Assembly (NCBI GenBank): GCA_024408655.1
Contig: JAKSUV010000003.1
Coordinates: 74,674 to 138,673 of the forward strand
Direction of reading: 5' to 3'
From: Bacilli bacterium
GTDB lineage: Bacteria; Bacillota_I; Bacilli_A; RFN20; CAG-826
DNA: 64,000 nt
The translations under genes were made by a program, and so were the position numbers. Numbering within the stretch: position 1 is the first letter of the stretch; every line of letters begins with the position of its first letter. The notes beneath the pieces are model-generated. The model made no database searches. It saw nothing but the letters and a program-made list of their open reading frames with translations, and was not told where the DNA came from. This document shows positions 1 to 64,000 of the stretch, in pieces.

Positions 1-49
1 CAGGCAAGAGCAAACATAGGAACAAAGAAAAGAGTTAACACTGCCTTTT

Positions 50-1165
50 TCATTGGTTACTCTCCTCTTGTCCTGGTAAAGGGTCAATATTATCCTCAAT
101 GTCCTCAGTCTTAAAATGATAAATTGATTCAGTATAACCAATTGTCACAGGATTAATATCCGTGATTGGAACGTTAGGTTGAATTTCTTCGCTTGTAATT
201 GAATCTTCTTCATAAACTCTCGCTTTGTCCACTAAATACCAGGATTGAATTTCGCCTTTCGCTGGTTGTAATTTTAAACACGCGACTTTCATCGTACTAT
301 GAACAGCACGAAACTTCCGGCCATCACGCAATTCATAGATTCCGTCTTTGCTTGGATCTTCCCTTGGATAAGGTATATCTTGATAACTAACTAAAACTAG
401 ATGTCCATCTCTTGTCACACCTGAGTCAGGAGCATCTGTCGGTAATTTGAGATACTCATTTTGGGTAATTTGGGTTTCTAGCAAATCATCTGGATTGTCC
501 GGTTTCGTTTTTTCGTCACTACCATATTTAGCAATTTCTTCATCTTCGATTTTTGGGTCAGCGGTGTTTGTTGTGGTCTTACTTCTTTTACTAACTTTAA
601 AACTTTCCAACGCTCCCCATGCAGTATCGTCATATACTTCATATTCTTTAGGGTAAGAACCAGCGCTTTCATCACCATGCAAATACCAATAAACATCATT
701 TGTTTGCTTAACCGCTACATTACCATAAACATAATTCTTAATGGTGTCGGTATCGCTTTTTAAAATTGCGCGTTTATGAACTGGAAGTGCTGGCGAGACA
801 GCGGATTTATATCCCTGGCTTTGACTATTAAAAGTGGTATCACTCATTTGGTTTAATGAATCATAACCTTGGCGGAATTCATTCGCGAACGCTAATTCAT
901 AGGAACGGTAATGGATTTCGCCATCGCATTTTGTGATGTATTTGTTATAGGGAAAAGGATTTTGCTCATCACCAATTGTCCGGGCTAAAACGGCTAATTC
1001 GGCTTTTGAAATGGTGATTGTCATTTCTTCATCAGGCGCAATGCGCCGCCCAATCCGTTCGTATTCATCGTTAGGGAAGGGATTAGGGAAGTCTAAAGAA
1101 GAGTGTTTTCCACAACTAAAAGTTAACGGGATGAGACAAAAAAGAACACTAAACAACTTCTTCAT
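50..1165 (-). CDS. putative surface lipoprotein, family not recognised
   Basis: 371-aa ORF. The N-terminus MKKLFSVLFCLIPLTFSCGK is a signal peptide plus lipobox (LTFS/C). It ends in TGA. Confidence 0.6.
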   Translation of the reverse strand: MKKLFSVLFCLIPLTFSCGKHSSLDFPNPFPNDEYERIGRRIAPDEEMTITISKAELAVLARTIGDEQNPFPYNKYITKCDGEIHYRSYELAFANEFRQGYDSLNQMSDTTFNSQSQGYKSAVSPALPVHKRAILKSDTDTIKNYVYGNVAVKQTNDVYWYLHGDESAGSYPKEYEVYDDTAWGALESFKVSKRSKTTTNTADPKIEDEEIAKYGSDEKTKPDNPDDLLETQITQNEYLKLPTDAPDSGVTRDGHLVLVSYQDIPYPREDPSKDGIYELRDGRKFRAVHSTMKVACLKLQPAKGEIQSWYLVDKARVYEEDSITSEEIQPNVPITDINPVTIGYTESIYHFKTEDIEDNIDPLPGQEESNQ

Positions 1166-1197
1166 ATAGGTCTATTTAAATTATACAAGTATAATTT

Positions 1198-1695
1198 TTA
1201 TTTGCTATGTTTTTCAATATAAGCGGGAACGTCTTCAAGCTTAATCCCAAGCGCGATCGCTAACTCTTCGTTTAATAGTCGTTCACAGAAAGTGGCGAGG
1301 TTTTGGTCAGTTAAAGGAAGAGATTTCTTCATCTTCGCAAACTCGTTCCGTTTCATATAGACAGTGTGAGCGACACTCGCTAAAGCGGTTAAATCACCTG
1401 ACACAATCATATTCTCAAAATAGGTCTTCCGTTTCCGGTTATCGTTAATCCACACCGTTTTACTCCGGCGGATTTTTTTAATTAATAGCTGGGCGTTCCG
1501 CTTTGAGATATGGGGGCGAATTTGGGTGGCTTTTTCGACCGGAATCCGGATAGTGGAACATTGGGTGTTAAAATAAGGTTTTAAAACATAGTATTTCGTT
1601 TTACCATCACCAAAATCCGCGTTTTCAATCTTTACGACTTTACAAACGCCTTCGTGCCGATGAACGACACAATCGCCAATGGCAAACTTATTCAT
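1198..1695 (-). CDS. CarD/CdnL-family RNA polymerase-binding regulator
   Basis: N-terminal FAIGDCVVHRHEGVCKVVKIE.. matches the CarD_CdnL_TRCF pattern. The first ATG is at 1695; the track start at 1701 is GTG. An extended -10 (TGcTATAAT) lies 10 nt upstream of the ATG and there is no SD. Confidence 0.7.
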   Translation of the reverse strand: MNKFAIGDCVVHRHEGVCKVVKIENADFGDGKTKYYVLKPYFNTQCSTIRIPVEKATQIRPHISKRNAQLLIKKIRRSKTVWINDNRKRKTYFENMIVSGDLTALASVAHTVYMKRNEFAKMKKSLPLTDQNLATFCERLLNEELAIALGIKLEDVPAYIEKHSK

Positions 1696-1740
1696 AGCCA
1701 CTTTTATTATAGCATAAAAGGGCCATGCCGACTTAACTAC

Positions 1741-1763
1741 AAAAAAAGGACCATAGGTCCTTT
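1741..1763 (-). terminator. intrinsic terminator downstream of rpsO
   Basis: The minus strand reads AAAGGACC-TAT-GGTCCTTT followed by TTTT. Confidence 0.75.
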
Positions 1764-1786
1764 AATTGTTAATTTTTTTAACTACA

Positions 1787-2056
1787 TTATTTACGTAATC
1801 TTAAATCTTTAATCAACTTAATGTAGGCGTCACGGTCATGCTCTTCAAGGTAATTGAGGAGCGACTTTCTTTGTCCCACGAGTCGCATTAAGCCCCGATG
1901 GCTTGAATGATCCTTGTGGTTGTTTTTTAAGTGGAGGGTTAATGCATTAATTTGTTCGGTTAATAATGCGATTTGCACTTCCATACTGCCCGTGTCTTTT
2001 TCGTTTTTCGCAAACTTTTTGACGAGGCTCGCTTTCTTTTCCTTACTTAAGGCCAT
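1787..2056 (-). CDS. rpsO: 30S ribosomal protein S15
   Basis: 89 aa with typical S15 strings: GSMEVQIALLTEQINALTLHLKNNHKDHSSHRGLMRLVGQRKSLLNYL. Confidence 0.95.
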   Translation of the reverse strand: MALSKEKKASLVKKFAKNEKDTGSMEVQIALLTEQINALTLHLKNNHKDHSSHRGLMRLVGQRKSLLNYLEEHDRDAYIKLIKDLRLRK

Positions 2057-2181
2057 GTTTTTTTCTCCTTTTCTTTATCTTCGCTACTCCCTAGAAAAGC
2101 GTTGGAGATTCGCTCACCCAAGAAATAGTTGCCTAATTAGAATATGCTTTCTTGTTTAATTTTGCAACTAAAGAAACAACT

Positions 2182-3156
2182 TTACTTTTTATTTAACTTT
2201 GGAAATAAATTTTCTTTTAATGGTAAACACGGTTTAATCTTGTGATTAAAGATTAACGAGAAAGCTAGTAACATCAAATAGGCCATTAAGGAAAAACCAA
2301 TAATATAGAGAATAATAAATACTGGATTAGGCATAAAGGGCTGAATCTGTTTAAGGATTGGAATCACCGTGGGGAAATGCGAAGAAATATAAAACATGTT
2401 AACCACTTGTCCATCCACTCCACTCCGCACCTCGGGCAAACATTGATAAGTCGACTCATTAATAACCACCGCGATTAATACTGTAGCAACAAAAACGATA
2501 ATCGAAGGTAAAAATTGCTTAAGTGTTAATTTCACTCGCCGGTAATAGGCGATATAAATCGCCATCGCAATCATCGCCCCGTGGTGAATCATCGTATGAA
2601 TATTGACGTAGATGATATCGTTAAAAACCGGCACCGGATAGAAATAATTAGCGAGACCAGCAAAGACCATAAAGACAATGGAGAAATTTTCCATCGTGTC
2701 GCGGAGCTTACCATCGTTTAATAAGAACACAAACGGCAGAATATAAAATGGTAATGAACAAAATTGGAAAGGAAAACGGTTCCACCGGTAGGCCTCAGTA
2801 AGAACACCCTTATCGTAATAATAAAAGTAAGTAAATTGGCCAATAAGTTCCAGAACGAAGATAATAAACCAGCCGACAAAAATAATTAAACGGTAAGATC
2901 TTTCGTCCACATGACTAGCGAATTTTAATAAAAGGAAAGTAACAAGTATTAAAATTCCCCACCACATCAAATGGAACCAATGAAAAGGCTTCTGAAACTC
3001 GCCCTTACTCGCTAAAAGCATCGCTAACGGTTCAACTGGTCCTAATAGTTTTAGCATTAACAAAGTAAAGAAGAGTCCAAAAACCGCTACGATAGCAAAG
3101 AAAACGATTAACCGCCAACGGAGTGAGTCGAAATTCTTAGCTATTTTTTGGTTCAT
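2182..3156 (-). CDS. polytopic integral membrane protein, family uncertain
   Basis: 324 aa with about 8-9 hydrophobic segments and no catalytic motif I recognise. Confidence 0.5.
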   Translation of the reverse strand: MNQKIAKNFDSLRWRLIVFFAIVAVFGLFFTLLMLKLLGPVEPLAMLLASKGEFQKPFHWFHLMWWGILILVTFLLLKFASHVDERSYRLIIFVGWFIIFVLELIGQFTYFYYYDKGVLTEAYRWNRFPFQFCSLPFYILPFVFLLNDGKLRDTMENFSIVFMVFAGLANYFYPVPVFNDIIYVNIHTMIHHGAMIAMAIYIAYYRRVKLTLKQFLPSIIVFVATVLIAVVINESTYQCLPEVRSGVDGQVVNMFYISSHFPTVIPILKQIQPFMPNPVFIILYIIGFSLMAYLMLLAFSLIFNHKIKPCLPLKENLFPKLNKK

Positions 3157-3233
3157 ACAACGATAACAAACAAACGAACTAAGTTCGTTCCCTAAAAAAA
3201 TTATACCTTATCCAGCATAGTTTTTCACTAATA

Positions 3234-4115
3234 CTAGCGCTTATTTAAACTAGCAAGGTCAGCGTTAATTTGTTTAATTAATGCTTTCTCGCTACTAAAC
3301 TTTTTTTCTGGACGGAGAAAATCAACAAATTCGATGTACATTTCTTGGTTATATAAATTGCCTTTAAAGTGAGGAATATGCACTTCCACAATTGGGATTG
3401 ATAGTTTATTAACGGTTGGGTGCACTCCGACATTAGCGATGCCTAAGCGAGGAATACCTAATACATAGGTAATAACTTTATAAACCCCAAACCTAGGGAC
3501 AACATAATCATCAAGAATATTAATATTCGCAGTCGGGAAATTTAACGCGGTTCCTTTTTGAAAACCACGCGTCACTCGCCCACGAATTTGGTATGGGCGA
3601 CCTAAATATTCCGCGGCTTTTTTTACATCACCACGTTTAATAAAAGAAGCAATATCATAACTTGAGATTTTCTTATTCGCCTTCTTTACAAATTTTACAA
3701 GATGAACCGGATAATAACGCTTTAAATAGGCGATATTACCTTGCCGGTTTTTGCCAAAGGCAAAGTCGGCACCCGCGAATAAGGCACTGATATTTAAACG
3801 ATCAAAAAACTTTTCTTTAAATTTTTCCCGGGTAATGTTTTTAAATTGGTTATTAAACGGGAAGATAAAAATGTAATCAACCCCAAGCACTTTAAACAAA
3901 TTAACGCGGGCGCTTAAACTCGTAAGATTCTCTCGTCCTTTGACATTACTATCAAAAGTAATGACCCCCACTTTATCTTCACAATGAATCCGCGCTTCGT
4001 TAATCAAGCGTTGGTGTGCAATATGGACGCCATCAAAATAACCTAAACAAAGCGCTAATTTATCTTTAAGTTTCGGTACATTAGTTAAGGAAGCGTTAAT
4101 TTTATAAACTTTCAT
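3234..4115 (-). CDS. ribF: bifunctional riboflavin kinase / FMN adenylyltransferase
   Basis: LCLGYFDGVHIAHQRLI (nucleotidyltransferase motif) plus a C-terminal riboflavin kinase region (GFPTANI, VEVHI). The start is taken at MKVYK (4115) and overlaps the truB stop by 14 nt. Confidence 0.9.
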   Translation of the reverse strand: MKVYKINASLTNVPKLKDKLALCLGYFDGVHIAHQRLINEARIHCEDKVGVITFDSNVKGRENLTSLSARVNLFKVLGVDYIFIFPFNNQFKNITREKFKEKFFDRLNISALFAGADFAFGKNRQGNIAYLKRYYPVHLVKFVKKANKKISSYDIASFIKRGDVKKAAEYLGRPYQIRGRVTRGFQKGTALNFPTANINILDDYVVPRFGVYKVITYVLGIPRLGIANVGVHPTVNKLSIPIVEVHIPHFKGNLYNQEMYIEFVDFLRPEKKFSSEKALIKQINADLASLNKR

Positions 4116-4953
4116 AGTGAAATCCACGTTCACAATAATATAACATATCGCGCTTATTATAAGCGTAAATTGCGACCGCCACACCTTGATGAGTCATAAT
4201 GACATAATCATCGTGACAAGCAAGCTTAACAGGTGCTCCGTTTTTTATTTTTTGATAATCCGGGCATTTAACTTGTTTAAACTTTAAAGCATCTTTAATT
4301 TCAATGACATGCTTTTCTAGTATACATTCAAGTTTCTTACTCTCGGCAATTTTATATTCCCCAATGCCGTTCCGTTCTAAGTTCGATAGATAACCCATTT
4401 CTCCTAATTTCTTAGCGATATCAACCCCCAGCGAACGGATATAGGTTCCTTTATCGACTTTCGCGTAGAAGATAATTTTATTATCTTCATAGTGAATGAG
4501 TTTTATATCGTAGATATGTTGGGTGCGCGCTTTAACTTTAACGGCTTGGTTTTTCCGTGCGTATTCATAAAGCGGCTTCCCTTTTAATTTAATCGCACTA
4601 TAAATAGGTGGCACTTGTTTAATTTCGCCAAGAAAAGACTCTAGAACTTCGCGGATTTCTTCTTTGGTGTGTTTCTTCGGCTTCTTTTGCTTAATGACTT
4701 TACCGGTCACATCGTAAGTATCAGTGGCCTTTCCTAAAGTTAATTCCGCGATATATTCCTTACTTTGATTTTCTAGATAAGGCAAAATCTTGGTTCCTTC
4801 GTTTAGACCAACAATTAAAAGACCGCTCGCGAATGGATCAAGTGTTCCCGCATGACCAACTTTCTTGGTTTTAAATTGGCGTTTTAAAACCCGGATAACA
4901 TCATATGAGGTCATCCCAACCGCTTTCCGTACTAACAAGATGCCATGTTTCAT
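4102..4953 (-). CDS. truB: tRNA pseudouridine(55) synthase
   Basis: MKHGILLVRKAVGMTSYDVI..VGHAGTLDPFASGLL is the TruB motif with the catalytic Asp. The start is taken at ATG 4953. Confidence 0.9.
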   Translation of the reverse strand: MKHGILLVRKAVGMTSYDVIRVLKRQFKTKKVGHAGTLDPFASGLLIVGLNEGTKILPYLENQSKEYIAELTLGKATDTYDVTGKVIKQKKPKKHTKEEIREVLESFLGEIKQVPPIYSAIKLKGKPLYEYARKNQAVKVKARTQHIYDIKLIHYEDNKIIFYAKVDKGTYIRSLGVDIAKKLGEMGYLSNLERNGIGEYKIAESKKLECILEKHVIEIKDALKFKQVKCPDYQKIKNGAPVKLACHDDYVIMTHQGVAVAIYAYNKRDMLYYCERGFHYESL

Positions 4954-4954
4954 A

Positions 4955-4974
4955 TTTAATATTATAATATTAAA
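4955..4974. promoter_or_regulatory. perfect 20-bp palindrome filling the truB / ttcA-like divergent gap, containing TATAAT on both strands
   Basis: TTTAATATTATAATATTAAA is its own reverse complement. It occupies 20 of the 23 nt between ATG 4953 (minus strand) and ATG 4977 (plus strand). Confidence 0.6.
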
Positions 4975-4976
4975 CG

Positions 4977-5717
4977 ATGAAGGCAATTCGGATTATTTTA
5001 GCGGGCGTTCGTAACGCGGATAAGACTTATCACCTCTTTAAGAAGGGCGATAAAATCGTTGTCGGCATTAGTGGCGGCAAAGATTCTTTAGTGCTTTTTT
5101 ACGCTTTAACGCTTTACCAAAAATTCGCCCACACGGATTTTAAAATTTATCCGGTGATGCTTGATCTTGGGTTCCCGAACTTTAACCCCACTAAATTAAA
5201 AACCTGGTTTAAAAAGCTTGGTTATCCATTAATTATTAATGACGCGAGCAATGTTTATCCCATCTTAAAAGCGAACCAAAAACAAAAGAAACACTTACCG
5301 TGTTCTATTTGTTCAAGAATGAAGAAGGCAATTATTAACGCAGTCGCGAAAGATTTGAAATGCAATAAAGTCGCCTTTGCGCACCACATGGATGACGCAG
5401 TAGAAACTTTATTTATGAATATCTTCTACGCGGGTAAGATTGCCACCTTTGAACCCAAGATGCATTTAAGCAACGCGAATATTAATTTCATTCGTCCTTT
5501 AATCTTTTCTAGAGAAATTGATATCGCGCGGTGCGCAAAAGAAGAGAAACTTCCGGTTTTAAAATCTAATTGCCCCGCTGATAAACAAACCAATCGTTAC
5601 GAAATTAAGAAGTGGCTAACAACAATTAGTAAAGATAATCCACTCGTAATGAAAAACGTTTATACTTCCCTAAAAAACGAAAAACAAATTAAACTTTGGA
5701 AACAAGATAACGCCTAA
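4977..5717 (+). CDS. PP-loop ATPase, TtcA-like tRNA thiolation family
   Basis: Carries the SGGKDS PP-loop, CSICSRMKK and a later CPADK cysteine motif; 246 aa. Confidence 0.65.
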   Translation: MKAIRIILAGVRNADKTYHLFKKGDKIVVGISGGKDSLVLFYALTLYQKFAHTDFKIYPVMLDLGFPNFNPTKLKTWFKKLGYPLIINDASNVYPILKANQKQKKHLPCSICSRMKKAIINAVAKDLKCNKVAFAHHMDDAVETLFMNIFYAGKIATFEPKMHLSNANINFIRPLIFSREIDIARCAKEEKLPVLKSNCPADKQTNRYEIKKWLTTISKDNPLVMKNVYTSLKNEKQIKLWKQDNA

Positions 5718-6067
5718 CGACGTTTCATTTTCTTTAACGCCTGCTCATCTTTCTTTAGCAATTCATCCATCTTTTCATCGATGATGAAGCGTTCATCATA
5801 AATAAAACGGATTTCGGGCGTTTTATATAAAGAAATTTTTTGAGCTAATTCGTGACGAAAGTATGGCGCCATCTGAGTAAGCTTCGCAAAAGACTTCTTT
5901 TGATCCTTCGCGTTTAAAAATGAAACATAAACTTTCGCAAAACTATAGTCGTTAGTGACTTCAATCTTATTTACCGAAACAAAACCAATCTTCGCGTTCG
6001 CCGCTTTTAAAACAATATCGCGGATATCGCGGTCAATCATCGCTTTGATTCTTGGCTTCCGGTCCAT
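5714..6067 (-). CDS. rbfA: ribosome-binding factor A
   Basis: 117 aa with ..VSVNKIEVTNDYSFAKVYVSF.. and KTPEIRFIYD, in the position after infB. Confidence 0.9.
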   Translation of the reverse strand: MDRKPRIKAMIDRDIRDIVLKAANAKIGFVSVNKIEVTNDYSFAKVYVSFLNAKDQKKSFAKLTQMAPYFRHELAQKISLYKTPEIRFIYDERFIIDEKMDELLKKDEQALKKMKRR

Positions 6068-6069
6068 AA

Positions 6070-7914
6070 TTACTTAACGGTTTCTTCTTTCATTTCGTAG
6101 GCTTCAATCATGTCGCCTTCGTGAATATCGTTATAACCTAAAATGGTCGCACCACATTCAAAACCACTCTTGACATCACTCGCATCATCTTTAAAGCGTT
6201 TAAGTGAACCAAGTTCACCATCATAAATAACCACGCCATCACGGACAAGATGGACTTTACTTCTCGCTTTGATGTGACCTTCAGTCACATAACAACCAGC
6301 GATGGTAAGTTTATTGGCTTTAAAGAGGTTACGCACCTCCATCTGACCAATGCTCACTTCTTTTAATTCAGGTTTAAGCATACCTTTTAAGGCACCTTCA
6401 ATTTCTTCAATCATCGCGTAGATAATCCGGTGTAAACGAATTTCCACTTTCTCTTCTTCCGCTTTCGCCTTGACGTTTGCGCTTGGACGAACGTTAAAGC
6501 CATAAATAATCGCGTTACTCGCGGAGGCTAAAGCAATATCACTATCGGTGATTGCACCGGCAGTCGCTCGAATCACATTCACCTTAACGCCAGGAATATT
6601 AATCTTATTCACACTGCTTTTTAAGGCTTCACATGAACCGGTTGAGTCCGCTCTAATTAAAAGATTAAGTGCAGTAATTTCGCCTTCTTGGGCTTGTTTA
6701 TATAAATCATCAAGACTCCGTGCCGCACTACCTTGTAAATCATGTTCTTTCTTCGCTAATGAACGCTTAAAGGCAATATCGCGGGCCTCTTTTTCCGTCG
6801 GGAACGCCATAAAGTGATCGCCCGCGTTAGGTACTTCACTTAAACCAGTCACACTCACTGGAGTAGCTGGCGTCGCACTCTTTAACACTTTGTTAAATTC
6901 ATTGACCATCCGGCGGATGTGACCGTAACTCGTTCCCACAACAACATAATCACTATTATTTAAGGTTCCGTTTTGGACTAATAAGGTCGCTTTTGGTCCT
7001 TCGCCCTTATCTAGTTTTGCTTCTAGCACCGTCCCCATCGCGTAGCGATTAGGATTCGCTTTAAGCTCTAAGACTTCACTTAAAGTAATAATACTTTCTA
7101 AAAGATTGTCTAAACCTTTACCAGTTTTTGCACTAATCTCACAGAAAATATTTTCACCACCATATTCTTCGGGAATAATTTCGTGATTCATTAATTCGTT
7201 TTTGACTTTCTCGGGATTCGCACCATCTTTATCAATCTTATTAATCGCTACAATAATTGGCGCTTTTGCGGCCCGTGCGTGATCAATTGCTTCGATGGTC
7301 TGCGGCATCACGCCATCATCGGCGGCGACGACTAAAACCACAATATCAGTGACACTTGCCCCACGACTTCTCATCGCGGTAAAGGCTTCGTGACCCGGAG
7401 TATCAATAAAGGTAATCTTTTTCCCCTTCACATCTTTTTGGTAGGCACCAATGGCTTGCGAAATGCCACCGACTTCTCCTGCGGCAACGTGACTATTACG
7501 AATCGCGTCAATTAAAGTGGTTTTACCATGGTCAACGTGACCCATAATGGTAATGACCGGTGGGCGTTCCACTAAATCTTCTTTCTTATCTTTAATTTCA
7601 ACTTCTTCAAAGTTTTCAGCGCTCACGACTTTTTCTTTCTTGACATCGTAACCAAAGTTTAAGCAAACTTCGCCAATGCTATCATCATCAAGCATTTGGT
7701 TGATCGTTACCATCTTCTTCTGTAAGAAGAAATACTTAATGATATCACTTGGGAGAATGTTGAGTTGTTTCGCGAGTTCCCCAACACTTAATGAGCGAGT
7801 AAACACGAAGACACCATTGTTCACTTTGTTAAAGTTTTTCTTATGGTCTTTATTAAAGCTCACGTTACTAATTCGTTGCTTGTTTTTAAAGTTGTTATTC
7901 TTCATGCCACTCAC
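6070..7914 (-). CDS. infB: translation initiation factor IF-2
   Basis: G-domain motifs GHVDHGKTTL, DTPGH and NKID. A strong SD (AAGGAGGTG) lies upstream. Confidence 0.97.
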   Translation of the reverse strand: MSGMKNNNFKNKQRISNVSFNKDHKKNFNKVNNGVFVFTRSLSVGELAKQLNILPSDIIKYFFLQKKMVTINQMLDDDSIGEVCLNFGYDVKKEKVVSAENFEEVEIKDKKEDLVERPPVITIMGHVDHGKTTLIDAIRNSHVAAGEVGGISQAIGAYQKDVKGKKITFIDTPGHEAFTAMRSRGASVTDIVVLVVAADDGVMPQTIEAIDHARAAKAPIIVAINKIDKDGANPEKVKNELMNHEIIPEEYGGENIFCEISAKTGKGLDNLLESIITLSEVLELKANPNRYAMGTVLEAKLDKGEGPKATLLVQNGTLNNSDYVVVGTSYGHIRRMVNEFNKVLKSATPATPVSVTGLSEVPNAGDHFMAFPTEKEARDIAFKRSLAKKEHDLQGSAARSLDDLYKQAQEGEITALNLLIRADSTGSCEALKSSVNKINIPGVKVNVIRATAGAITDSDIALASASNAIIYGFNVRPSANVKAKAEEEKVEIRLHRIIYAMIEEIEGALKGMLKPELKEVSIGQMEVRNLFKANKLTIAGCYVTEGHIKARSKVHLVRDGVVIYDGELGSLKRFKDDASDVKSGFECGATILGYNDIHEGDMIEAYEMKEETVK

Positions 7915-7934
7915 CTCCTTTATTAGTTAGTTAA

Positions 7935-9647
7935 TTACTTCTCGTCGTCGTAATATTCGTCGTACTCATCGTAATCGACATCATCCTCATCGTCAAAACT
8001 TTCTTCCGCGTTATTCTTCTCTTCTTCTTCCATTTCACGAAGTTCTTCGGCGGTATAGATGTCCATTTTCTTAATTTCTTCTTTGGGTTTATCGTCCTCT
8101 TTCTTTTCTTCGTGTGGAACTTCGGATTCGGTAATCTTGCGGGGCCGACGGGTTGGCTTATTGGCCGCTTTCTTTTCCGCCTCTTTTTCTTGTTCAAGTT
8201 GTTTTTCTAGATCAAGAATATTGGTCGTGGTCTTGATTTCCACGTGTTCGGCAGCGCGTTGTTCAGCGCGACTCGCGGCGGCTTTCGCCTTCGCTAATTC
8301 TTCTTCTAAGCTAGAAGTATGAGTTGTAGGCGCAGCACTTTCTTTCTTACGTTTCGCTTTGCTTTCTTCTTTTGAAGCAATCGCGTTGGCGCTTACTTTT
8401 TCTAGTTCAGCGGCCTTCTCTTTCTCTTTTTCTTCCTTATAGGCTAAAGATTGTTTCGCGAATTCGCTCTTCTTCTTTTCTTCTAAGCGAACCGCGTCTT
8501 GGGCTTTTAATTCTTCCGTAGTGGTGTATTTTAAACCTTCTTTTGCGGCTTCGGATTCTTCGAGGATCGTTAAATCATAACCCGTTAACATCACCGCTAA
8601 ACGAATATTAATGCCGCGTAAACCAATCGCTTTTGAGTATTGACCATCTTTGACGATACAGGTAGCTTCTTTACCCTCTTCATCGTCTTGGTCAATATTA
8701 ACACCGACGACTTCCGCGGGACGTAACGCATCAATAATATATAAGGATGGATTATCACTATAGGCGACGATATCAATCTTTTCTTTATCGCGTCCATTAC
8801 CACCTAATTGGTTCACCACTTTATTAATCCGGCCGCCGTCTTTACCAATGCAACTACCCGTTGCATCAACATCAGGATCATTAGAATAGACAGCGACTTT
8901 ACTTCTCTTACCGGCTTTCCGGGCGATGCCTTTAATAACAATCGTGCCATCATAGATTTCGTGAATTTCTTCTTCAAATAAGCGTTTCACAAAACCTGGA
9001 TGAGAACGCGTGACCGCGATACTACCCTTTTTATCGGTGGAGACATCCGCTAAATAGAGTTTAATTTGTTGACCGACGGTAAAGGTTTCATCACCGATCA
9101 TATCTTTACGCGATAAATAAATCGTGTGGTCACCAACTTTAACACCCGCACCCCGTTCTTCGACCTTTTCGACTTCACCTAAAACAATTTCGCCGATGTG
9201 GTCTTTATACGTTTCGTATAACACTTCCTTTTCCGCATCGTTTAAGCGTTGATGGAAAGCGTTCTTAAATTGTTTAATGAAAATTTTGCTTAACTCATCG
9301 ATATCGATATCTTCGTCGTGGATTTCAATCACATCATCATACTTAAGGTTCTTATCCTTCATGATTTCTTGGGCATCTTCTAAATCAATTTCGAGCATAT
9401 CGTCTTCGACGTCTTTCTTAATCGTTTTGATTTGGTAGAAATCCGCTTTACCTTTTTTGGTGTCTAAAACAACCTTCACTTTGGGATCCGGTAATTCGAT
9501 ATCTTCACTCTTCACACCGCCGTTTAAAATCCGGATATAAGCGCGTTCTAGCGCACTCACCGTAATCTCCCGAATCACATCAGGGGCGATGTTCTTTTCT
9601 TTGCCGAGCACTTCGCTCGCATCAATGAGTTTTTTCACATTAAACAT
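7935..9647 (-). CDS. nusA: transcription termination/antitermination factor NusA with a long K/E/A-rich, acidic-ended C-terminal tail
   Basis: An N-terminal NusA core (S1 and KH regions, e.g. GEIVLGEVEKVEERGAGVKVGD, SCIGKDGGRINKVVNQLGG) is followed by about 190 low-complexity residues ending DDEDDVDYDEYDEYYDDEK. Confidence 0.92.
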   Translation of the reverse strand: MFNVKKLIDASEVLGKEKNIAPDVIREITVSALERAYIRILNGGVKSEDIELPDPKVKVVLDTKKGKADFYQIKTIKKDVEDDMLEIDLEDAQEIMKDKNLKYDDVIEIHDEDIDIDELSKIFIKQFKNAFHQRLNDAEKEVLYETYKDHIGEIVLGEVEKVEERGAGVKVGDHTIYLSRKDMIGDETFTVGQQIKLYLADVSTDKKGSIAVTRSHPGFVKRLFEEEIHEIYDGTIVIKGIARKAGKRSKVAVYSNDPDVDATGSCIGKDGGRINKVVNQLGGNGRDKEKIDIVAYSDNPSLYIIDALRPAEVVGVNIDQDDEEGKEATCIVKDGQYSKAIGLRGINIRLAVMLTGYDLTILEESEAAKEGLKYTTTEELKAQDAVRLEEKKKSEFAKQSLAYKEEKEKEKAAELEKVSANAIASKEESKAKRKKESAAPTTHTSSLEEELAKAKAAASRAEQRAAEHVEIKTTTNILDLEKQLEQEKEAEKKAANKPTRRPRKITESEVPHEEKKEDDKPKEEIKKMDIYTAEELREMEEEEKNNAEESFDDEDDVDYDEYDEYYDDEK

Positions 9648-9658
9648 AATTATCTCCT

Positions 9659-10123
9659 TTAAAATTTAATGGCTAAATTCACTTTGTCGATGTCATTACG
9701 CACCAAGGTAATCGCTTTTTTCTTCGCTTTCTCTTGGACTAGCATCGTGACACTTTCTTTGTTAACTTCAAATAAAGTCCCCACGATGTTATTTAATCCC
9801 TTATAAGGATGAGAAAGGTGAACGTTAAGATAACGATTCAGGTAGTGATTAAGTTTACTAACCTCAATCGCTTTCTCCGCGCCTAGGCTTGTGACATCAA
9901 GGATATATGGATCCGTGATAATATCACTTGCATCGAGTAAGGGCGAGATTAAATCACTCACACTTACAATCATATCGAGACTAATGTCTTCGTCCTTATC
10001 AATCACAATGTGGAGGTAATACTCACCATTTTCTTTTTGGTAATGAACCTTCACTAAAGTGTAACCTAAGCTACTTAGCTTACCCTTTAATAGTGATGTG
10101 ACAGCACTTTCGATATGATTCAT
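9659..10123 (-). CDS. rimP: ribosome maturation factor RimP
   Basis: 154 aa, in the position immediately upstream of nusA; LGYTLVKVHYQKENGEYYLHIVID is typical. Confidence 0.85.
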   Translation of the reverse strand: MNHIESAVTSLLKGKLSSLGYTLVKVHYQKENGEYYLHIVIDKDEDISLDMIVSVSDLISPLLDASDIITDPYILDVTSLGAEKAIEVSKLNHYLNRYLNVHLSHPYKGLNNIVGTLFEVNKESVTMLVQEKAKKKAITLVRNDIDKVNLAIKF

Positions 10124-10134
10124 TTTCTCCCCTT

Positions 10135-10162
10135 AAAAATAAAGAGCGGCACCAGGCCACTC
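10135..10162 (-). terminator. intrinsic terminator/attenuator in the leader of the rimP-nusA-infB operon
   Basis: The minus strand reads GAGTGGC-CTGGT-GCCGCTC (7 bp including one G-U pair) followed by TTTATTTTT. It ends 4-5 nt before the rimP SD. Confidence 0.6.
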
Positions 10163-10323
10163 ATATATTTTGCTATAAGAGATTAGGTTTTGACACCTAA
10201 CGAGGTATATCTTACTACAGCCTTATAAAACTGCAAGTGAAAGATATTTAACGCACTAGCTATTGACCATTCTTTTTTCATAGAAAAAAGGTATAATGGT
10301 TAGGTATATAAAAAGGAGATATT

Positions 10324-11337
10324 ATGAACTATAGTAAAGAATTTGTGATGGGACTTCCAAAAGCGGAACTCCACTTACACTTAGAAGGAACTTTAGAACC
10401 GGAACTAAAACTTAAACTCGCTAATAAAAATCACATTGATATTGGTCAAAAAACGATTGAAGAGGTAAAGGCGAGTTATCAATTCCATGACCTGACGAGT
10501 TTCTTACAAGTTTATTATCCCGCGATGAATGTCTTACAAGATGAATCGGATTTCTATGCGTTAGCGCACGCTTATTTATTAAAAGCAAAGGCGCATAATG
10601 TTAAGTACTGCGAACTCTTCTTTGATCCCCAAGCTCATACTTCTCGTGGTGTTCCCTTTAAAACCGTCATTAACGGTTACTATAAAGCGGTGAGTGAAGC
10701 GAAAGCAACTTTAGGTGTCGAAGCGCATCTAATTATGTGTTTCTTACGCGATATGTCGTATGAGTCCGCGAAAGAAACCTATCAAGCGATGTTACCTTAT
10801 AAAGATAAGATTATCGGGATTGGGCTTGATTCCGATGAACGGAATAATCCACCCGAGAAATTTAAAGACATTTTCTTACAAGCCAAAAAAGATGGCTTAC
10901 ATATCACCATGCACTGCGACATCGACCAAATTGATTCCATTAAACATATTCGCACTTGCTTAATGGAGATTGGCGTTGAGCGGCTTGATCACGGCACGAA
11001 TATCGTTGAAGACGAATCACTGGTAGATTATGTCGTCAAACATAAGATTGGTTTTACTTGTTGCCCGGTCTCGAATAGCTTTGTTACGAAAGACATGAAA
11101 GGCAAAGAAATGAAATATTTATTAAGCAAAGGGGCACTCGTCACGGTTAACTCCGATGACCCCGCCTATTTCCAAAGTTATGTCTCGGATGACTTATACA
11201 CTTTAGCGAGTAAGTTTAATCTCAGCAAAGAAGAAGTGATTGAGCTCGCGAAAAACTCCTTCCGCGCAAGCTTTATGAGCGAAGCAAAAAAAGCGGAATA
11301 TCTAAAACAAATTGACGAGTACGTCAAAACTCACTAA
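10324..11337 (+). CDS. add: adenosine/adenine deaminase family protein
   Basis: Metal-ligand strings LPKAELHLHLEGTL, ITMHCD and VTVNSDDPAYF. Confidence 0.85.
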   Translation: MNYSKEFVMGLPKAELHLHLEGTLEPELKLKLANKNHIDIGQKTIEEVKASYQFHDLTSFLQVYYPAMNVLQDESDFYALAHAYLLKAKAHNVKYCELFFDPQAHTSRGVPFKTVINGYYKAVSEAKATLGVEAHLIMCFLRDMSYESAKETYQAMLPYKDKIIGIGLDSDERNNPPEKFKDIFLQAKKDGLHITMHCDIDQIDSIKHIRTCLMEIGVERLDHGTNIVEDESLVDYVVKHKIGFTCCPVSNSFVTKDMKGKEMKYLLSKGALVTVNSDDPAYFQSYVSDDLYTLASKFNLSKEEVIELAKNSFRASFMSEAKKAEYLKQIDEYVKTH

Positions 11338-12273
11338 TTAGCACTTTTTAATCGCGCGTAGTTTTGCGCTTTTGGCGCGGTGATTTAATTCAACTTCTTC
11401 CTCACTCGGTGTCACGACTTTTTTGGTGAGTAAGACAAACGGCATCTTATCATTGGTTGGTAATTCATAAACATCTTCGCGGTCACCAATGGTGCGAGTT
11501 AACTTTTCAAAAATGTTCTTCACAATCCGGTCTTCAAGACTATGGAAGGAGATCACGACTAAACGACCATTAGGTTTTAAATAATTCACCGCTTTATTTA
11601 AGGCAATCTCTAAATTATTTAATTCATCGTTAACTTCAATGCGTAACGCTTGGAAGACTTGTTGAGCAGGATGGCCACTTTGGCTCGCGTTCTTTTTGGG
11701 CTTAGCGTGCTTAACGATTTCCGCGAGTTCAATCGTGGAAATAATTTCGTTCCATTCCCGGCGCTTCACAATTCGCTTAGCAATTTTATAGGCATCCGGA
11801 TCTTCACCATTATCGCGGAAGATTCTCGTTAGTTCACGGAGTGAATAATTGTTGACGATATATTTCGCGGTTAATTTTTGACTCCGATCCATCCGCATAT
11901 CAAGGTTGCCCTTATGTTGATAAGAGAAACCACGATAATCTTCATCAAGTTGCGGAGAAGAAACACCAAGGTCTAATAAAATACCATCAACTTTATCAAT
12001 GTTCTTAATCTTTAAGAATTCGTCAAAATAACGATAATTACTATGAATAATTTCGTAATGGCCTTGGGTCTTGACACTCGCTAAAACTTTTTCACTATCA
12101 CTCACCGCTTCTTCATCAAGATCAAAACCAATTAATAAACCGTTCTTGCCTAAGTGTTTTAAAATTTCGGAAGCGTGACCAGCGCGACCAATCGTAAAAT
12201 CAAGGTATACACCATTTGGTTTCACGTTTAAAAACTTAATTGCTTCGTTTTTTAAGACAGGAATGTGCTTCAT
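11338..12273 (-). CDS. rsmH: 16S rRNA (cytosine1402-N4)-methyltransferase
   Basis: HIPVL..E....L......YLDFT.G.AGH, LLDLGVSSPQLD and SFHSLEDRIVK are RsmH/MraW hallmarks. Confidence 0.93.
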   Translation of the reverse strand: MKHIPVLKNEAIKFLNVKPNGVYLDFTIGRAGHASEILKHLGKNGLLIGFDLDEEAVSDSEKVLASVKTQGHYEIIHSNYRYFDEFLKIKNIDKVDGILLDLGVSSPQLDEDYRGFSYQHKGNLDMRMDRSQKLTAKYIVNNYSLRELTRIFRDNGEDPDAYKIAKRIVKRREWNEIISTIELAEIVKHAKPKKNASQSGHPAQQVFQALRIEVNDELNNLEIALNKAVNYLKPNGRLVVISFHSLEDRIVKNIFEKLTRTIGDREDVYELPTNDKMPFVLLTKKVVTPSEEEVELNHRAKSAKLRAIKKC

Positions 12274-12746
12274 ACATCAAAATCCTTTAGTTTATCGAAA
12301 GCGGGATTATATTCGTTATCCTTTTGTTTTCTTAGTTCATCTTCGCTAAGAACTCGATAACCTTCCCCACTTGTTTTAATTTTAGCACCTTTTTTAACTA
12401 CACGAGTCGGAATTTCACCAACTACTAAATCAAGGATAATCGGGTCAAGGTCCACTATGCTCCCTTCTACATAATAAGTATCAGGATTATTTGGGTCATC
12501 ACTTAAGTCAATTGACTCAGTAAAATTAAGCGGATAATCAACTGGTTCAAGCGTGTAAGCACACGCAACTACCGCAGTGCCGCGAATCGCTAAAGTCACA
12601 TTAATTAAGTTCCCATCGTTAAAGATATCCGCCCGAACTTTAAGGTGATTAAGCGCTAAAAGCGGCTTCCTTACACTTTTAAAATTCACTTCTTCTTCAA
12701 GAGTGTAAAGTTCTTTCGGAGCAATTTTCGCGATGTTAAATTTCAT
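12270..12746 (-). CDS. YceD/DUF177-family protein
   Basis: 158 aa; the ..VDLDPIILDLVVGEIPTRVV.. pattern resembles DUF177. It is tightly packed between pheT and rsmH. Confidence 0.5.
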   Translation of the reverse strand: MKFNIAKIAPKELYTLEEEVNFKSVRKPLLALNHLKVRADIFNDGNLINVTLAIRGTAVVACAYTLEPVDYPLNFTESIDLSDDPNNPDTYYVEGSIVDLDPIILDLVVGEIPTRVVKKGAKIKTSGEGYRVLSEDELRKQKDNEYNPAFDKLKDFDV

Positions 12747-15134
12747 TTACCGCACCTTAATATTTTCTTTTAGTAACGCCGCGACGATCTTATTCATCGT
12801 CTCATTAATTTCCGCGTCTTTTAGTGTTCCATCATTTTTATTAAGAGCGATCGTGACCGCAATGGATTTTTGTTCATGAAGATTTTTATCTTGATAGACA
12901 TCAAAGATTTCGACTTGTTTAACAAGTGAACCACCGTGCTTTTTAATAAGATTAATCACGCTTTCGCCTTTAGTCGAAGGCGCGACAAGTAAAGCAAGGT
13001 CACGCGTCACCGTTGGGAAACGCGGAATCGCTTTGAACTTAGTGTGCCCGGTTGGTAAAGCAAGTAACTTATCAAATTTTAATTCAAGCACTAGCACTTG
13101 GTTATTCTTAATTTGGTAACGAGAATAAACACTGGGGTGCAGTTCGCCAAGATAACCAATCGTTTCCTTATTAAGGCTAATAACCGCACTCCGCGTGGGG
13201 TGAAGTTCGTTACTCGCAAAGTTTAGTTCGTTTAAACTATAACGGTTTTTCTCAATACCGATAATTTGCATCACCGCTTCTAAATACCCTTTTAATGAAT
13301 AGAAGTTATACGGGGTTTTCTTTAAAGCACCTTGTAAAAGCTCTTGACCAGTTAAGACAATCGCTAAACGAAGACTCTTGCCACCTTCCGCTGTCACTTC
13401 GCTAATCTCAAATAAACCAAAGTCTTTATTTTGGCGAGCGAGATTAAAGCTCGTTACATCAAGTAAAGAAGGAATAAGATTAGGCCGGACATAAGCGTGA
13501 TCATCGGTCATCGGGTTCTTAATTTTTAAAGGGGCACCATCTACTAATAAACGGAATTCATTTGCCCGCTTTTCGTTAACCAAGGTGTAACTAACCGTTT
13601 GGTATAAACCTAAACTACTGAAGTGATTTTTGATTTCTTTGATGAGCCGTTGTTTTTCAGTGTAAACACCAGGTAGAGTCGTAAGTTTTGGTAATTCCGC
13701 TTTCACATCTTTAAAGCCTAAAATCCGCACCACTTCTTCCGCCAAATCATTAAGGCCATCAATATCAATTCGGTAACTAGGAGCGGTAGCAAGGAAACTC
13801 GTTTTGGTTTCTTTACTAATAGCAAAATGGTCCGCTTTTAAAGTATCGCGAATAAGACCTAAAGCGTAATCAGTGCCTAAAACACTATTAATACTTGTGC
13901 TCGTCACCGTAAATTGCTTCGCTTCCTTTTTTGTTTCATCATAAGGTTTTACTTCGTTAGCTTCTTTGGCCCCGCAATATTTTTTAATTAAAGCCGCTGC
14001 TAAGTTCACCGCCTCATAAGCGCTTTGTGGATTAAGTCCGTGCGTAAAGCGAATAGAGGATTCACTAATGAGATTAAGGCGAGTTGAGGTGCGCCGAATT
14101 TGAGCGGCATCAAAGATGGCGGCTTCAATCACAATGTTTTTCGTCGCTAAACTATCACTACTTTCTAAGCCACCCATAATCCCCGCTAAACACATTGGCT
14201 TTTTATTACTCGTGACCACTAAATCGCCTTTCTTCACTTGATAGGTCTTATGGTCTAGGGCTACGAAATCACCCACATAATCATCGCGAACAACAAGTTC
14301 TTTCTTAGGTAATTTATCTAAGTCATACATGTGTAATGGTTGCCCAGTTAGTAGCATTACATAGTTACCAATATCAACGATATTGTTAATTGGCCGCACT
14401 CCCATAGCGATTAAATGCTTCTTAATTTCTAAGGGCGATTCTTTAACGGTAATATCGTGAAAAATTTGGGAAACAAATAATTGACATTTATTAGTGACAC
14501 TCATGACTTTAAAGTCCGTTAATTGCCCAGTTATCGGTTCTGCATCAATACTCTTAACCTCACGGTTAAATAATGTTCCGACTTCTTGCGCAACGTGATA
14601 TAGCGATAATAAATCAGGCCGATTCGCTAAAAGTTTTAAGTTTAAGACGACATCGTCTAAACCAAGTTTATCAAGGACGTCTTCTTCACCCACTTGAAAC
14701 TCTTTCCCTAATTCGTGGATCCCCGTTAAGTCAGGTGTATCAACATACTTTTCATCTACACCTAATTCAAGTAAAGAACAACACATTCCGTTACTTTGAT
14801 AGCCACGGATCGTACTGACCTTAATTTCTCCACCAGGTAATTTTGCGCCAGGCATAGCGACAATAACTTTTAAATCTTTTCGAACATTTGGTGCGCCACA
14901 AATAATTTGTTTCACACCATATTTCTTGCCTAAATCAACCTCACATAAATGTAAATGGGTGTCGGGCACTAATTCACATTTTTTAACTTCCCCAACGACG
15001 AGATTACTCGCTGTACTTAAACGAGCGATGCTTTCGACTTCCACTCCCGCGAAAGTTAACTTCTTCGCGACCATTTCGGGAGTTAAATCATGTAAGTCGA
15101 CTAATTCGGATAACCAACGATATGACACTAACAT
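12747..15134 (-). CDS. pheT: phenylalanine--tRNA ligase beta subunit
   Basis: 795 aa with N-terminal MLVSYRWLSELVDL and the B3/4, B5 and FDX-ACB layout; it follows pheS. Confidence 0.95.
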   Translation of the reverse strand: MLVSYRWLSELVDLHDLTPEMVAKKLTFAGVEVESIARLSTASNLVVGEVKKCELVPDTHLHLCEVDLGKKYGVKQIICGAPNVRKDLKVIVAMPGAKLPGGEIKVSTIRGYQSNGMCCSLLELGVDEKYVDTPDLTGIHELGKEFQVGEEDVLDKLGLDDVVLNLKLLANRPDLLSLYHVAQEVGTLFNREVKSIDAEPITGQLTDFKVMSVTNKCQLFVSQIFHDITVKESPLEIKKHLIAMGVRPINNIVDIGNYVMLLTGQPLHMYDLDKLPKKELVVRDDYVGDFVALDHKTYQVKKGDLVVTSNKKPMCLAGIMGGLESSDSLATKNIVIEAAIFDAAQIRRTSTRLNLISESSIRFTHGLNPQSAYEAVNLAAALIKKYCGAKEANEVKPYDETKKEAKQFTVTSTSINSVLGTDYALGLIRDTLKADHFAISKETKTSFLATAPSYRIDIDGLNDLAEEVVRILGFKDVKAELPKLTTLPGVYTEKQRLIKEIKNHFSSLGLYQTVSYTLVNEKRANEFRLLVDGAPLKIKNPMTDDHAYVRPNLIPSLLDVTSFNLARQNKDFGLFEISEVTAEGGKSLRLAIVLTGQELLQGALKKTPYNFYSLKGYLEAVMQIIGIEKNRYSLNELNFASNELHPTRSAVISLNKETIGYLGELHPSVYSRYQIKNNQVLVLELKFDKLLALPTGHTKFKAIPRFPTVTRDLALLVAPSTKGESVINLIKKHGGSLVKQVEIFDVYQDKNLHEQKSIAVTIALNKNDGTLKDAEINETMNKIVAALLKENIKVR

Positions 15135-15137
15135 AAC

Positions 15138-16163
15138 TTATCTCCTTTTAAACTCACTAAGAAAACGAACATCGTTTTGGTAGAAACGACGGATATCATC
15201 AATCCCGTATTTTAGCATCGCAATTCTTTCTAGACCGACGCCAAAAGCGAAACCACTATATTCTTTTGGATCATAACCATTGAGTTTTAAAACGCGTGGA
15301 TTAACCACCCCCGCACCAAGAATCTCAATATAGCCGGTGCCTTTACAAGTTGGACAACCCTTACCACCGCATTTATCGCAGCTCACATCCACTTCAACAC
15401 TTGGTTCAGTGAAAGGGAAATAAGAACTCCGCAACCGGATCTCGCGTTTTTCACCAAAGAGCTTTTTCACAAACGCTTCTAAGGTTTTTTCTAAGTGACC
15501 AAGGTGAATACCTTTATCAATTAACAATCCTTCAATTTGCATGAATTGATGGGAATGGGTTAAATCATCGTTATCCCGACGATAACATTTCCCTGGACAA
15601 ATAATCCGCACCGGACCACCTCTAGCTTCTTTCATCGCTCTTGCTTGGGCGGGACTCGTGTGGGTTCTTAATAACATCGTATCGCTTAGATAGAAGGTAT
15701 CTTGCATTTCGCGAGCGGGATGGTCTTTTGGAATATTCATTAATTCAAAGTTATATTCATCACTTTCCACATCACTACCTTCATAAACTTGGTAGCCCAT
15801 ACCTAAAAAGATTTCGGTAATTTCTTCTTCCACTAACGCTAACGGATTAACCCCGGCTTTACTATATGAGTTGGCGGGTAAAGAGATATCAATTTTTTCA
15901 TTTTTTAAACGAGCGTCTAACGCTTGTGCGTTAATACTAGCGAGTTTTTCTTCAAAGGCTTTACTAATCGCGTTCCGGGTTTCGTTAATCTTTTGGCCAA
16001 ACGTTTTTCTTTCTTCCGCAGCGATATTTTTTAGTTCGCCCATCTTCTGGTTAATTTCGCTTTTTTTGCTTAAGAAAAGATTACGAACACTCGTTAATGC
16101 TTCGGCATTCTTCGCATCATTAATCGCTTTTAAGGCCGCTTGTTTAATCTCATCAAGTTCCAT
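15138..16163 (-). CDS. pheS: phenylalanine--tRNA ligase alpha subunit
   Basis: Class II motifs HPAREMQDTFY, LLRTHTSPAQ and GFAFGVGLERIAML. Confidence 0.97.
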   Translation of the reverse strand: MELDEIKQAALKAINDAKNAEALTSVRNLFLSKKSEINQKMGELKNIAAEERKTFGQKINETRNAISKAFEEKLASINAQALDARLKNEKIDISLPANSYSKAGVNPLALVEEEITEIFLGMGYQVYEGSDVESDEYNFELMNIPKDHPAREMQDTFYLSDTMLLRTHTSPAQARAMKEARGGPVRIICPGKCYRRDNDDLTHSHQFMQIEGLLIDKGIHLGHLEKTLEAFVKKLFGEKREIRLRSSYFPFTEPSVEVDVSCDKCGGKGCPTCKGTGYIEILGAGVVNPRVLKLNGYDPKEYSGFAFGVGLERIAMLKYGIDDIRRFYQNDVRFLSEFKRR

Positions 16164-16177
16164 AAATTACCTCCTTT

Positions 16178-16385
16178 TAAAGAAAAAAAGATGACACCAG
16201 GAACGATTGCTCGCGGTACCATCCTACTTCGTAATTTAATACGCACTTAATTGCTCTACGTTAACCCCGCATTAGGAGACTCCGAGGTGAATTCATCGCT
16301 TTGCTAGTTAGATTATTTTCACTCTCTAATCTTCACTACCACTAGTAAACTTGCGATTACTACTTCTCTTCTACGTCCAAAATTA
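16178..16385 (-). promoter_or_regulatory. T-box riboswitch leader (Phe specifier) with terminator
   Basis: The minus strand contains GGATGGTACCGCGAG (T-box consensus GGTGGTACCGCG; plus-strand coordinates 16212-16224). The terminator arm CCTGGTGTCATC is followed by TTTTTTT. The stem I region has AGAGA/GTGA motifs. GAAUUCA provides UUC followed by A as the candidate specifier (16289-16291). Confidence 0.85.
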
Positions 16386-16396
16386 TTATAACTAGT

Positions 16397-17029
16397 TTAT
16401 TTTAAGTTGTGAAGAACAATTGACGCGGCAACGCTCACATTTAAAGAATCTATATTCTTTATAGGAATCTTCGTGACGACATCCGCAAGTGATAAAATCG
16501 CTTCATTAACACCCCGGGCTTCGTTACCAAAAACCATCACAAATTGTGGTGATACTTTTAACTTATTAAATAGGGTCGCCCCCTTTAATCCGGTTGCAAT
16601 AATTTGGTGATCCTTTTTTAGTTCACGAAGTAATTTAATATCGCCATAACAAACATTAATATCAAAGATGATGTCTTTAGCAACGGCTAAACATTTCTCG
16701 TTATAGATTGAAACAGAGTGAGGTGATAACACTAAGTCATGATATCCACATTCTTTCATAAGATAAATGATTTTACCTAAGTTACTCGGGTCAGTTATTT
16801 CGTCTAAATAAATAATTCTTTTACCAAGTGGCTGACTATTTAGATACTTCACAATCCCCACCACTCCATCGTTAAGTTGATACGCCGCTTTTAATAAATG
16901 GAGACGTCTCGCTTTATTAATTGATGCTTCATCAAAAACAAGAAAACACTTTTGTTTCACTTGTTCTTTATGTAAACGAAGTTTATTAACTTCTTTTAAT
17001 TTGGTTTTACTAATCATTTCCATAATCAT
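16397..17029 (-). CDS. TrmH/SpoU-family RNA 2'-O-methyltransferase
   Basis: C-terminal FGNEARGV ... IPI.NIDSLNVSVAASIVLH is the SpoU methylase motif. Confidence 0.8.
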   Translation of the reverse strand: MIMEMISKTKLKEVNKLRLHKEQVKQKCFLVFDEASINKARRLHLLKAAYQLNDGVVGIVKYLNSQPLGKRIIYLDEITDPSNLGKIIYLMKECGYHDLVLSPHSVSIYNEKCLAVAKDIIFDINVCYGDIKLLRELKKDHQIIATGLKGATLFNKLKVSPQFVMVFGNEARGVNEAILSLADVVTKIPIKNIDSLNVSVAASIVLHNLK

Positions 17030-17681
17030 AATGATGATGCGATAACGCCTTACTTAACGCTTTATAGTTTGGACAATATTGATAGACAAGTGCATAAAAG
17101 TCTTTTGAATGATCAAAGAATTTATCATGGGCGAGTTCGTGGATAATCACACTATCAATGATTGGTCCACTGTAGTGTACGAGCTGTAAGGCAAAGGATA
17201 ATGCACCGGTATACCGACGATTTGAACCATAACGGCTATTCATATCTCGTACCGTAATACGATAATGTTTAGTGCCCATTAATTTCTCTAAACGTGGTAA
17301 TTGAGATAATAGATAATCCTTTAACAAACTCTTTAAGAATTCGTTTAAATCGGTCTGACTTTTTACTTCGATGTGATCAGGGAAGACATGATTAACACTC
17401 GTGATAAGATATGGCATCTTTTTCCCAAAGATATAAACATAGTTACGACCAATCGCTGGAGTATATTTATTTTTCTCCGCTTTTTCAATGAGACCCGGCG
17501 CAAAACGTTCTAGACCAGCGAAGATTTCTTTTTGACTTGTGCGATATGGCGCATTGATATTAAAGGTTAAAGTTGGCGCATCATAACGATAGTTAATGTT
17601 ACGCATTCTCGGACGAAAATTAATCACGACTTGGTAGTTAGTGAACTCGTAAAGATAGTTCGTAATAATCATCTCGTGCAT
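17010..17681 (-). CDS. YgjP-like metal-dependent hydrolase (DUF45)
   Basis: IIHELAHDKFFDHSKDFYALV is an HExxH-containing DUF45 signature. The first ATG is at 17681, with TATAAT 7 nt upstream and no SD. Confidence 0.65.
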   Translation of the reverse strand: MHEMIITNYLYEFTNYQVVINFRPRMRNINYRYDAPTLTFNINAPYRTSQKEIFAGLERFAPGLIEKAEKNKYTPAIGRNYVYIFGKKMPYLITSVNHVFPDHIEVKSQTDLNEFLKSLLKDYLLSQLPRLEKLMGTKHYRITVRDMNSRYGSNRRYTGALSFALQLVHYSGPIIDSVIIHELAHDKFFDHSKDFYALVYQYCPNYKALSKALSHHHYDYGND

Positions 17682-17731
17682 CAAAAATATTATAAACAAT
17701 TGATAAATATTTTGATAACATAAATAGCGTT

Positions 17732-18217
17732 ATGAAAAAGATTCTCGTGAGTGCGTGTCTTGTCGGTGATAAGGTCACTTATGATAAGCGTAGCCACTAT
17801 CATCCCCTAATAAAAGAACTCTTAAAATACTACGAACTCGTGCCTTTTTGTCCAGAAGTCGAAGGGGGTTTAAAAATCCCACGGAAGAAAAGCGAACGCC
17901 GACGGAACGAAGTCAAAAACGAAGTAGGTCTTGATGTCACTAAACAATTTAATCTTGGCGCTGAAAAAGCGTTAAATATTTGCCAATACCTTAATATTAA
18001 GATGGCTATCTTAAAAGAAGATTCGCCTTCTTGTGGTGTTCATAAGATTTATAATGGCTTATTCCAAGGTCGCAAGATTCCAGGCCAAGGTTGGACGACC
18101 GAACTATTAACGAAACACGGCATTAAAATCATTAGCGAAAACGAAATTGAAGATCTTCTCAAAATCAAAAAAGCGGAAGAAGACCGCAAGAATAAAAAAG
18201 AAAAGTCCGGCAAATAA
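17732..18217 (+). CDS. DUF523-family protein (TudS-like)
   Basis: ILVSACLVGDKVTYD ... FCPEVEGGL..PR ... SPSCG pattern; 161 aa. Confidence 0.6.
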   Translation: MKKILVSACLVGDKVTYDKRSHYHPLIKELLKYYELVPFCPEVEGGLKIPRKKSERRRNEVKNEVGLDVTKQFNLGAEKALNICQYLNIKMAILKEDSPSCGVHKIYNGLFQGRKIPGQGWTTELLTKHGIKIISENEIEDLLKIKKAEEDRKNKKEKSGK

Positions 18218-18242
18218 ACCGGACTTTTTCTTAATATAACTA

Positions 18243-19391
18243 CTATTTATTGTTTTTGTATAGTCTGAAAGTACATTCACCACTCACGTCACTAACCGTC
18301 AATGAATAATAAGTATTTGCTTCTAAAAGAACGACGGCTGGTTTAGTGGCTATCACTCCTTTTGCGCCATATAATTCGAAAGTTGGAGTACTAGGAGTAC
18401 TAGTAACTGTAAAATTATATTCCCTTGTTTCTTTAACTAGGAAAAAACGACTACCAGCATTAGTTAAGGTAAGACCGTTTATTGTGAATATGTCGTCACC
18501 CTTATCAACATTAGTCAATTTGATTGTTTTTGGTTCGCCCGTACCTTCAATTACAATATAGCGTGGTTCCCCGGCTTTAGGATTAAAATAAATTTTATTA
18601 TCCTTCTTATCATCCCCGATTAGTATCGCGTTTTCAATACTTACAATATCGTAAGGAGAAACACTATAGGCACCTTTTGCTACTTGTGGATAGACTACAC
18701 CGACTTTAGTCTCACCTTTTGGAACGGTAATTGTTTTGCCTGCCAAAATTTCGTCTATTTCAAACGTTTCACTATATATCGCTAAAGTAATATTATTTTT
18801 TTCAGCCAGTTTATAGTATTCACTATCAGGAATACTGGCGGTAATCCCAAGGCTTTCCACATCGTAGATACCATCAGAAAGAGTTGTAGGGACTTCCATT
18901 TCTATCTCTGGATTATCAAATTCTACGCCTTCGATAATGCCTTCTACCATCTCACTCTTAATATTTGGATCATCAATTTTATAATCGTCAGTGGAGGCTC
19001 CAAATGTAGCGGTTAAAACAACTGGAATCTTGCCAATTGTAAACGTAAATGCATGCGCTTCGTCTAACAAAACATCATATTTATCATTTTTATGAGAAAT
19101 AGAGACGGCCCATTCGCCGCCGTCATAGACTTCGTGCGCACCAGGTAAAAGAGGCTCAGCGCCCTCATACGATATGTCAACTTTGATTAAATCCTTTTCG
19201 CCTTTGATGTAGTCATCAGTATTCTCGGTAGTAATCTCTATGTCTTTGAATACACCGGTTTGGCTATAATCAGCAGCCAAATTATCAATGACTAATTCTT
19301 TAGCTTGATCACCGCCTCCACCGCCACCGCCACACGCAGTCAAAATTGATGTAGCCGCAAACGGAACGATTAATAGGTTAATCTTCTTCAT
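18243..19391 (-). CDS. putative surface lipoprotein, family not recognised
   Basis: MKKINLLIVPFAATSILTACGGGGGGG is a signal peptide, lipobox (LTA/C) and Gly linker. An AGGAG SD is present. Confidence 0.65.
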   Translation of the reverse strand: MKKINLLIVPFAATSILTACGGGGGGGDQAKELVIDNLAADYSQTGVFKDIEITTENTDDYIKGEKDLIKVDISYEGAEPLLPGAHEVYDGGEWAVSISHKNDKYDVLLDEAHAFTFTIGKIPVVLTATFGASTDDYKIDDPNIKSEMVEGIIEGVEFDNPEIEMEVPTTLSDGIYDVESLGITASIPDSEYYKLAEKNNITLAIYSETFEIDEILAGKTITVPKGETKVGVVYPQVAKGAYSVSPYDIVSIENAILIGDDKKDNKIYFNPKAGEPRYIVIEGTGEPKTIKLTNVDKGDDIFTINGLTLTNAGSRFFLVKETREYNFTVTSTPSTPTFELYGAKGVIATKPAVVLLEANTYYSLTVSDVSGECTFRLYKNNK

Positions 19392-19419
19392 AAAAATACT
19401 CCTAAATCAACGTTTTTTT

Positions 19420-19448
19420 AGTGTACTTGATAAGAAAAAAAAAGTCAA
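19420..19448 (-). promoter_or_regulatory. candidate promoter of the lipoprotein gene with a poly-T tract in the spacer
   Basis: The minus strand reads TTGACT - 17 nt (TTTTTTTTCTTATCAAG) - TACACT. The homopolymer is 9 nt (plus-strand A9 at 19435-19443). Confidence 0.5.
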
Positions 19449-19453
19449 TATGT

Positions 19454-19482
19454 AAAAAACGGCAACCAAGGTTGCCGTTTTT
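19454..19482 (-). terminator. intrinsic terminator after the BI-1-like gene
   Basis: AAAAAACGGCAACC-AA-GGTTGCCGTTTTT; symmetric A and T tracts could allow bidirectional action. Confidence 0.8.
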
Positions 19483-19499
19483 ATAATGCATTAATTCTG

Positions 19500-20216
19500 T
19501 TAACGGTTATCACTACTAAGAACTACAATGAGTCTTAAAATGTGAAGTAAGATAATAATGAAATCGAGATAGAGATTAAACGCTAAATAGATAGCAAGAT
19601 TACCTTCACCGGCAAAGCGAGCGCTAACGGCTTTAATTTGCCAAACATCGTAAGCGGTAATCAGCATAATCGCTACGACGATGATAATACTTGTCACAAT
19701 ATTTTGGATGGCCCAGACTTCTGGCATTAAGATGACAAAGATAACATTAAAGAGCGAAGCAAATAACACACTAATTAATAAGCCAAAACCAACAAGTCCC
19801 ATACCCGAAGCGTTCTTCGCAAACATACCAATTAAGCACATCGCACCAAAGGCTAATGCGGCAATCCCAAAGGCCGAGGCTAATGTCCACCAATTAAGGA
19901 CAAAGCCAAAGCTTGAAATTAAAACGCCCATACAAATTGAGTAAAGAATCATTGGAATAAGACTTGCTTTGCCCGCCCGGATTGAGGTAATTGCGATAAA
20001 GATAGTCAAGAAAAGCTGCGAAATGCTCGCCACGATTAACATGATCGTGTAAGCTCGCTCATCAATCCCCACCGTATTTAAGATAGCGGATAAGCCAAAG
20101 CTTACTGCCACTGTTACCATTAAGAAGGCAAACATGTATAAGAAAGTCTTAGAGAGAAGACTTCTTTGCCCTTCCTTAGTGTAAGGGGTACTACTATTAA
20201 AACTATAAGACGCCAT
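19500..20216 (-). CDS. Bax inhibitor-1/YccA-family membrane protein
   Basis: 238 aa, 7 TM segments, with the typical FLxKTFLYM start region and a C-terminal charged end. Confidence 0.75.
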   Translation of the reverse strand: MASYSFNSSTPYTKEGQRSLLSKTFLYMFAFLMVTVAVSFGLSAILNTVGIDERAYTIMLIVASISQLFLTIFIAITSIRAGKASLIPMILYSICMGVLISSFGFVLNWWTLASAFGIAALAFGAMCLIGMFAKNASGMGLVGFGLLISVLFASLFNVIFVILMPEVWAIQNIVTSIIIVVAIMLITAYDVWQIKAVSARFAGEGNLAIYLAFNLYLDFIIILLHILRLIVVLSSDNR

Positions 20217-20227
20217 AAACTCCTCCT

Positions 20228-20989
20228 TTACTGAATAATGTTCATGAGTAAATCGTGGAAACTATCCACCGCGAGTGAAGCACCACCAACAAGCGCGCCA
20301 TCAATATCGGGGGAAGTTAAATATTCTTTAATATTGTTAGGCTTTACTGATCCGCCATAAAGGATCCGGATATCATTCGCGGTGCCTTCGCCATAGAGTT
20401 CTTTAATTGTGGCGCGGATAAAAGCACAAATATCTTGCGCGATTTCTTTACTCGCGTTTTTGCCAGTACCAATACTCCAGATTGGCTCATAGGCAATCAC
20501 AACGTTCTTCGCTTTATCGCAAGGAATATCTTTAAAGCCCGCGACGATTTGGTCTTTAATAAAGTTCTTAGTTTCGCCCTTTTCATAGGTCTCTAAGGTT
20601 TCACCACAACAATATAACGGCACCATATTTTGGTTTAAGAGTTTAATCATCTTTTTATTGCAAACTTGGCTTGTTTCACCATTATAGGTCCGACGTTCGG
20701 AGTGACCAATAATCGCCCAAGTAACTTTAATCTCTTGAAGCATTTCGGGTGAAACTTCGCCCGTAAATGCGCCACTAGTTTGATCGTTAACGTTTTGGGC
20801 GCTAATGATTAAACCTTTCGGAGCTTTCGCTTTTACATCCTTTAAAGATAAGAAAGTAGGCGCAACACCTAAATCAATATTGTTCTTTTCGGCGGTATCA
20901 ACAATGCTGTCACATTCTTCGACAAACTTAACCGCCTCGGCAATGGTCTTGTTCATTTTCCAGTTGCCCATTAATAATTTTTTTCTCAT
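20228..20989 (-). CDS. tpiA: triosephosphate isomerase
   Basis: NWKMN, IGHSERR and AYEPIWSIGTG. Confidence 0.97.
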   Translation of the reverse strand: MRKKLLMGNWKMNKTIAEAVKFVEECDSIVDTAEKNNIDLGVAPTFLSLKDVKAKAPKGLIISAQNVNDQTSGAFTGEVSPEMLQEIKVTWAIIGHSERRTYNGETSQVCNKKMIKLLNQNMVPLYCCGETLETYEKGETKNFIKDQIVAGFKDIPCDKAKNVVIAYEPIWSIGTGKNASKEIAQDICAFIRATIKELYGEGTANDIRILYGGSVKPNNIKEYLTSPDIDGALVGGASLAVDSFHDLLMNIIQ

Positions 20990-21108
20990 GCTAAATAAAC
21001 TCCTTTTTTTAGTTTCACCTTATATTATAAACTATTGTTTATGTTCAACAATAGAAATCGATTTTGTGTTTGACTTCATGATATAATTTACTCAAGCGAG
21101 GACTTAAT

Positions 21109-22545
21109 ATGGGCAAAATAATCGAAGGCCACACTTTTGATGAATACCAAGATAAGTATGGTAAGAAGTTTGATAACGGAAAACTCCAATTCGTTAAGCT
21201 CGAAGATAACAACAAGTTAGATTCCAAAAAAACTTATTGGTTAATTAAAGATAAAAATCCTGGATATTACCAAGTAAGTAAACTTAAGTACATTATTCCA
21301 CTCATAGTCCTTAGTACTGCTGCAGTTGTAACGGCGATTGTTGTCCCGTGTACACTTTTACTAAGCGCCCAAGAGGTTAAAGTTAATGCGCCTTCATTTA
21401 AAGGATTAACATATAGTAACCAAAAGGCTTATGTTGGCAAAGATTTTGACACAAATATAACTGTTGACACAAGTAAGACTATTGGCGGAGCGGTTCTACA
21501 AGATAAACTCGAAAATGTTACTTCTGGTACTCGCACTATTTTACCAACTGAATATACTTATACACCGAGCGCTAACTATGAAAGTGCTTCATTACATATT
21601 CCTGGCAAATTAATTGAAGGTGATGTCACGATTGATTTTAAATTAGAGGCGCCTGTTTCCGCAACGAAATGGTATAGCTATAATGATTGGTATAATTATT
21701 GCTCTTGTGGCGTAGTCAATGTTGAGGCCGATGAAAATGACATTGGTTACGATAATCTTAAATTAAACGTAAACGGCCAAGATCATAAGATTCGTTTAAT
21801 TGGCTTAGATCACGATAATCTGGCAGATAAATCCGCTAAAAAAGTTCACACAACTTTCCAATTCGCCAATCTTTTGTGTGATGAAAATGGTTATTCTTTT
21901 GGCGTAGTTGAAGATTTTGACCAAGTTTATGAAGCATACAATGCTGATTATTTAAACTCGATATTGCGTAAAGATTTAACTGGCAATGGAGATGGTGAAA
22001 TTATGTGGTTTCAAAGAGGCGAAGTAAATAGATCAGACAAATATAAAGCCACGACAGTAATGGATATGCTCCCCAAAGAGCTAAAAAAAGTTTTAAAAGA
22101 AGTTAAGAAAGAAATTTATGTCGGCGATACTGAAGAATATGATGAATTTATAAAGACAGATTATTGTGATAAATTATTCGTTCCTACTTATCGAGAAATG
22201 TTTAAAGAAGGGAGCGAATACGACGGTGATTATTATAGCGATGAAGGCACAACATATGAATATTATCTTCTATATGATTCTACAAGAATATTCAACCAAA
22301 TTAGCACTGATATATTTGTAGATACTCCTACTATTTCGGATGTTTTTCATGATTATGGATCCGATGCACCAGACAATTGGGCTGGATATTGTAGCGGTGA
22401 CCCTGCTACCGATGCATGCGCTGTGTTCGCTTCTCCAGACTGTTCCCTCAGTTTTCAAAGCGTTTTATACATTTATTCTAGCACTATACTTCCTATGCCA
22501 ACTACTACCTATGCTCTTGGCATCACCCCTTGTTTCTGCATTTAA
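21109..22545 (+). CDS. membrane-anchored extracytoplasmic protein of unknown function
   Basis: 478 aa: an approximately 60-aa cytoplasmic N-terminus, one TM segment (IIPLIVLSTAAVVTAIVVPCTLLL), then a large Cys/Tyr/Asp-rich ectodomain. A GAGGA SD is present. Codon usage looks different from its glycolytic neighbours. Confidence 0.55.
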   Translation: MGKIIEGHTFDEYQDKYGKKFDNGKLQFVKLEDNNKLDSKKTYWLIKDKNPGYYQVSKLKYIIPLIVLSTAAVVTAIVVPCTLLLSAQEVKVNAPSFKGLTYSNQKAYVGKDFDTNITVDTSKTIGGAVLQDKLENVTSGTRTILPTEYTYTPSANYESASLHIPGKLIEGDVTIDFKLEAPVSATKWYSYNDWYNYCSCGVVNVEADENDIGYDNLKLNVNGQDHKIRLIGLDHDNLADKSAKKVHTTFQFANLLCDENGYSFGVVEDFDQVYEAYNADYLNSILRKDLTGNGDGEIMWFQRGEVNRSDKYKATTVMDMLPKELKKVLKEVKKEIYVGDTEEYDEFIKTDYCDKLFVPTYREMFKEGSEYDGDYYSDEGTTYEYYLLYDSTRIFNQISTDIFVDTPTISDVFHDYGSDAPDNWAGYCSGDPATDACAVFASPDCSLSFQSVLYIYSSTILPMPTTTYALGITPCFCI

Positions 22546-22568
22546 TTGTTTGTAATTTTAATAAAAAA

Positions 22569-22590
22569 TAAGCGCCAATTGGGCGCTTAT
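22569..22590. terminator. bidirectional intrinsic terminator between convergent genes
   Basis: AAAAAATAAGCGCC-AATTG-GGCGCTTATTT. Confidence 0.8.
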
Positions 22591-22611
22591 TTAATTGATA
22601 GATAGGAATTA

Positions 22612-23826
22612 TTATTTAATGATATCAACACCAGGGAGATGACCATCATTTTCAATCATCTCTAAGCTTGCACCACCGCCGGTAGAGACGTGGGCGAATT
22701 TATCTTTATAGCCAAATTCTTTCACCGCCGCCGCGCTATCACCACCACCGCAAACACTAAAGCAAGTGTTACCTAATTTCGCAATCGCTTCGCAAACAGC
22801 TTTCGTGCCCGCTTGGAAATCTTTTTGTTCAAAGACACCCATTGGACCATTCCAGAAAATCATCTTAGCTTTAGCAATTTCGCTTGCGAATAATTCTGCG
22901 GTCTTTGGACCAATATCCATCCCTTGATAACCCGCTGGTACTTCTAATTCAACAGTCTTTTTATCGGTCCAACCTTCAAAGGCGTTTGTGACGACCGCAT
23001 CAACTGGTAAAACAATCTTCCCGTTCGCGTTCTTTAAACAAGTCCGGGCGTATTCAAGTTGTTCATCCTCCACTGGTGAATTACCGGTTTGGTGACCTAA
23101 CGCTTTTTGGAAAGTAAACGCCATCGCACCGCCAATTAAAATCTTGTCGCACTTCTTTAGAAGTGATTCAATAACTTTAATCTTATCACTTACTTTTAAG
23201 CCACCTAAAATCGCAATATAGGGACGATCAGTTGGTTTTACTTCAACGCAGCGCATTAAGTTATCAACTTCTTTTTTTACTAAATAACCAATTGCGACTG
23301 GTTTATTTTCTTTCTTAAGTAACGCGGGAACGCCATAAGTTGAAGCGTGAGCCCGGTGAGCGCTACCGAAAGCGTCCATCACATAAGCGTCCGCTAGTTT
23401 CGCCCAATCCATAGCTAAGTCTTCTTTATTCTTTTCTTCACCAGGTTCATACCGGGTGTTTTGTAATAATAAAACTTCGCCATTATTTAAAGAACTAACA
23501 AGTTGATTTACTTCTTCGCCACGTGGAAGCGAAGCAAACTTTACGTTTTGCCCTAATAATTCACCTAAGCGTTTTGCGACGGGCGCTAAATCGTTCTTCT
23601 TTTTTTGTTCGGCCACCACTTCAGGTGCTTCTTTATGTTTCACTTTACCAAGGTGCGAACAAAGAATAACTTTGGCGCCTTGCTTAATTAAAGTTTTAAT
23701 CGTGGGTAAAGCTTGGACAATCCGATTATCATCACGGATCGCTCCGCCTTTAAGCGGGACATTAAAATCCACCCGCACTAACACCCGTTTACCGGCGATG
23801 TTATTTAATTGATCAACTGCTAGCAT
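22612..23826 (-). CDS. pgk: phosphoglycerate kinase
   Basis: RVDFNVP, the N-terminal pattern and GGGDSAAAV. Confidence 0.97.
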   Translation of the reverse strand: MLAVDQLNNIAGKRVLVRVDFNVPLKGGAIRDDNRIVQALPTIKTLIKQGAKVILCSHLGKVKHKEAPEVVAEQKKKNDLAPVAKRLGELLGQNVKFASLPRGEEVNQLVSSLNNGEVLLLQNTRYEPGEEKNKEDLAMDWAKLADAYVMDAFGSAHRAHASTYGVPALLKKENKPVAIGYLVKKEVDNLMRCVEVKPTDRPYIAILGGLKVSDKIKVIESLLKKCDKILIGGAMAFTFQKALGHQTGNSPVEDEQLEYARTCLKNANGKIVLPVDAVVTNAFEGWTDKKTVELEVPAGYQGMDIGPKTAELFASEIAKAKMIFWNGPMGVFEQKDFQAGTKAVCEAIAKLGNTCFSVCGGGDSAAAVKEFGYKDKFAHVSTGGGASLEMIENDGHLPGVDIIK

Positions 23827-23853
23827 ATTTATCTCCTTTATTTTTAATAAAAC

Positions 23854-23871
23854 GGCGCCCCGGAGGGCGCC
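23854..23871 (-). terminator. GC-rich hairpin between gap and pgk (partial terminator/processing site)
   Basis: The minus strand reads GGCGCCC-TCCG-GGGCGCC followed by GTTTTATT. Confidence 0.5.
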
Positions 23872-23891
23872 ATTAATTACTAGTAATTAAA

Positions 23892-24965
23892 TTAGCAATT
23901 TTCCGCAAAGTATTTAATGGTGCGGACCATTTGTGAAGTGTAAGAATTTTCGTTATCATACCAAGACACAACTTGGACTTGGTAGAGACTATTACTAATT
24001 GGTGTCACCATGGTTTGGGTGGCATCAAATAAGGAACCATATCTCATTCCGATAACATCGCTACTCACGATTGGCTCTTCCGAATAACCAAACGACTTAT
24101 TGCTCGCTCTTTCCATCGCGGCGTTAATAGTCGCTGGGGTAATTTCTTTCCGGCTTCTAACCACGGCTACTAAGATCGTGGTTGAACCAGTGCAAACAGG
24201 AACGCGTTGCGCGCTACCAATGAGTTTACCGTTTAAGGCAGGAATCACTAAACCAATGGCTTTCGCCGCACCTGTTGAGTTAGGAACGATGTTTTCCGCT
24301 GCGGCTCTTGCCCGGCGTAAATCACCTTTCCGGTGTGGACCATCAAGGACCATTTGATCACCCGTATAGGCGTGGACAGTTGTCATAATGCCGCTTTGGA
24401 TTTTCGCAAAACGGTTTAAGGCTGCCGCCATTGGGGCTAAGCAGTTAGTTGTGCAGCTAGCCGCACTAATCACTTGATCTTCTTTTGTTAAGGTCTTGTG
24501 GTTAACGTTAAAGACAATCGTCTTTAAATCTTTACCAGCTGGCGCCGAGATAACAACTTTTCTCGCTCCGGCTTTAACGTGCGCCATCGCTTTATCTTTT
24601 GAAGTATAGAAACCGGTGCACTCTAAGACAACATCAACACCAAGTTGACCCCAAGGAAGGAGTTCCGCTTTTGGTTGAGCGTAGATGGTAATTTCTTGAC
24701 CATCAACGGTAATGGAACCAGGTGTCACAACGGTCTTGCCATCTTCGGCAAAGACTGGTTCTTTAGAAGTGACGGTGTGTTTCTTCTCACCAATGTGCCC
24801 GCAATAGCCGCCTTGAGCGGTATCATATTTTAATAGATTCGCGAGCATTTTCGGACTAGTTAAATCGTTGATAGCAACGACTTCATAACCTTTCGCACCA
24901 AACATTTGGCGGAAGGCTAAACGACCAATTCGACCAAATCCATTAATTGCAACTTTAACTGACAT
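23892..24965 (-). CDS. gap: glyceraldehyde-3-phosphate dehydrogenase
   Basis: [18 protein letters not shown] and WYDNE. Confidence 0.97.
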
Positions 24966-25052
24966 GAATCATGTCCTCCATTTTTTTAGCGCGTTTATTA
25001 TATAATAAAGATTAGAAAAACGCTAGTGAAATATAATGCTTATTTTCTTACC

Positions 25053-26261
25053 CTAAATATAGCGTTTAAATTTACCTGATTTATCGTGTAAAAACACTTT
25101 AATATCATCACGCTTTTTCGAAAATTTAATGCCATATTTTAAAGCGTCGTTCTCGCGTGCAAAGGTCTTAATGGGTTTTACTTCATTCATCTTCTTTAAT
25201 TGCCAGCCCTCGGTTGGATGTGGCATTAAATGATAAACATCCCAAACCTTAATTTTTGCGGCACGTTTAGCGCGCGCTTTTAGTAAGCGTTGCCGTTCGG
25301 CTTCAATCCGCCGGAGTTCACTTGCGAGTTTCCGGTCCTCATCGAGTTTATCAATTTTAGCTTTCCGCACTTGAATCTTCTCTTCTTTTTCTTTCGCGAA
25401 TTTCTTCACTTGCGCCCGGTGCTTACTTTCTAGAAGCGCTTTATTCTTTTCTTTCTCTTGTTTAACAACGGCGGCCTTCCGTTGCGCTTCGGCTTTCTTT
25501 TCTAACGCTTTCTTTCGCGCGATCGCTAAGGCCTTCGCCTTTTGCTCCGCTACTTTTTCTTTTTCTTTTTGGGCGTTAATTTCTTGTTCAAGTTTCGCTT
25601 GCGCTTTCGCAATCATTGAACGCTCTTCAAGTTTGGCTAATTGCTTTTGTTTCTTGGCTTGTTTTTTATTAGCCTTTTTTAAGGCACGTTGATACCGCCA
25701 GTCAACGAGCGAACCACTATCAGCCGCCGCTTCTTTAATTAAGGCGTTATCACGGCTTTTGGCTTTTAATAATTTTGCTTTAGCTTTTAAGGCTTTTTTA
25801 TCAACGCCTTTTGTCGCGCGGTCATTATTAATGACAGCCCGAATCATAATTAATTCACTAATCGTCATGATGATTGAAACGACATAAGCTAGAATCGCAC
25901 TAGTCTTTTCTAAGGTAGTTGTGTTAGCAACTGGATTAACAAAATAACTATTAATCATTAATAAAATCACAACAAAGAGGAAATAAATAATTAATACCCA
26001 CCACTTGTGTTTCATTTGGTGATTTTTAATTACGAAGACTAATAAGAAGATAAAGGTGAGGAAGGTCGCAGTCGCTAAACCAAACACTGTGATTTGGGTA
26101 ATAAGGTCGCCATTAAAAACAATATACAAAAAGAGTGATAATAAATCGGTTTGGGTGGGTAAAACGTTTGTTAAACAAATCGCAAAAAGTGTCACGACTA
26201 CTAAAACTAGTAATGTCGTTACTAAGAAAAAGATTTGGCTAATTTTATTCAGCTTTCGCAT
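25053..26261 (-). CDS. membrane protein with K/A/E-rich coiled-coil region and DUF2188-like C-terminus
   Basis: Four N-terminal TM segments, about 200 aa of KAKAK/EKEK low complexity, and a C-terminal WDVYHLMPHPTEGWQLKK...VFLHDKSGKFKRY. Confidence 0.45.
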   Translation of the reverse strand: MRKLNKISQIFFLVTTLLVLVVVTLFAICLTNVLPTQTDLLSLFLYIVFNGDLITQITVFGLATATFLTFIFLLVFVIKNHQMKHKWWVLIIYFLFVVILLMINSYFVNPVANTTTLEKTSAILAYVVSIIMTISELIMIRAVINNDRATKGVDKKALKAKAKLLKAKSRDNALIKEAAADSGSLVDWRYQRALKKANKKQAKKQKQLAKLEERSMIAKAQAKLEQEINAQKEKEKVAEQKAKALAIARKKALEKKAEAQRKAAVVKQEKEKNKALLESKHRAQVKKFAKEKEEKIQVRKAKIDKLDEDRKLASELRRIEAERQRLLKARAKRAAKIKVWDVYHLMPHPTEGWQLKKMNEVKPIKTFARENDALKYGIKFSKKRDDIKVFLHDKSGKFKRYI

Positions 26262-26295
26262 ACAAAATAATTATAACAAATAAAACGGTGTTTTA

Positions 26296-26790
26296 TTAAT
26301 AGTGATTAATTTGGCGCGTGTAATTTACTTGGAGTTTACTTTGATAAGCATCAATCACTTGCTTCGGTGTTACTTTTAAATAACTAATTAAATCTAGATA
26401 GGCACCCATCGCTTTTTGGTATTGATTAAGCGAATAATGATCTTTAAGTTTAAGGGCTTCTTGATAAGCGGATAAAATCGCTAAGGTTAAATTACTTCCT
26501 TTCTTCGCTTTAATTTCGTACACCATTTTCTTAGGTTTTAAAATCACGCCAAGCGAAAGAATAAAATGAAGACCATCAACATATTCTTCAAGTACGACTT
26601 TAATAGGACTTGGCCCCTTTAGTGACCAATACTTAAAACAACGTGTTTCGTTAGCGAATTCACCAAGTTCCACGATTAACGCTAAAAGGCGTTGATAAAA
26701 AGTTTTTTGATAAGTAATGTGATGACGCTTTGCGATATCTTGATCTAACCCCGCTTGTAGGGGATAAAGTTTACTTAAATCAATGCGCAT
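26296..26790 (-). CDS. dimeric (all-alpha) dUTPase-like NTP pyrophosphohydrolase
   Basis: LALIVELGEFANETRCFKYWS ... LEEYVDGLHFILSLG resembles the dUTPase_2 family. It overlaps the glgP stop by 11 nt. Confidence 0.5.
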   Translation of the reverse strand: MRIDLSKLYPLQAGLDQDIAKRHHITYQKTFYQRLLALIVELGEFANETRCFKYWSLKGPSPIKVVLEEYVDGLHFILSLGVILKPKKMVYEIKAKKGSNLTLAILSAYQEALKLKDHYSLNQYQKAMGAYLDLISYLKVTPKQVIDAYQSKLQVNYTRQINHY

Positions 26791-29197
26791 TTTTAACCTT
26801 CTTTAAGTGCCAAATTTCATCGTTATATTGTTCGATGGTGCGGTCACTAGAGAATGTGCCACTACCAGCAATATTATTAAGTGACATCTCCGCCCATTTC
26901 TTTTTATCTAAATAAAGCGCGTCAATCTTTTTGTGGGCTTCCACATACGCTTCAAAATCCTTAAAGACAAAGAATTCATCACGCTTATTCATAATTTCAT
27001 CAAAGATGGGACGGAACTGATTGGGGTCACGGCTCCATGGTCCATTAAATAAACCGTCCATCACGCGGTGGATCATGTTGTCTTTCGTGTAAATATCCCA
27101 CGGATTATATTGACCACTGGATTTTAATTTATCGACTTCTTCCGCTTTTAGGCCAAAGATAACGCTATTACCTTTCCCCGCTAATTCGGCGATTTCAATA
27201 TTCGCTCCATCTAGCGTACCTAACGTAATCGCACCATTCATCATGAGCTTCATGTTACTAGTGCCACTCGCTTCATAGCCAGCGGTAGAAATTTGTTCAC
27301 TTACATCCGCGGCCGGAATAATCTTTTCCGCTAAGGTCACGCCATAGTTTTCGACGAAAACAATCTTAATGTATTTACTAACGACGGGATCATTATTCAC
27401 GACTTTCGCCACGCTTAAGATTAATTCAATAATCTTCTTAGCAAAGTAATAACTTGGTGCGGCTTTCGCCCCAAAAATATAAGTATGCGGGACAAAGTCC
27501 TTCGCCGCTACTGGATTCTCCTTGATTATGTAGTATAGATACATAATATGAAGAATATTTAAGAGTTGCCGCTTATAAGCGTGAAGACGCTTAATCTGAA
27601 CGTCGAAGATTGAATTCGGATCAATATCAATGTGATAGTGATCTAAACAATATTTCGCGAACTCCACTTTATTATCATGTTTAATCTTCATAAGTTTTGT
27701 TAAGGTGGCGTTATCTTTACTAAATTTCCGTAAATCCGCTAACTTCATAGGATCATTAATCCAGGCATCGGTAATCTTCTTATTTAAGAATTTAGCGAGT
27801 TCAGGGTTAGCGTTAAGTAACCACCGACGATGGGTCACGCCGTTTGTCTTATTATTAAATTTCTTCGGGAAGAGTTTATAGAAATCATGGAAGGTCACGC
27901 GTTTTAAAATTTCGCTATGGATTTTCGCGACACCATTAATGCTATAAGAGGCATAGACGGCTAAGTTCGCCATATGGACTTGTCCATCTTTAATAATACT
28001 GACGTTATATTTCACTTGGTTGTCAACGCCTTTATTATTAAGTTCTACCATAAGGCGCCGGTGCATTTCTTCAATGATGGTATAACACCGGGGAATAAGC
28101 CGTTGCATCATATGAATCGGCCAACGTTCAAGGGCTTCTGGAAGAATGGTGTGATTCGTGTAAGCGATACAAGATTTCACAATCTCCCAGGCTTTATCCC
28201 AACCATAATCATGTTCGTCCATTAATAAACGCATTAATTCAGGAATCGCTAAGACGGGATGAGTGTCATTTAAATGGAACACATAGGCGTCCGCTAAATT
28301 ATCAAGGGTTTTATATTGCCGTAAATGACCGCGAATCACCGATTGTAAACCCGCGGAAACTAAGAAATATTCTTGTTTTAAACGGAGGAGTTTACCATCT
28401 TCGTAGCTATCATCAGGATAAAGCGAACGACAAATTTCTTTTACTTCGTATAAGTAATGATTAATATCAGTTCCTTCCGGTAAAAGTTCAGTACTTGGCT
28501 CGGCGCTCCAAAGTCTTAAAGTGTTGGCGACCCCGTTACGATAACCCACAACACTCACATCATATGGCATCGCTAAGATTGGTACCGCACCCGCGGTCCG
28601 CATTGCAAAATTGCCGTTTTCTTTAATATAGGTTTCGCTATAGCCATAAAATTGAACAGTGACCGCGTGCTTTGGTTTTCTGACTTCAAAAACATAGCCT
28701 TTTGTTAACCATTCATCAGGGATTTCCCGTTGATAACCTTTGTTTAAGATTTGGCGGAAAAAACCATATTCAAAACGTAACGCGTTACCATGTCCTGGAT
28801 AACCAAGACTTGCGATGGAGTCAAGGAAACACGCCGCTAAGCGACCTAGACCCCCATTACCTAATCCGGCATCGCTTTCCATTTCTTCAAGTTCGTGAAT
28901 ATTGATATTTAATTCGGCTAAGCCTTTTTTAGCAATTTCGTAGATACCAAGATTTTGCATGTTATTCACAAGTAAACGACCGATTAAGAATTCCATCGAA
29001 AAATAGACGAGTTGTTTTTCTTTGTTCGCCACTACTAAATCATGAGTAGTGCGGTATTGACTACCCGCGTAGTCTCTCACCATTTCACCTAAAATATCAT
29101 AACGTTCAGTAATATGACTTTGCTCCACTGACCGACCAAATTTTTGGTTCAAACGCTCAGTAAATTCTTTTTTAAAAGACTCTTTGCTTTTAAACAT
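26780..29197 (-). CDS. glgP: glycogen/maltodextrin phosphorylase
   Basis: 805 aa with the PLP-lysine motif EASGTSNMK and the GLGNGGLGRLAACFLDS motif. Confidence 0.95.
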   Translation of the reverse strand: MFKSKESFKKEFTERLNQKFGRSVEQSHITERYDILGEMVRDYAGSQYRTTHDLVVANKEKQLVYFSMEFLIGRLLVNNMQNLGIYEIAKKGLAELNINIHELEEMESDAGLGNGGLGRLAACFLDSIASLGYPGHGNALRFEYGFFRQILNKGYQREIPDEWLTKGYVFEVRKPKHAVTVQFYGYSETYIKENGNFAMRTAGAVPILAMPYDVSVVGYRNGVANTLRLWSAEPSTELLPEGTDINHYLYEVKEICRSLYPDDSYEDGKLLRLKQEYFLVSAGLQSVIRGHLRQYKTLDNLADAYVFHLNDTHPVLAIPELMRLLMDEHDYGWDKAWEIVKSCIAYTNHTILPEALERWPIHMMQRLIPRCYTIIEEMHRRLMVELNNKGVDNQVKYNVSIIKDGQVHMANLAVYASYSINGVAKIHSEILKRVTFHDFYKLFPKKFNNKTNGVTHRRWLLNANPELAKFLNKKITDAWINDPMKLADLRKFSKDNATLTKLMKIKHDNKVEFAKYCLDHYHIDIDPNSIFDVQIKRLHAYKRQLLNILHIMYLYYIIKENPVAAKDFVPHTYIFGAKAAPSYYFAKKIIELILSVAKVVNNDPVVSKYIKIVFVENYGVTLAEKIIPAADVSEQISTAGYEASGTSNMKLMMNGAITLGTLDGANIEIAELAGKGNSVIFGLKAEEVDKLKSSGQYNPWDIYTKDNMIHRVMDGLFNGPWSRDPNQFRPIFDEIMNKRDEFFVFKDFEAYVEAHKKIDALYLDKKKWAEMSLNNIAGSGTFSSDRTIEQYNDEIWHLKKVKNAH

Positions 29198-29214
29198 AAT
29201 TAAATCTCCTTTTT

Positions 29215-31050
29215 TTACTTGCCTTTATATTTAAAGATACACGCCCCAAACGATGCTAATTTGATTGTCATCTTGTAGGGCTTATTTTCTGGACCACCTG
29301 GCGCAGTATGTAAGGCTAAACCATTATATTGGTTCCAACCACCATATACATCTTTATCGCTATTAAAGATTTCTTCATAAGTACCTGGACGCGTCATTCC
29401 AACATCATAATCTGGATAGAAGTTTCCAGTCATATTAAAGATAAAGATTAAATGTGAATCATTCACCCGCCGTTCAAAAGCGAACACACTTTGATTCGCG
29501 TTATCGACCATTAACCAGTTAAAGTGAATCGGGTTATGTTCTTCGACGTGCATCGCCGGTTCGTGACGATAAATTAAGTTTAAGTCCCGGACCACCCGGG
29601 TAATGCTATCGTGCTTCGGGAAGGTGCGTAAATTCCACGGTAAGGATTTACTTTCGTCCCATTCATCAAAGCTCGCAAGTTCGTTACCCATGAAGCTTAA
29701 CTTCTTCCCGGGATGAGCGAATTGATAAGCGTAGAGGTTACGTAATAAGGCAAACTTTTGATCATAGTCGCCCCAAATTTTATTAATCACGGTGCCTTTT
29801 CCGTGCACCACTTCATCGTGACTTAACGGTAATAAGAAATTCTCGCTAAAGAAATAGGCCATTGAGAAGGTTAAAAGATTATGTTCATAACTTTTATAAA
29901 TCGGGTCTTTACTATAATATTTTAAGGTATCATTCATCCACCCTAAATCCCATTTATAATCAAAACCTAAGCCACCAAATTCAATCGGCCGCGTAACACC
30001 TAAATAATCAGTGCTATCTTCGGCAATCATCATTAACGATGGGTGGACATAATGGAGTTTACCATTGAGCCGCCGTAAGAATTCGGTTGCCCCGGTATTT
30101 TCTCCATTCATCTTATTGCCATCCCAGAATAATAAATTACTCACCGCATCCACGCGAATGCCATCCACGTGACAATAACAAGCGTAATAATTCATCGCGC
30201 TCATTAAGAAGGAACGAACTGGGTCTTTACCTAAATCAAATTGTGCGCTCCCCCAAGGGGAGAAAGTGTGTTTTGAATCACTATATTCATACATATGGGT
30301 GCCATCGTAATTAAAAAGGGCCCATTCGTCTTTCGCAAAATGAACTGGTGCAAAGTCCATAATGACACCAATTCCCGCTTGGTGCATCCGGTCAACGAAA
30401 CTCATAAATTGTTTTGGATTACCATACCGGGAATCAATCGAGAAGAAGCCGGTGGCTTGATATCCCCAAGAACCATCAAAGGGATATTGGCATAAGGGCA
30501 TAATCTCAACGTGGGTGTAACCTAATTCTTGCATATAAGGAATTAGATAATCAGCGATTTCTTCGTAAGAAATATTCCGGTTATTCACTTTCCCTTTCCA
30601 AGAACCAAGATGAATTTCGTAAATACTCATCGGACGATCAAAGTTACGGGTTTGGGTCCGCATAAATTGGTCATCGTGCCAAATAAAGTTTTCAATATCA
30701 AATAAACGCGAGGTTGTATCCGGACGCATTTGGGAACAGAAGGCAAAGGGGTCAATTTTATCGACATATTTTCCATTCGCGTTTTTAAAATGGAATTTAT
30801 ACGATTGATAGTCTTTAAGGTTCGGGATAAATAATTCCCACACCCCGGCTTCATCAATCTTATTCATTTTGTGTTTACTAGGATTCCAATCGTTCCATTC
30901 ACCAATAATTGAGACATCACTGGCTTGTGGAGCGTATAAACGAAACATGACGCCCGCTTTCTTATCAACCTTCGTAAAATGGGCGCCAAAATAACGGAAA
31001 CCGTCAATCGATTGACCCATCAAATAATCATAAAGTAAACCGTAGGCCAT
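29215..31050 (-). CDS. glgB: 1,4-alpha-glucan branching enzyme
   Basis: GH13 motifs DFAPVHF, GIRVDAV, AEDST and SHDEVVHGK; 611 aa. Confidence 0.93.
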   Translation of the reverse strand: MAYGLLYDYLMGQSIDGFRYFGAHFTKVDKKAGVMFRLYAPQASDVSIIGEWNDWNPSKHKMNKIDEAGVWELFIPNLKDYQSYKFHFKNANGKYVDKIDPFAFCSQMRPDTTSRLFDIENFIWHDDQFMRTQTRNFDRPMSIYEIHLGSWKGKVNNRNISYEEIADYLIPYMQELGYTHVEIMPLCQYPFDGSWGYQATGFFSIDSRYGNPKQFMSFVDRMHQAGIGVIMDFAPVHFAKDEWALFNYDGTHMYEYSDSKHTFSPWGSAQFDLGKDPVRSFLMSAMNYYACYCHVDGIRVDAVSNLLFWDGNKMNGENTGATEFLRRLNGKLHYVHPSLMMIAEDSTDYLGVTRPIEFGGLGFDYKWDLGWMNDTLKYYSKDPIYKSYEHNLLTFSMAYFFSENFLLPLSHDEVVHGKGTVINKIWGDYDQKFALLRNLYAYQFAHPGKKLSFMGNELASFDEWDESKSLPWNLRTFPKHDSITRVVRDLNLIYRHEPAMHVEEHNPIHFNWLMVDNANQSVFAFERRVNDSHLIFIFNMTGNFYPDYDVGMTRPGTYEEIFNSDKDVYGGWNQYNGLALHTAPGGPENKPYKMTIKLASFGACIFKYKGK

Positions 31051-31148
31051 AATTTATCTTTTTTCCTAACATAATTATAAATGAAAATCACAAAAATTGC
31101 TTAATTGTTTAATGAACATTAAAATATATACGGATTAGGAGTTTTTTT

Positions 31149-32354
31149 ATGGCAAAAGTAATGGCAGTCAACGCTGGTAGCAGTTCCTTAAAATTTAAAT
31201 TATACGAGATGCCCGAAGAAAAAGTTATTTGTTCAGGGCTCGCGGACCGGATTGGTCATGATGACGCAATCTTTTCAATTAAATATAATGGTAAAAAAGA
31301 CGAAAAAGTCTTACCAATCTTAGATCACGCTTTCGCGGTGAAACTTTTATTAGACGCTTTAATTAACCTCGGGATTATTAAAGATCTTAACGAAATTAAA
31401 GCAACTGGTCACCGCATCGTTCAAGGTGGTAAATATTTCTCGCATTCTGAAGAATTTAACGAAGATACCGAAAAGAAAATTGAATCTTTAATTCCCTTAG
31501 CGCCACTTCATAATGGCGCGCACCTCGTTGGTTTCCGGGCGTTTAAGAAAGTGCTCCCGAATGTTCCAGCGGTCGCGGTGTTTGATACTGCCTTCCACCA
31601 AAGTATGGCAGAAGAAGATTATATCTTCCCCATTCCCTATGAATATAGTGAAAAATACGATATCCGTCGTTATGGCGCACACGGCACCAGCCATAACTAT
31701 TTAGCCTTAGAAGCAAAGAAATATTTAAAGGATGTTGCTCATCCAAGAATCATTTCTTGTCATTTAGGTAGTGGCGCAAGCATTACCGCGATTAAAGATT
31801 ATAAGTGTGTCGCAACTTCGATGGGCTTAACTCCATTAGGTGGCATTATGATGGGCACGAGAACTGGTGATATTGATCCCAGTGTCTTTAATTATCTTGT
31901 GACTTGTACTGGTAAATCCGCCGAAGAAATCTACCAAATCATGAATAAAAAATCTGGTTTCTTAGGTGTTTCAGGTGTTTCTAACGATAGCCGCGATATC
32001 TTAAAAGCGGAAGCAGAAGGAAATAAGCGCGCGCATTTAGCCAACCTCCTTTTCTACCGCCGGGTGTTAGATTATATTGGTCAATATTATGTTCGTTTAG
32101 GCGGTTGTGATTTAATTATCTTCTCCGCTGGTATCGGCGAAAATAGCGATATCTACCGCGAAAAGATTTGTGAAGGTTTAAAGGAACCATTCGGGGTCGT
32201 AATTGATAAGAAAGTGAATACGGGCTTACGCGGAAAAGAGGCGATCATTAGCGCTCCCGAAAGTAAAATTAAAGTGGTCTTAATCCCGACTGACGAAGAA
32301 GTGATGATTGCGCGTGATGCTTATGCACTCTTAAAAAAGAAAGGCGCCGCATGA
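31149..32354 (+). CDS. ackA: acetate kinase
   Basis: VMAVNAGSSSLKFKLY, HRIVQGG and LIFSAGIGENS. Confidence 0.97.
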   Translation: MAKVMAVNAGSSSLKFKLYEMPEEKVICSGLADRIGHDDAIFSIKYNGKKDEKVLPILDHAFAVKLLLDALINLGIIKDLNEIKATGHRIVQGGKYFSHSEEFNEDTEKKIESLIPLAPLHNGAHLVGFRAFKKVLPNVPAVAVFDTAFHQSMAEEDYIFPIPYEYSEKYDIRRYGAHGTSHNYLALEAKKYLKDVAHPRIISCHLGSGASITAIKDYKCVATSMGLTPLGGIMMGTRTGDIDPSVFNYLVTCTGKSAEEIYQIMNKKSGFLGVSGVSNDSRDILKAEAEGNKRAHLANLLFYRRVLDYIGQYYVRLGGCDLIIFSAGIGENSDIYREKICEGLKEPFGVVIDKKVNTGLRGKEAIISAPESKIKVVLIPTDEEVMIARDAYALLKKKGAA

Positions 32355-33331
32355 ACGACTTTATTACGCCCTTTCAAAAAGCGCACTTAAAGGAATATAA
32401 GGCGGTTTTAAACGCCATCCGGGAATATAAAAAGATTGCCATTTTTCGTCACATCCACCCCGACTTTGACGCATTAGGTAGCGCCTATGGTTTAAAAGAA
32501 TGGATCCACGCGAATTTTATGGATAAAGACATTAAAGTCTTAGGCGATAATCATGATGATTTAACGCCGCGTTTATATCCAAAAACTAACACGGTTCCGA
32601 ATAGTTGGTTTATGGAACCATTCTTAGCGATTATTCTTGATACGCCGAATAAACGACGGATTGCTGATCCTCGTTATGTTCACGCCGAATTTACTATTAA
32701 AATTGACCACCACCCGTTTATCGAAGGAATTGGTGATATTGAACTCATTAATCATCAAGTCACTAGTACGGCTGAACTATTAGTGGATATGTTACTTTCT
32801 TATAAAATGAAACTATGTCAAAAAGCTGCTCGTTATTTTTATACCGGGATTGTTGGCGATTCTGGTCGTTTTGAATATACGCCGACGAATTCTCATACCT
32901 TTGAAATTGCTGACCATTTAGTGAGTACGGGCTTTGATTTAAACGAAGTTTACCGTGCGATGTATTTACGGGAACAAAATGATTTAACCGTTATCTCTTA
33001 TATTCTTAGTCACTACCAATTATCAAAACATGGCGTGGCCTACTTTATCTTAACGAAAAAAGAATTAGCGAAATTTCGTATCACCACGAACCAAGGTAAA
33101 GACCACGTGAATCTCTTCCACTATGTGAACGGGATTCATATTTGGTGTGCGATTACAGAAGATTTAAAAGAAAAATGTTTCCGCGTATCACTAAGAAGCG
33201 AGACGATTGATATCTCAAAAGTCGCGAGTAAATGGCGCGGGGGCGGGCACAAAAACGCGAGTGGCGCTAAACTTACTTCGCTTAGCGAACTCGATGATTT
33301 TATTAACGATTTAGATCAATTAATTAGGTAA
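32351..33331 (+). CDS. nrnA: DHH/DHHA1 phosphoesterase (NrnA-type oligoribonuclease/pAp phosphatase)
   Basis: HIHPDFDALGS, IDHH and GGGHKNASGA. The start overlaps the ackA stop (ATGA). Confidence 0.8.
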   Translation: MNDFITPFQKAHLKEYKAVLNAIREYKKIAIFRHIHPDFDALGSAYGLKEWIHANFMDKDIKVLGDNHDDLTPRLYPKTNTVPNSWFMEPFLAIILDTPNKRRIADPRYVHAEFTIKIDHHPFIEGIGDIELINHQVTSTAELLVDMLLSYKMKLCQKAARYFYTGIVGDSGRFEYTPTNSHTFEIADHLVSTGFDLNEVYRAMYLREQNDLTVISYILSHYQLSKHGVAYFILTKKELAKFRITTNQGKDHVNLFHYVNGIHIWCAITEDLKEKCFRVSLRSETIDISKVASKWRGGGHKNASGAKLTSLSELDDFINDLDQLIR

Positions 33332-33664
33332 TTTTCTTAAACCGTTATAATCAAGGCGTTGATCAATGCGGTCAATGCGTGCTTCAAGACCGTCGATCCG
33401 TGTTTCAAGACCATCAATCCGCGTGTTAACTTGTTTAAACCCGGCGTTCATTTCGCTTCTTAAGCTATTTAGGCCATTACTAAGCCCATCAATCTTTTCG
33501 ACTAACTGAGCTATGGTTATTCTCTTTGTCTTCTTTTTCATCACTGTCTTACCGGGTGTTCCTTTAACTTTATAATACACCTTAAGAAATACATCTAGTG
33601 GACATTTTTTTAAAATCTCCATTACTTTTAATGCATTCATGAATTCACTTTCATATTTCTCCAT
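33320..33664 (-). CDS. small coiled-coil protein, copy 1 (114 aa), unknown family
   Basis: An AGGAGG SD lies 6 nt before the ATG. The C-terminus reads GFKQVNTRIDGLETRIDGLEARIDRIDQRLDYNGLRKLPN. Confidence 0.7.
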   Translation of the reverse strand: MEKYESEFMNALKVMEILKKCPLDVFLKVYYKVKGTPGKTVMKKKTKRITIAQLVEKIDGLSNGLNSLRSEMNAGFKQVNTRIDGLETRIDGLEARIDRIDQRLDYNGLRKLPN

Positions 33665-33860
33665 AAAATGCCTCCTACATATACATACGTAGGAAGAACA
33701 TCTAAAGACGCGATTTTTTTAATATATTGATGGATAAATATAAAAACTACTAATCTAATCTCCCCTCACGTTGATTTATCAAGGCAAGAAAAAATATACT
33801 GCACTTATCCCTCATGGTGACATAGTCAAGGTGAGGTGGCTCCCATATTATTAAAGTGTC

Positions 33861-34175
33861 TTAATTATTAGTGGGTAACTTCTTAAGACCGTTATAATCA
33901 AGGCGTTGATCGATGCGGTCAATGCGTGCTTCAATTCTATCAATCCGTGTTTCAAGGCCGTCAATCCGCGTGTTAACTTGCTTAAAACCATCATTAACAA
34001 TCTTAGCTAATTTAGTAAGTGTCATCTTTTCTTCTTTAGGTTTATTCATAGTATTGCTTCGTCTTTTCTTTTTAATATTATCACAGATTAAAAAAGATTT
34101 TCCTCGTAAAGAAGAAAAATCTCCTTTATGAATGTTTGAAGCAGTTTTTACGGCATCTAATAACTCTCTTGGCAT
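33861..34175 (-). CDS. small coiled-coil protein, copy 2 (104 aa)
   Basis: AGGAGG SD. MPRELLDAVK... ; C-terminus GFKQVNTRIDGLETRIDRIEARIDRIDQRLDYNGLKKLPTNN. Confidence 0.7.
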   Translation of the reverse strand: MPRELLDAVKTASNIHKGDFSSLRGKSFLICDNIKKKRRSNTMNKPKEEKMTLTKLAKIVNDGFKQVNTRIDGLETRIDRIEARIDRIDQRLDYNGLKKLPTNN

Positions 34176-34302
34176 AAATGTCCTCCTACATATACATACG
34201 CAAAAAGAACACCTATAGACGCGAATTTATTAATATATTTATAGATAAGTTAAAAACCATCTATTCTCTCACGATGATCTATCAAGGCGAGGTGTTTTAT
34301 TA

Positions 34303-34575
34303 TTAATTTTTAGTAGGTAACTTCTTAAGACCGTTATAGTCTAGACGCGCTTCGATGCCATCAATCCGCGTGTTAACTTGCTTAAAACCATCATTAACAA
34401 TCTTGGCTAATTTAGTAAGTGTCATCTTTTCTTCTTTAGGTTTATTCATAGTATCGCTTCGTCTTTTCTTTTTAATATTATCACAGATTAAAAAAGATTT
34501 TCCTCGTAAAGAAGAAAAATCTCCTTTATGAATGTTTGAAGCAGTTTTTACGGCATCTAATAACTCTCTTGGCAT
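34303..34575 (-). CDS. small coiled-coil protein, copy 3 (90 aa; two heptads shorter)
   Basis: It has the same SD and MPRELL start as copy 2; the longer track ORF has no SD. The C-terminus is GFKQVNTRIDGIEARLDYNGLKKLPTKN. Confidence 0.65.
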   Translation of the reverse strand: MPRELLDAVKTASNIHKGDFSSLRGKSFLICDNIKKKRRSDTMNKPKEEKMTLTKLAKIVNDGFKQVNTRIDGIEARLDYNGLKKLPTKN

Positions 34576-34646
34576 AAACGTCCTCCTACATATACATACG
34601 TAAAAAGACCGAGACATGACGCGAATATTTTAAATAAGATTAATAA

Positions 34647-35081
34647 TTAATGATTTTCGTCAATCATATTGACGCGAGTTAAATGACGACCACCTAAGAA
34701 AGGAGTGGTTAAGAAAATATCAATGCGTCTAAGACAATCCGCTAGAGGCATAAACTTTGCCCCAAAGGAAATCGCGTTCGCGTCGTTATGTTCACGCATA
34801 AGTTTTACCACTTCATCGTGATAACCAACGCCACAACGAATACCTTTATAACGATTCACCGTCATCATAATGCCTTCACCAGTCGTACACACTAAGATAA
34901 TTCGTTCAACTTGGTGATTCACGAAAAGTTCCGCAGCTTTTTTCGCAAAGATTGGGTAGTGGCATGATTCCGTCGAATTAGTGCCACAATCAATCACCGT
35001 ATGGTCGTTTTTTAATAAATATTCTTTGATCGCTTTTTTATGATCATAGCCACCATGATCAGACGCTAGAGCAATTTTCAT
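34647..35081 (-). CDS. rpiB: ribose-5-phosphate isomerase B
   Basis: MKIALASDHGG ... CGTG.G..MT.NR..GIR pattern; 144 aa. Confidence 0.9.
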   Translation of the reverse strand: MKIALASDHGGYDHKKAIKEYLLKNDHTVIDCGTNSTESCHYPIFAKKAAELFVNHQVERIILVCTTGEGIMMTVNRYKGIRCGVGYHDEVVKLMREHNDANAISFGAKFMPLADCLRRIDIFLTTPFLGGRHLTRVNMIDENH

Positions 35082-35683
35082 AAACTGTTATAAACCTCAA
35101 TTAATCGTTTTGAAGGTATTTTACCTTCACGAACTACCTTTATTTTATCACTGATTAATAAAATGGTAGATGGTTTATCCTTTTTAATCTTGGTATAGAT
35201 AATCGCATCTAACTCTTGATTAAATTCTTTTTGAATCGCTTTTAAATTATTCATTGGCTCTTGGCCTGACCGGTTAAGTGAAGGAACTAGTAATGGTCCG
35301 GATAATTTTAAAAGATCTAAAAGGATTGGATAATCAGGGATTCTAATGCCAATTACTCCGTCTTTACTTAAATATTTAGGTAAACCTTTCTTAACTGGTA
35401 AAAGTAAAGTAAGAGAACCAGGAAACACCTTTTTTACGAATTTTAAGACCTTTTGATTAAGTTTAGCGAACTTTTTAATTTCATTAACGCTTCCAAGCAT
35501 GAGAGTGTATGGTTTATCGGGTGTGCGCTTTTTTAGTCGATTTAAGGCTTTATAAGCCTTGAAAGAGTTAAACCGGCATCCGACCCCAAAAACCGTTTCC
35601 GTGGGAAAGGCGACGAGTTTACCCTGTTTTAGAAGCTGACTCGCTTTTTTTAGATCTTCTATTTTATTTTTTAAAATAATCAT
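35078..35683 (-). CDS. tsaC: L-threonylcarbamoyladenylate synthase (YrdC/TsaC type)
   Basis: VAFPTETVFGVGC, KKRTPDKPYTLML, SLNRSGQEP. Confidence 0.8.
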   Translation of the reverse strand: MIILKNKIEDLKKASQLLKQGKLVAFPTETVFGVGCRFNSFKAYKALNRLKKRTPDKPYTLMLGSVNEIKKFAKLNQKVLKFVKKVFPGSLTLLLPVKKGLPKYLSKDGVIGIRIPDYPILLDLLKLSGPLLVPSLNRSGQEPMNNLKAIQKEFNQELDAIIYTKIKKDKPSTILLISDKIKVVREGKIPSKRLIEVYNSL

Positions 35684-35756
35684 TTTTTACTAATTATAAA
35701 TATTATACCCAATTACTATTCTGTGTGCCTTTATGATGCTTTGCCTTGGCAACCTT

Positions 35757-35785
35757 TTGCGTTTTTGAAAAAAAAATGCTATGTT
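35757..35785 (+). promoter_or_regulatory. candidate promoter of the lipoprotein gene with an A9 tract in the spacer
   Basis: TTGCGT - 17 nt (TTTTGAAAAAAAAATGC) - TATGTT with an extended -10 TG. The A9 tract is at 35768-35776. An alternative -35 (TTGAAA) overlaps the tract. Confidence 0.45.
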
Positions 35786-35809
35786 TAACTTATCAAAGGA
35801 GATATTTCT

Positions 35810-36409
35810 ATGAAAAACAAAATATTAAAATTACCATTACTAATGGTTGTACCATTATTGTTAATAGGATGTAATAAAACCAAAATTAGCAACAATGATG
35901 AACTAATGAAAGCTTTAAAATTCGAAGGCGTTAAATTAGTTCAAATCACTGAGACCGAAGGTTATAAAGGAACAGGGCATTCGGAATTATCTCCTAATGT
36001 TTATCGTGAATATGGGAGTAATGAAGGGGAAGAGTATGATTATTACGTTGCAAAAGAAGGGGAAGAGTATTGGATTTATACATATTCTCATGGGAAGTGG
36101 ACTAAAGAACAAGGAGATGAAGACTATTTCTATTCTGTAAAGGACATATACGAAAGTGGATACAAGGAAATCGTGGAAGAATATGGACTGTCTTACGATA
36201 AGCTTAAATATGACAACGGACAATATACATTCACTATAAAAACAGGGAAGGAACTTGAAGTAAAGGAATACACACTAGTGCTTAAATTCGAAGATAAAAA
36301 ATTAGTTTATACTGAATACCTCGATGATAAAGGCGAAACGCAAGAAAAATACGAATACGAATATAAAGATATAACTCCAGTGCCACCAGATGTACCTGAA
36401 CTAATATAA
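35810..36409 (+). CDS. putative lipoprotein, family not recognised
   Basis: MKNKILKLPLLMVVPLLLIGCNK is a signal peptide plus lipobox (LIG/C). An AAGGAG SD is present. The protein is Glu/Tyr/Lys-rich. Confidence 0.6.
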   Translation: MKNKILKLPLLMVVPLLLIGCNKTKISNNDELMKALKFEGVKLVQITETEGYKGTGHSELSPNVYREYGSNEGEEYDYYVAKEGEEYWIYTYSHGKWTKEQGDEDYFYSVKDIYESGYKEIVEEYGLSYDKLKYDNGQYTFTIKTGKELEVKEYTLVLKFEDKKLVYTEYLDDKGETQEKYEYEYKDITPVPPDVPELI

Positions 36410-36442
36410 ATGATTAAAAATTAATATAGAAATTATTTCTTA

Positions 36443-36475
36443 AAACTTGACTAGGCAACTAGCCAAGTTTTTATT
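36443..36475 (+). terminator. intrinsic terminator after the lipoprotein gene
   Basis: AAACTTGACTAG-GCAA-CTAGCCAAGTTT (one mismatch) followed by TTATTAT. Confidence 0.65.
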
Positions 36476-36479
36476 ATCT

Positions 36480-37304
36480 TTAGCAAATTACCGTTAAAAA
36501 CCGGATTTTACTATTAATATCTTTAGAGAAGTTAAAACTATAGTTAGATAAATGTTTATTCATTAACCCTTTTAAATCATCGACAAGATTAGGGGCAATT
36601 TCAAACATCAATAAACAAGGAGAAGAAAGCCGTTTGCTTGTGAATACTTTTTGATAAACGTTGTTTTCTTTACTAATAAATAAAGCGTCGTGTGGCTCAT
36701 AATCAAAAACACTTTGATCAACATCTTTCTTATATTTAATATAAGGCGGATTAGAAACGATAACATCGTATTTAACTTTGTTGTTAGGAAATGTATCCGC
36801 GTGATATAAATTAATTTTTACTTGATGATCTTTAATATTTTTCTTTGCGACTTTAAGCGCGTTTTCACTCATCTCAGTCGCGTCAACCCGGGCGTCTGGG
36901 AACTCCTTTTTTAATTTAATCGCGATAACCCCACTTCCGGTCCCAATATCTAAAATATTTAATGTCTTTTTCTTAGGATAATAATCGTTAATTCTTTTAA
37001 TTAATAAAGTCACTAATTCTTCGGTTTCCATCCGGGGAATTAAGGTATCTTTATTTACATAGTAAATATCGCCTAAAAAATAGGCTTTATGAGTGATATA
37101 ACTTAAGGGAACACCTTTTCTTAATTGATTAAAGCCGTTTTTAATCTTTTTAATGTCTTTAACTTCTTGATCTAATTTTAAGTAAAAAGATGATTGATTT
37201 TCTAGATTTAAAAGGTCGGTAATTAAATAACGAATGTCAAGTTCACTAATGTGAGATTTTTTGCCTTCTTTAATTAATGATAAATAAAGTTCTTTTAGTT
37301 TCAT
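36480..37304 (-). CDS. prmC: release factor glutamine N5-methyltransferase
   Basis: [11 protein letters not shown] and NPPY; overlaps the prfA stop by 4 nt. Confidence 0.88.
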
Positions 37305-38374
37305 TTATTTAACATCTTTTGTTCATTATCAAAATGGATTAAGGCTTCGACGATATCTTCGATATCTCCTTCCATCACCCGGTCTAATTCTTGAATCGTA
37401 AAATCAATCCGGTGATCGGTGACCCGGTTTTGGGGATAGTTATAAGTGCGGATCTTCTCACTTCGCTCACCATGCCCCACTTTTAGTTTTCTTTCTTTAC
37501 CAATCTTATCTTGTTGTTCGTCTAACGCTTTTTGGTAGACTTTCGTTCTTAACATTTGCATACAAATCTCGCGGTTTTGGATTTGGCTCTTCTCGGTTTG
37601 ACATGAGACAACAATCCCGGTGGGCTTATGAGTCATTCTGACCGCGGACTCAGTTTTATTGACGTTTTGTCCACCGGCGCCTTGGCTACGATAAGTATCA
37701 ACTTCAATATCACTTGGATTAATCACAATATCAATTTCTTCCGCTTCTGGCATCACTAAGACCGTTGCAATCGAAGTATGAATGCGGCCACTCGCTTCCG
37801 TCTTAGGTACGCGCTGAACGCGATGCGCGCCCGATTCATATTTAAGTTTAGAATAGACTTTATCGCCACTAATCTTAAACGAGACATTGCTCATACCACC
37901 CGATCCGGTATAAGAAACATCTAAGACTTGAAGACGCCAGCCCATTTTTTCGGAATACTTTGTATACATCCGAAAGAGGTCGCTAGCAAAGATATTAGCT
38001 TCTTCTCCACCCACGGCTCCTTTAATTTCCACAATGATGTTTTTATCATCATTTGGATCTTGGGGGAGTAATTTAACGGTTAAGGTTTTAATGAGTTCTT
38101 CTTGTAAAGAAGAAAGACGTTTATACTCGTCTTTACCAAAACTCGCCATCGTTTCATCTTTATCGTTAGTCATCGCTAAAGCGTCTTTCGCGTCTGATTC
38201 TGCTTTTAAATATTGGTGGTAAAGTTCAAGAATTTCATCTAAGAGCGCCCGCTCCTTCGAAAGGTCACGAAAAAGCTTCTTGTCACGAATTGTTGCTTCT
38301 AGAAGCAAAGTATCGTCAATTTCCTTTAAACGCGCTTCGCTTGCAATGAGCCGTTTGCGCATGTTTTCTTCCAT
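37301..38374 (-). CDS. prfA: peptide chain release factor 1
   Basis: Contains GGQ ([11 protein letters not shown]), the PxT-type region [17 protein letters not shown], and [11 protein letters not shown]. Confidence 0.96.
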
Positions 38375-38482
38375 AACGCTTATGATTATACCCCCATTTA
38401 GAATAATTGTCCCTGAAAAAAGATTTGCTTTAATAGAATTAAATGTGTAAAATAAACGGGCACCTTGAAAAAGGATTACATC

Positions 38483-40738
38483 ATGAAGAAGAGTAAATTT
38501 TTTATCGGACTCTCAGCGGCATTTGTCGCCTTTACGTCCCTTATGAGCTGTAGTGGCACAGTCCGGGCAAAGGACCATGTTATTTTAACTATCGACGGTG
38601 AAGAATTCACAGCAGAAGAATTGTTTGGCGATATGAAAGTAAGTGAAGCCGCCGCGAAAGAAATGTTTGATGCGGTCTACCGCGTAGCGGTCCGAAAGTA
38701 TTTCACCGCTAAAGAACGCGAAGAAGAGATGAAAGAGGTCACTAAAGACACCAAAATTAAGATGAGTGGTCAAAAAGATATCGCTCAATCGAATGCTGAT
38801 AAAAACGGCACTTCCTATGCCGAAGAATGGCAAAAGATTCTTGATAGCAATGGCGTCGAAGACGAAGATGAACTTTACGATAAGTTTGAATACGAAATTG
38901 AAAAAAATAAATTTGATGAAGACTTTTACGAAAATGACGACTATAAAAATTTTAAAATCCTTCGTGATGGCGGCAAATTTCGTGAAGACACTGAAGAAAT
39001 CCAAGGTTACCTAAAAGAAAAAAGTCCATATCATGTCCGCCACATCTTAGTAAAAGTAAGTGCAGCAAAAGACGATCCATGCACTGGCGAAATCACAGAA
39101 AGCGAAGCGAATAAACTTTCCAAAGTTATTACCGAATTAGCGAATGGTACAAAAGATTTTGGATGGGTTGCTAATATGTATTCTGATGATACTGGGTCAA
39201 AGGATAAATACGGCGACTTAGGTATTATGGACCGTGACACTTCATTCGTTAATGAATTTAAACTCGGCACCTATCTTTATGAATCTTTCTTTAGTTCTGC
39301 CACTAGCGGACAACAATCAACGTCAAGATATGGTGGCGAAAGTGCTGAAACAGGTCTTGGATTAACTAAACCTGCAACAAAAGGAACTACCGCTGCCGAT
39401 TATGCACACGAAATCATAGAAAAAGTACAAGACCCAACTAACCATGGCAGCGATAATTTTACAATTGGTCAAATTCCTTATGAAGCAGCATTAGCGTTAG
39501 GAAGTGATGATTATAAAGTTACTTATACATCAGAAGTGACAAAAACAGCTTTTGGCAATTACGAATTTTCTAAATTAAACGAAAGAATAGAAAAGGCGGG
39601 TGGAACTATTCCACAAGATGTCAAAGAAAATGCAGAAAAGCCAAAATATTTTCCACGGAATATTATCTTTAACAAATATTTTAATAAAAACAATATCATG
39701 GTGATTACACCTTCTACTTTTCATGGTACAAACGAAGTACTCGCAGCAACACCAGAACAAAGCGCTTGGATTACAAATATAATCGGAATAAGCACCGATA
39801 AAACAAAAACTTGGCGGAAAAGCGACGATGAATATCTTTGCCCTACTAACGACGAATTTAAGAAGTTGCCTGGATTTAGTTTTGTAGCAGAAAGTAAAGC
39901 GTCTTCTAACGCAGATGAAAAATATTTCAAAGACAACGACAATGTCTTAGCTGATTTTGATGGAGATGGCACAAAAGGTAACACACCAGTTTTGCGTGAC
40001 GAAAACGGCCGGGTAATTTTTGTTTTTAGAAGTGGCACATCTAGTGAAAGTAGTAATGAAGATACTGGCTACCAAGGCATTCACTTTGTGTGTATCGAAA
40101 GAAGTCCATTCATTGCGAATGAATATGATGGCAAAACAGGCTATTTAGAAGGAGAGACTGGGGATCCAAAAGATATTAGCGTTGATAGACAAGAATACTT
40201 TACCAATTATTACCCAACTCAAACTGGCGGAAAACATCCACACTACTATTCTGTCCCGGCTGATCAACAAGATGATGATAAAAACCGTCTAGAAAAATTT
40301 ACTTATTCTAACTATTTCCCTGCGAAGAAGCCAATTGATAAAAAAGCGCGGGCGGATGATTTAGCGGGCAAAGTTAAGGCCTATGACCCCAACATTAATA
40401 CGTACATCTATAATTACCTCGTTAAAAACGGCAGTATTAATTTTTCTGAAGACGCTGAAAAGTTGGGTATCAATACAATCATTGATTCATGGATTGAACT
40501 CCAACGCGAGGATTCCAAATATCAAACCGAAGATAAATGGAACACAACCTGGAAAGATTACTGCTACCGCTTAGAACAAACCACGGAAGAAAGAAAACCA
40601 AAATTAGTTGGTGAAGTAGGAGACGACGATTGGTACAAAGGCGGCACCATTTCCGAAGCTGCAGCCTTTGCATATACACTGTTTGATTTACCACAAATAA
40701 AAGAATACTTTGGCACAGGAGGAGCATTCAATGAATAA
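38483..40738 (+). CDS. large lipoprotein containing a parvulin-type PPIase (PrsA-like) domain
   Basis: Lipobox LMS/C. The central HVRHILVKV ... [18 protein letters not shown] resembles a PpiC/PrsA rotamase. At 751 aa it is more than twice the size of a typical PrsA. Confidence 0.65.
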
Positions 40739-42755
40739 GAGAAAAAGAAAAGCGTTCCTTCCTTTACTATTTGCCGCTGGATGTTTTTTAGTCGCATGTT
40801 CCACCGATAAGATTATTGCTCGTCCAGATTGGATTGATTACGAAATCATCAATGATCCAAACGATGTTTTAAAGGACAATAAACTTAAGCGTATCTACGA
40901 TGCTGTTAAGAAATTAAGTGACACTAATCCCAACTTATTAACTAAACTCCTTTATAAAATTGGCGAAAAACAATTAGGTAGTTTCTTACAAAATGACGAA
41001 AAAAATCCTGGTATTGAAACATTTGGGTCTAGCGAGTATGATCCAGCATCAGGTAGTTTTGATGAAGAACATAGACAAAAGTTAAAAGCGTTCATCGACG
41101 CTCACCCATTCTATAAATCATCTGAAAAGGGAGTAAAGCGCGTCAATCCAGATACCTCAGAAAAAGTAGTAGAAGATCTTAAAGGAGACGATTCTTTAAA
41201 AGTTTCTTACGAATTAATTAAAGATCGCCGGACAAGAATTCTTAATTCAATCTTTGAAAAACTATTTAATGAAATTAATGGTGGTTCTTATTCTGTCGAT
41301 AATCGATTCTATGAGGAAAAATTCCTTCGTAGTTTACGTAAACAAATGTACGTAGTGGATTCTATCGATGGCAATGAAGGCATTATTGCAAAATATGAAG
41401 AAGTTACTTATCCAAAAGAATTTACTCCACGTAGAGTCGATGGCGAAGATCAATATGGTCGGCATCAATTATTAAGTTGGGCAAAATACGTTAATGACGA
41501 TGGCCCATCTGGTCAAGATGGCTTTTTACATGTCTTTAGCAATCTTGATAATTTAACATACTATGAAGATTCACAAGACCAAAGCAAGCCATCATGCAAC
41601 ATGTATAAGGATTATATTAACCGTAAGATTCTTCCTGAAATTTATCGTGACACTCTGGCGCAAATCTATGTGAAAGATCAAAATTATTCTAGTTTAGGTC
41701 GGACTTATGCCCGTAAAATTCATATGGTTTCCGTTCCAACAAGTGACGCGACTGTTTCAAATGTCTATAACTTGTTCCATGAATACGCTAAAAATATGAA
41801 TGGTACTGATACCTATACATTTGACATTATCAATACGGCAATGCGCGGCATACTTAATAGTGCAGACGTCGCCATTAATTTACTTGACACTAGCGGATTT
41901 AAACCGATTGAAGTAGAAGATCTTACCACCGATGACCCGAAAGACAAAAAACAATTACAATGGAAACTTCACCGCGTTGAAAATGACAATAGAGTTACCC
42001 CAGTTTATAAAGGCACTTTACTAGGTGACTTAGTTGAGAAATATATGAAAGTGTTCAACGTTACATATAAGAAAGATGAACAAGGAACGTCATATTTTGA
42101 TTTTGAAACCTTCAACCCGACTAGAGACGAAGATTTCTATAAAGAATTAACTGGAAACTATTCTTATTCTGTTGAACATGGTCTTGAATTAAAAGAAAGG
42201 GAAATTGCCCTAACCAATTACATTAAAGATGGTTGGTATTTAAAAAACGAAGGCGCTGAAGATCTTGGTGATGTTTTTAAGAAACGACTCTTTGATATTT
42301 CTACTAGCAAGATAATTGATGTCAAAAGTAGAGATGATTATAAAGACGGTGACTATGCGCGACAATTGGGAAACAAGAAATATTACCTAACTAACGAAGA
42401 TTACACTGATGAGGAAAAATCAATAGTGCTCAAAGAAGACGGTAAAATACACATCGTTGAAATTGAAGAAGCTCCTAGCACTTCAAAATTATCAACCGAT
42501 ATTAACAACGAAGGCTCTTATGTTTGGGATAAATTAGATATCGAAACAAGCACATTGCACCGTATTCCCGATGATAATTTGACTTGGTCAACTTCTTTCC
42601 GGGATAACATTGTTAACGATGTTGTCGCGAAGGTTTCTTCGGGTGATACCTATAAGAAGAACGCCGAAGAATACTTCTTAATGATTAGTAACATTATCTT
42701 CTACGATGAAGATGTCTATGATTACTTTAAATCACAATATCCTGATTTATTCTAA
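40731..42755 (+). CDS. large lipoprotein of unknown function, translationally coupled to the PrsA-like gene
   Basis: [24 protein letters not shown] has lipobox LVA/C. A GGAGGAG SD lies 6 nt upstream, and the ATG overlaps the upstream gene's end by 8 nt. Confidence 0.6.
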   Translation: MNKRKRKAFLPLLFAAGCFLVACSTDKIIARPDWIDYEIINDPNDVLKDNKLKRIYDAVKKLSDTNPNLLTKLLYKIGEKQLGSFLQNDEKNPGIETFGSSEYDPASGSFDEEHRQKLKAFIDAHPFYKSSEKGVKRVNPDTSEKVVEDLKGDDSLKVSYELIKDRRTRILNSIFEKLFNEINGGSYSVDNRFYEEKFLRSLRKQMYVVDSIDGNEGIIAKYEEVTYPKEFTPRRVDGEDQYGRHQLLSWAKYVNDDGPSGQDGFLHVFSNLDNLTYYEDSQDQSKPSCNMYKDYINRKILPEIYRDTLAQIYVKDQNYSSLGRTYARKIHMVSVPTSDATVSNVYNLFHEYAKNMNGTDTYTFDIINTAMRGILNSADVAINLLDTSGFKPIEVEDLTTDDPKDKKQLQWKLHRVENDNRVTPVYKGTLLGDLVEKYMKVFNVTYKKDEQGTSYFDFETFNPTRDEDFYKELTGNYSYSVEHGLELKEREIALTNYIKDGWYLKNEGAEDLGDVFKKRLFDISTSKIIDVKSRDDYKDGDYARQLGNKKYYLTNEDYTDEEKSIVLKEDGKIHIVEIEEAPSTSKLSTDINNEGSYVWDKLDIETSTLHRIPDDNLTWSTSFRDNIVNDVVAKVSSGDTYKKNAEEYFLMISNIIFYDEDVYDYFKSQYPDLF

Positions 42756-42773
42756 AGTCAGAAAAAATTAATG

Positions 42774-42800
42774 AAGGCACGGTGACGTGCCTTTTTATTT
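42774..42800 (+). terminator. intrinsic terminator after the lipoprotein pair
   Basis: AAGGCACG-GTGA-CGTGCCTT followed by TTTATTTT. Confidence 0.8.
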
Positions 42801-42830
42801 TGTTATATAATTAAATATAGAGGTATAAAT

Positions 42831-43244
42831 ATGGACAATTGTATCTTCTGTAAAATCATTAAAGGCGAAATCCCAAGCGCCAAAATCTATGAGGATGATG
42901 AAGTTTTAGCCATCCTTGATATTTCACAAGCCACGCGTGGCCATACTTTAGTTATTTCGAAAGAACATCATCCTAACTTCTTAGCGACACCAAAAGAAAT
43001 CATGCATAAGGTGATGGACGTGGCTCAACGGATTGGGCAAGCCCAAATGGCGGTCTTAGGCGCTAAGGGCATTAATATCTTAACTAACGTTGGTGAAGAA
43101 GCGGGGCAAACCATTATGCACTACCACGTTCATGTTGTCCCACGCTATACCCGTGATACCGGTTTCCAAATCACTTTAAAAGAAAATAATAGCGATAAAA
43201 ATAACTTACCCGCTTTAGCGGATCAAATTAAATCAAAACTTTAA
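42831..43244 (+). CDS. HIT-family nucleotide hydrolase
   Basis: CIFCKII and the histidine triad HYHVHVVP. Confidence 0.88.
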   Translation: MDNCIFCKIIKGEIPSAKIYEDDEVLAILDISQATRGHTLVISKEHHPNFLATPKEIMHKVMDVAQRIGQAQMAVLGAKGINILTNVGEEAGQTIMHYHVHVVPRYTRDTGFQITLKENNSDKNNLPALADQIKSKL

Positions 43245-43499
43245 TCGCAATAATGACCTTGACAGGCAATAATGATAATTGAACCGTTTTTAACTTGATA
43301 TACTAAACGATGCTTTTGTGTAATACGCCGCGAATAGCAAGTTTCTGACATATATTTTAAACGTTCCGGTTTGCCTATTCCTTTAAGGGGACCGTTTTTC
43401 TTAATATCTTCAATTAAATCAATATTTTTTTCTTTTTCCAAAGCGTTCAAATAATGAAATTCAGCAAATTGATTCCAAGCGGTAGCAGAAAAATTACAT
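43241..43499 (-). pseudogene. yoeB: YoeB/Txe-family toxin with a disrupted start (ATG out of frame by 1 nt; in-frame TAA just upstream)
   Basis: GIGKPERLKY...YSRRITQKHRLVYQV...IIIIACQGHY matches YoeB. Homology (FSATAWNQFAEFHYL) continues upstream of the only in-frame start candidate (TTG 43450) up to the TAA at 43499-43501. The ATG at 43499-43497 is followed by one extra T. Confidence 0.6.
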
Positions 43500-43507
43500 T
43501 AATTGCA

Positions 43508-43753
43508 TTATTTCAATTCTTTAATTGTCTTTTTGACAACATCTCCGCGTTTTAATTCATTGAGTGATTTTTGGAGCATGGCTAAATATTTAGCGTTGTT
43601 AATAATTCTTTGCATCTCGTTATATTGTTCAAGCGACATCACTACAACATTTTGTTCGTTTTTACGAGTAACGATAATAGTCTCGCCACTGATAGCTTTA
43701 TCGCAATAATTCTTAAGAGAATTGCGAATTGTCGAATAATTAACTGCTAACAT
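43508..43753 (-). CDS. yefM: YefM/Phd-family antitoxin
   Basis: 81 aa with the pattern MLAVNYSTIRNSLKNYCDKAISGETIIVTRKNEQNVVVMSLEQYN. An AGGAG SD is present. Confidence 0.8.
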   Translation of the reverse strand: MLAVNYSTIRNSLKNYCDKAISGETIIVTRKNEQNVVVMSLEQYNEMQRIINNAKYLAMLQKSLNELKRGDVVKKTIKELK

Positions 43754-43783
43754 AAAAACAGCTCCTTATAATAAATCTAATAG

Positions 43784-43823
43784 CATTATATGATTGTACA
43801 ATAAATATATCAATATCTTGTAC
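43784..43823 (-). promoter_or_regulatory. TA-module promoter (TTGATA-17-TATAAT) with two TTGTACAA palindromes (TGTACA cores)
   Basis: -10 at 43784-43789 and -35 at 43807-43812 (minus strand). TGTACA lies at 43794-43799 (in the spacer) and 43818-43823 (just upstream of the -35). Confidence 0.65.
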
Positions 43824-43825
43824 AA

Positions 43826-44752
43826 TTATTTTTTCTTATATAACCGACGGCCGTCTAATTGCGGCAGGCTTTTACTAAATTCACCTTCGTTAATGTCTTT
43901 GACATTATTTTCGTACATCATCATCTTCGCATCTAAGTCGTCAATGAAGTTGAGCATAATCGCTTCTTTAGTTTCACCTAAGACAGGTGAGCCGTATTCA
44001 TATTGACCGTGGCTTGCTAAAATCGCGTGTTCAAGTAATAAGACTTTTTCGTTATTTTCTAAGTGATGCGCGGTCGCGACATTATTCACTAGATTCACCG
44101 CAATCACTAAATGGCCTAATAAACGTCCTTCGGTGGTGTATTCAATCGGTAATAGACCACTTAATTCTTTGATCTTACCAATATCGTGTAAGAAGATACC
44201 CGCAAGAATAATATCTTGGTCAATATGATCATAGTGTTTCATTAAAAACGCCCCAACGTCTAACATACTCACCGTATGATAAAGTAGGCCACTTGCGAAG
44301 GCGTGATGGTTATTACTCGCCGCCGGATAAGTTAAGATCTTTTCTTTATGCTTATTATATAATTCATCGACAATGAGCTTAATATTAGGGTCTTGAATTT
44401 GACTTAAATACGCTTCTAATTTCTTTTGTAGAGTCTCTTTGGGGATGGGTGAACAAGGAATATAATCATCAAGTTTAGTGACTTCGACTTTATTCGCATC
44501 TTTAATCTTAAGTTCAATCTTATCTTTATAAGTCGTCGCATCAAAGGAGATATTCACAAAATTACCAGGTTTAAAAATCTCACTATCTTCAGCGTCGACA
44601 TCCCATTTTTTCGCCGCTAAAGTGCCAGTTTTATCCTGAAGGATAATATTCATAAACGATTTACCCGTGGAGGTTAAACTCTTGGTTGCGCTTTTAACTA
44701 GATAAATCTCCCGATAACTTTCGCCTTCTTTAATGCTATTAAGATAGATCAT
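43826..44752 (-). CDS. yhaM: 3'-5' exoribonuclease YhaM-like (OB fold + HD domain)
   Basis: An N-terminal OB region is followed by HD-domain strings: HHAFASGLLYHT, FLHDIGK, HGQYEYGSP. Confidence 0.75.
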   Translation of the reverse strand: MIYLNSIKEGESYREIYLVKSATKSLTSTGKSFMNIILQDKTGTLAAKKWDVDAEDSEIFKPGNFVNISFDATTYKDKIELKIKDANKVEVTKLDDYIPCSPIPKETLQKKLEAYLSQIQDPNIKLIVDELYNKHKEKILTYPAASNNHHAFASGLLYHTVSMLDVGAFLMKHYDHIDQDIILAGIFLHDIGKIKELSGLLPIEYTTEGRLLGHLVIAVNLVNNVATAHHLENNEKVLLLEHAILASHGQYEYGSPVLGETKEAIMLNFIDDLDAKMMMYENNVKDINEGEFSKSLPQLDGRRLYKKK

Positions 44753-45503
44753 AATTCTCCCCCATTACTGCTTTAATTTTACTATAACTATAGCCCTTCC
44801 GCTTTAAGGCCATCATAATTTTCCTTTCATCATCATATTGCCGTTTAAACTTCGTATAATCTTTTAATAAAGCATCAGGGTAATTAACTGGCGTTAATTT
44901 AATCTTATTTAACGCCTGGTTAATTTCTTGATAAGAATAACCTGACCTTAAACAAGCATCCGTGATTTTCGCCCGCTTATTCGTAGCGTTGCTCCGGGTA
45001 TAACGACGGTCTAAAGCCTTAATATATTTATTTAAGGCTAATGCGTAGTCTTTTTGATTAATCTCATCCATTACTTTCTCAATGATTGTTGGTTTAATCA
45101 TTAATGCCCGTAAAGCTTCTTTAATAAAGCGTTCACCTTTATGACGAGTAAGTAAACTCATCGCGTAATCTAGTGCGAAGGCTTCATCATCAGTAAGATG
45201 ATGCTTTCGTAAATAAGTGAGAATCTGATTAATATGATTTTCGTTAATTTGTTTTTGTTTTAATTTCTTTATTAACTTACTTTCGCAATACGCGTATTTA
45301 CCCACTAAGTTTAGCGCGTAGGCTAAATCCTTTTGGTATGAATCATCTGCCTTTAAAGCCTCGTATTCTTTATTGGTTAATTGTTTATTTAAATATAAGG
45401 TAAAGTTCGTATAAGTATTAGGCGTAATCTCTAACTTTTCTTTACCAAAGTAAAGAACCACCTTTTTCTTTAGAATATGAATGTCCGTGATCGTGTGACT
45501 CAT
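44739..45503 (-). CDS. RecX-like regulatory protein
   Basis: 254 aa of repeated three-helix modules (..KLKQKQINENHINQILTYLRKHHLTDDEAFA..); overlaps its neighbours. Confidence 0.5.
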   Translation of the reverse strand: MSHTITDIHILKKKVVLYFGKEKLEITPNTYTNFTLYLNKQLTNKEYEALKADDSYQKDLAYALNLVGKYAYCESKLIKKLKQKQINENHINQILTYLRKHHLTDDEAFALDYAMSLLTRHKGERFIKEALRALMIKPTIIEKVMDEINQKDYALALNKYIKALDRRYTRSNATNKRAKITDACLRSGYSYQEINQALNKIKLTPVNYPDALLKDYTKFKRQYDDERKIMMALKRKGYSYSKIKAVMGENYDLS

Positions 45504-46984
45504 AAATCAAAGCTCCCCCAATCCCGGTCATCTTTCTTATGACGTTTCTTTTTGTTTTGTTCTAAAGGCTTCACTAAATCACTATCAACATGGAATGGTG
45601 ATTCTTCGTATAATTCTTGATCATCGAGTTCAAATTCTTTCTTTCGTTTCTTTTCTTGGAAGCTTTTAGGGACCACCATTTCCTTAATCCGTTGTTGATT
45701 TTCTTTTCTTGTCACTTGGGTGGAAGCAAAACTTGCATCACTACTTTGTTTTCTTTCTTCATAGGTTTCTAGTTGCATTGTGACAAACGTCCGGCGGTCG
45801 GTTGCCGCTTCCGCTTGTTTCTTGGGACTCGCTTTATATAAAGCGGTCACGAGTCCAGAGACTAACATAATCGCGTAGAAAGTTGCGCCCCGCCAAATAA
45901 TTTGACTCGCACTAATCGCAGCGGGTGTTGTGTAATAATTTTCAAATAATTTCGAGAATAAGATTTCACTAATACCCGCACCACCCGGAATTGGGATTAA
46001 ACCCGAAATCATTTGGTGATAGCAAGATAAGAAGCAAGCGTCAAACATACTGCCAATCGTTGGATAACCAGCAGTGTGAACAATCTCGCCACCAATCTCG
46101 TGATAGCCATAACCATTAACCGCCATCCCGGCAAACCAAGGAATGGAGTATTCACAAATTAGGCCAATAAAGAATAACGAGATAATCACAATCGTAATCG
46201 GAATATTTGAAAGGAGTCGTCTTAATTCAATCTTAAAGTTCTCCACCTGAATCCGTAAGGATTCTCTTGTCTTATCCGGATGCTTTAGGATTTTAATCTT
46301 GGCTAAGAAACCCACGCCATAATGCATGACAAAGTTATGCATCCGGTGGGAGTAACTCATCAAGAAAAGGAGACCCACAATCGATAAAGAAAAGAGGAAA
46401 CCGATGATTGTAAGCGGCACTAACGAAAGATTCGCGGAGAAATTACCAATCGTAATCGGTACACTCCCGATTTCTTTAAAGAGACTAAATTTAAAGATAA
46501 CCGCGATGAGGTTAAAGATCACCACGGCGATGTTATACAAAATGAAGTACATAACAAGGATACTCGCCGCGTTAGAAATCTGGGTACCCTGGTTACGTAA
46601 AGCGTAGGCTTGCATTACTTGTCCACCTTTAGCTCCAGGCGTAATACTCCCATAGAAATAACCAATCATGGAGACTGCCGCGCCTTGGTGAAGATGGTAT
46701 TTTCTCGTGTAAAGGCGCATGAAGATATAAATAACTAAAGCGTCCACCACGAGTGAGAAAAACATGACACCAATAATTGCTAATATCCAACGATAGTCGC
46801 TACTAGCTAAAGCGTTAAAAACGCCTTGGGGGTCTTTCCGTAACGCTAAAAAAAGTGCAATCCCGGTCGCAACTAAAACAAGCGAAATATAGATGACGTA
46901 CTTATAAAGGCCACTTTTCTTTTTCTTCGGATTCGGGCTTTCTTCGTAGGCTTTAATGTCTTCCTTGGTTAAAACTTTTTCCAT
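45500..46984 (-). CDS. flippase-like membrane protein (lysyl-PG synthase TM-region / UPF0104-type) with a charged C-terminal tail
   Basis: About 8 TM segments, with GGAG in a late loop (IPIPGGAGISE), plus about 110 aa of K/E-rich tail. Confidence 0.5.
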   Translation of the reverse strand: MEKVLTKEDIKAYEESPNPKKKKSGLYKYVIYISLVLVATGIALFLALRKDPQGVFNALASSDYRWILAIIGVMFFSLVVDALVIYIFMRLYTRKYHLHQGAAVSMIGYFYGSITPGAKGGQVMQAYALRNQGTQISNAASILVMYFILYNIAVVIFNLIAVIFKFSLFKEIGSVPITIGNFSANLSLVPLTIIGFLFSLSIVGLLFLMSYSHRMHNFVMHYGVGFLAKIKILKHPDKTRESLRIQVENFKIELRRLLSNIPITIVIISLFFIGLICEYSIPWFAGMAVNGYGYHEIGGEIVHTAGYPTIGSMFDACFLSCYHQMISGLIPIPGGAGISEILFSKLFENYYTTPAAISASQIIWRGATFYAIMLVSGLVTALYKASPKKQAEAATDRRTFVTMQLETYEERKQSSDASFASTQVTRKENQQRIKEMVVPKSFQEKKRKKEFELDDQELYEESPFHVDSDLVKPLEQNKKKRHKKDDRDWGSFDL

Positions 46985-47037
46985 TTTAAAATTAGCAAAG
47001 TAATTTTAACATGTATTTCACGGGCGTGGGTAACTAA

Positions 47038-47940
47038 CTACTCAGGGTGCACCGTAAAACTAATAATTTCCGGATTACAATTAATGCGAATCGGCAGCAT
47101 CGCGCTATAGCCTAAACCACGTGAGACATAAAGTTTCTTGGTATCACCATCACCATCTTGATAATCATATTCACCACCAACATAGTTGAAGGTTCCGCCG
47201 GGGATTGAAAAAGTTGACCAACCACCAAGGACAATTTGTCCACCATGACTATGCCCCGCAAACATCGCGTCAAACTTATATTCGCCATATAGATCAACTA
47301 GTTCTGGACGATGTTCCAATAAAATATTGAATCCGCTAGTTTCAATATCAAATTTTTCAAGAGAGTTCGCTAAATGCCCGGGATTTTTGTCGAAATGATT
47401 ATAGCCCTCATAATCAAAACTTGGATCGTGCAACCCATATAAAAATATATTGTCGCCAAGTTCGACTCTTTTATCTTCATCGGCATCGCCACTTCCACCA
47501 ATGATATGGAAATTATCATTATTTGCAAAGTGCGCAACAAATTCATCATATAGCTCTCTTGCCTTATCTTCGTGGTTACCCGTTACATAATAAATTGGAT
47601 AACTAGATAAACCATCAACAAGTTTATCCATCACGGGAAACGGGTCTTTATCAGCGCGCTCAATATGATCGTCGATCATATCACCAATCATAAAAACCGC
47701 TTCTGGTTCTTCTTGTTTAATTGTGTCAACTAAGTTAACACCACCTTCAAAGGTTAAATCCCGGTGATGTAAATCGCTGATAACAACATAAGTGTGAGGT
47801 TGCGTTACTTTACTACTAGCAAGTTCATAACGACGCACCATTAATTTATCACTATGCATCACGCATAAAGTTAACCCCGTAATACCAAGGGCAACCATAA
47901 TATAACAGAAGATTCGTAACAACCGTTTTAAAACATTCAT
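47038..47940 (-). CDS. membrane-anchored metallophosphoesterase
   Basis: ISDLHH, GDMIDD, GNHE and GHSHGGQ motifs, with an N-terminal TM segment. Confidence 0.8.
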   Translation of the reverse strand: MNVLKRLLRIFCYIMVALGITGLTLCVMHSDKLMVRRYELASSKVTQPHTYVVISDLHHRDLTFEGGVNLVDTIKQEEPEAVFMIGDMIDDHIERADKDPFPVMDKLVDGLSSYPIYYVTGNHEDKARELYDEFVAHFANNDNFHIIGGSGDADEDKRVELGDNIFLYGLHDPSFDYEGYNHFDKNPGHLANSLEKFDIETSGFNILLEHRPELVDLYGEYKFDAMFAGHSHGGQIVLGGWSTFSIPGGTFNYVGGEYDYQDGDGDTKKLYVSRGLGYSAMLPIRINCNPEIISFTVHPE

Positions 47941-47960
47941 AGCATTATTTTATAACAAAA

Positions 47961-47979
47961 AGCACTCCCTAGGAGTGCT
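47961..47979 (-). terminator. intrinsic terminator
   Basis: AGCACTCC-CTA-GGAGTGCT flanked by A and T runs. Confidence 0.75.
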
Positions 47980-47986
47980 CTTTTTA

Positions 47987-48286
47987 TTAAACTGGTAAGA
48001 AATAAAGAATAATAACGACGATCACGCCGAGCATTAACATCGCATGAACCACCAGGAAAACTAATGAAGAAGCATTGTGGTGGCTCTTATAATCCATGAT
48101 GCTAATAATTAGCCCGCTACCGACCGCGCAAAACGCTAAACATAAGAAAATTAAGAAGAGAATAAAACCGGTCGCCGTGCCGACATACCATTCTTCAAAA
48201 GTAGCAACAAATAAAGTGAGTACAGACACAATCGCGATGATAATTTCGCTCACCAAGTATTTAGTCGGACTTTTCTTATTTTCCAT
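47987..48286 (-). CDS. small membrane protein (3 TM), unknown function
   Basis: The first ATG is at 48286 (MENKKSPTKY..), with TATAAT 7 nt upstream and no SD. Confidence 0.45.
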   Translation of the reverse strand: MENKKSPTKYLVSEIIIAIVSVLTLFVATFEEWYVGTATGFILFLIFLCLAFCAVGSGLIISIMDYKSHHNASSLVFLVVHAMLMLGVIVVIILYFLPV

Positions 48287-48304
48287 AGCCAATATTATAA
48301 CTTA

Positions 48305-48436
48305 TTAATCTTCCCGGTTTTTGTGTTTCTTTTTCCGCGTATATTTACTCCGGTCACGAAAAGTTTGTGACTTCGTTTTACCCCACATGGCCTTGGCGTT
48401 AGGATCACGTAATTTAAGCAGTGAAGACTTCTTCAT
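48305..48436 (-). CDS. candidate 43-aa highly basic small protein coupled to dnaI
   Basis: MKKSSLLKLRDPNAKAMWGKTKSQTFRDRSKYTRKKKHKNRED. Its ATG overlaps the dnaI stop (TAATG). It falls below the ORF-track size cut-off. Confidence 0.3.
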   Translation of the reverse strand: MKKSSLLKLRDPNAKAMWGKTKSQTFRDRSKYTRKKKHKNRED

Positions 48437-49341
48437 TAATACACTCCGACATTAGAAATATCAATGGCTTCGCCCGCTAAATCTTCAAGGAGATTTTTTA
48501 GTTGTTTTCCCCGAGCGCGACCACTCGCGTTTAACGCGTACATATTCGCTAAATCTTCATAACTAAATTCACTGGTAAAAATAGTCATTAAGCCTAAACG
48601 AGCCCGTTCGTTAAGAATTGCTAATGTGACTGAGTCACGAATATATTCACTTTTATATTCATTACCAAAATCATCCAGCACTAATAAATCCACCGTTGAA
48701 TATAGACCCATTAATTTAAAGAAATCTTCTTTATTGCCATACGATAAATCTAAGAGTTCTTTTACGCGGTTAGGGTAATTGATAAAGGCGACTGGGCGTT
48801 TCTTAATTTGGTTAAAGTAATTAATTAAAGTCGCCGCCACAAAGGATTTACCCGAACGGTGATTACCCGTAATAAAGAGCCAGTTAGCGTGCGCGTCAAG
48901 CGCTTCCTTATAGCGTTTAATCAGTTTTAAGCGTTGTTTACTTTTATCCATTAATGGGATGGTCGAATCGCGCCACTCCGCCGGAAAGTCACGGACGAGA
49001 TAAGCTTCATCTTGAATCATATCATCGAGTTTATGTTTACAGGGTTTTAAATCGTTATTCACCATGAAGCCGTCGTAAGTTAAATCTAAAACATAATGTG
49101 GCCGCTCTTTATTACATAAAGCAAAACCTGGACACTTCTTACAATAATCGCGGTCCTCTTTAAAACGCGTGATCGCGGAAATGTTACTCCGAATTAATTC
49201 ATCCGTATTTAAACCATGCATAGATAAATAACGCATTAATTGTTCATCAGCTTTGACCGCTTTCACGAGTGAATCAATATAGTTTTCAACACTCGCGTCG
49301 CTTTTGATTTTTTTGCCTTTTAATAGTTGAAACTCTGCCAT
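48436..49341 (-). CDS. dnaI: primosomal helicase loader DnaI
   Basis: An N-terminal Cys-rich region (CKKCPGFALC...C) plus AAA+ Walker A (GNHRSGKSF) and Walker B (LVLDDFG). Confidence 0.85.
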   Translation of the reverse strand: MAEFQLLKGKKIKSDASVENYIDSLVKAVKADEQLMRYLSMHGLNTDELIRSNISAITRFKEDRDYCKKCPGFALCNKERPHYVLDLTYDGFMVNNDLKPCKHKLDDMIQDEAYLVRDFPAEWRDSTIPLMDKSKQRLKLIKRYKEALDAHANWLFITGNHRSGKSFVAATLINYFNQIKKRPVAFINYPNRVKELLDLSYGNKEDFFKLMGLYSTVDLLVLDDFGNEYKSEYIRDSVTLAILNERARLGLMTIFTSEFSYEDLANMYALNASGRARGKQLKNLLEDLAGEAIDISNVGVY

Positions 49342-49342
49342 A

Positions 49343-50620
49343 TTATTTTCCTTTAAAACTCTTTAAAACATCTTCGTATTCGGCCTCATCGTAGCTATTA
49401 TCATCGTGATTAACTGGGGTCTTACCGCGTTTCGTCTTCGCTTCATTAAAGCGAGGAGAAATGGGTCGTGCCTCAAAATAATTCATCGCATCTAAGGCAG
49501 TCGTAATCTTCTCGCGTCTTAACGAAGACGCCACTTTCTCCACATAATTTTTATTTAAACGGTTGTTACACATCTTTAAGCAATAACTAATTAAAGCATT
49601 AATGACACCATGACTTAAACCCATGTTTTCACTAAGATAATTAATAAGATTTAAATCCGCGGTAACCGGCGCGACACCATCTTGTTTACTTTGTAAATAC
49701 ATCTTGGGTGAGATTTCTTCCATAAGTTTAAGTTCATCCGCTAAAGCAGTGCGACCCGAGATTTTAATATAGGTTTGGCCTTTATTAACTTTCCGAGCAA
49801 TGGTTGAGAACTTAGCTTGATTAATCGCCCGTTCTTTTAAAGCGTTTAGATCGACCCGGTTCCCTTTCTTATTCCGTTCGTTAAAGGATTGCATTACAAT
49901 ATCCGCCATTGTAATTACATCTAAACCATAAAGCGTCGCAATCCGTTCAATTTCGGTTACTTCCGCTTTTGAGAAGGCTTCTTCACTCACCATTAAAGCG
50001 GTCTTTAAATGAGTAAAGAAATCTTCGTAAGAGAATTGGGTATCAACTTTTAAGGCTTTGTTATCTTTTAAGTTGGTTGGCATCTTCGCGTCAAAACTCG
50101 CATCGTTTAAATCGGGTTGGAAGACATCAACAAAACTAGCGGAGACATCTTTATAACCATCAAGATTTAGTTTGCTCTTATAGTGTAACGCTAATTTGGT
50201 GGCTTCCTTTTCCCCAAGATAACGCACTAGTAAGCCTTTAAAAAGCACATCACTAAAGAAGTCTTTTGGGGATTTTGGCGCGTAAATAACGTAGGTATAT
50301 TTCTTTAAATCATCTTCCACTTTAAGATAAGTTTTAATTAACCCCGCCGCTTCTAAGGCTTTCCGGGCTTGTAAAAAATCGCTCGCCGTTATTTGCATTA
50401 ACGTAAAGAAATATTCATGGGGAAAGAGTTCATTCTCAGAGCGTTCCATATAGTTCACCAACGTAAAATAGAGCATACACGCTTTATAACCGACAAGTGG
50501 TTGATAAAGCCGGGCGATGACATCAAAATCCACGTCACTAATGACGCTAGCGCCAACCACTTCTAGATAATCCTTACTGGCTAAGTATTCCATAACGAGT
50601 AGTGAGATAGATAATAGCAT
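49343..50620 (-). CDS. dnaB: replication initiation/membrane attachment protein (Bacillus DnaB-type, DnaD-like domains)
   Basis: ARLYQPLVGYKACMLYFTL.. and ..VINALISYCL.. are DnaB_2-type repeats. It sits directly upstream of dnaI. An AAGGA SD precedes ATG 50620; an alternative start is at 50593. Confidence 0.7.
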   Translation of the reverse strand: MLLSISLLVMEYLASKDYLEVVGASVISDVDFDVIARLYQPLVGYKACMLYFTLVNYMERSENELFPHEYFFTLMQITASDFLQARKALEAAGLIKTYLKVEDDLKKYTYVIYAPKSPKDFFSDVLFKGLLVRYLGEKEATKLALHYKSKLNLDGYKDVSASFVDVFQPDLNDASFDAKMPTNLKDNKALKVDTQFSYEDFFTHLKTALMVSEEAFSKAEVTEIERIATLYGLDVITMADIVMQSFNERNKKGNRVDLNALKERAINQAKFSTIARKVNKGQTYIKISGRTALADELKLMEEISPKMYLQSKQDGVAPVTADLNLINYLSENMGLSHGVINALISYCLKMCNNRLNKNYVEKVASSLRREKITTALDAMNYFEARPISPRFNEAKTKRGKTPVNHDDNSYDEAEYEDVLKSFKGK

Positions 50621-50675
50621 AATCTTTTTTTCCTTGCTAAAGAAAGTAAGTATTTATAATACTTCCCGGACAAAA

Positions 50676-50775
50676 AGTGGAGAATTTTCCACCAAATAAG
50701 TGACCATAAAAAGTGGTATTTTTTGACTTTTCGTAACTTTTCCACAAAATACACTTAAGTAAAGAGAAATCCACC
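50676..50775. promoter_or_regulatory. cluster of DnaA-box-like motifs in the dnaB / pfkA divergent region
   Basis: TTTTCCACA at 50738-50746 (1 mismatch to TTATCCACA). Weaker matches are TTTTCCACC (50685-50693), TTCTCCACT (minus strand, 50676-50684) and AAATCCACC (50767-50775). Confidence 0.3.
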
Positions 50776-50845
50776 TTAACCGAAGTTTTTTATTATAAAA
50801 ATAAAAAAATGGATTATAATTTTAACCGTAGAGAGATATTTTTTT

Positions 50846-51808
50846 ATGGCAAAACGAGTTGGCGTATTAACAAGCGGTGGCGATGCTCCAGGCATGAACG
50901 CTGCCATCCGGGCGGTCGTCCGGGCCGGTTTACGAAACGGCTGCGAAATGTATGTAATTTTTGAAGGCTATAAGGGCCTAGTCGAAAATAACATTTATAA
51001 AGTTGATCGGAGCGCCGTGAGTGAAATCATTTCGCGCGGTGGCACCGTTTTAAAAAGCGCGCGTCTACCCGAATTTAAAGATATTAATGTTCGTAAGAAA
51101 GCAATTGCTAATTTAAGAAAAAATAAAATTGATGCGCTCGTTTGTATCGGTGGCGATGGTACCTATATGGGCGCAATGCGCTTAACCGAAATGGGCATTA
51201 ATTGTATTGGTGTGCCCGGAACGATTGATAACGATATCGCTAGTACTGACTACACGATTGGTTTTGATACTTGCTTAAATACGATTGTCGAATGTACCGA
51301 TAAGATTCGTGACACCACTGAATCACACCAACGTTGTTCGATTGTGGAAGTCATGGGCCGCCGGTGTGGTGATTTAGCCCTTTTTGCGGGTATCGCCGAA
51401 GGCGTCGATATGATTATTACTCCTGATCACCCGATTAGTGACCAAGACATTATCGAGAATTTAAAAGAGTGGAAAAAGGCGGGTAAAAAGCACGTCATGA
51501 TGATTGTGAGCGAAAATATCTACGCTAATATTGCAGCGTTTGCGGCGCAGATTACGAAAGAAACTGGCTATGAATGCCGGGCCGAAGTGTTAGGTCGAAT
51601 CCAACGCGGTGGCTCACCAAGCGCCCAAGACCGGGTCTTAGCAGCGCGCCTTGGCGCTCACGCAATTGATTTAATTATGGAAGGTAAAGGCGGTCTTTGT
51701 GTTGGTTTAATCAACAATAAAGTCGTTCATTACGATATTAACGAAGCCCTTCAATTACCACGCGATAAGCACATGAATTTACTTCGCTTGATTGATTTAT
51801 TAAAATAA
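50846..51808 (+). CDS. pfkA: ATP-dependent 6-phosphofructokinase
   Basis: TSGGDAPGMNAAIR, GGDGT, PGTIDND. Confidence 0.96.
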   Translation: MAKRVGVLTSGGDAPGMNAAIRAVVRAGLRNGCEMYVIFEGYKGLVENNIYKVDRSAVSEIISRGGTVLKSARLPEFKDINVRKKAIANLRKNKIDALVCIGGDGTYMGAMRLTEMGINCIGVPGTIDNDIASTDYTIGFDTCLNTIVECTDKIRDTTESHQRCSIVEVMGRRCGDLALFAGIAEGVDMIITPDHPISDQDIIENLKEWKKAGKKHVMMIVSENIYANIAAFAAQITKETGYECRAEVLGRIQRGGSPSAQDRVLAARLGAHAIDLIMEGKGGLCVGLINNKVVHYDINEALQLPRDKHMNLLRLIDLLK

Positions 51809-51813
51809 GTTTT

Positions 51814-53538
51814 ATGGAAATTAGTAAAGATATTCTTAATCATAGTAGCGCGCATTTATTAGCGCATGCTATCCATCGTCTTTATCCCAAAGCGTTATTC
51901 GCGATTGGACCAAGCATTGATGAAGGCTTTTATTATGACATTGATTTTAACGATGTCGTTTTAACAGAAAACGATTTCGCCAAAATTGAAGCGGAAATGA
52001 AAAAGATTGTGAAAGAAAATATTAAAATAGTCCGCCAAGAAATTAGTAAAGACGAAGCGCTTAAATTATTCAAAGATAATCCGTATAAAACCGAACTCAT
52101 TAAAGAACTTAAAGACGATGAAAAAATTTCGATTTATACCCAAGGTGACTTCACCGATTTATGTCGTGGTCCCCATGTTGGTTATACAGGTAATCTTAAA
52201 CATTTTAAACTCCTTAGTTTAGCTGGCGCTTATTGGCGGGGTGATAGTAAGAATAAACAGCTCACAAGAATCTATGGCACAAGTGCGAAAACTAAAGAAG
52301 AATTAGATAATTATCTAAAACTCCTAGAAGAAAGAAAAGCGCGTGACCACCGGAAACTTGGTAAAGAGATGGGTTTATTTATGATCTCCGAATTTGGCCC
52401 TGGTTTCCCCTTCTGGCTCCCAAAAGGGATGATTATCCGTAATGAACTCGAGAATTTCTGGTATCAAAAACACGCGGATGAAGGTTATGTGTTTGTCAAA
52501 ACTCCTACAATGCTCAGTAAAGAACTCTGGATCACGAGCGGCCATTGGGCGAACTATAAAGATAATATGTACACGAGCAAGATTGACGATAAAGAATTTG
52601 CGATTAAACCAATGAACTGCCCCGGCGGCATGCTCATTTATAAAAATGTTTTACATTCTTATAAAGATTTACCCATTCGGATGGGTGAATTAGGTTTAGT
52701 CCACCGTAACGAAGCAAGTGGCGCTCTCGCGGGCTTATTCCGCGTAAGAACCTTCACCCAAGATGATGCTCATATCTTCTGCCGGAAAGATCAATTACAA
52801 GATGAAATTAAACGGATGCTTAAACTTTACGATGAGATGTATTCGTTATTTAATCTTGATTACTCCATTGAATTATCAACGCGCCCGGAAAAGAAATATA
52901 TTGGTGATATTAAAATCTGGAACGAATCCGAAAAGATTCTTGAAGAAGCGATGAAAGCGAGTGGTAAACCCTATAAGATTAACGCGGGTGATGGTGCTTT
53001 CTATGGCCCGAAACTCGACTTTAAGATTCGTGATTCAATGAACCGGATTTGGCAGTGCGGAACTATTCAACTTGATATGAATTTACCCGAACGGTTTGAT
53101 TTAACTTATGTTGATGAAAACAATAATAAAGTTCGGCCGATTATGCTCCACCGCGCTTTATTTGGTAGTATCGAACGCTTCATTGGTATTTTAATTGAAC
53201 ACTATGGCGGCGCTTTCCCAGTTTGGCTCGCCCCCGAACAAGTGCGAGTTTTACCAGTCAATAATGAATTCCATTTAGCCCACGCTAAGAAAGTAGTCGA
53301 AGCCATGAAAGCGGAACATATCCGAGTGAAGTTAGATGATAGTAACGAAAAACTTGGTTACCGGTTAAGAAACGCTCAAGTGATGAAAGTGCCTTATACG
53401 GTCGTGATTGGTGATAAAGAAAAAGAAAACGGCACGCTTACTTACCGGAAGTTTGGCGAACAAGCACAAACAACTGTTAAACAAGACGAATTTATTAAAT
53501 TAGTTTTAGATACGATTAAGCAAAAGAAAAAAGCTTAA
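51814..53538 (+). CDS. thrS: threonine--tRNA ligase lacking the N-terminal TGS domain
   Basis: It starts directly at the editing-domain HSSAHLLAHAI motif. Class II core strings HRNEASGALAGLFRVRTFTQDDAHIF and GTIQLD are present; 574 aa. Confidence 0.93.
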   Translation: MEISKDILNHSSAHLLAHAIHRLYPKALFAIGPSIDEGFYYDIDFNDVVLTENDFAKIEAEMKKIVKENIKIVRQEISKDEALKLFKDNPYKTELIKELKDDEKISIYTQGDFTDLCRGPHVGYTGNLKHFKLLSLAGAYWRGDSKNKQLTRIYGTSAKTKEELDNYLKLLEERKARDHRKLGKEMGLFMISEFGPGFPFWLPKGMIIRNELENFWYQKHADEGYVFVKTPTMLSKELWITSGHWANYKDNMYTSKIDDKEFAIKPMNCPGGMLIYKNVLHSYKDLPIRMGELGLVHRNEASGALAGLFRVRTFTQDDAHIFCRKDQLQDEIKRMLKLYDEMYSLFNLDYSIELSTRPEKKYIGDIKIWNESEKILEEAMKASGKPYKINAGDGAFYGPKLDFKIRDSMNRIWQCGTIQLDMNLPERFDLTYVDENNNKVRPIMLHRALFGSIERFIGILIEHYGGAFPVWLAPEQVRVLPVNNEFHLAHAKKVVEAMKAEHIRVKLDDSNEKLGYRLRNAQVMKVPYTVVIGDKEKENGTLTYRKFGEQAQTTVKQDEFIKLVLDTIKQKKKA

Positions 53539-53562
53539 TTATATATCAACATTCACTTTTAC

Positions 53563-53592
53563 TTGCATTCTTTTCCCTACGTGTGCTATCAT
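53563..53592 (+). promoter_or_regulatory. promoter of the infC-rpmI-rplT operon
   Basis: TTGCAT - 18 nt - TGcTATCAT (extended -10). Confidence 0.6.
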
Positions 53593-53598
53593 TTGACG

Positions 53599-53721
53599 CA
53601 GTTAAGAAAGTAGAAAGTTCCACACCTGGACACCAGATCTACTAAGTAGATTGGTAAAAGCTACATAAGTAACTTATTAGTTACGTATGAGTATGGGTGC
53701 GGAAGCATCCATTTTTCTTTT
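53599..53721 (+). ncRNA. structured leader with attenuator, probable L20-type ribosomal-protein leader
   Basis: It lies upstream of infC-rpmI-rplT. Hairpins are CCAGATCTAC-TAA-GTAGATTGG and GTAACT-TATT-AGTTAC. The terminator ATGGGTGC-GGAA-GCATCCAT (53693-53712) is followed by TTTTTCTTTT. Confidence 0.5.
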
Positions 53722-53739
53722 CGAAGGAGGATTAAACTT

Positions 53740-54297
53740 ATACCTTATTATCAACAACCTGGTCGCTTACCAGTCAAAAAAGATACCGACTTAGTCAATG
53801 AACGAGTTCGGTTCCCCAGCGTCATGCTAATTGGTCCAAATGGTGAACAATTAGGCGTGATGAGTAGCCGTGAGGCCTACGAACGAGCAGTCGATTATGA
53901 TCTTGATTTGCTCTGTGTCGCGCCAAACGCGAAACCGCCTGTGTGCAAGATTCTCAATTACGGTAAATACCGCTTTGAAGCCCAAAAGAAGGCCAAAGAG
54001 AATAAACGTAATCAAGCACTCCACATGGTGGAACTCAAAGAAATTCAACTCACCCCGCAAATTGGTGAACACGATTTACTCACCAAGGTAAACCGGGCAA
54101 AAGAATTCCTCACTAAGGGAGACAAAGTGAAGGTTGTACTTCGTTATCGCGGCCGTCAAATGGCGCATATCGAAGTTGGTGAAGAAGTGTTAAATAAGTT
54201 TATTAATTACCTGAGTGAAGTCTCAACCGTGGAACGGCCTGGCAAAATGGAAGGTCGCTTCATGATTGCGATTCTCGCTAGCAAATTTAAAAAGTAG
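53740..54297 (+). CDS. infC: translation initiation factor IF-3 (non-AUG start)
   Basis: IF-3 homology (DLVNERVRFPSVMLIGPNGEQLGV) extends upstream of the first ATG (53824). The in-frame ATA at 53740 lies 9 nt after GAAGGAGG; ATT at 53731 is an alternative. The region 53824-54297 is certain. Confidence 0.85.
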   Translation: MPYYQQPGRLPVKKDTDLVNERVRFPSVMLIGPNGEQLGVMSSREAYERAVDYDLDLLCVAPNAKPPVCKILNYGKYRFEAQKKAKENKRNQALHMVELKEIQLTPQIGEHDLLTKVNRAKEFLTKGDKVKVVLRYRGRQMAHIEVGEEVLNKFINYLSEVSTVERPGKMEGRFMIAILASKFKK

Positions 54298-54307
54298 GAG
54301 GTTATTT

Positions 54308-54499
54308 ATGCCAAAAATGAAAACCAAACGCGCTTTAAAGAAACGCGTAAGAATTACCGGTACCGGTAAAATGAAAAGACATTGTGCTTTTAAAGGCCAT
54401 TTAGCGCCAAGAAAAACCACAAAACAAAAGAGACATCTTCGGAACGCTCGCTTAGTGAGCCACGCGGACTTTAAGCGTGAGAAGAATCTCATTCAATAA
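54308..54499 (+). CDS. rpmI: 50S ribosomal protein L35
   Basis: MPKMKTKRALKKRVRITGTGKMKR...; GGAGG SD. Confidence 0.95.
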   Translation: MPKMKTKRALKKRVRITGTGKMKRHCAFKGHLAPRKTTKQKRHLRNARLVSHADFKREKNLIQ

Positions 54500-54510
54500 G
54501 GAGGTAACTT

Positions 54511-54879
54511 ATGCGTGTCAAAGGTGGAACCGTTGCTCATCGTCGGAGAAAAAAGGTCTTAAAAAAGGCGAGTGGTTACTTTGGTAGTAAGCACACCCTC
54601 TTTAAAACCGCGAAAGAACAAGTTTTACGTGGCGAACGTTATAGCTACATTAACCGTAAACAATTAAAGAGCGATTATCGTAAGCTTTGGATTAAGCGGA
54701 TTAACGCGGCGTGCCATGAGAACAATATTTCTTATAACCGCTTTATGTCGGGTTTAAAGAACGCGAAGGTGAACATTAACCGGAAAATGCTTAGCGAATT
54801 AGCGATTAATGATCCAACCGCTTTTAAAGAGTTAGTAAAACTAGCTAACGCGAATCAAAAAGCGGCGAAGAAAAACTAA
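54511..54879 (+). CDS. rplT: 50S ribosomal protein L20
   Basis: [25 protein letters not shown]...; AGGAGG SD. Confidence 0.96.
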
Positions 54880-56033
54880 TTAATTGTAATAACTTTTATC
54901 TTGTCTAACGCTTCCTTAATAAGTGAAGCGAAATCGAATTTCTCCTCATAAAACAGAACCTCGTGCAAACGGGGTTTTGTTTTTGGGTTTTTAGGCGCAA
55001 AGATTGTACAACAATCTTCGTATGGCCGAATTGAGATATCGTAAGTATTAATTTGTTTCGCAATTTTAATAATGTCTAATTTATCCATTACCGCGAGGGG
55101 ACGAATGATTGGTAAACTCGCTACTTTTTCAATCACACCCATTGAATCAAGCGTTTGGCTTGCCACTTGGCCGATTGATTCACCATTCGCGATTGCTAAA
55201 CAATTAAGTTTCTCCGCTAACGCGTTAGCGAGGCGATACATCATCCGGCGCATAATCGTAATCGCGTATGATTCATCCGCGACTTCGTAGATCTTAGTTT
55301 GGATTTTGGTAAATGGCACAATGTGTAAACGAATCTTATATTGATAACGATTTAACTCGTGAAGAATATCAGTAAGTTTATCAATTACCGCTTCGCTTGT
55401 ATAAGGAGGAGAGGCGAAATGAATACATTCCACAATCACGCCGCGTTTCATTAGTAAATAAGTCGCGACGGGTGAATCAATTCCACCGGATAACATCATT
55501 ACCGCTTTTCCAGCCACACCGATTGGATAACCACCACTAGCTAAAATCGTTTTAGTTGATAAATAGGTGCCTTCATCCCGCACTTCAATGGCGAGTTTAA
55601 TATCCGGCTGATGAACATCAACTTTGTAGGTAGTGTTTTTTAAAATCACCGGCGCCACTTCACGAATAATCTCATCACTAATTAATGGGAAACGTTTGTT
55701 GCTCCGCTTACAAGTTACTTTAAATGTTTTGCCTTCGCTTTCTTTCATTAACATTAAAGCAGTCTTCTTAATCAGTTCAATATCACTTTCAATTTTTATC
55801 ACTAAACTGAGTGCTTGAATACCGCTAATGTCTTTTAAAATATTAAGAATTGGTTCGTAGTCTTCATCGTGAAGATTTACATAAATATGATCATAAAGAA
55901 CATCGTAAGTTAAAGAGGTGAAACTCTTTAAAGCGTGCTTAATATTGCGCGCTAGCATGTTGACAAAATCTTTCTTGTTTTTGCCTTTCGTGCTTAATTC
56001 ACCAAAGCGCACCATGATGCTCGTGTATTTCAT
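54876..56033 (-). CDS. thiI: tRNA 4-thiouridine synthase ThiI (no rhodanese domain)
   Basis: An N-terminal ferredoxin-like/THUMP region plus the PP-loop SGGIDSPVA; 385 aa. Confidence 0.9.
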
Positions 56034-57157
56034 CGGATTTCTCCTAAGATAGCTTTTAATTCACGAACAAAAGTTTCAACTTCTTCGCTGGTGTTAATCT
56101 CTGAAAAAGAAACGCGAATCGTGTTTTTCGCGCGCTTTTCATCATGAGTGATATTAAATACGGTCGCGGAAGGAATATCACTTTTCGCGTGACAGGCACT
56201 TTGACTTGAAACATAAATCTCTTTTTCTGAGAGTGCCTCAATGACGACACTCGCTTTTTTACTCCGTAAAGAGAAGGAAACAATATAGGGAAAATCGCTT
56301 TTAGTGTTAATAATAATTTCCGGTTCATCTTGAAGTAACTTTAATAAATATTGTTGTAACCCCACCACAATTTGGTAATTATGTTTAAGATTTGCGATGG
56401 CTTTTTTTAAAGCGTAGGTGGTTGATAAAATTAAGGGTAATGGAATACTTCCACCCCGAAGATTATTTTGTTGGGCGCCACCATCAATCAGTTTAGTCAG
56501 TAAAATCTTTTTCTTTTTGATAAGGATGCCACTACCTAAGAGCCCACCAAATTTATGCGCACTACAAGTAAACATATCAAGCGAAGAATAGTCCATCTCG
56601 CACTTCCCCACGCTTTGCGTGACGTCAGAAAAAAGGACGCATTTTGGATAAGACTTTAATAATGAGCGAACTCTCGATAAATCATTAACTGAACCCACTT
56701 CGTTATTCACACTCATGACCACTACCATAATGGTATTTTGGTTTAAATGTTTTTTGATTTCTTCGTATTGAATTACGCCATTTATATCAGCGTCAATATA
56801 GTGAATTACAAAATGATCTAGCGCTAACGACTTTAAGGCTTCTAAGACCGCGGGATGTTCATTTTTAAAAGCAATGATTTCTTTCCCCCGGGTCGCGTTA
56901 CGATAAGCATAACCTTTGATGGCGTGATTAATGCCTTCGCTTGCCCCGCTATTAAAAATCACTTCGTAGTCTTGACTATTAAGATGAAACGCTTGGAGAA
57001 CATCTTGTGTAGCCTTTTGATAAGCGCGATTAGCAAGATAGCCTAAACGATGAGTACTACTTGGATTAGCGAAATACTCTTTACTCGCATCCAAGAAAAC
57101 TTTTAAAACATCGTCGTGCCGGTTAAAGTAAGTCGCGGCGTTATCAAAATAAATCAT
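56030..57157 (-). CDS. cysteine desulfurase (class V aminotransferase, NifS/NifZ-like)
   Basis: PLP lysine SAHKFGG and the active-site Cys region SSQSACHA; overlaps thiI by 4 nt. Confidence 0.88.
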   Translation of the reverse strand: MIYFDNAATYFNRHDDVLKVFLDASKEYFANPSSTHRLGYLANRAYQKATQDVLQAFHLNSQDYEVIFNSGASEGINHAIKGYAYRNATRGKEIIAFKNEHPAVLEALKSLALDHFVIHYIDADINGVIQYEEIKKHLNQNTIMVVVMSVNNEVGSVNDLSRVRSLLKSYPKCVLFSDVTQSVGKCEMDYSSLDMFTCSAHKFGGLLGSGILIKKKKILLTKLIDGGAQQNNLRGGSIPLPLILSTTYALKKAIANLKHNYQIVVGLQQYLLKLLQDEPEIIINTKSDFPYIVSFSLRSKKASVVIEALSEKEIYVSSQSACHAKSDIPSATVFNITHDEKRAKNTIRVSFSEINTSEEVETFVRELKAILGEIR

Positions 57158-58872
57158 TATTTTTGCTCCTGGGTTAATTCCGCATAACGTGGAATAATCC
57201 GGTCTTTCGTCTCAAGATAAGCTTTTTCAAATTCGCCCGCTTTAAAGAGTTTTTCACTTTCGTTAACCAGGGCGTCAATTTCGTTAAACTTATAGCGACC
57301 ACGGTTCACGTATGTAAGGGCGGATTCCGCCATCTTCATCATCTCACTATCTTGTTCAATTTGGTTTAAGGTTGAATCGCCTTCAAAGCGGACAAAGTTG
57401 ACCGCTTCGTTTACTTTATTAACATCAATCGGTAAAGTAGTTGAAGTCACACTGATGGTTTCCAGCGCATTATAAATCGCGTTAATTGGTTCATCGTACT
57501 TAGTATGGAATAAATCCATTGCCGCATCACGCACCCGCTTCTCCGCCTTTTTAATTTGGTAAAAATATTCTGCTAAAAGACGATGCGCATCTTGGACATC
57601 TTCTTTTAAAGAAGTGATATATTGCCGGAAGTTTGCTAGGTCCGCTTTAATTTGGTCGCACTCCGTTTGGAGTTCAATCAAGCGATCAAGTAATACCGAA
57701 TAAGGCGTCCGGTTGCCATTATGTAATAAATTATCAAAGGCCCGTTTGGCGACACCAAGTTTATTAATCAAATTTTGGATATTAGTGACTTCGTGGAGTT
57801 TATCATCGGTAATGATATAGACTTGGCGGATCTTTGGTAACGAGTTACAAAGTTTAATAAAGTCTTTTTCAACAAAGGTAATATCTTGCCGCACCACTTC
57901 AATCTTACTATCGAAGGCACCTTTCGCTTCGCGCTCTTTGTTAAAGGCCGTTAAAATATTTTCGACGTGATCGACAATGTAATTCAGCGCTTCATCTTGG
58001 TGACGATATTTAAAAGCCTTGAGATTTTCAACTACTTCCGCTAATTCATCTTCCATTTTCGAAATTGTGTTATCCGCCATAATGTGAACAACTGAACATT
58101 CTTCATTAAGAATCCGCTTGTAGTCATTCTTTAAATCGCCAATCCGTTGGGGGACTGATTTAGTAGCCCGGTGACATAACTCAGGCATAATGATGGTGAT
58201 ATGTTGGAGTTCATCAATGACTTTGTTAATTAAAGGGAGCAATGCATTAGCCTCATCATAATTTGCTTCATCAATATAGTCATCAAAATCAAGGAAGAGT
58301 CTGAGGACTTTGGCAAAAACCTTTTCGTAACTATTTTTTAAAATGAGTAAATTCTCTTGTTCACGGGCGTAGTCTTCTTGGACTTTGTGGAATTTTTCTT
58401 TGGCTTCCGCTTCTTGGCGTTTGGCGTCTTCTTCGGGTTGAATAACGCGAAGTAGTTCGGTGTTTAAAGCGTTCGCGACGGTTTCATAGTCCACCACTAA
58501 GGCTTTTAAATTCGCCATTTCTTCCCGCGCTGATTTGTAGCGATTCGCTTTGAGATAATCAAGCATCGTATTGAGCTTTTGTTTCACTAGCGCATCGTGA
58601 TCATTTAAGATTTTTTTATAGCGTACCCGGTAGTCTTCTTGCATATCAGCGTAAAGTAGATTTAGTTGGGCAATCGCTTCAATTCGTTTGATATAACTAA
58701 GGTCTTGAATCGTGAGCATATGGTTAGTGTAATCATAGCGGCGTTTGAGGTCATGAATTTGGTGGGTGAGTTTTTTATTTCGTAAAAATAAAAAATAAAG
58801 AGCAATGAATAAACCGGCTCCGGCCACAAGCGCAGAAACGACAATAGCAATGATGGCGTTAATAGGAAGCAT
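57157..58872 (-). CDS. ezrA: septation ring formation regulator EzrA
   Basis: A single N-terminal TM segment followed by about 540 aa of coiled coil. Size and synteny (ezrA-nifS-thiI, divergent from rpsD) match Bacillus. Confidence 0.75.
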   Translation of the reverse strand: MLPINAIIAIVVSALVAGAGLFIALYFLFLRNKKLTHQIHDLKRRYDYTNHMLTIQDLSYIKRIEAIAQLNLLYADMQEDYRVRYKKILNDHDALVKQKLNTMLDYLKANRYKSAREEMANLKALVVDYETVANALNTELLRVIQPEEDAKRQEAEAKEKFHKVQEDYAREQENLLILKNSYEKVFAKVLRLFLDFDDYIDEANYDEANALLPLINKVIDELQHITIIMPELCHRATKSVPQRIGDLKNDYKRILNEECSVVHIMADNTISKMEDELAEVVENLKAFKYRHQDEALNYIVDHVENILTAFNKEREAKGAFDSKIEVVRQDITFVEKDFIKLCNSLPKIRQVYIITDDKLHEVTNIQNLINKLGVAKRAFDNLLHNGNRTPYSVLLDRLIELQTECDQIKADLANFRQYITSLKEDVQDAHRLLAEYFYQIKKAEKRVRDAAMDLFHTKYDEPINAIYNALETISVTSTTLPIDVNKVNEAVNFVRFEGDSTLNQIEQDSEMMKMAESALTYVNRGRYKFNEIDALVNESEKLFKAGEFEKAYLETKDRIIPRYAELTQEQK

Positions 58873-58918
58873 AATGCATAAATAGTATAAACTATTTACT
58901 GGCTTGTTACGAAATAAT

Positions 58919-59080
58919 TTGACACCCTCGCTGACTTATGGTTAGATATTATTCGCATGTTGAGCATGTAGACACTTCTTGTCTAATGATTCATAAAACA
59001 AGTAGCCGACGCTATCAAGGTGAAAAGGAATCATCATAGAAGAAAGGAGTCTGCACCTTGCTTATTTGCAAAGGAGAATT
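58919..59080 (+). promoter_or_regulatory. rpsD promoter and roughly 125-nt leader (possible S4 autoregulatory site)
   Basis: TTGACA (58919-58924) - 17 nt - TGgTTAGAT. The leader has long-range complementarity TGATTC/GAATCA and CTTGT/ACAAG. The assignment rests on position only. Confidence 0.3.
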
Positions 59081-59686
59081 ATGAGATATTTAGGATCTGA
59101 TTGGAAACGCTCCCGCCGTTTAGGTTTTTCAACCTTAGAGAACGGGAAAGAAACCGCGAAACGCCCTTATGGCCCTGGCCAACACGGTGCTGACCGGCAT
59201 AAGAAAGCCAGTGAATATGGTCGCCAATTAATTGAAAAACAAAAGATGGCGCAACTATATGGCATTAACGAACGGCAATTCCGTCGTTTGTTCTTAATTG
59301 CCCGGGCGGATGAAACCGTCACCGGAATCGCTTTTTTCCGGATTCTTGAGAGCCGGCTTGATAACCTTGTTTATCGGATGGGCTTTGCCCGCACTCGTCG
59401 TGGGGCGAGACAACTTGTCACCCATGGCCACGTGATGGTAAATGGCAAAAAAACCGACATCCCAAGTTATTTATGTACAGTTGGTGATACAATCGCCATT
59501 ATGGAAAATAGCCGCAGCATGAAGGTGATCAAAGAATCATTAGAAAGTGTGAAGACTAAATTCCCGACCGTAGAGGTTGATATGAATAAGATGGAGGGTA
59601 AGTACATTCGAGTTCCTGAGCGAAACGAGTTGCCGAAAGACATTGATGAAAGCCAAATCATCGAATGGTACAACCGGCAATTATAA
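59081..59686 (+). CDS. rpsD: 30S ribosomal protein S4
   Basis: MRYLGSDWKRSRRLGFS... with an AAAGGAG SD; the track start at 59066 is TTG. Confidence 0.96.
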   Translation: MRYLGSDWKRSRRLGFSTLENGKETAKRPYGPGQHGADRHKKASEYGRQLIEKQKMAQLYGINERQFRRLFLIARADETVTGIAFFRILESRLDNLVYRMGFARTRRGARQLVTHGHVMVNGKKTDIPSYLCTVGDTIAIMENSRSMKVIKESLESVKTKFPTVEVDMNKMEGKYIRVPERNELPKDIDESQIIEWYNRQL

Positions 59687-61365
59687 TGAAAGAACAAAAG
59701 AATATTGTTTTAATCGGCTATAACGAGGGCATGTCCTCGAAATATTTGCCTGATATTGTCGCGCTCGGTTGTCACCCAGTGGTTCTATTAACCGCTAAGG
59801 CGAAAGCGCCGAAATTTGCGGTTCCCACTACATTAATTCGTGAACAAAGCACTTATCAAAAAACTTTAGCGTTAGTTAAAAGTTATCATCCATTGCTTGT
59901 TTTAGCGGGCGATGAAATGCTCGTCGAACTTTCAACGCGTTTACAAAATGATTTGCACGTTGTCGGTAACAACTATAAATATATTAAAGACGTAACCGAA
60001 AAAGGCGCGATGCATGAAGCCCTAAAGAAAGCTGGCGTTCGTTACATCCGCGGTGAAGTCGCTCATAGTGTCAAAGAAGCAATTGCGATTTACCGGAAGT
60101 TCAAAGTTAAAGAAGTTGTCTTAAAACCCCTTCGTGCCTATTCTTCAATTGGCGTCTCCTTTTGTGGTAGCGAAGAAGAATTAAAGAAGAGTGCTGAAGA
60201 TTTTTTCCGTCAAGGTATTAAGTTTGAAGATAAAGTTTTAAAACAAGAGATTCTGGTTCAAGAACGCATTCGGGGTCTAGAAAATTACGAATATTTTATT
60301 AATACAGTCTCCCGTAATGGTAAACATCGAGTGCTCCAAATTTGGCAATATGATTTTGTCGAAGTTGGCAAGAACGCACACGCTTTCGCCTGCATTCGCT
60401 CGGTTGATCACCTTGATATTGCCCACACTGCATTAGTCGATTATTGTAAGAATATTCTTGATGCGCTCCATATCGTTGATGGCCCCGCCCATACTGAATT
60501 TTTAATTGATCTCAAGGGCCCCGTGATGGTTGAAGTAAACTGCCGAATTAGTGGCGGTAATTTAACCGAAGGTTATAATGATGCGATTTTTGGTCACCAC
60601 GATACTGACCAAATTTTAAACGCATTATTGTTCCCAAAGAGTTTCCATCACCAACTAGCTCACCCCTATCACACTTATAACCATGGCATTGTGAAATTCT
60701 TTATCTCACCCGCCCAATTTACAGCGAAGTCTTATCCCGTGTTAAGCATTGTTAAACGCTTAAGAAGTTTTTACGATACACTTAGCATTCCTCGGAAAGA
60801 TGGTTTAGTAAAAAAGACGGTCGGTTTTTTCACCACGAATGGCTATGTTCGCTTATTACACCGTGATGCTAATATTCTCGAAGCGGATAACCGTTTGCTT
60901 CACTATTTAGAACAATATTTCTTCTATTTACTATACGAAAACGATCACCGCGCTGAGAATATTCCTCCCCGGGTCAATAAAGGTGCCACCGCCGATGGCG
61001 TAATAGAAAAAACCATTCGCCACGGTTTGACTTTAATGATGAATGATAGCATTAATGACAAAACGCCAAAATATGTTTATCCGACTGACATTAAACATGT
61101 AAAGGATGCATTAAGTAATTTCGCCTTTGGCGTCGTGAATTTCAAAAAGAGTTATGATTCTATGTCTCGCCAAGAATTTATCGAGGGCTTTTTAACCTTC
61201 GCCGATAAGATTCGGACGGGTGGGATGATTATGGTCTCGGAACGGAGCTGCAATCTTTTCCCCTATGGCGCACCGGGTGTAGAAATTTTACTAAAAATTG
61301 CCGGTTTTAAGATTGTGATGCCTTTAAAAGCTAACTTTGTTTGTGCCGTGAAGGAGGAACGTTAA
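59686..61365 (+). CDS. ATP-grasp ligase fused to a degenerate methyltransferase-like C-terminal domain (paralogue 1)
   Basis: 559 aa. ATP-grasp strings include VVLKPLRAYSSIGVSFC, LVQERI.G.EYFINTVS and GPAHTEFLIDLKGPVMVEVNCRISGG. The ATG shares an A with the rpsD TAA. Confidence 0.7.
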   Translation: MKEQKNIVLIGYNEGMSSKYLPDIVALGCHPVVLLTAKAKAPKFAVPTTLIREQSTYQKTLALVKSYHPLLVLAGDEMLVELSTRLQNDLHVVGNNYKYIKDVTEKGAMHEALKKAGVRYIRGEVAHSVKEAIAIYRKFKVKEVVLKPLRAYSSIGVSFCGSEEELKKSAEDFFRQGIKFEDKVLKQEILVQERIRGLENYEYFINTVSRNGKHRVLQIWQYDFVEVGKNAHAFACIRSVDHLDIAHTALVDYCKNILDALHIVDGPAHTEFLIDLKGPVMVEVNCRISGGNLTEGYNDAIFGHHDTDQILNALLFPKSFHHQLAHPYHTYNHGIVKFFISPAQFTAKSYPVLSIVKRLRSFYDTLSIPRKDGLVKKTVGFFTTNGYVRLLHRDANILEADNRLLHYLEQYFFYLLYENDHRAENIPPRVNKGATADGVIEKTIRHGLTLMMNDSINDKTPKYVYPTDIKHVKDALSNFAFGVVNFKKSYDSMSRQEFIEGFLTFADKIRTGGMIMVSERSCNLFPYGAPGVEILLKIAGFKIVMPLKANFVCAVKEER

Positions 61366-61366
61366 A

Positions 61367-63043
61367 ATGCCACAAAATAACGGAAATATCTTACTTATCG
61401 ACTGTTTTTATTCTTCACAAAAATACGTCGCTGATGCGGTTAAATTTGGTTTTATTCCTTATATTTTAACGCCTTACGGTCAAACTCGAACCACCATTCC
61501 ATTGCCACAGCAAGTACGCTTTGTAGATGGTTTTAAAGACTACCAAAAAACTTTACAACTCGTTAAGAAAATTAAGCCAAAGTTCATTTTTGCCGGCGAC
61601 GAAGAAGATGTTGAACTCGCCATGAAACTACAAAACGATTTAAAGTTACCGGGCGCTAACAAGATGCGCTACTTTCAAGAGTTAACCCATAAAGATGCGA
61701 TGCATGCCGCTTTAAAAAAGGCCGGCCTTCGTTACATTCGCGGGGAAGTTGTTCATAACGTTAAAGAAGCAGTCGCAATTTATAAAAAATTCAAAGTAAA
61801 AGCCGTCGTTTTAAAGCCTTCGCGGGGCGCCGCCTCGAAGGGCTTATCCTTCTGCTATAGCGAAGAAGAAGTAAAGAAAAATGCTACTCAATTCTTTAAA
61901 GACTTGGAAAAGATTTCAATTGATCGCTCAACGAACGGACTACTGATTCAAGAAAAAATTAGTGGGATTGAATATATCGTGAATACAATTTCTTGTAATG
62001 GCGAACACCGGATTGGCGAAATCTGGCGGTATTCGTTACACGAAACAGAGCGAGGCCACATGACTTTTACTAACGCTATCTCAGTGAACGCGCTTGAAGT
62101 CAATATGACGCAGTTAACAACTTATGTGAAGAAAATGCTTACGGCTTTACACGTTGAAAACGGTCCAGTGCATTGCGAACTCTTTGTCGATGAAAAAGGC
62201 CCAGTATTAATCGAAATTAACTGCCGTTTATCTGGTGGTGCCATCTCAATGGATTTTGCCGATTCGATTTATGGTCACCATGTAAGTGACTTAGTGTTCT
62301 TGTCCTTACTTTTCCCCAAGGACTTTAAGAATTGGCTCAATTATCCGTATTATACCTACCAAAAAGGTTATATCGAAGTGATTAACGCTCCACGGGCGTT
62401 TACCGTAAAATCTCGGCCAATTTCAAGTATCTTAAAACGTTTACCAACGATTTACGATATTCCAAAGAAAATTAAAACCGTTGAAAAGACGCAGGATCCG
62501 ACTTGCTTATCATCTAATGTCGGTATCACCCACCTATTAAGTGCGGATGTCAATGCGGTTGACCGTGATTCCGCATTCTTAGAAAAGATTGAGAAATATT
62601 TCTTTTATTTGCTCCTAGAAGACGTTGACCATAGTAAAGAAGATATTCCGCCGATGAAAGCGGTTGGTAAAACCGCTGATGCGATTATCGAAGATATTCG
62701 TTCGCGCGGTTTAACTTTAGTCCTTAATGATAAACGTGGACCGATTGGGATTGACTATGTCACGACGACCGATTTAAAACATGTTAAACAAGATTTAGGT
62801 AACTACGCGTTCGGAATTATTAATTTAAAACAAACCTATCAACATATCTTACGCGAAACGTTAGTCGAAAATATGCTTACCTTTATGGAGAAAATTCGGA
62901 TTGGCGGCATGATTATCGTTTCGGAAAGAAGCTGTAACATCTTCCCCTATGGTGAAGCGGGAATCGAAGTTTTACTGAAAGTCGCTGGCTTTAAAATCAT
63001 CTTGCCAGAAAAAGACGGCTACATTTACGCAGTTAAAGAATAA
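61367..63043 (+). CDS. ATP-grasp ligase fused to a degenerate methyltransferase-like C-terminal domain (paralogue 2)
   Basis: 558 aa, collinear with paralogue 1 over its whole length. A GAAGGAGG SD is present and the start lies 1 nt after the upstream stop. Confidence 0.7.
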   Translation: MPQNNGNILLIDCFYSSQKYVADAVKFGFIPYILTPYGQTRTTIPLPQQVRFVDGFKDYQKTLQLVKKIKPKFIFAGDEEDVELAMKLQNDLKLPGANKMRYFQELTHKDAMHAALKKAGLRYIRGEVVHNVKEAVAIYKKFKVKAVVLKPSRGAASKGLSFCYSEEEVKKNATQFFKDLEKISIDRSTNGLLIQEKISGIEYIVNTISCNGEHRIGEIWRYSLHETERGHMTFTNAISVNALEVNMTQLTTYVKKMLTALHVENGPVHCELFVDEKGPVLIEINCRLSGGAISMDFADSIYGHHVSDLVFLSLLFPKDFKNWLNYPYYTYQKGYIEVINAPRAFTVKSRPISSILKRLPTIYDIPKKIKTVEKTQDPTCLSSNVGITHLLSADVNAVDRDSAFLEKIEKYFFYLLLEDVDHSKEDIPPMKAVGKTADAIIEDIRSRGLTLVLNDKRGPIGIDYVTTTDLKHVKQDLGNYAFGIINLKQTYQHILRETLVENMLTFMEKIRIGGMIIVSERSCNIFPYGEAGIEVLLKVAGFKIILPEKDGYIYAVKE

Positions 63044-63066
63044 GCACCATTCGGTGCTTTTCTTTT
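63043..63066. terminator. bidirectional intrinsic terminator (ATP-grasp operon / apt)
   Basis: AGCACC-ATTC-GGTGCT followed by TTTTCTTTT. Confidence 0.75.
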
Positions 63067-63583
63067 AGATTTTATATTTGACTAGTGAATGGATTTCAAC
63101 CGGCGCTAATTTTTTGCGTGCTTTTAAACTCGTTAATTCGACTAAGAAAGAATAACCAATCAGGGTCGCTTTATTCTTTTCGACCATTTTGGTCATCGCA
63201 ATTGCGCTTCCACCCGTTGCTAATAAATCGTCAACAATTAATACGCGGTCCTTCACTGATAACATATGCGGTGGAATCTCTAAAGTGTTTTCCCCATACT
63301 CTAAATCATAGGAAACGCTTGTTCCCACGAAGGGAAGCTTACCTGGTTTACGAGCGGCCACCACACCCGCTTTTAAGCGTAATGCGACCGCGGTCCCAAA
63401 GAAGAAACCCCGTGCATCAGCGCATAAAACTTTGGTTACACCCCGATTTTTAAATTGAGCGGTCATGATGGTAATGACTTCTTCAAAAGTTTTATAATCG
63501 CTAAGAACTGGCATAATATCTTTAAACGAGATACCGGGTTTTGGCCAATCCTTACGAACCACAATCAATTTCTTTAATTCCAT
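63065..63583 (-). CDS. apt: adenine phosphoribosyltransferase
   Basis: PKPGISFKDI and the PRPP motif VLIVDDLLATGGSA. Confidence 0.93.
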   Translation of the reverse strand: MELKKLIVVRKDWPKPGISFKDIMPVLSDYKTFEEVITIMTAQFKNRGVTKVLCADARGFFFGTAVALRLKAGVVAARKPGKLPFVGTSVSYDLEYGENTLEIPPHMLSVKDRVLIVDDLLATGGSAIAMTKMVEKNKATLIGYSFLVELTSLKARKKLAPVEIHSLVKYKI

Positions 63584-63613
63584 ACCCCGATATATTATCA
63601 TATATCTAGTTAT

Positions 63614-64000
63614 ATGACTATCTTAATTCAAGGGGCAATGAAGAAAGAAATTAATGAACTCATTAAAGTCTTTTCGCTAAAACTTAAACGACACGAAGGT
63701 TACCAATTTTATCGCGGCCATCATCTCATAGTTTCTTTAACTAAAATCGGTACGGTGAACGCGAGTAAAGCCACGCGTCTTGCCATTAAGTATTATCGTC
63801 CCACCCATGTCTTTAATATTGGCCTATGCGGCGCCCATGTAAAAAATCTTCACCCAAATCACTTAATTATTGGTGACGTTGTCACCTACATTAAAGCAAA
63901 ACAGGAACGGCTAATTTTAAAAGGTACACCGAGTCTAATTCGTTTAGTAGACCAAATCCCTACGAAATTAAAACTGACACACGCGATTATGGGGAGCGCG
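63614..64000 (+). CDS. mtnN: 5'-methylthioadenosine/S-adenosylhomocysteine nucleosidase (3' end outside the window)
   Basis: MTILIQGAMKKEINEL... and NIGLCGA. The ORF runs in frame to the window edge. Confidence 0.75.
   Translation, partial: MTILIQGAMKKEINELIKVFSLKLKRHEGYQFYRGHHLIVSLTKIGTVNASKATRLAIKYYRPTHVFNIGLCGAHVKNLHPNHLIIGDVVTYIKAKQERLILKGTPSLIRLVDQIPTKLKLTHAIMGSA

Follow-up and report, generated by a model that had tools for sequence, protein, structure and literature searches.

Predicted L-amino-acid-ligase-type ATP-grasp enzymes with a methyltransferase-like C-terminal domain in the putative rpsD transcription unit of a clade of gut Bacilli

Why should two tandem ATP-grasp ligase genes be joined to the gene for ribosomal protein S4, and what might they make? 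The question is raised by the rpsD locus of a 64,000-nucleotide stretch of the genome of an uncultured gut Bacilli bacterium (GCA_024408655.1, contig JAKSUV010000003.1), here called the window, whose relevant features are collected in Table 1. The identity of rpsD was confirmed by the NCBIfam model for 30S ribosomal protein S4 (247 bits against a cutoff of 116), and the final A of its TAA stop codon (59684-59686) doubles as the A of the ORF-A start codon, forming the TAATG overlap in caattaTAATGaaa, a junction where inspection found no Shine-Dalgarno sequence for ORF-A. The ORF-A stop (61363-61365) is separated by one base from the ATG of ORF-B (TAA-A-ATG). In the ORF listing, ORF-A begins further upstream, at an in-frame ATG (59665). 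This ATG, however, is a product of two S4 codons, Glu-Trp, that are conserved, and its equivalent in the diverged related genome HF347 meets a stop two codons on, ahead of the ligase gene, so we take 59686 to be the real start. The two proteins are collinear end to end, with 47% identity over 548 aligned residues (BLASTP, E 1e-173), a similarity far beyond chance. Re-reading bore out all that the sequence-only reading had said of the sequence itself, including the overlap, the 1-nt spacing and the ORF lengths, and its claim of tandem paralogy holds, with every shared string that it had quoted present.

Table 1. Features of the rpsD-ORF-A-ORF-B locus, in window coordinates
Feature	Nucleotides	Residues	Strand	Basis or remark
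rpsD promoter-like element and structured 5' leader	58919-59080		+	By-eye reading and conservation
rpsD, 30S ribosomal protein S4	59081-59686	201 aa	+	Pfam Ribosomal_S4 and S4 domains; NCBIfam PRK05327
Mosaic block: rpsD 3' third, ORF-A, most of ORF-B	59450-62700, limits approximate		.	Sliding-window identity
ORF-A	59686-61365	559 aa	+	Predicted Lal-type ATP-grasp ligase with C-terminal degenerate methyltransferase-like domain
ORF-A, Lal-type ATP-grasp part	59686-~60930	1-~415	+	
ORF-A, methyltransferase-like C-domain	~60979-61362	~432-559	+	
ORF-B Shine-Dalgarno sequence, GAAGGAGG	61350-61357		+	Inside ORF-A 3' end; kept in HF343
ORF-B, ORF-A paralogue	61367-63043	558 aa	+	Same two-part architecture
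ORF-B, Lal-type ATP-grasp part		1-~415	+	
ORF-B, methyltransferase-like C-domain	~62660-63040	~432-558	+	
Intrinsic terminator, hairpin and T-run	63042-63066		.	Scan; identical in HF343
apt	63065-63601		-	Convergent with the rpsD-A-B unit

Upstream of rpsD, a promoter-like TTGACA (58919-58924) can be read by eye, followed at a distance of about 17-18 nt by the -10-like T(T)AGAT(A); a consensus promoter scan did not flag this element, and the same scan found no + strand promoter-like site in 59000-62300. The region from this element to the rpsD start is 99% identical to HF343, compared with 77-91% for coding DNA. Sequence blocks of the leader are conserved in five related genomes, and RNAalifold predicts 31 pairs, nine of them with compensatory changes; the leader has no Rfam match at E<=1. 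We regard it as a putative S4 autoregulatory leader, and rpsD, ORF-A and ORF-B may all depend on this one region for their promoter and leader. At the other end, a hairpin (AAGCACC-ATTC-GGTGCTT) with its T-run forms a bidirectional terminator, which closes the rpsD-A-B unit and also serves apt. The only other terminator-like site on the + strand of 59081-63042 is weak (62273-62291, three G-C pairs and a poor T-run), and the hairpin at 63042-63066 is the only convincing terminator, in agreement with the earlier statement that no hairpin plus T-tract precedes it; the scan gave seven sites in total in the region, close to the 5.7 expected from shuffled sequences.

As had been proposed from the sequence, rpsD, ORF-A and ORF-B appear to be transcribed as a single unit, and this reading is strengthened by relatives, since the rpsD-A-B layout is kept in two horse-faeces Bacilli MAGs, HF343 (ORF-A orthologue 83% identical) and HF347 (54% identical, with a 22-nt spacer in the layout), and a terminator right after rpsD occurs only in relatives that lack the ligases. 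In those ligase-less relatives, whose S4 proteins are 75-82% identical, the thiI-iscS-ezrA|rpsD synteny is kept, and in two of them (L088 and L089) a strong terminator lies 14-21 nt after rpsD. The comparison suggests that in one clade of gut Bacilli the ligase pair entered the space separating the stop codon of rpsD from the terminator of that gene, and the pair would for this reason have no promoter of its own. As to whether linkage to rpsD is a general property of the homologues, it is conserved in the HF343/HF347 clade but was absent from all of the roughly 160 other family loci examined (Methanobrevibacter, Prevotella, Treponema, Selenomonas and Clostridia), and it is thus real but confined to one clade.

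The assignment of the N-terminal 400 or so residues to L-amino-acid-ligase-like (Lal-type) ATP-grasp enzymes finds agreement from Pfam, NCBIfam, Foldseek and phmmer. PF13535 (ATP-grasp_4) is present in both ORFs at 49 and 59 bits, above a cutoff of 27. With the AF2 model of ORF-A (pLDDT 89.6, pTM 0.87) as the query, the top Foldseek matches (3vot, 3wnz, 3vmm and 4wd3) are all ATP-grasp enzymes, led by 3vot (E 4e-25, TM 0.79 (TMt)) and then by YwfE/BacD and RizA, and the nearest structures by name are BL00235, BacD/YwfE and RizA. By sequence, the closest solved homologue is a 419-aa 'L-amino acid ligase' (PDB 30vh/30vq), for which a literature search gave no paper; phmmer against the PDB aligns 30vh with residues 5-407 of ORF-A at E 1.6e-29 and with ORF-B at 3.6e-25, and the closest solved sequences (30vh, 3vot and BacD) carry the L-amino acid ligase annotation. 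30vh differs from the ORF-A/B family in having no C-terminal domain and in having Ala in place of the Asn of ExN. Canonical ATP/Mg motifs are kept in both proteins and their orthologues (the Lys of VV[LI]KP, QE[RK]I, HxE and E[VI]NCRxSGG), and the strand Lys, the hinge Glu and the ExN with its Arg are all present in A and B. The phosphate loop of ORF-A is Gly-poor and Ser-rich (RAYSSIG), which could indicate altered activity. Both ORFs fall under the NCBIfam cutoffs of every named Lal: the best matches, PRK07206 (197 and 193 bits, cutoff 302) and the dapdiamide ligase DdaF (dapdiamide synthase model, 77 and 104 bits, cutoff 840), are both under cutoff, and the BacD alanine-anticapsin ligase model gives 16.9 bits against 850. 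A search with the PADLOC anti-phage defence models returned no family at E<=0.01. Fold and motifs together predict a Lal-type three-domain architecture, nearest in sequence and structure to known Lals, and ORF-A and ORF-B would be two diverged paralogues of an uncharacterised Lal-type ATP-grasp subfamily.

Following the ligase part is a domain of about 125 residues, modelled with a pLDDT of 88.9, which has 80 Foldseek matches at E<=0.001, the best 50 of them all class I methyltransferases or methyltransferase-like proteins (TMq 0.41-0.59), as expected of a Rossmann-like methyltransferase fold. The SAM-binding glycine loop (motif I, E/D-x-G-x-G-x-G) is absent from this domain, and the ligase family has G-[LAST]-T-L-x-x-x-D where GxGxG would be expected. 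The best structural match is the N-terminal methyltransferase-like domain of anamorsin (PDB 4m7r, E 8.7e-6, TMq 0.59), likewise a degenerate class I methyltransferase fold, with which it has no detectable sequence similarity and whose context, eukaryotic Fe-S assembly, is unrelated; we take the anamorsin domain to be described only as methyltransferase-like, and not as an active SAM-dependent enzyme. The C-domain has no Pfam match at E<=1, and in a profile search of 1.84 billion proteins every match belonged to this Lal-fusion family. In distant homologues a true methyltransferase does occupy this position: three uncharacterised Lal and SAM-methyltransferase fusions of about 680 aa (P0034-P0036), with the same domain order and a Lal part 28-30% identical, keep the SAM-binding motif LDCPCGDG within a full-length methyltransferase of about 210 aa, whereas in the window family the domain is shorter and the motif is missing. 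In an hhalign comparison the two align in a block centred near the GG(R/M)(L/I) strand, with a probability of 47% and E 1.9e-4. As modelled, the C-domain is a degenerate class-I-methyltransferase-like domain that appears to have lost its SAM-binding glycine loop, and its role is most likely in substrate handling, oligomerization or regulation rather than in methylation.

The closest known systems share part of this arrangement. BacD/YwfE, BL00235, RizA/RhiM, RhiC and TabS have the same three-lobed Lal fold over residues 1-~415, but are only 14-17% identical to ORF-A/B in structural alignments and have no counterpart of the extra C-domain; unlike them, ORF-A and ORF-B have no warhead amino-acid genes nearby and sit within a ribosomal-protein transcription unit. 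In bacilysin biosynthesis the exporter BacE stands beside the ligase BacD, as is often the case in this family. The best precedent for a tandem pair is RhiM and RhiC of rhizocticin, two Lals of one locus that build a tripeptide stepwise (PMC13579937). RhiM and RhiC differ from ORF-A/B in lying within a phosphonate biosynthetic cluster and using a phosphonate amino acid, in not being close paralogues of each other, and in having no methyltransferase-like domain. No characterised family is known to have this architecture, in line with the sequence-only reading, which could name none with this architecture and context.

The family of Lal proteins with this C-domain is widespread in herbivore-gut bacteria and Methanobrevibacter; within the collections scanned it occurs only in herbivore-gut organisms, with a patchy distribution across phyla and domains and with members up to 67% identical between phyla. 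Most members are single-copy, Methanobrevibacter genomes carry many copies each, and in other lineages tandem duplication has occurred repeatedly and independently, giving copies 50-89% identical. A MATE, MFS or POT transporter adjoins 40 of 84 genome loci and 36 of 77 metagenome loci (~45% overall), leaving around half of the loci without one, and among the immediate neighbours (n=124) there are 29 MatE and 10 MFS_1 proteins, every other family being found three times or fewer. Some Prevotella homologues adjoin an EF-G paralogue. No biosynthetic (warhead) genes for an unusual substrate were found beside the family ligases. The family is unstudied, and because an efflux-type transporter is its only recurrent neighbour, the product is most likely a small metabolite that is exported, rather than a ribosomal protein carrying a modification. 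No transporter adjoins the operon in the window, and an MFS gene downstream in HF347 is not specifically linked to the ligases, since it is also present in a ligase-less relative.

Our preferred reading, to which we give a probability of about 0.6, is that ORF-A and ORF-B are small-molecule peptide ligases that borrow the expression of rpsD and whose product is probably exported. Judging from fold and motifs, each enzyme would spend ATP on turning the carboxylate of its first substrate, a free amino acid or a small acid, into an activated acyl-phosphate, and the acyl group would then be joined to an amine on a second small molecule, giving either two different dipeptide-like compounds or, on the RhiM/RhiC precedent, a tripeptide by sequential action of A and B. 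The pair would be transcribed from the rpsD promoter and leader, with termination-reinitiation at TAATG serving for the translation of ORF-A and a GGAGG of its own for that of ORF-B. Expression would thus follow the synthesis of S4, and with it the growth rate and probably S4 autoregulation. A broader proposal is more tentative, and we hold it to be possible but doubtful: the Lal and pseudo-methyltransferase proteins, usually with a MATE exporter, may constitute an unrecognised herbivore-gut system that makes or detoxifies a peptide-like metabolite and exports it, which is wired to S4 in this clade, and the degenerate methyltransferase domain may be a new module for recognising substrates or for regulation. 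If true, the system has passed from phylum to phylum, and between Bacteria and Archaea, among the inhabitants of herbivore guts, and the wiring of a duplicated pair into the S4 autoregulatory unit would make metabolite output track ribosome synthesis.

It had been suggested from the sequence that the two proteins form a heteromer, and an obligate hetero-oligomeric ligase with a single product would be consistent with the tight coupling of A and B across a 1-nt spacer, with tandem pairs from two different clades in other lineages (P0008+P0011 in L086), and with the persistence of both paralogues side by side since before the window/HF347 split, A and B being sister clades with 100% bootstrap in a tree that makes their duplication the older event. 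We nevertheless think it unlikely, as the mostly single-copy family indicates that the enzyme works without a paralogous partner, the repeated independent tandem duplications form a pattern of diversification, both paralogues have complete catalytic motifs, and their unequal translation signals (none for A, a strong Shine-Dalgarno sequence for B) argue against a 1:1 stoichiometry.

Also improbable is a role in resistance, in which the ligase conjugates a toxic amino-acid analogue to an amino acid and the transporter expels the conjugate, with constitutive expression here through rpsD; the target might be a non-protein amino acid from plants, or the antimetabolite warhead of a 'Trojan-horse' peptide after its release. 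The transporter linkage of the family, the lack of accompanying warhead-biosynthesis genes, the patchy spread among herbivore-gut organisms, the many copies per Methanobrevibacter genome, and the allelic replacement seen here, a typical mark of ecologically selected genes, can all be read in this way, but the case is circumstantial throughout, the window operon has no transporter of its own, and we know of no ligase-based amino-acid detoxification of such kind.

We give very little weight to the proposal that the enzymes modify S4 or another ribosomal protein, as RimK adds glutamates onto S6. It would explain the rpsD linkage, with translational coupling conserved in three genomes, and would fit the EF-G paralogue beside some Prevotella homologues; some Lal-like ATP-grasp enzymes, PGM1 among them, take peptides as nucleophiles. 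The analogy with RimK is nonetheless limited to the ATP-grasp superfamily and a ribosomal-protein connection, RimK being of a different ATP-grasp family, about 300 aa long, without the Lal N-domain, and its gene not being known to be inserted in this way into the operon of its target. RimK-family identity finds no support, the fold being Lal-type and the RimK models scoring 13-18 bits against a cutoff of 143 (TIGR00768, rimK_fam: 17.7 and 13.5 bits, cutoff 143.4), with no Pfam RimK match. Counting further against protein modification, the fold and nearest sequences are those of free-amino-acid ligases, the other ~160 family loci do not adjoin rpsD, genomes just as closely related have S4 but not the ligases, the neighbour that prevails in the family is an efflux transporter and not a ribosomal gene, and the family is abundant in archaea, with no S4 gene adjacent at the archaeal loci examined.

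That ORF-A and ORF-B are decaying or silent passengers whose position means nothing, as the restriction of the linkage to one clade and the missing ORF-A Shine-Dalgarno sequence might suggest, is highly improbable given reading frames and catalytic motifs intact in three genomes, a conserved TAATG junction, ORF-B Shine-Dalgarno sequence and terminator, strong purifying selection (dN/dS against HF343 of 0.06 for ORF-A and 0.08 for ORF-B), and host-like GC and GC3, which point to long residence. The sequence-only reading had not covered the methyltransferase-like C-terminal domain, the herbivore-gut and Methanobrevibacter spread, or the mosaic structure of the locus. In a sliding 150-nt window against the closest relative, HF343, identity is 65-87% inside the mosaic block and 87-99% outside it, and dS is 1.4-1.9 for the ligase genes compared with about 0.5 for ezrA, rpsD and apt, so that by these measures recombination has made the ligase block a mosaic when set against HF343.

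The two ligase genes that follow rpsD, the gene for ribosomal protein S4, have the layout, the paralogy and the junctions that the sequence-only reading had described, with matching coordinates, and the proteins encoded by ORF-A and ORF-B share 47% identity from end to end (E 1e-173). No Shine-Dalgarno sequence precedes ORF-A. An alternative in-frame start for ORF-A at 59665, where the ATG is made by the conserved S4 codons for Glu-Trp, was discarded as an artefact because the same ATG in the diverged metagenome-assembled genome Horse_feces347 (HF347) meets a stop two codons on. The hairpin and T-run that end the array form the sole convincing plus-strand terminator of the rpsD-A-B region, a scan of 59000-62300 found no promoter-like site on the plus strand, and in GC and GC3 the ligase genes match the host.

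Features of the rpsD-A-B region in window coordinates
Feature	Position	Strand	Remark
rpsD	59081-59686	+	ribosomal protein S4 (Pfam and NCBIfam)
ORF-A	59686-61365	+	559 aa; ATG starts on the last A of the rpsD TAA
GAAGGAGG	61350-61357		upstream of the ORF-B start
ORF-B	61367-63043	+	558 aa; starts one base past the ORF-A stop
Terminator hairpin and T-run	63042-63066		common to the convergent apt gene

The assignment of the N-terminal part to ATP-grasp enzymes resembling L-amino-acid ligases (Lals) was upheld by several lines of evidence. Pfam matches ATP-grasp_4 in both proteins, and the top NCBIfam match is PRK07206 ("hypothetical protein") with 197 and 193 bits against a cutoff of 302, the dapdiamide ligase DdaF also being among the top matches with 77 and 104 bits against a cutoff of 840. 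The best PDB-sequence matches are entries named "L-amino acid ligase", first 30vh (E 1.6e-29, residues 5-407) and then BL00235 and BacD. The AlphaFold2 model of ORF-A, built with 24 homologues, is confident (pLDDT 89.6, pTM 0.87), and Foldseek places it closest to BL00235 (E 4e-25, TM 0.79), YwfE/BacD and RizA, with PurK and biotin carboxylases ranking behind the Lals. The canonical ATP-grasp motifs are kept in both paralogues and their orthologues (the Lys of VV[LI]KP, QE[RK]I, HxE and E[VI]NCRxSGG), and because these motifs are intact both paralogues look catalytically competent. The phosphate loop of ORF-A is poor in Gly and rich in Ser, and ORF-A also has a three-residue insertion in the window and in the closest relative, the Bacilli metagenome-assembled genome Horse_feces343 (HF343). 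A dN/dS of 0.06-0.08 indicates purifying selection. By fold and motifs the proteins therefore belong with the Lal group, and they score below the curated cutoffs of every named Lal.

They differ from Lals in having an additional C-terminal domain, which to our knowledge has not been described for these enzymes. Pfam gives no match for the domain at E<=1, and its profile finds nothing significant among PDB sequences; the best match there, an NRPS N-terminal docking domain (E 0.12), was set aside as chance, though some loci have NRPS neighbors. Modeled alone, the C-terminal ~125 residues give a confident structure (pLDDT 88.9) that resembles the anamorsin methyltransferase-like domain and dozens of class I SAM methyltransferases, with G-x-T-L-x-x-x-D standing where the glycine-rich SAM loop would be expected. 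Three distant homologous protein types (P0034-P0036) carry a genuine methyltransferase in the same position, and profile-profile comparison aligns it weakly with the family domain around a GG(R/M)(L/I) strand; one of them, P0034, sits in an uninformative context, its neighbors coding for a periplasmic amino-acid-binding protein, a protein of unknown function and an aminotransferase. When the domain profile was run against 1.84 billion representative proteins, only 109 clusters (50% identity) were found, and each of the full-length matches is a protein of ~500-580 aa with the domain at the C terminus. Because of the fold match, the lost SAM loop and the genuine methyltransferase of the distant homologues, the domain is best read, from sequence and modeling, as a vestigial methyltransferase; in none of the searched collections did it occur outside this fusion family.

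In HF343 the gene order is identical (infC-rpmI-rplT, thiI, iscS, ezrA, then rpsD-A-B, then apt), and the TAATG junction, the junction of Shine-Dalgarno sequence, TAA, A and ATG, and the terminator are all kept. HF347 is more distant (S4 81%, A orthologue 54% and B orthologue 43-44% identical), and its locus is split between two contigs: one has rpsD, a 22-nt spacer and the A orthologue, and the other runs from the last part of A through B and a convergent MFS gene to apt. Overlap within the A protein sequence joins the contigs. In a neighbor-joining tree the three A and three B proteins form sister clades with 100% bootstrap each, from which it follows that the duplication is older than the split and that both copies were retained behind rpsD. 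Three further relatives, whose S4 is 75-82% identical, retain the thiI-iscS-ezrA-rpsD synteny and lack the ligases; in the two of these scanned, a strong terminator lies 14-21 nt past rpsD, so that this terminator is missing exactly where the ligases occur, and in one ligase-free relative the gene directly past it is the MFS gene of HF347 (69% identical). This is explained most simply by insertion of the pair between the stop codon of rpsD and the terminator of that gene, and the proposal of a single transcription unit gains from both the conserved layout and the terminators of the ligase-free relatives. Conservation of the linkage holds in part: HF343 and HF347 share it, but tblastn of S4 against 170 loci (~160 of them ligase-bearing) placed rpsD beside a ligase only in those two genomes and the window. 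The linkage is real and specific to one clade. Metagenomes yielded at least 218 relatives, none closer than 36% identity, and so nothing further that belongs to the A/B clade.

Divergence from HF343 is mosaic: the sequence on either side of a block at ~59,450-62,700 is 87-99% identical in nucleotides (dS ~0.5). Within the block, which takes in the last third of rpsD at its 3' end, ORF-A and most of ORF-B, identity falls to 65-87% and the dS of the ligase genes is 1.4-1.9; its edges are sharp, one lying in rpsD and the other in the ORF-B C-terminal domain. This suggests an allelic replacement by recombination from a lineage with the same arrangement, which would imply that further unsampled lineages carry rpsD-A-B. 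The rpsD 5' leader (58,919-59,080) is 99% identical to that of HF343, has blocks conserved in five relatives, including ligase-free ones, and folds as a long stem-loop (RNAalifold, 31 pairs, 9 with compensatory changes). Rfam returned no match, either for the whole window at gathering thresholds or for the leader at E<=1, and the leader could be placed in none of the known S4 leader families; it probably serves S4 autoregulation and lies outside current Rfam coverage.

Outside this clade the family is large, with 279 relatives among genomes scanned at one per GTDB species besides those on metagenome contigs, all ~560 aa long and 31-36% identical to ORF-A, and its sources are overwhelmingly rumen or herbivore-gut assemblies. 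Methanobrevibacter, with several copies per genome, accounts for 45 of 84 full-length copies; other carriers are Prevotella and other Bacteroidales, Treponema, Selenomonadales, Synergistales, Lachnospiraceae, Anaerovoracaceae and Mogibacterium, and identities of up to 67% between phyla indicate horizontal transfer. Carriers in culture include Treponema sp. JC4 (L011), Prevotella sp. tf2-5 (L075) and isolates of Methanobrevibacter. A role in pseudomurein synthesis was rejected because the ATP-grasp orthogroup reported for that polymer belongs to a gene cluster restricted to archaea that contain pseudomurein (PMC11915815) and the present family is patchily distributed. PADLOC gave no match, and the only homologues that tblastn found in a plasmid collection are distant and consist of the Lal part alone (Streptomyces, Pantoea and others). 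Several other lineages likewise have the ligase in tandem duplicate, the copies being 50-89% identical. A horse-feces Logan contig, which shares its assembly accession with the HF343-type pair, encodes a third paralogue type (P0010) with 40% identity to ORF-A, immediately downstream of genes for a Peptidase_C69 dipeptidase and for MatE.

Clustering of the neighboring ORFs, with 124 immediate neighbors scanned against Pfam, revealed transporters as the sole recurrent class (MatE 29, MFS_1 10, PTR2 3, ABC 2); every other family appeared at most three times, and no recurrent biosynthetic partner was found. Transporters adjoin 40 of the 84 loci from genomes, and the metagenome loci gave an independent figure of 36 out of 77. 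Typically the partner is an unusually long MATE protein (~577 aa) that is extended at its C terminus, present at L009, L010, L012, L023, L024, L069 and ~25 other loci; the extension (~120 aa) is cytoplasmic, has no Pfam match and looks by eye anti-sigma/GHKL-like. At six loci a SpoIIE/PP2C-type phosphatase is also close by, which hints at regulated efflux. A 574-aa ORF upstream in the window, tried as a MATE-like partner, was rejected, being ThrRS (51,814-53,538); at just 574 aa, it has the tRNA_SAD, class II core and anticodon-binding domains and no N-terminal TGS domain that Pfam could find. At three Prevotella loci (L049, L075, L084) an EF-G paralogue of 719 aa directly adjoins the ligase on the same strand, a second translation-related neighbor that may be coincidence, and NRPS genes adjoin or lie near the ligase at five loci (Treponema L011, L012 and L014, Methanobrevibacter L019 and L038).

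We favor, with a probability of about 0.6, a reading in which ORF-A and ORF-B would ligate small carboxylate and amine substrates via an acyl-phosphate intermediate, the paralogues differing in specificity or acting successively, as is reported for RhiM and RhiC (PMC13579937). The rpsD promoter and leader would drive transcription, ORF-A would be translated by reinitiation at TAATG and its expression would consequently track S4 synthesis, and the product would be exported. That the pair instead works only as an obligate A:B heteromer, an idea already raised by the sequence-only reading and compatible with the retention of both copies, is doubtful, and a detoxification-plus-efflux role, which would also accommodate the transporters, is slightly more so. 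RimK-like modification of a ribosomal protein, for which RimK had been offered as the precedent, fares far worse, the RimK NCBIfam model scoring only 13-18 bits against a cutoff of 143, and it is just as improbable that adjacency to rpsD, kept across the clade, is without meaning.

Literature searches found no paper joining L-amino acid ligases with Methanobrevibacter, nothing relevant among the top matches for ATP-grasp with rpsD or S4, and none on PDB 30vh or on a Lal and methyltransferase-like family. The chemistry belongs to a known type, and what is new is the architecture, the distribution and the capture by a ribosomal operon. Since Lals that stand alone are of use as biocatalysts for making dipeptides, enzymes with new specificities would have practical value. 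If correct, our reading defines an easily recognized family of ~560-aa enzymes common in rumen and hindgut microbes, methanogens included, whose product may be an exported peptide metabolite acting in gut microbial ecology. It would also provide a clean natural case of accessory biosynthetic genes captured, with translational coupling, behind a ribosomal-protein gene and ahead of that gene's terminator, a route to constitutive, growth-rate-linked expression. It bears on no long-standing open question and holds no conceptual surprise, and the family is a well-defined target with some ecological appeal. Downstream of the operon (63,065-64,000), apt is followed by an MTA/SAH-nucleosidase-like gene (PNP_UDP_1), to which HF343 adds luxS (L001 9,383-11,084), and the position of these activated-methyl-cycle genes beside enzymes bearing a dead methyltransferase domain is probably a coincidence.
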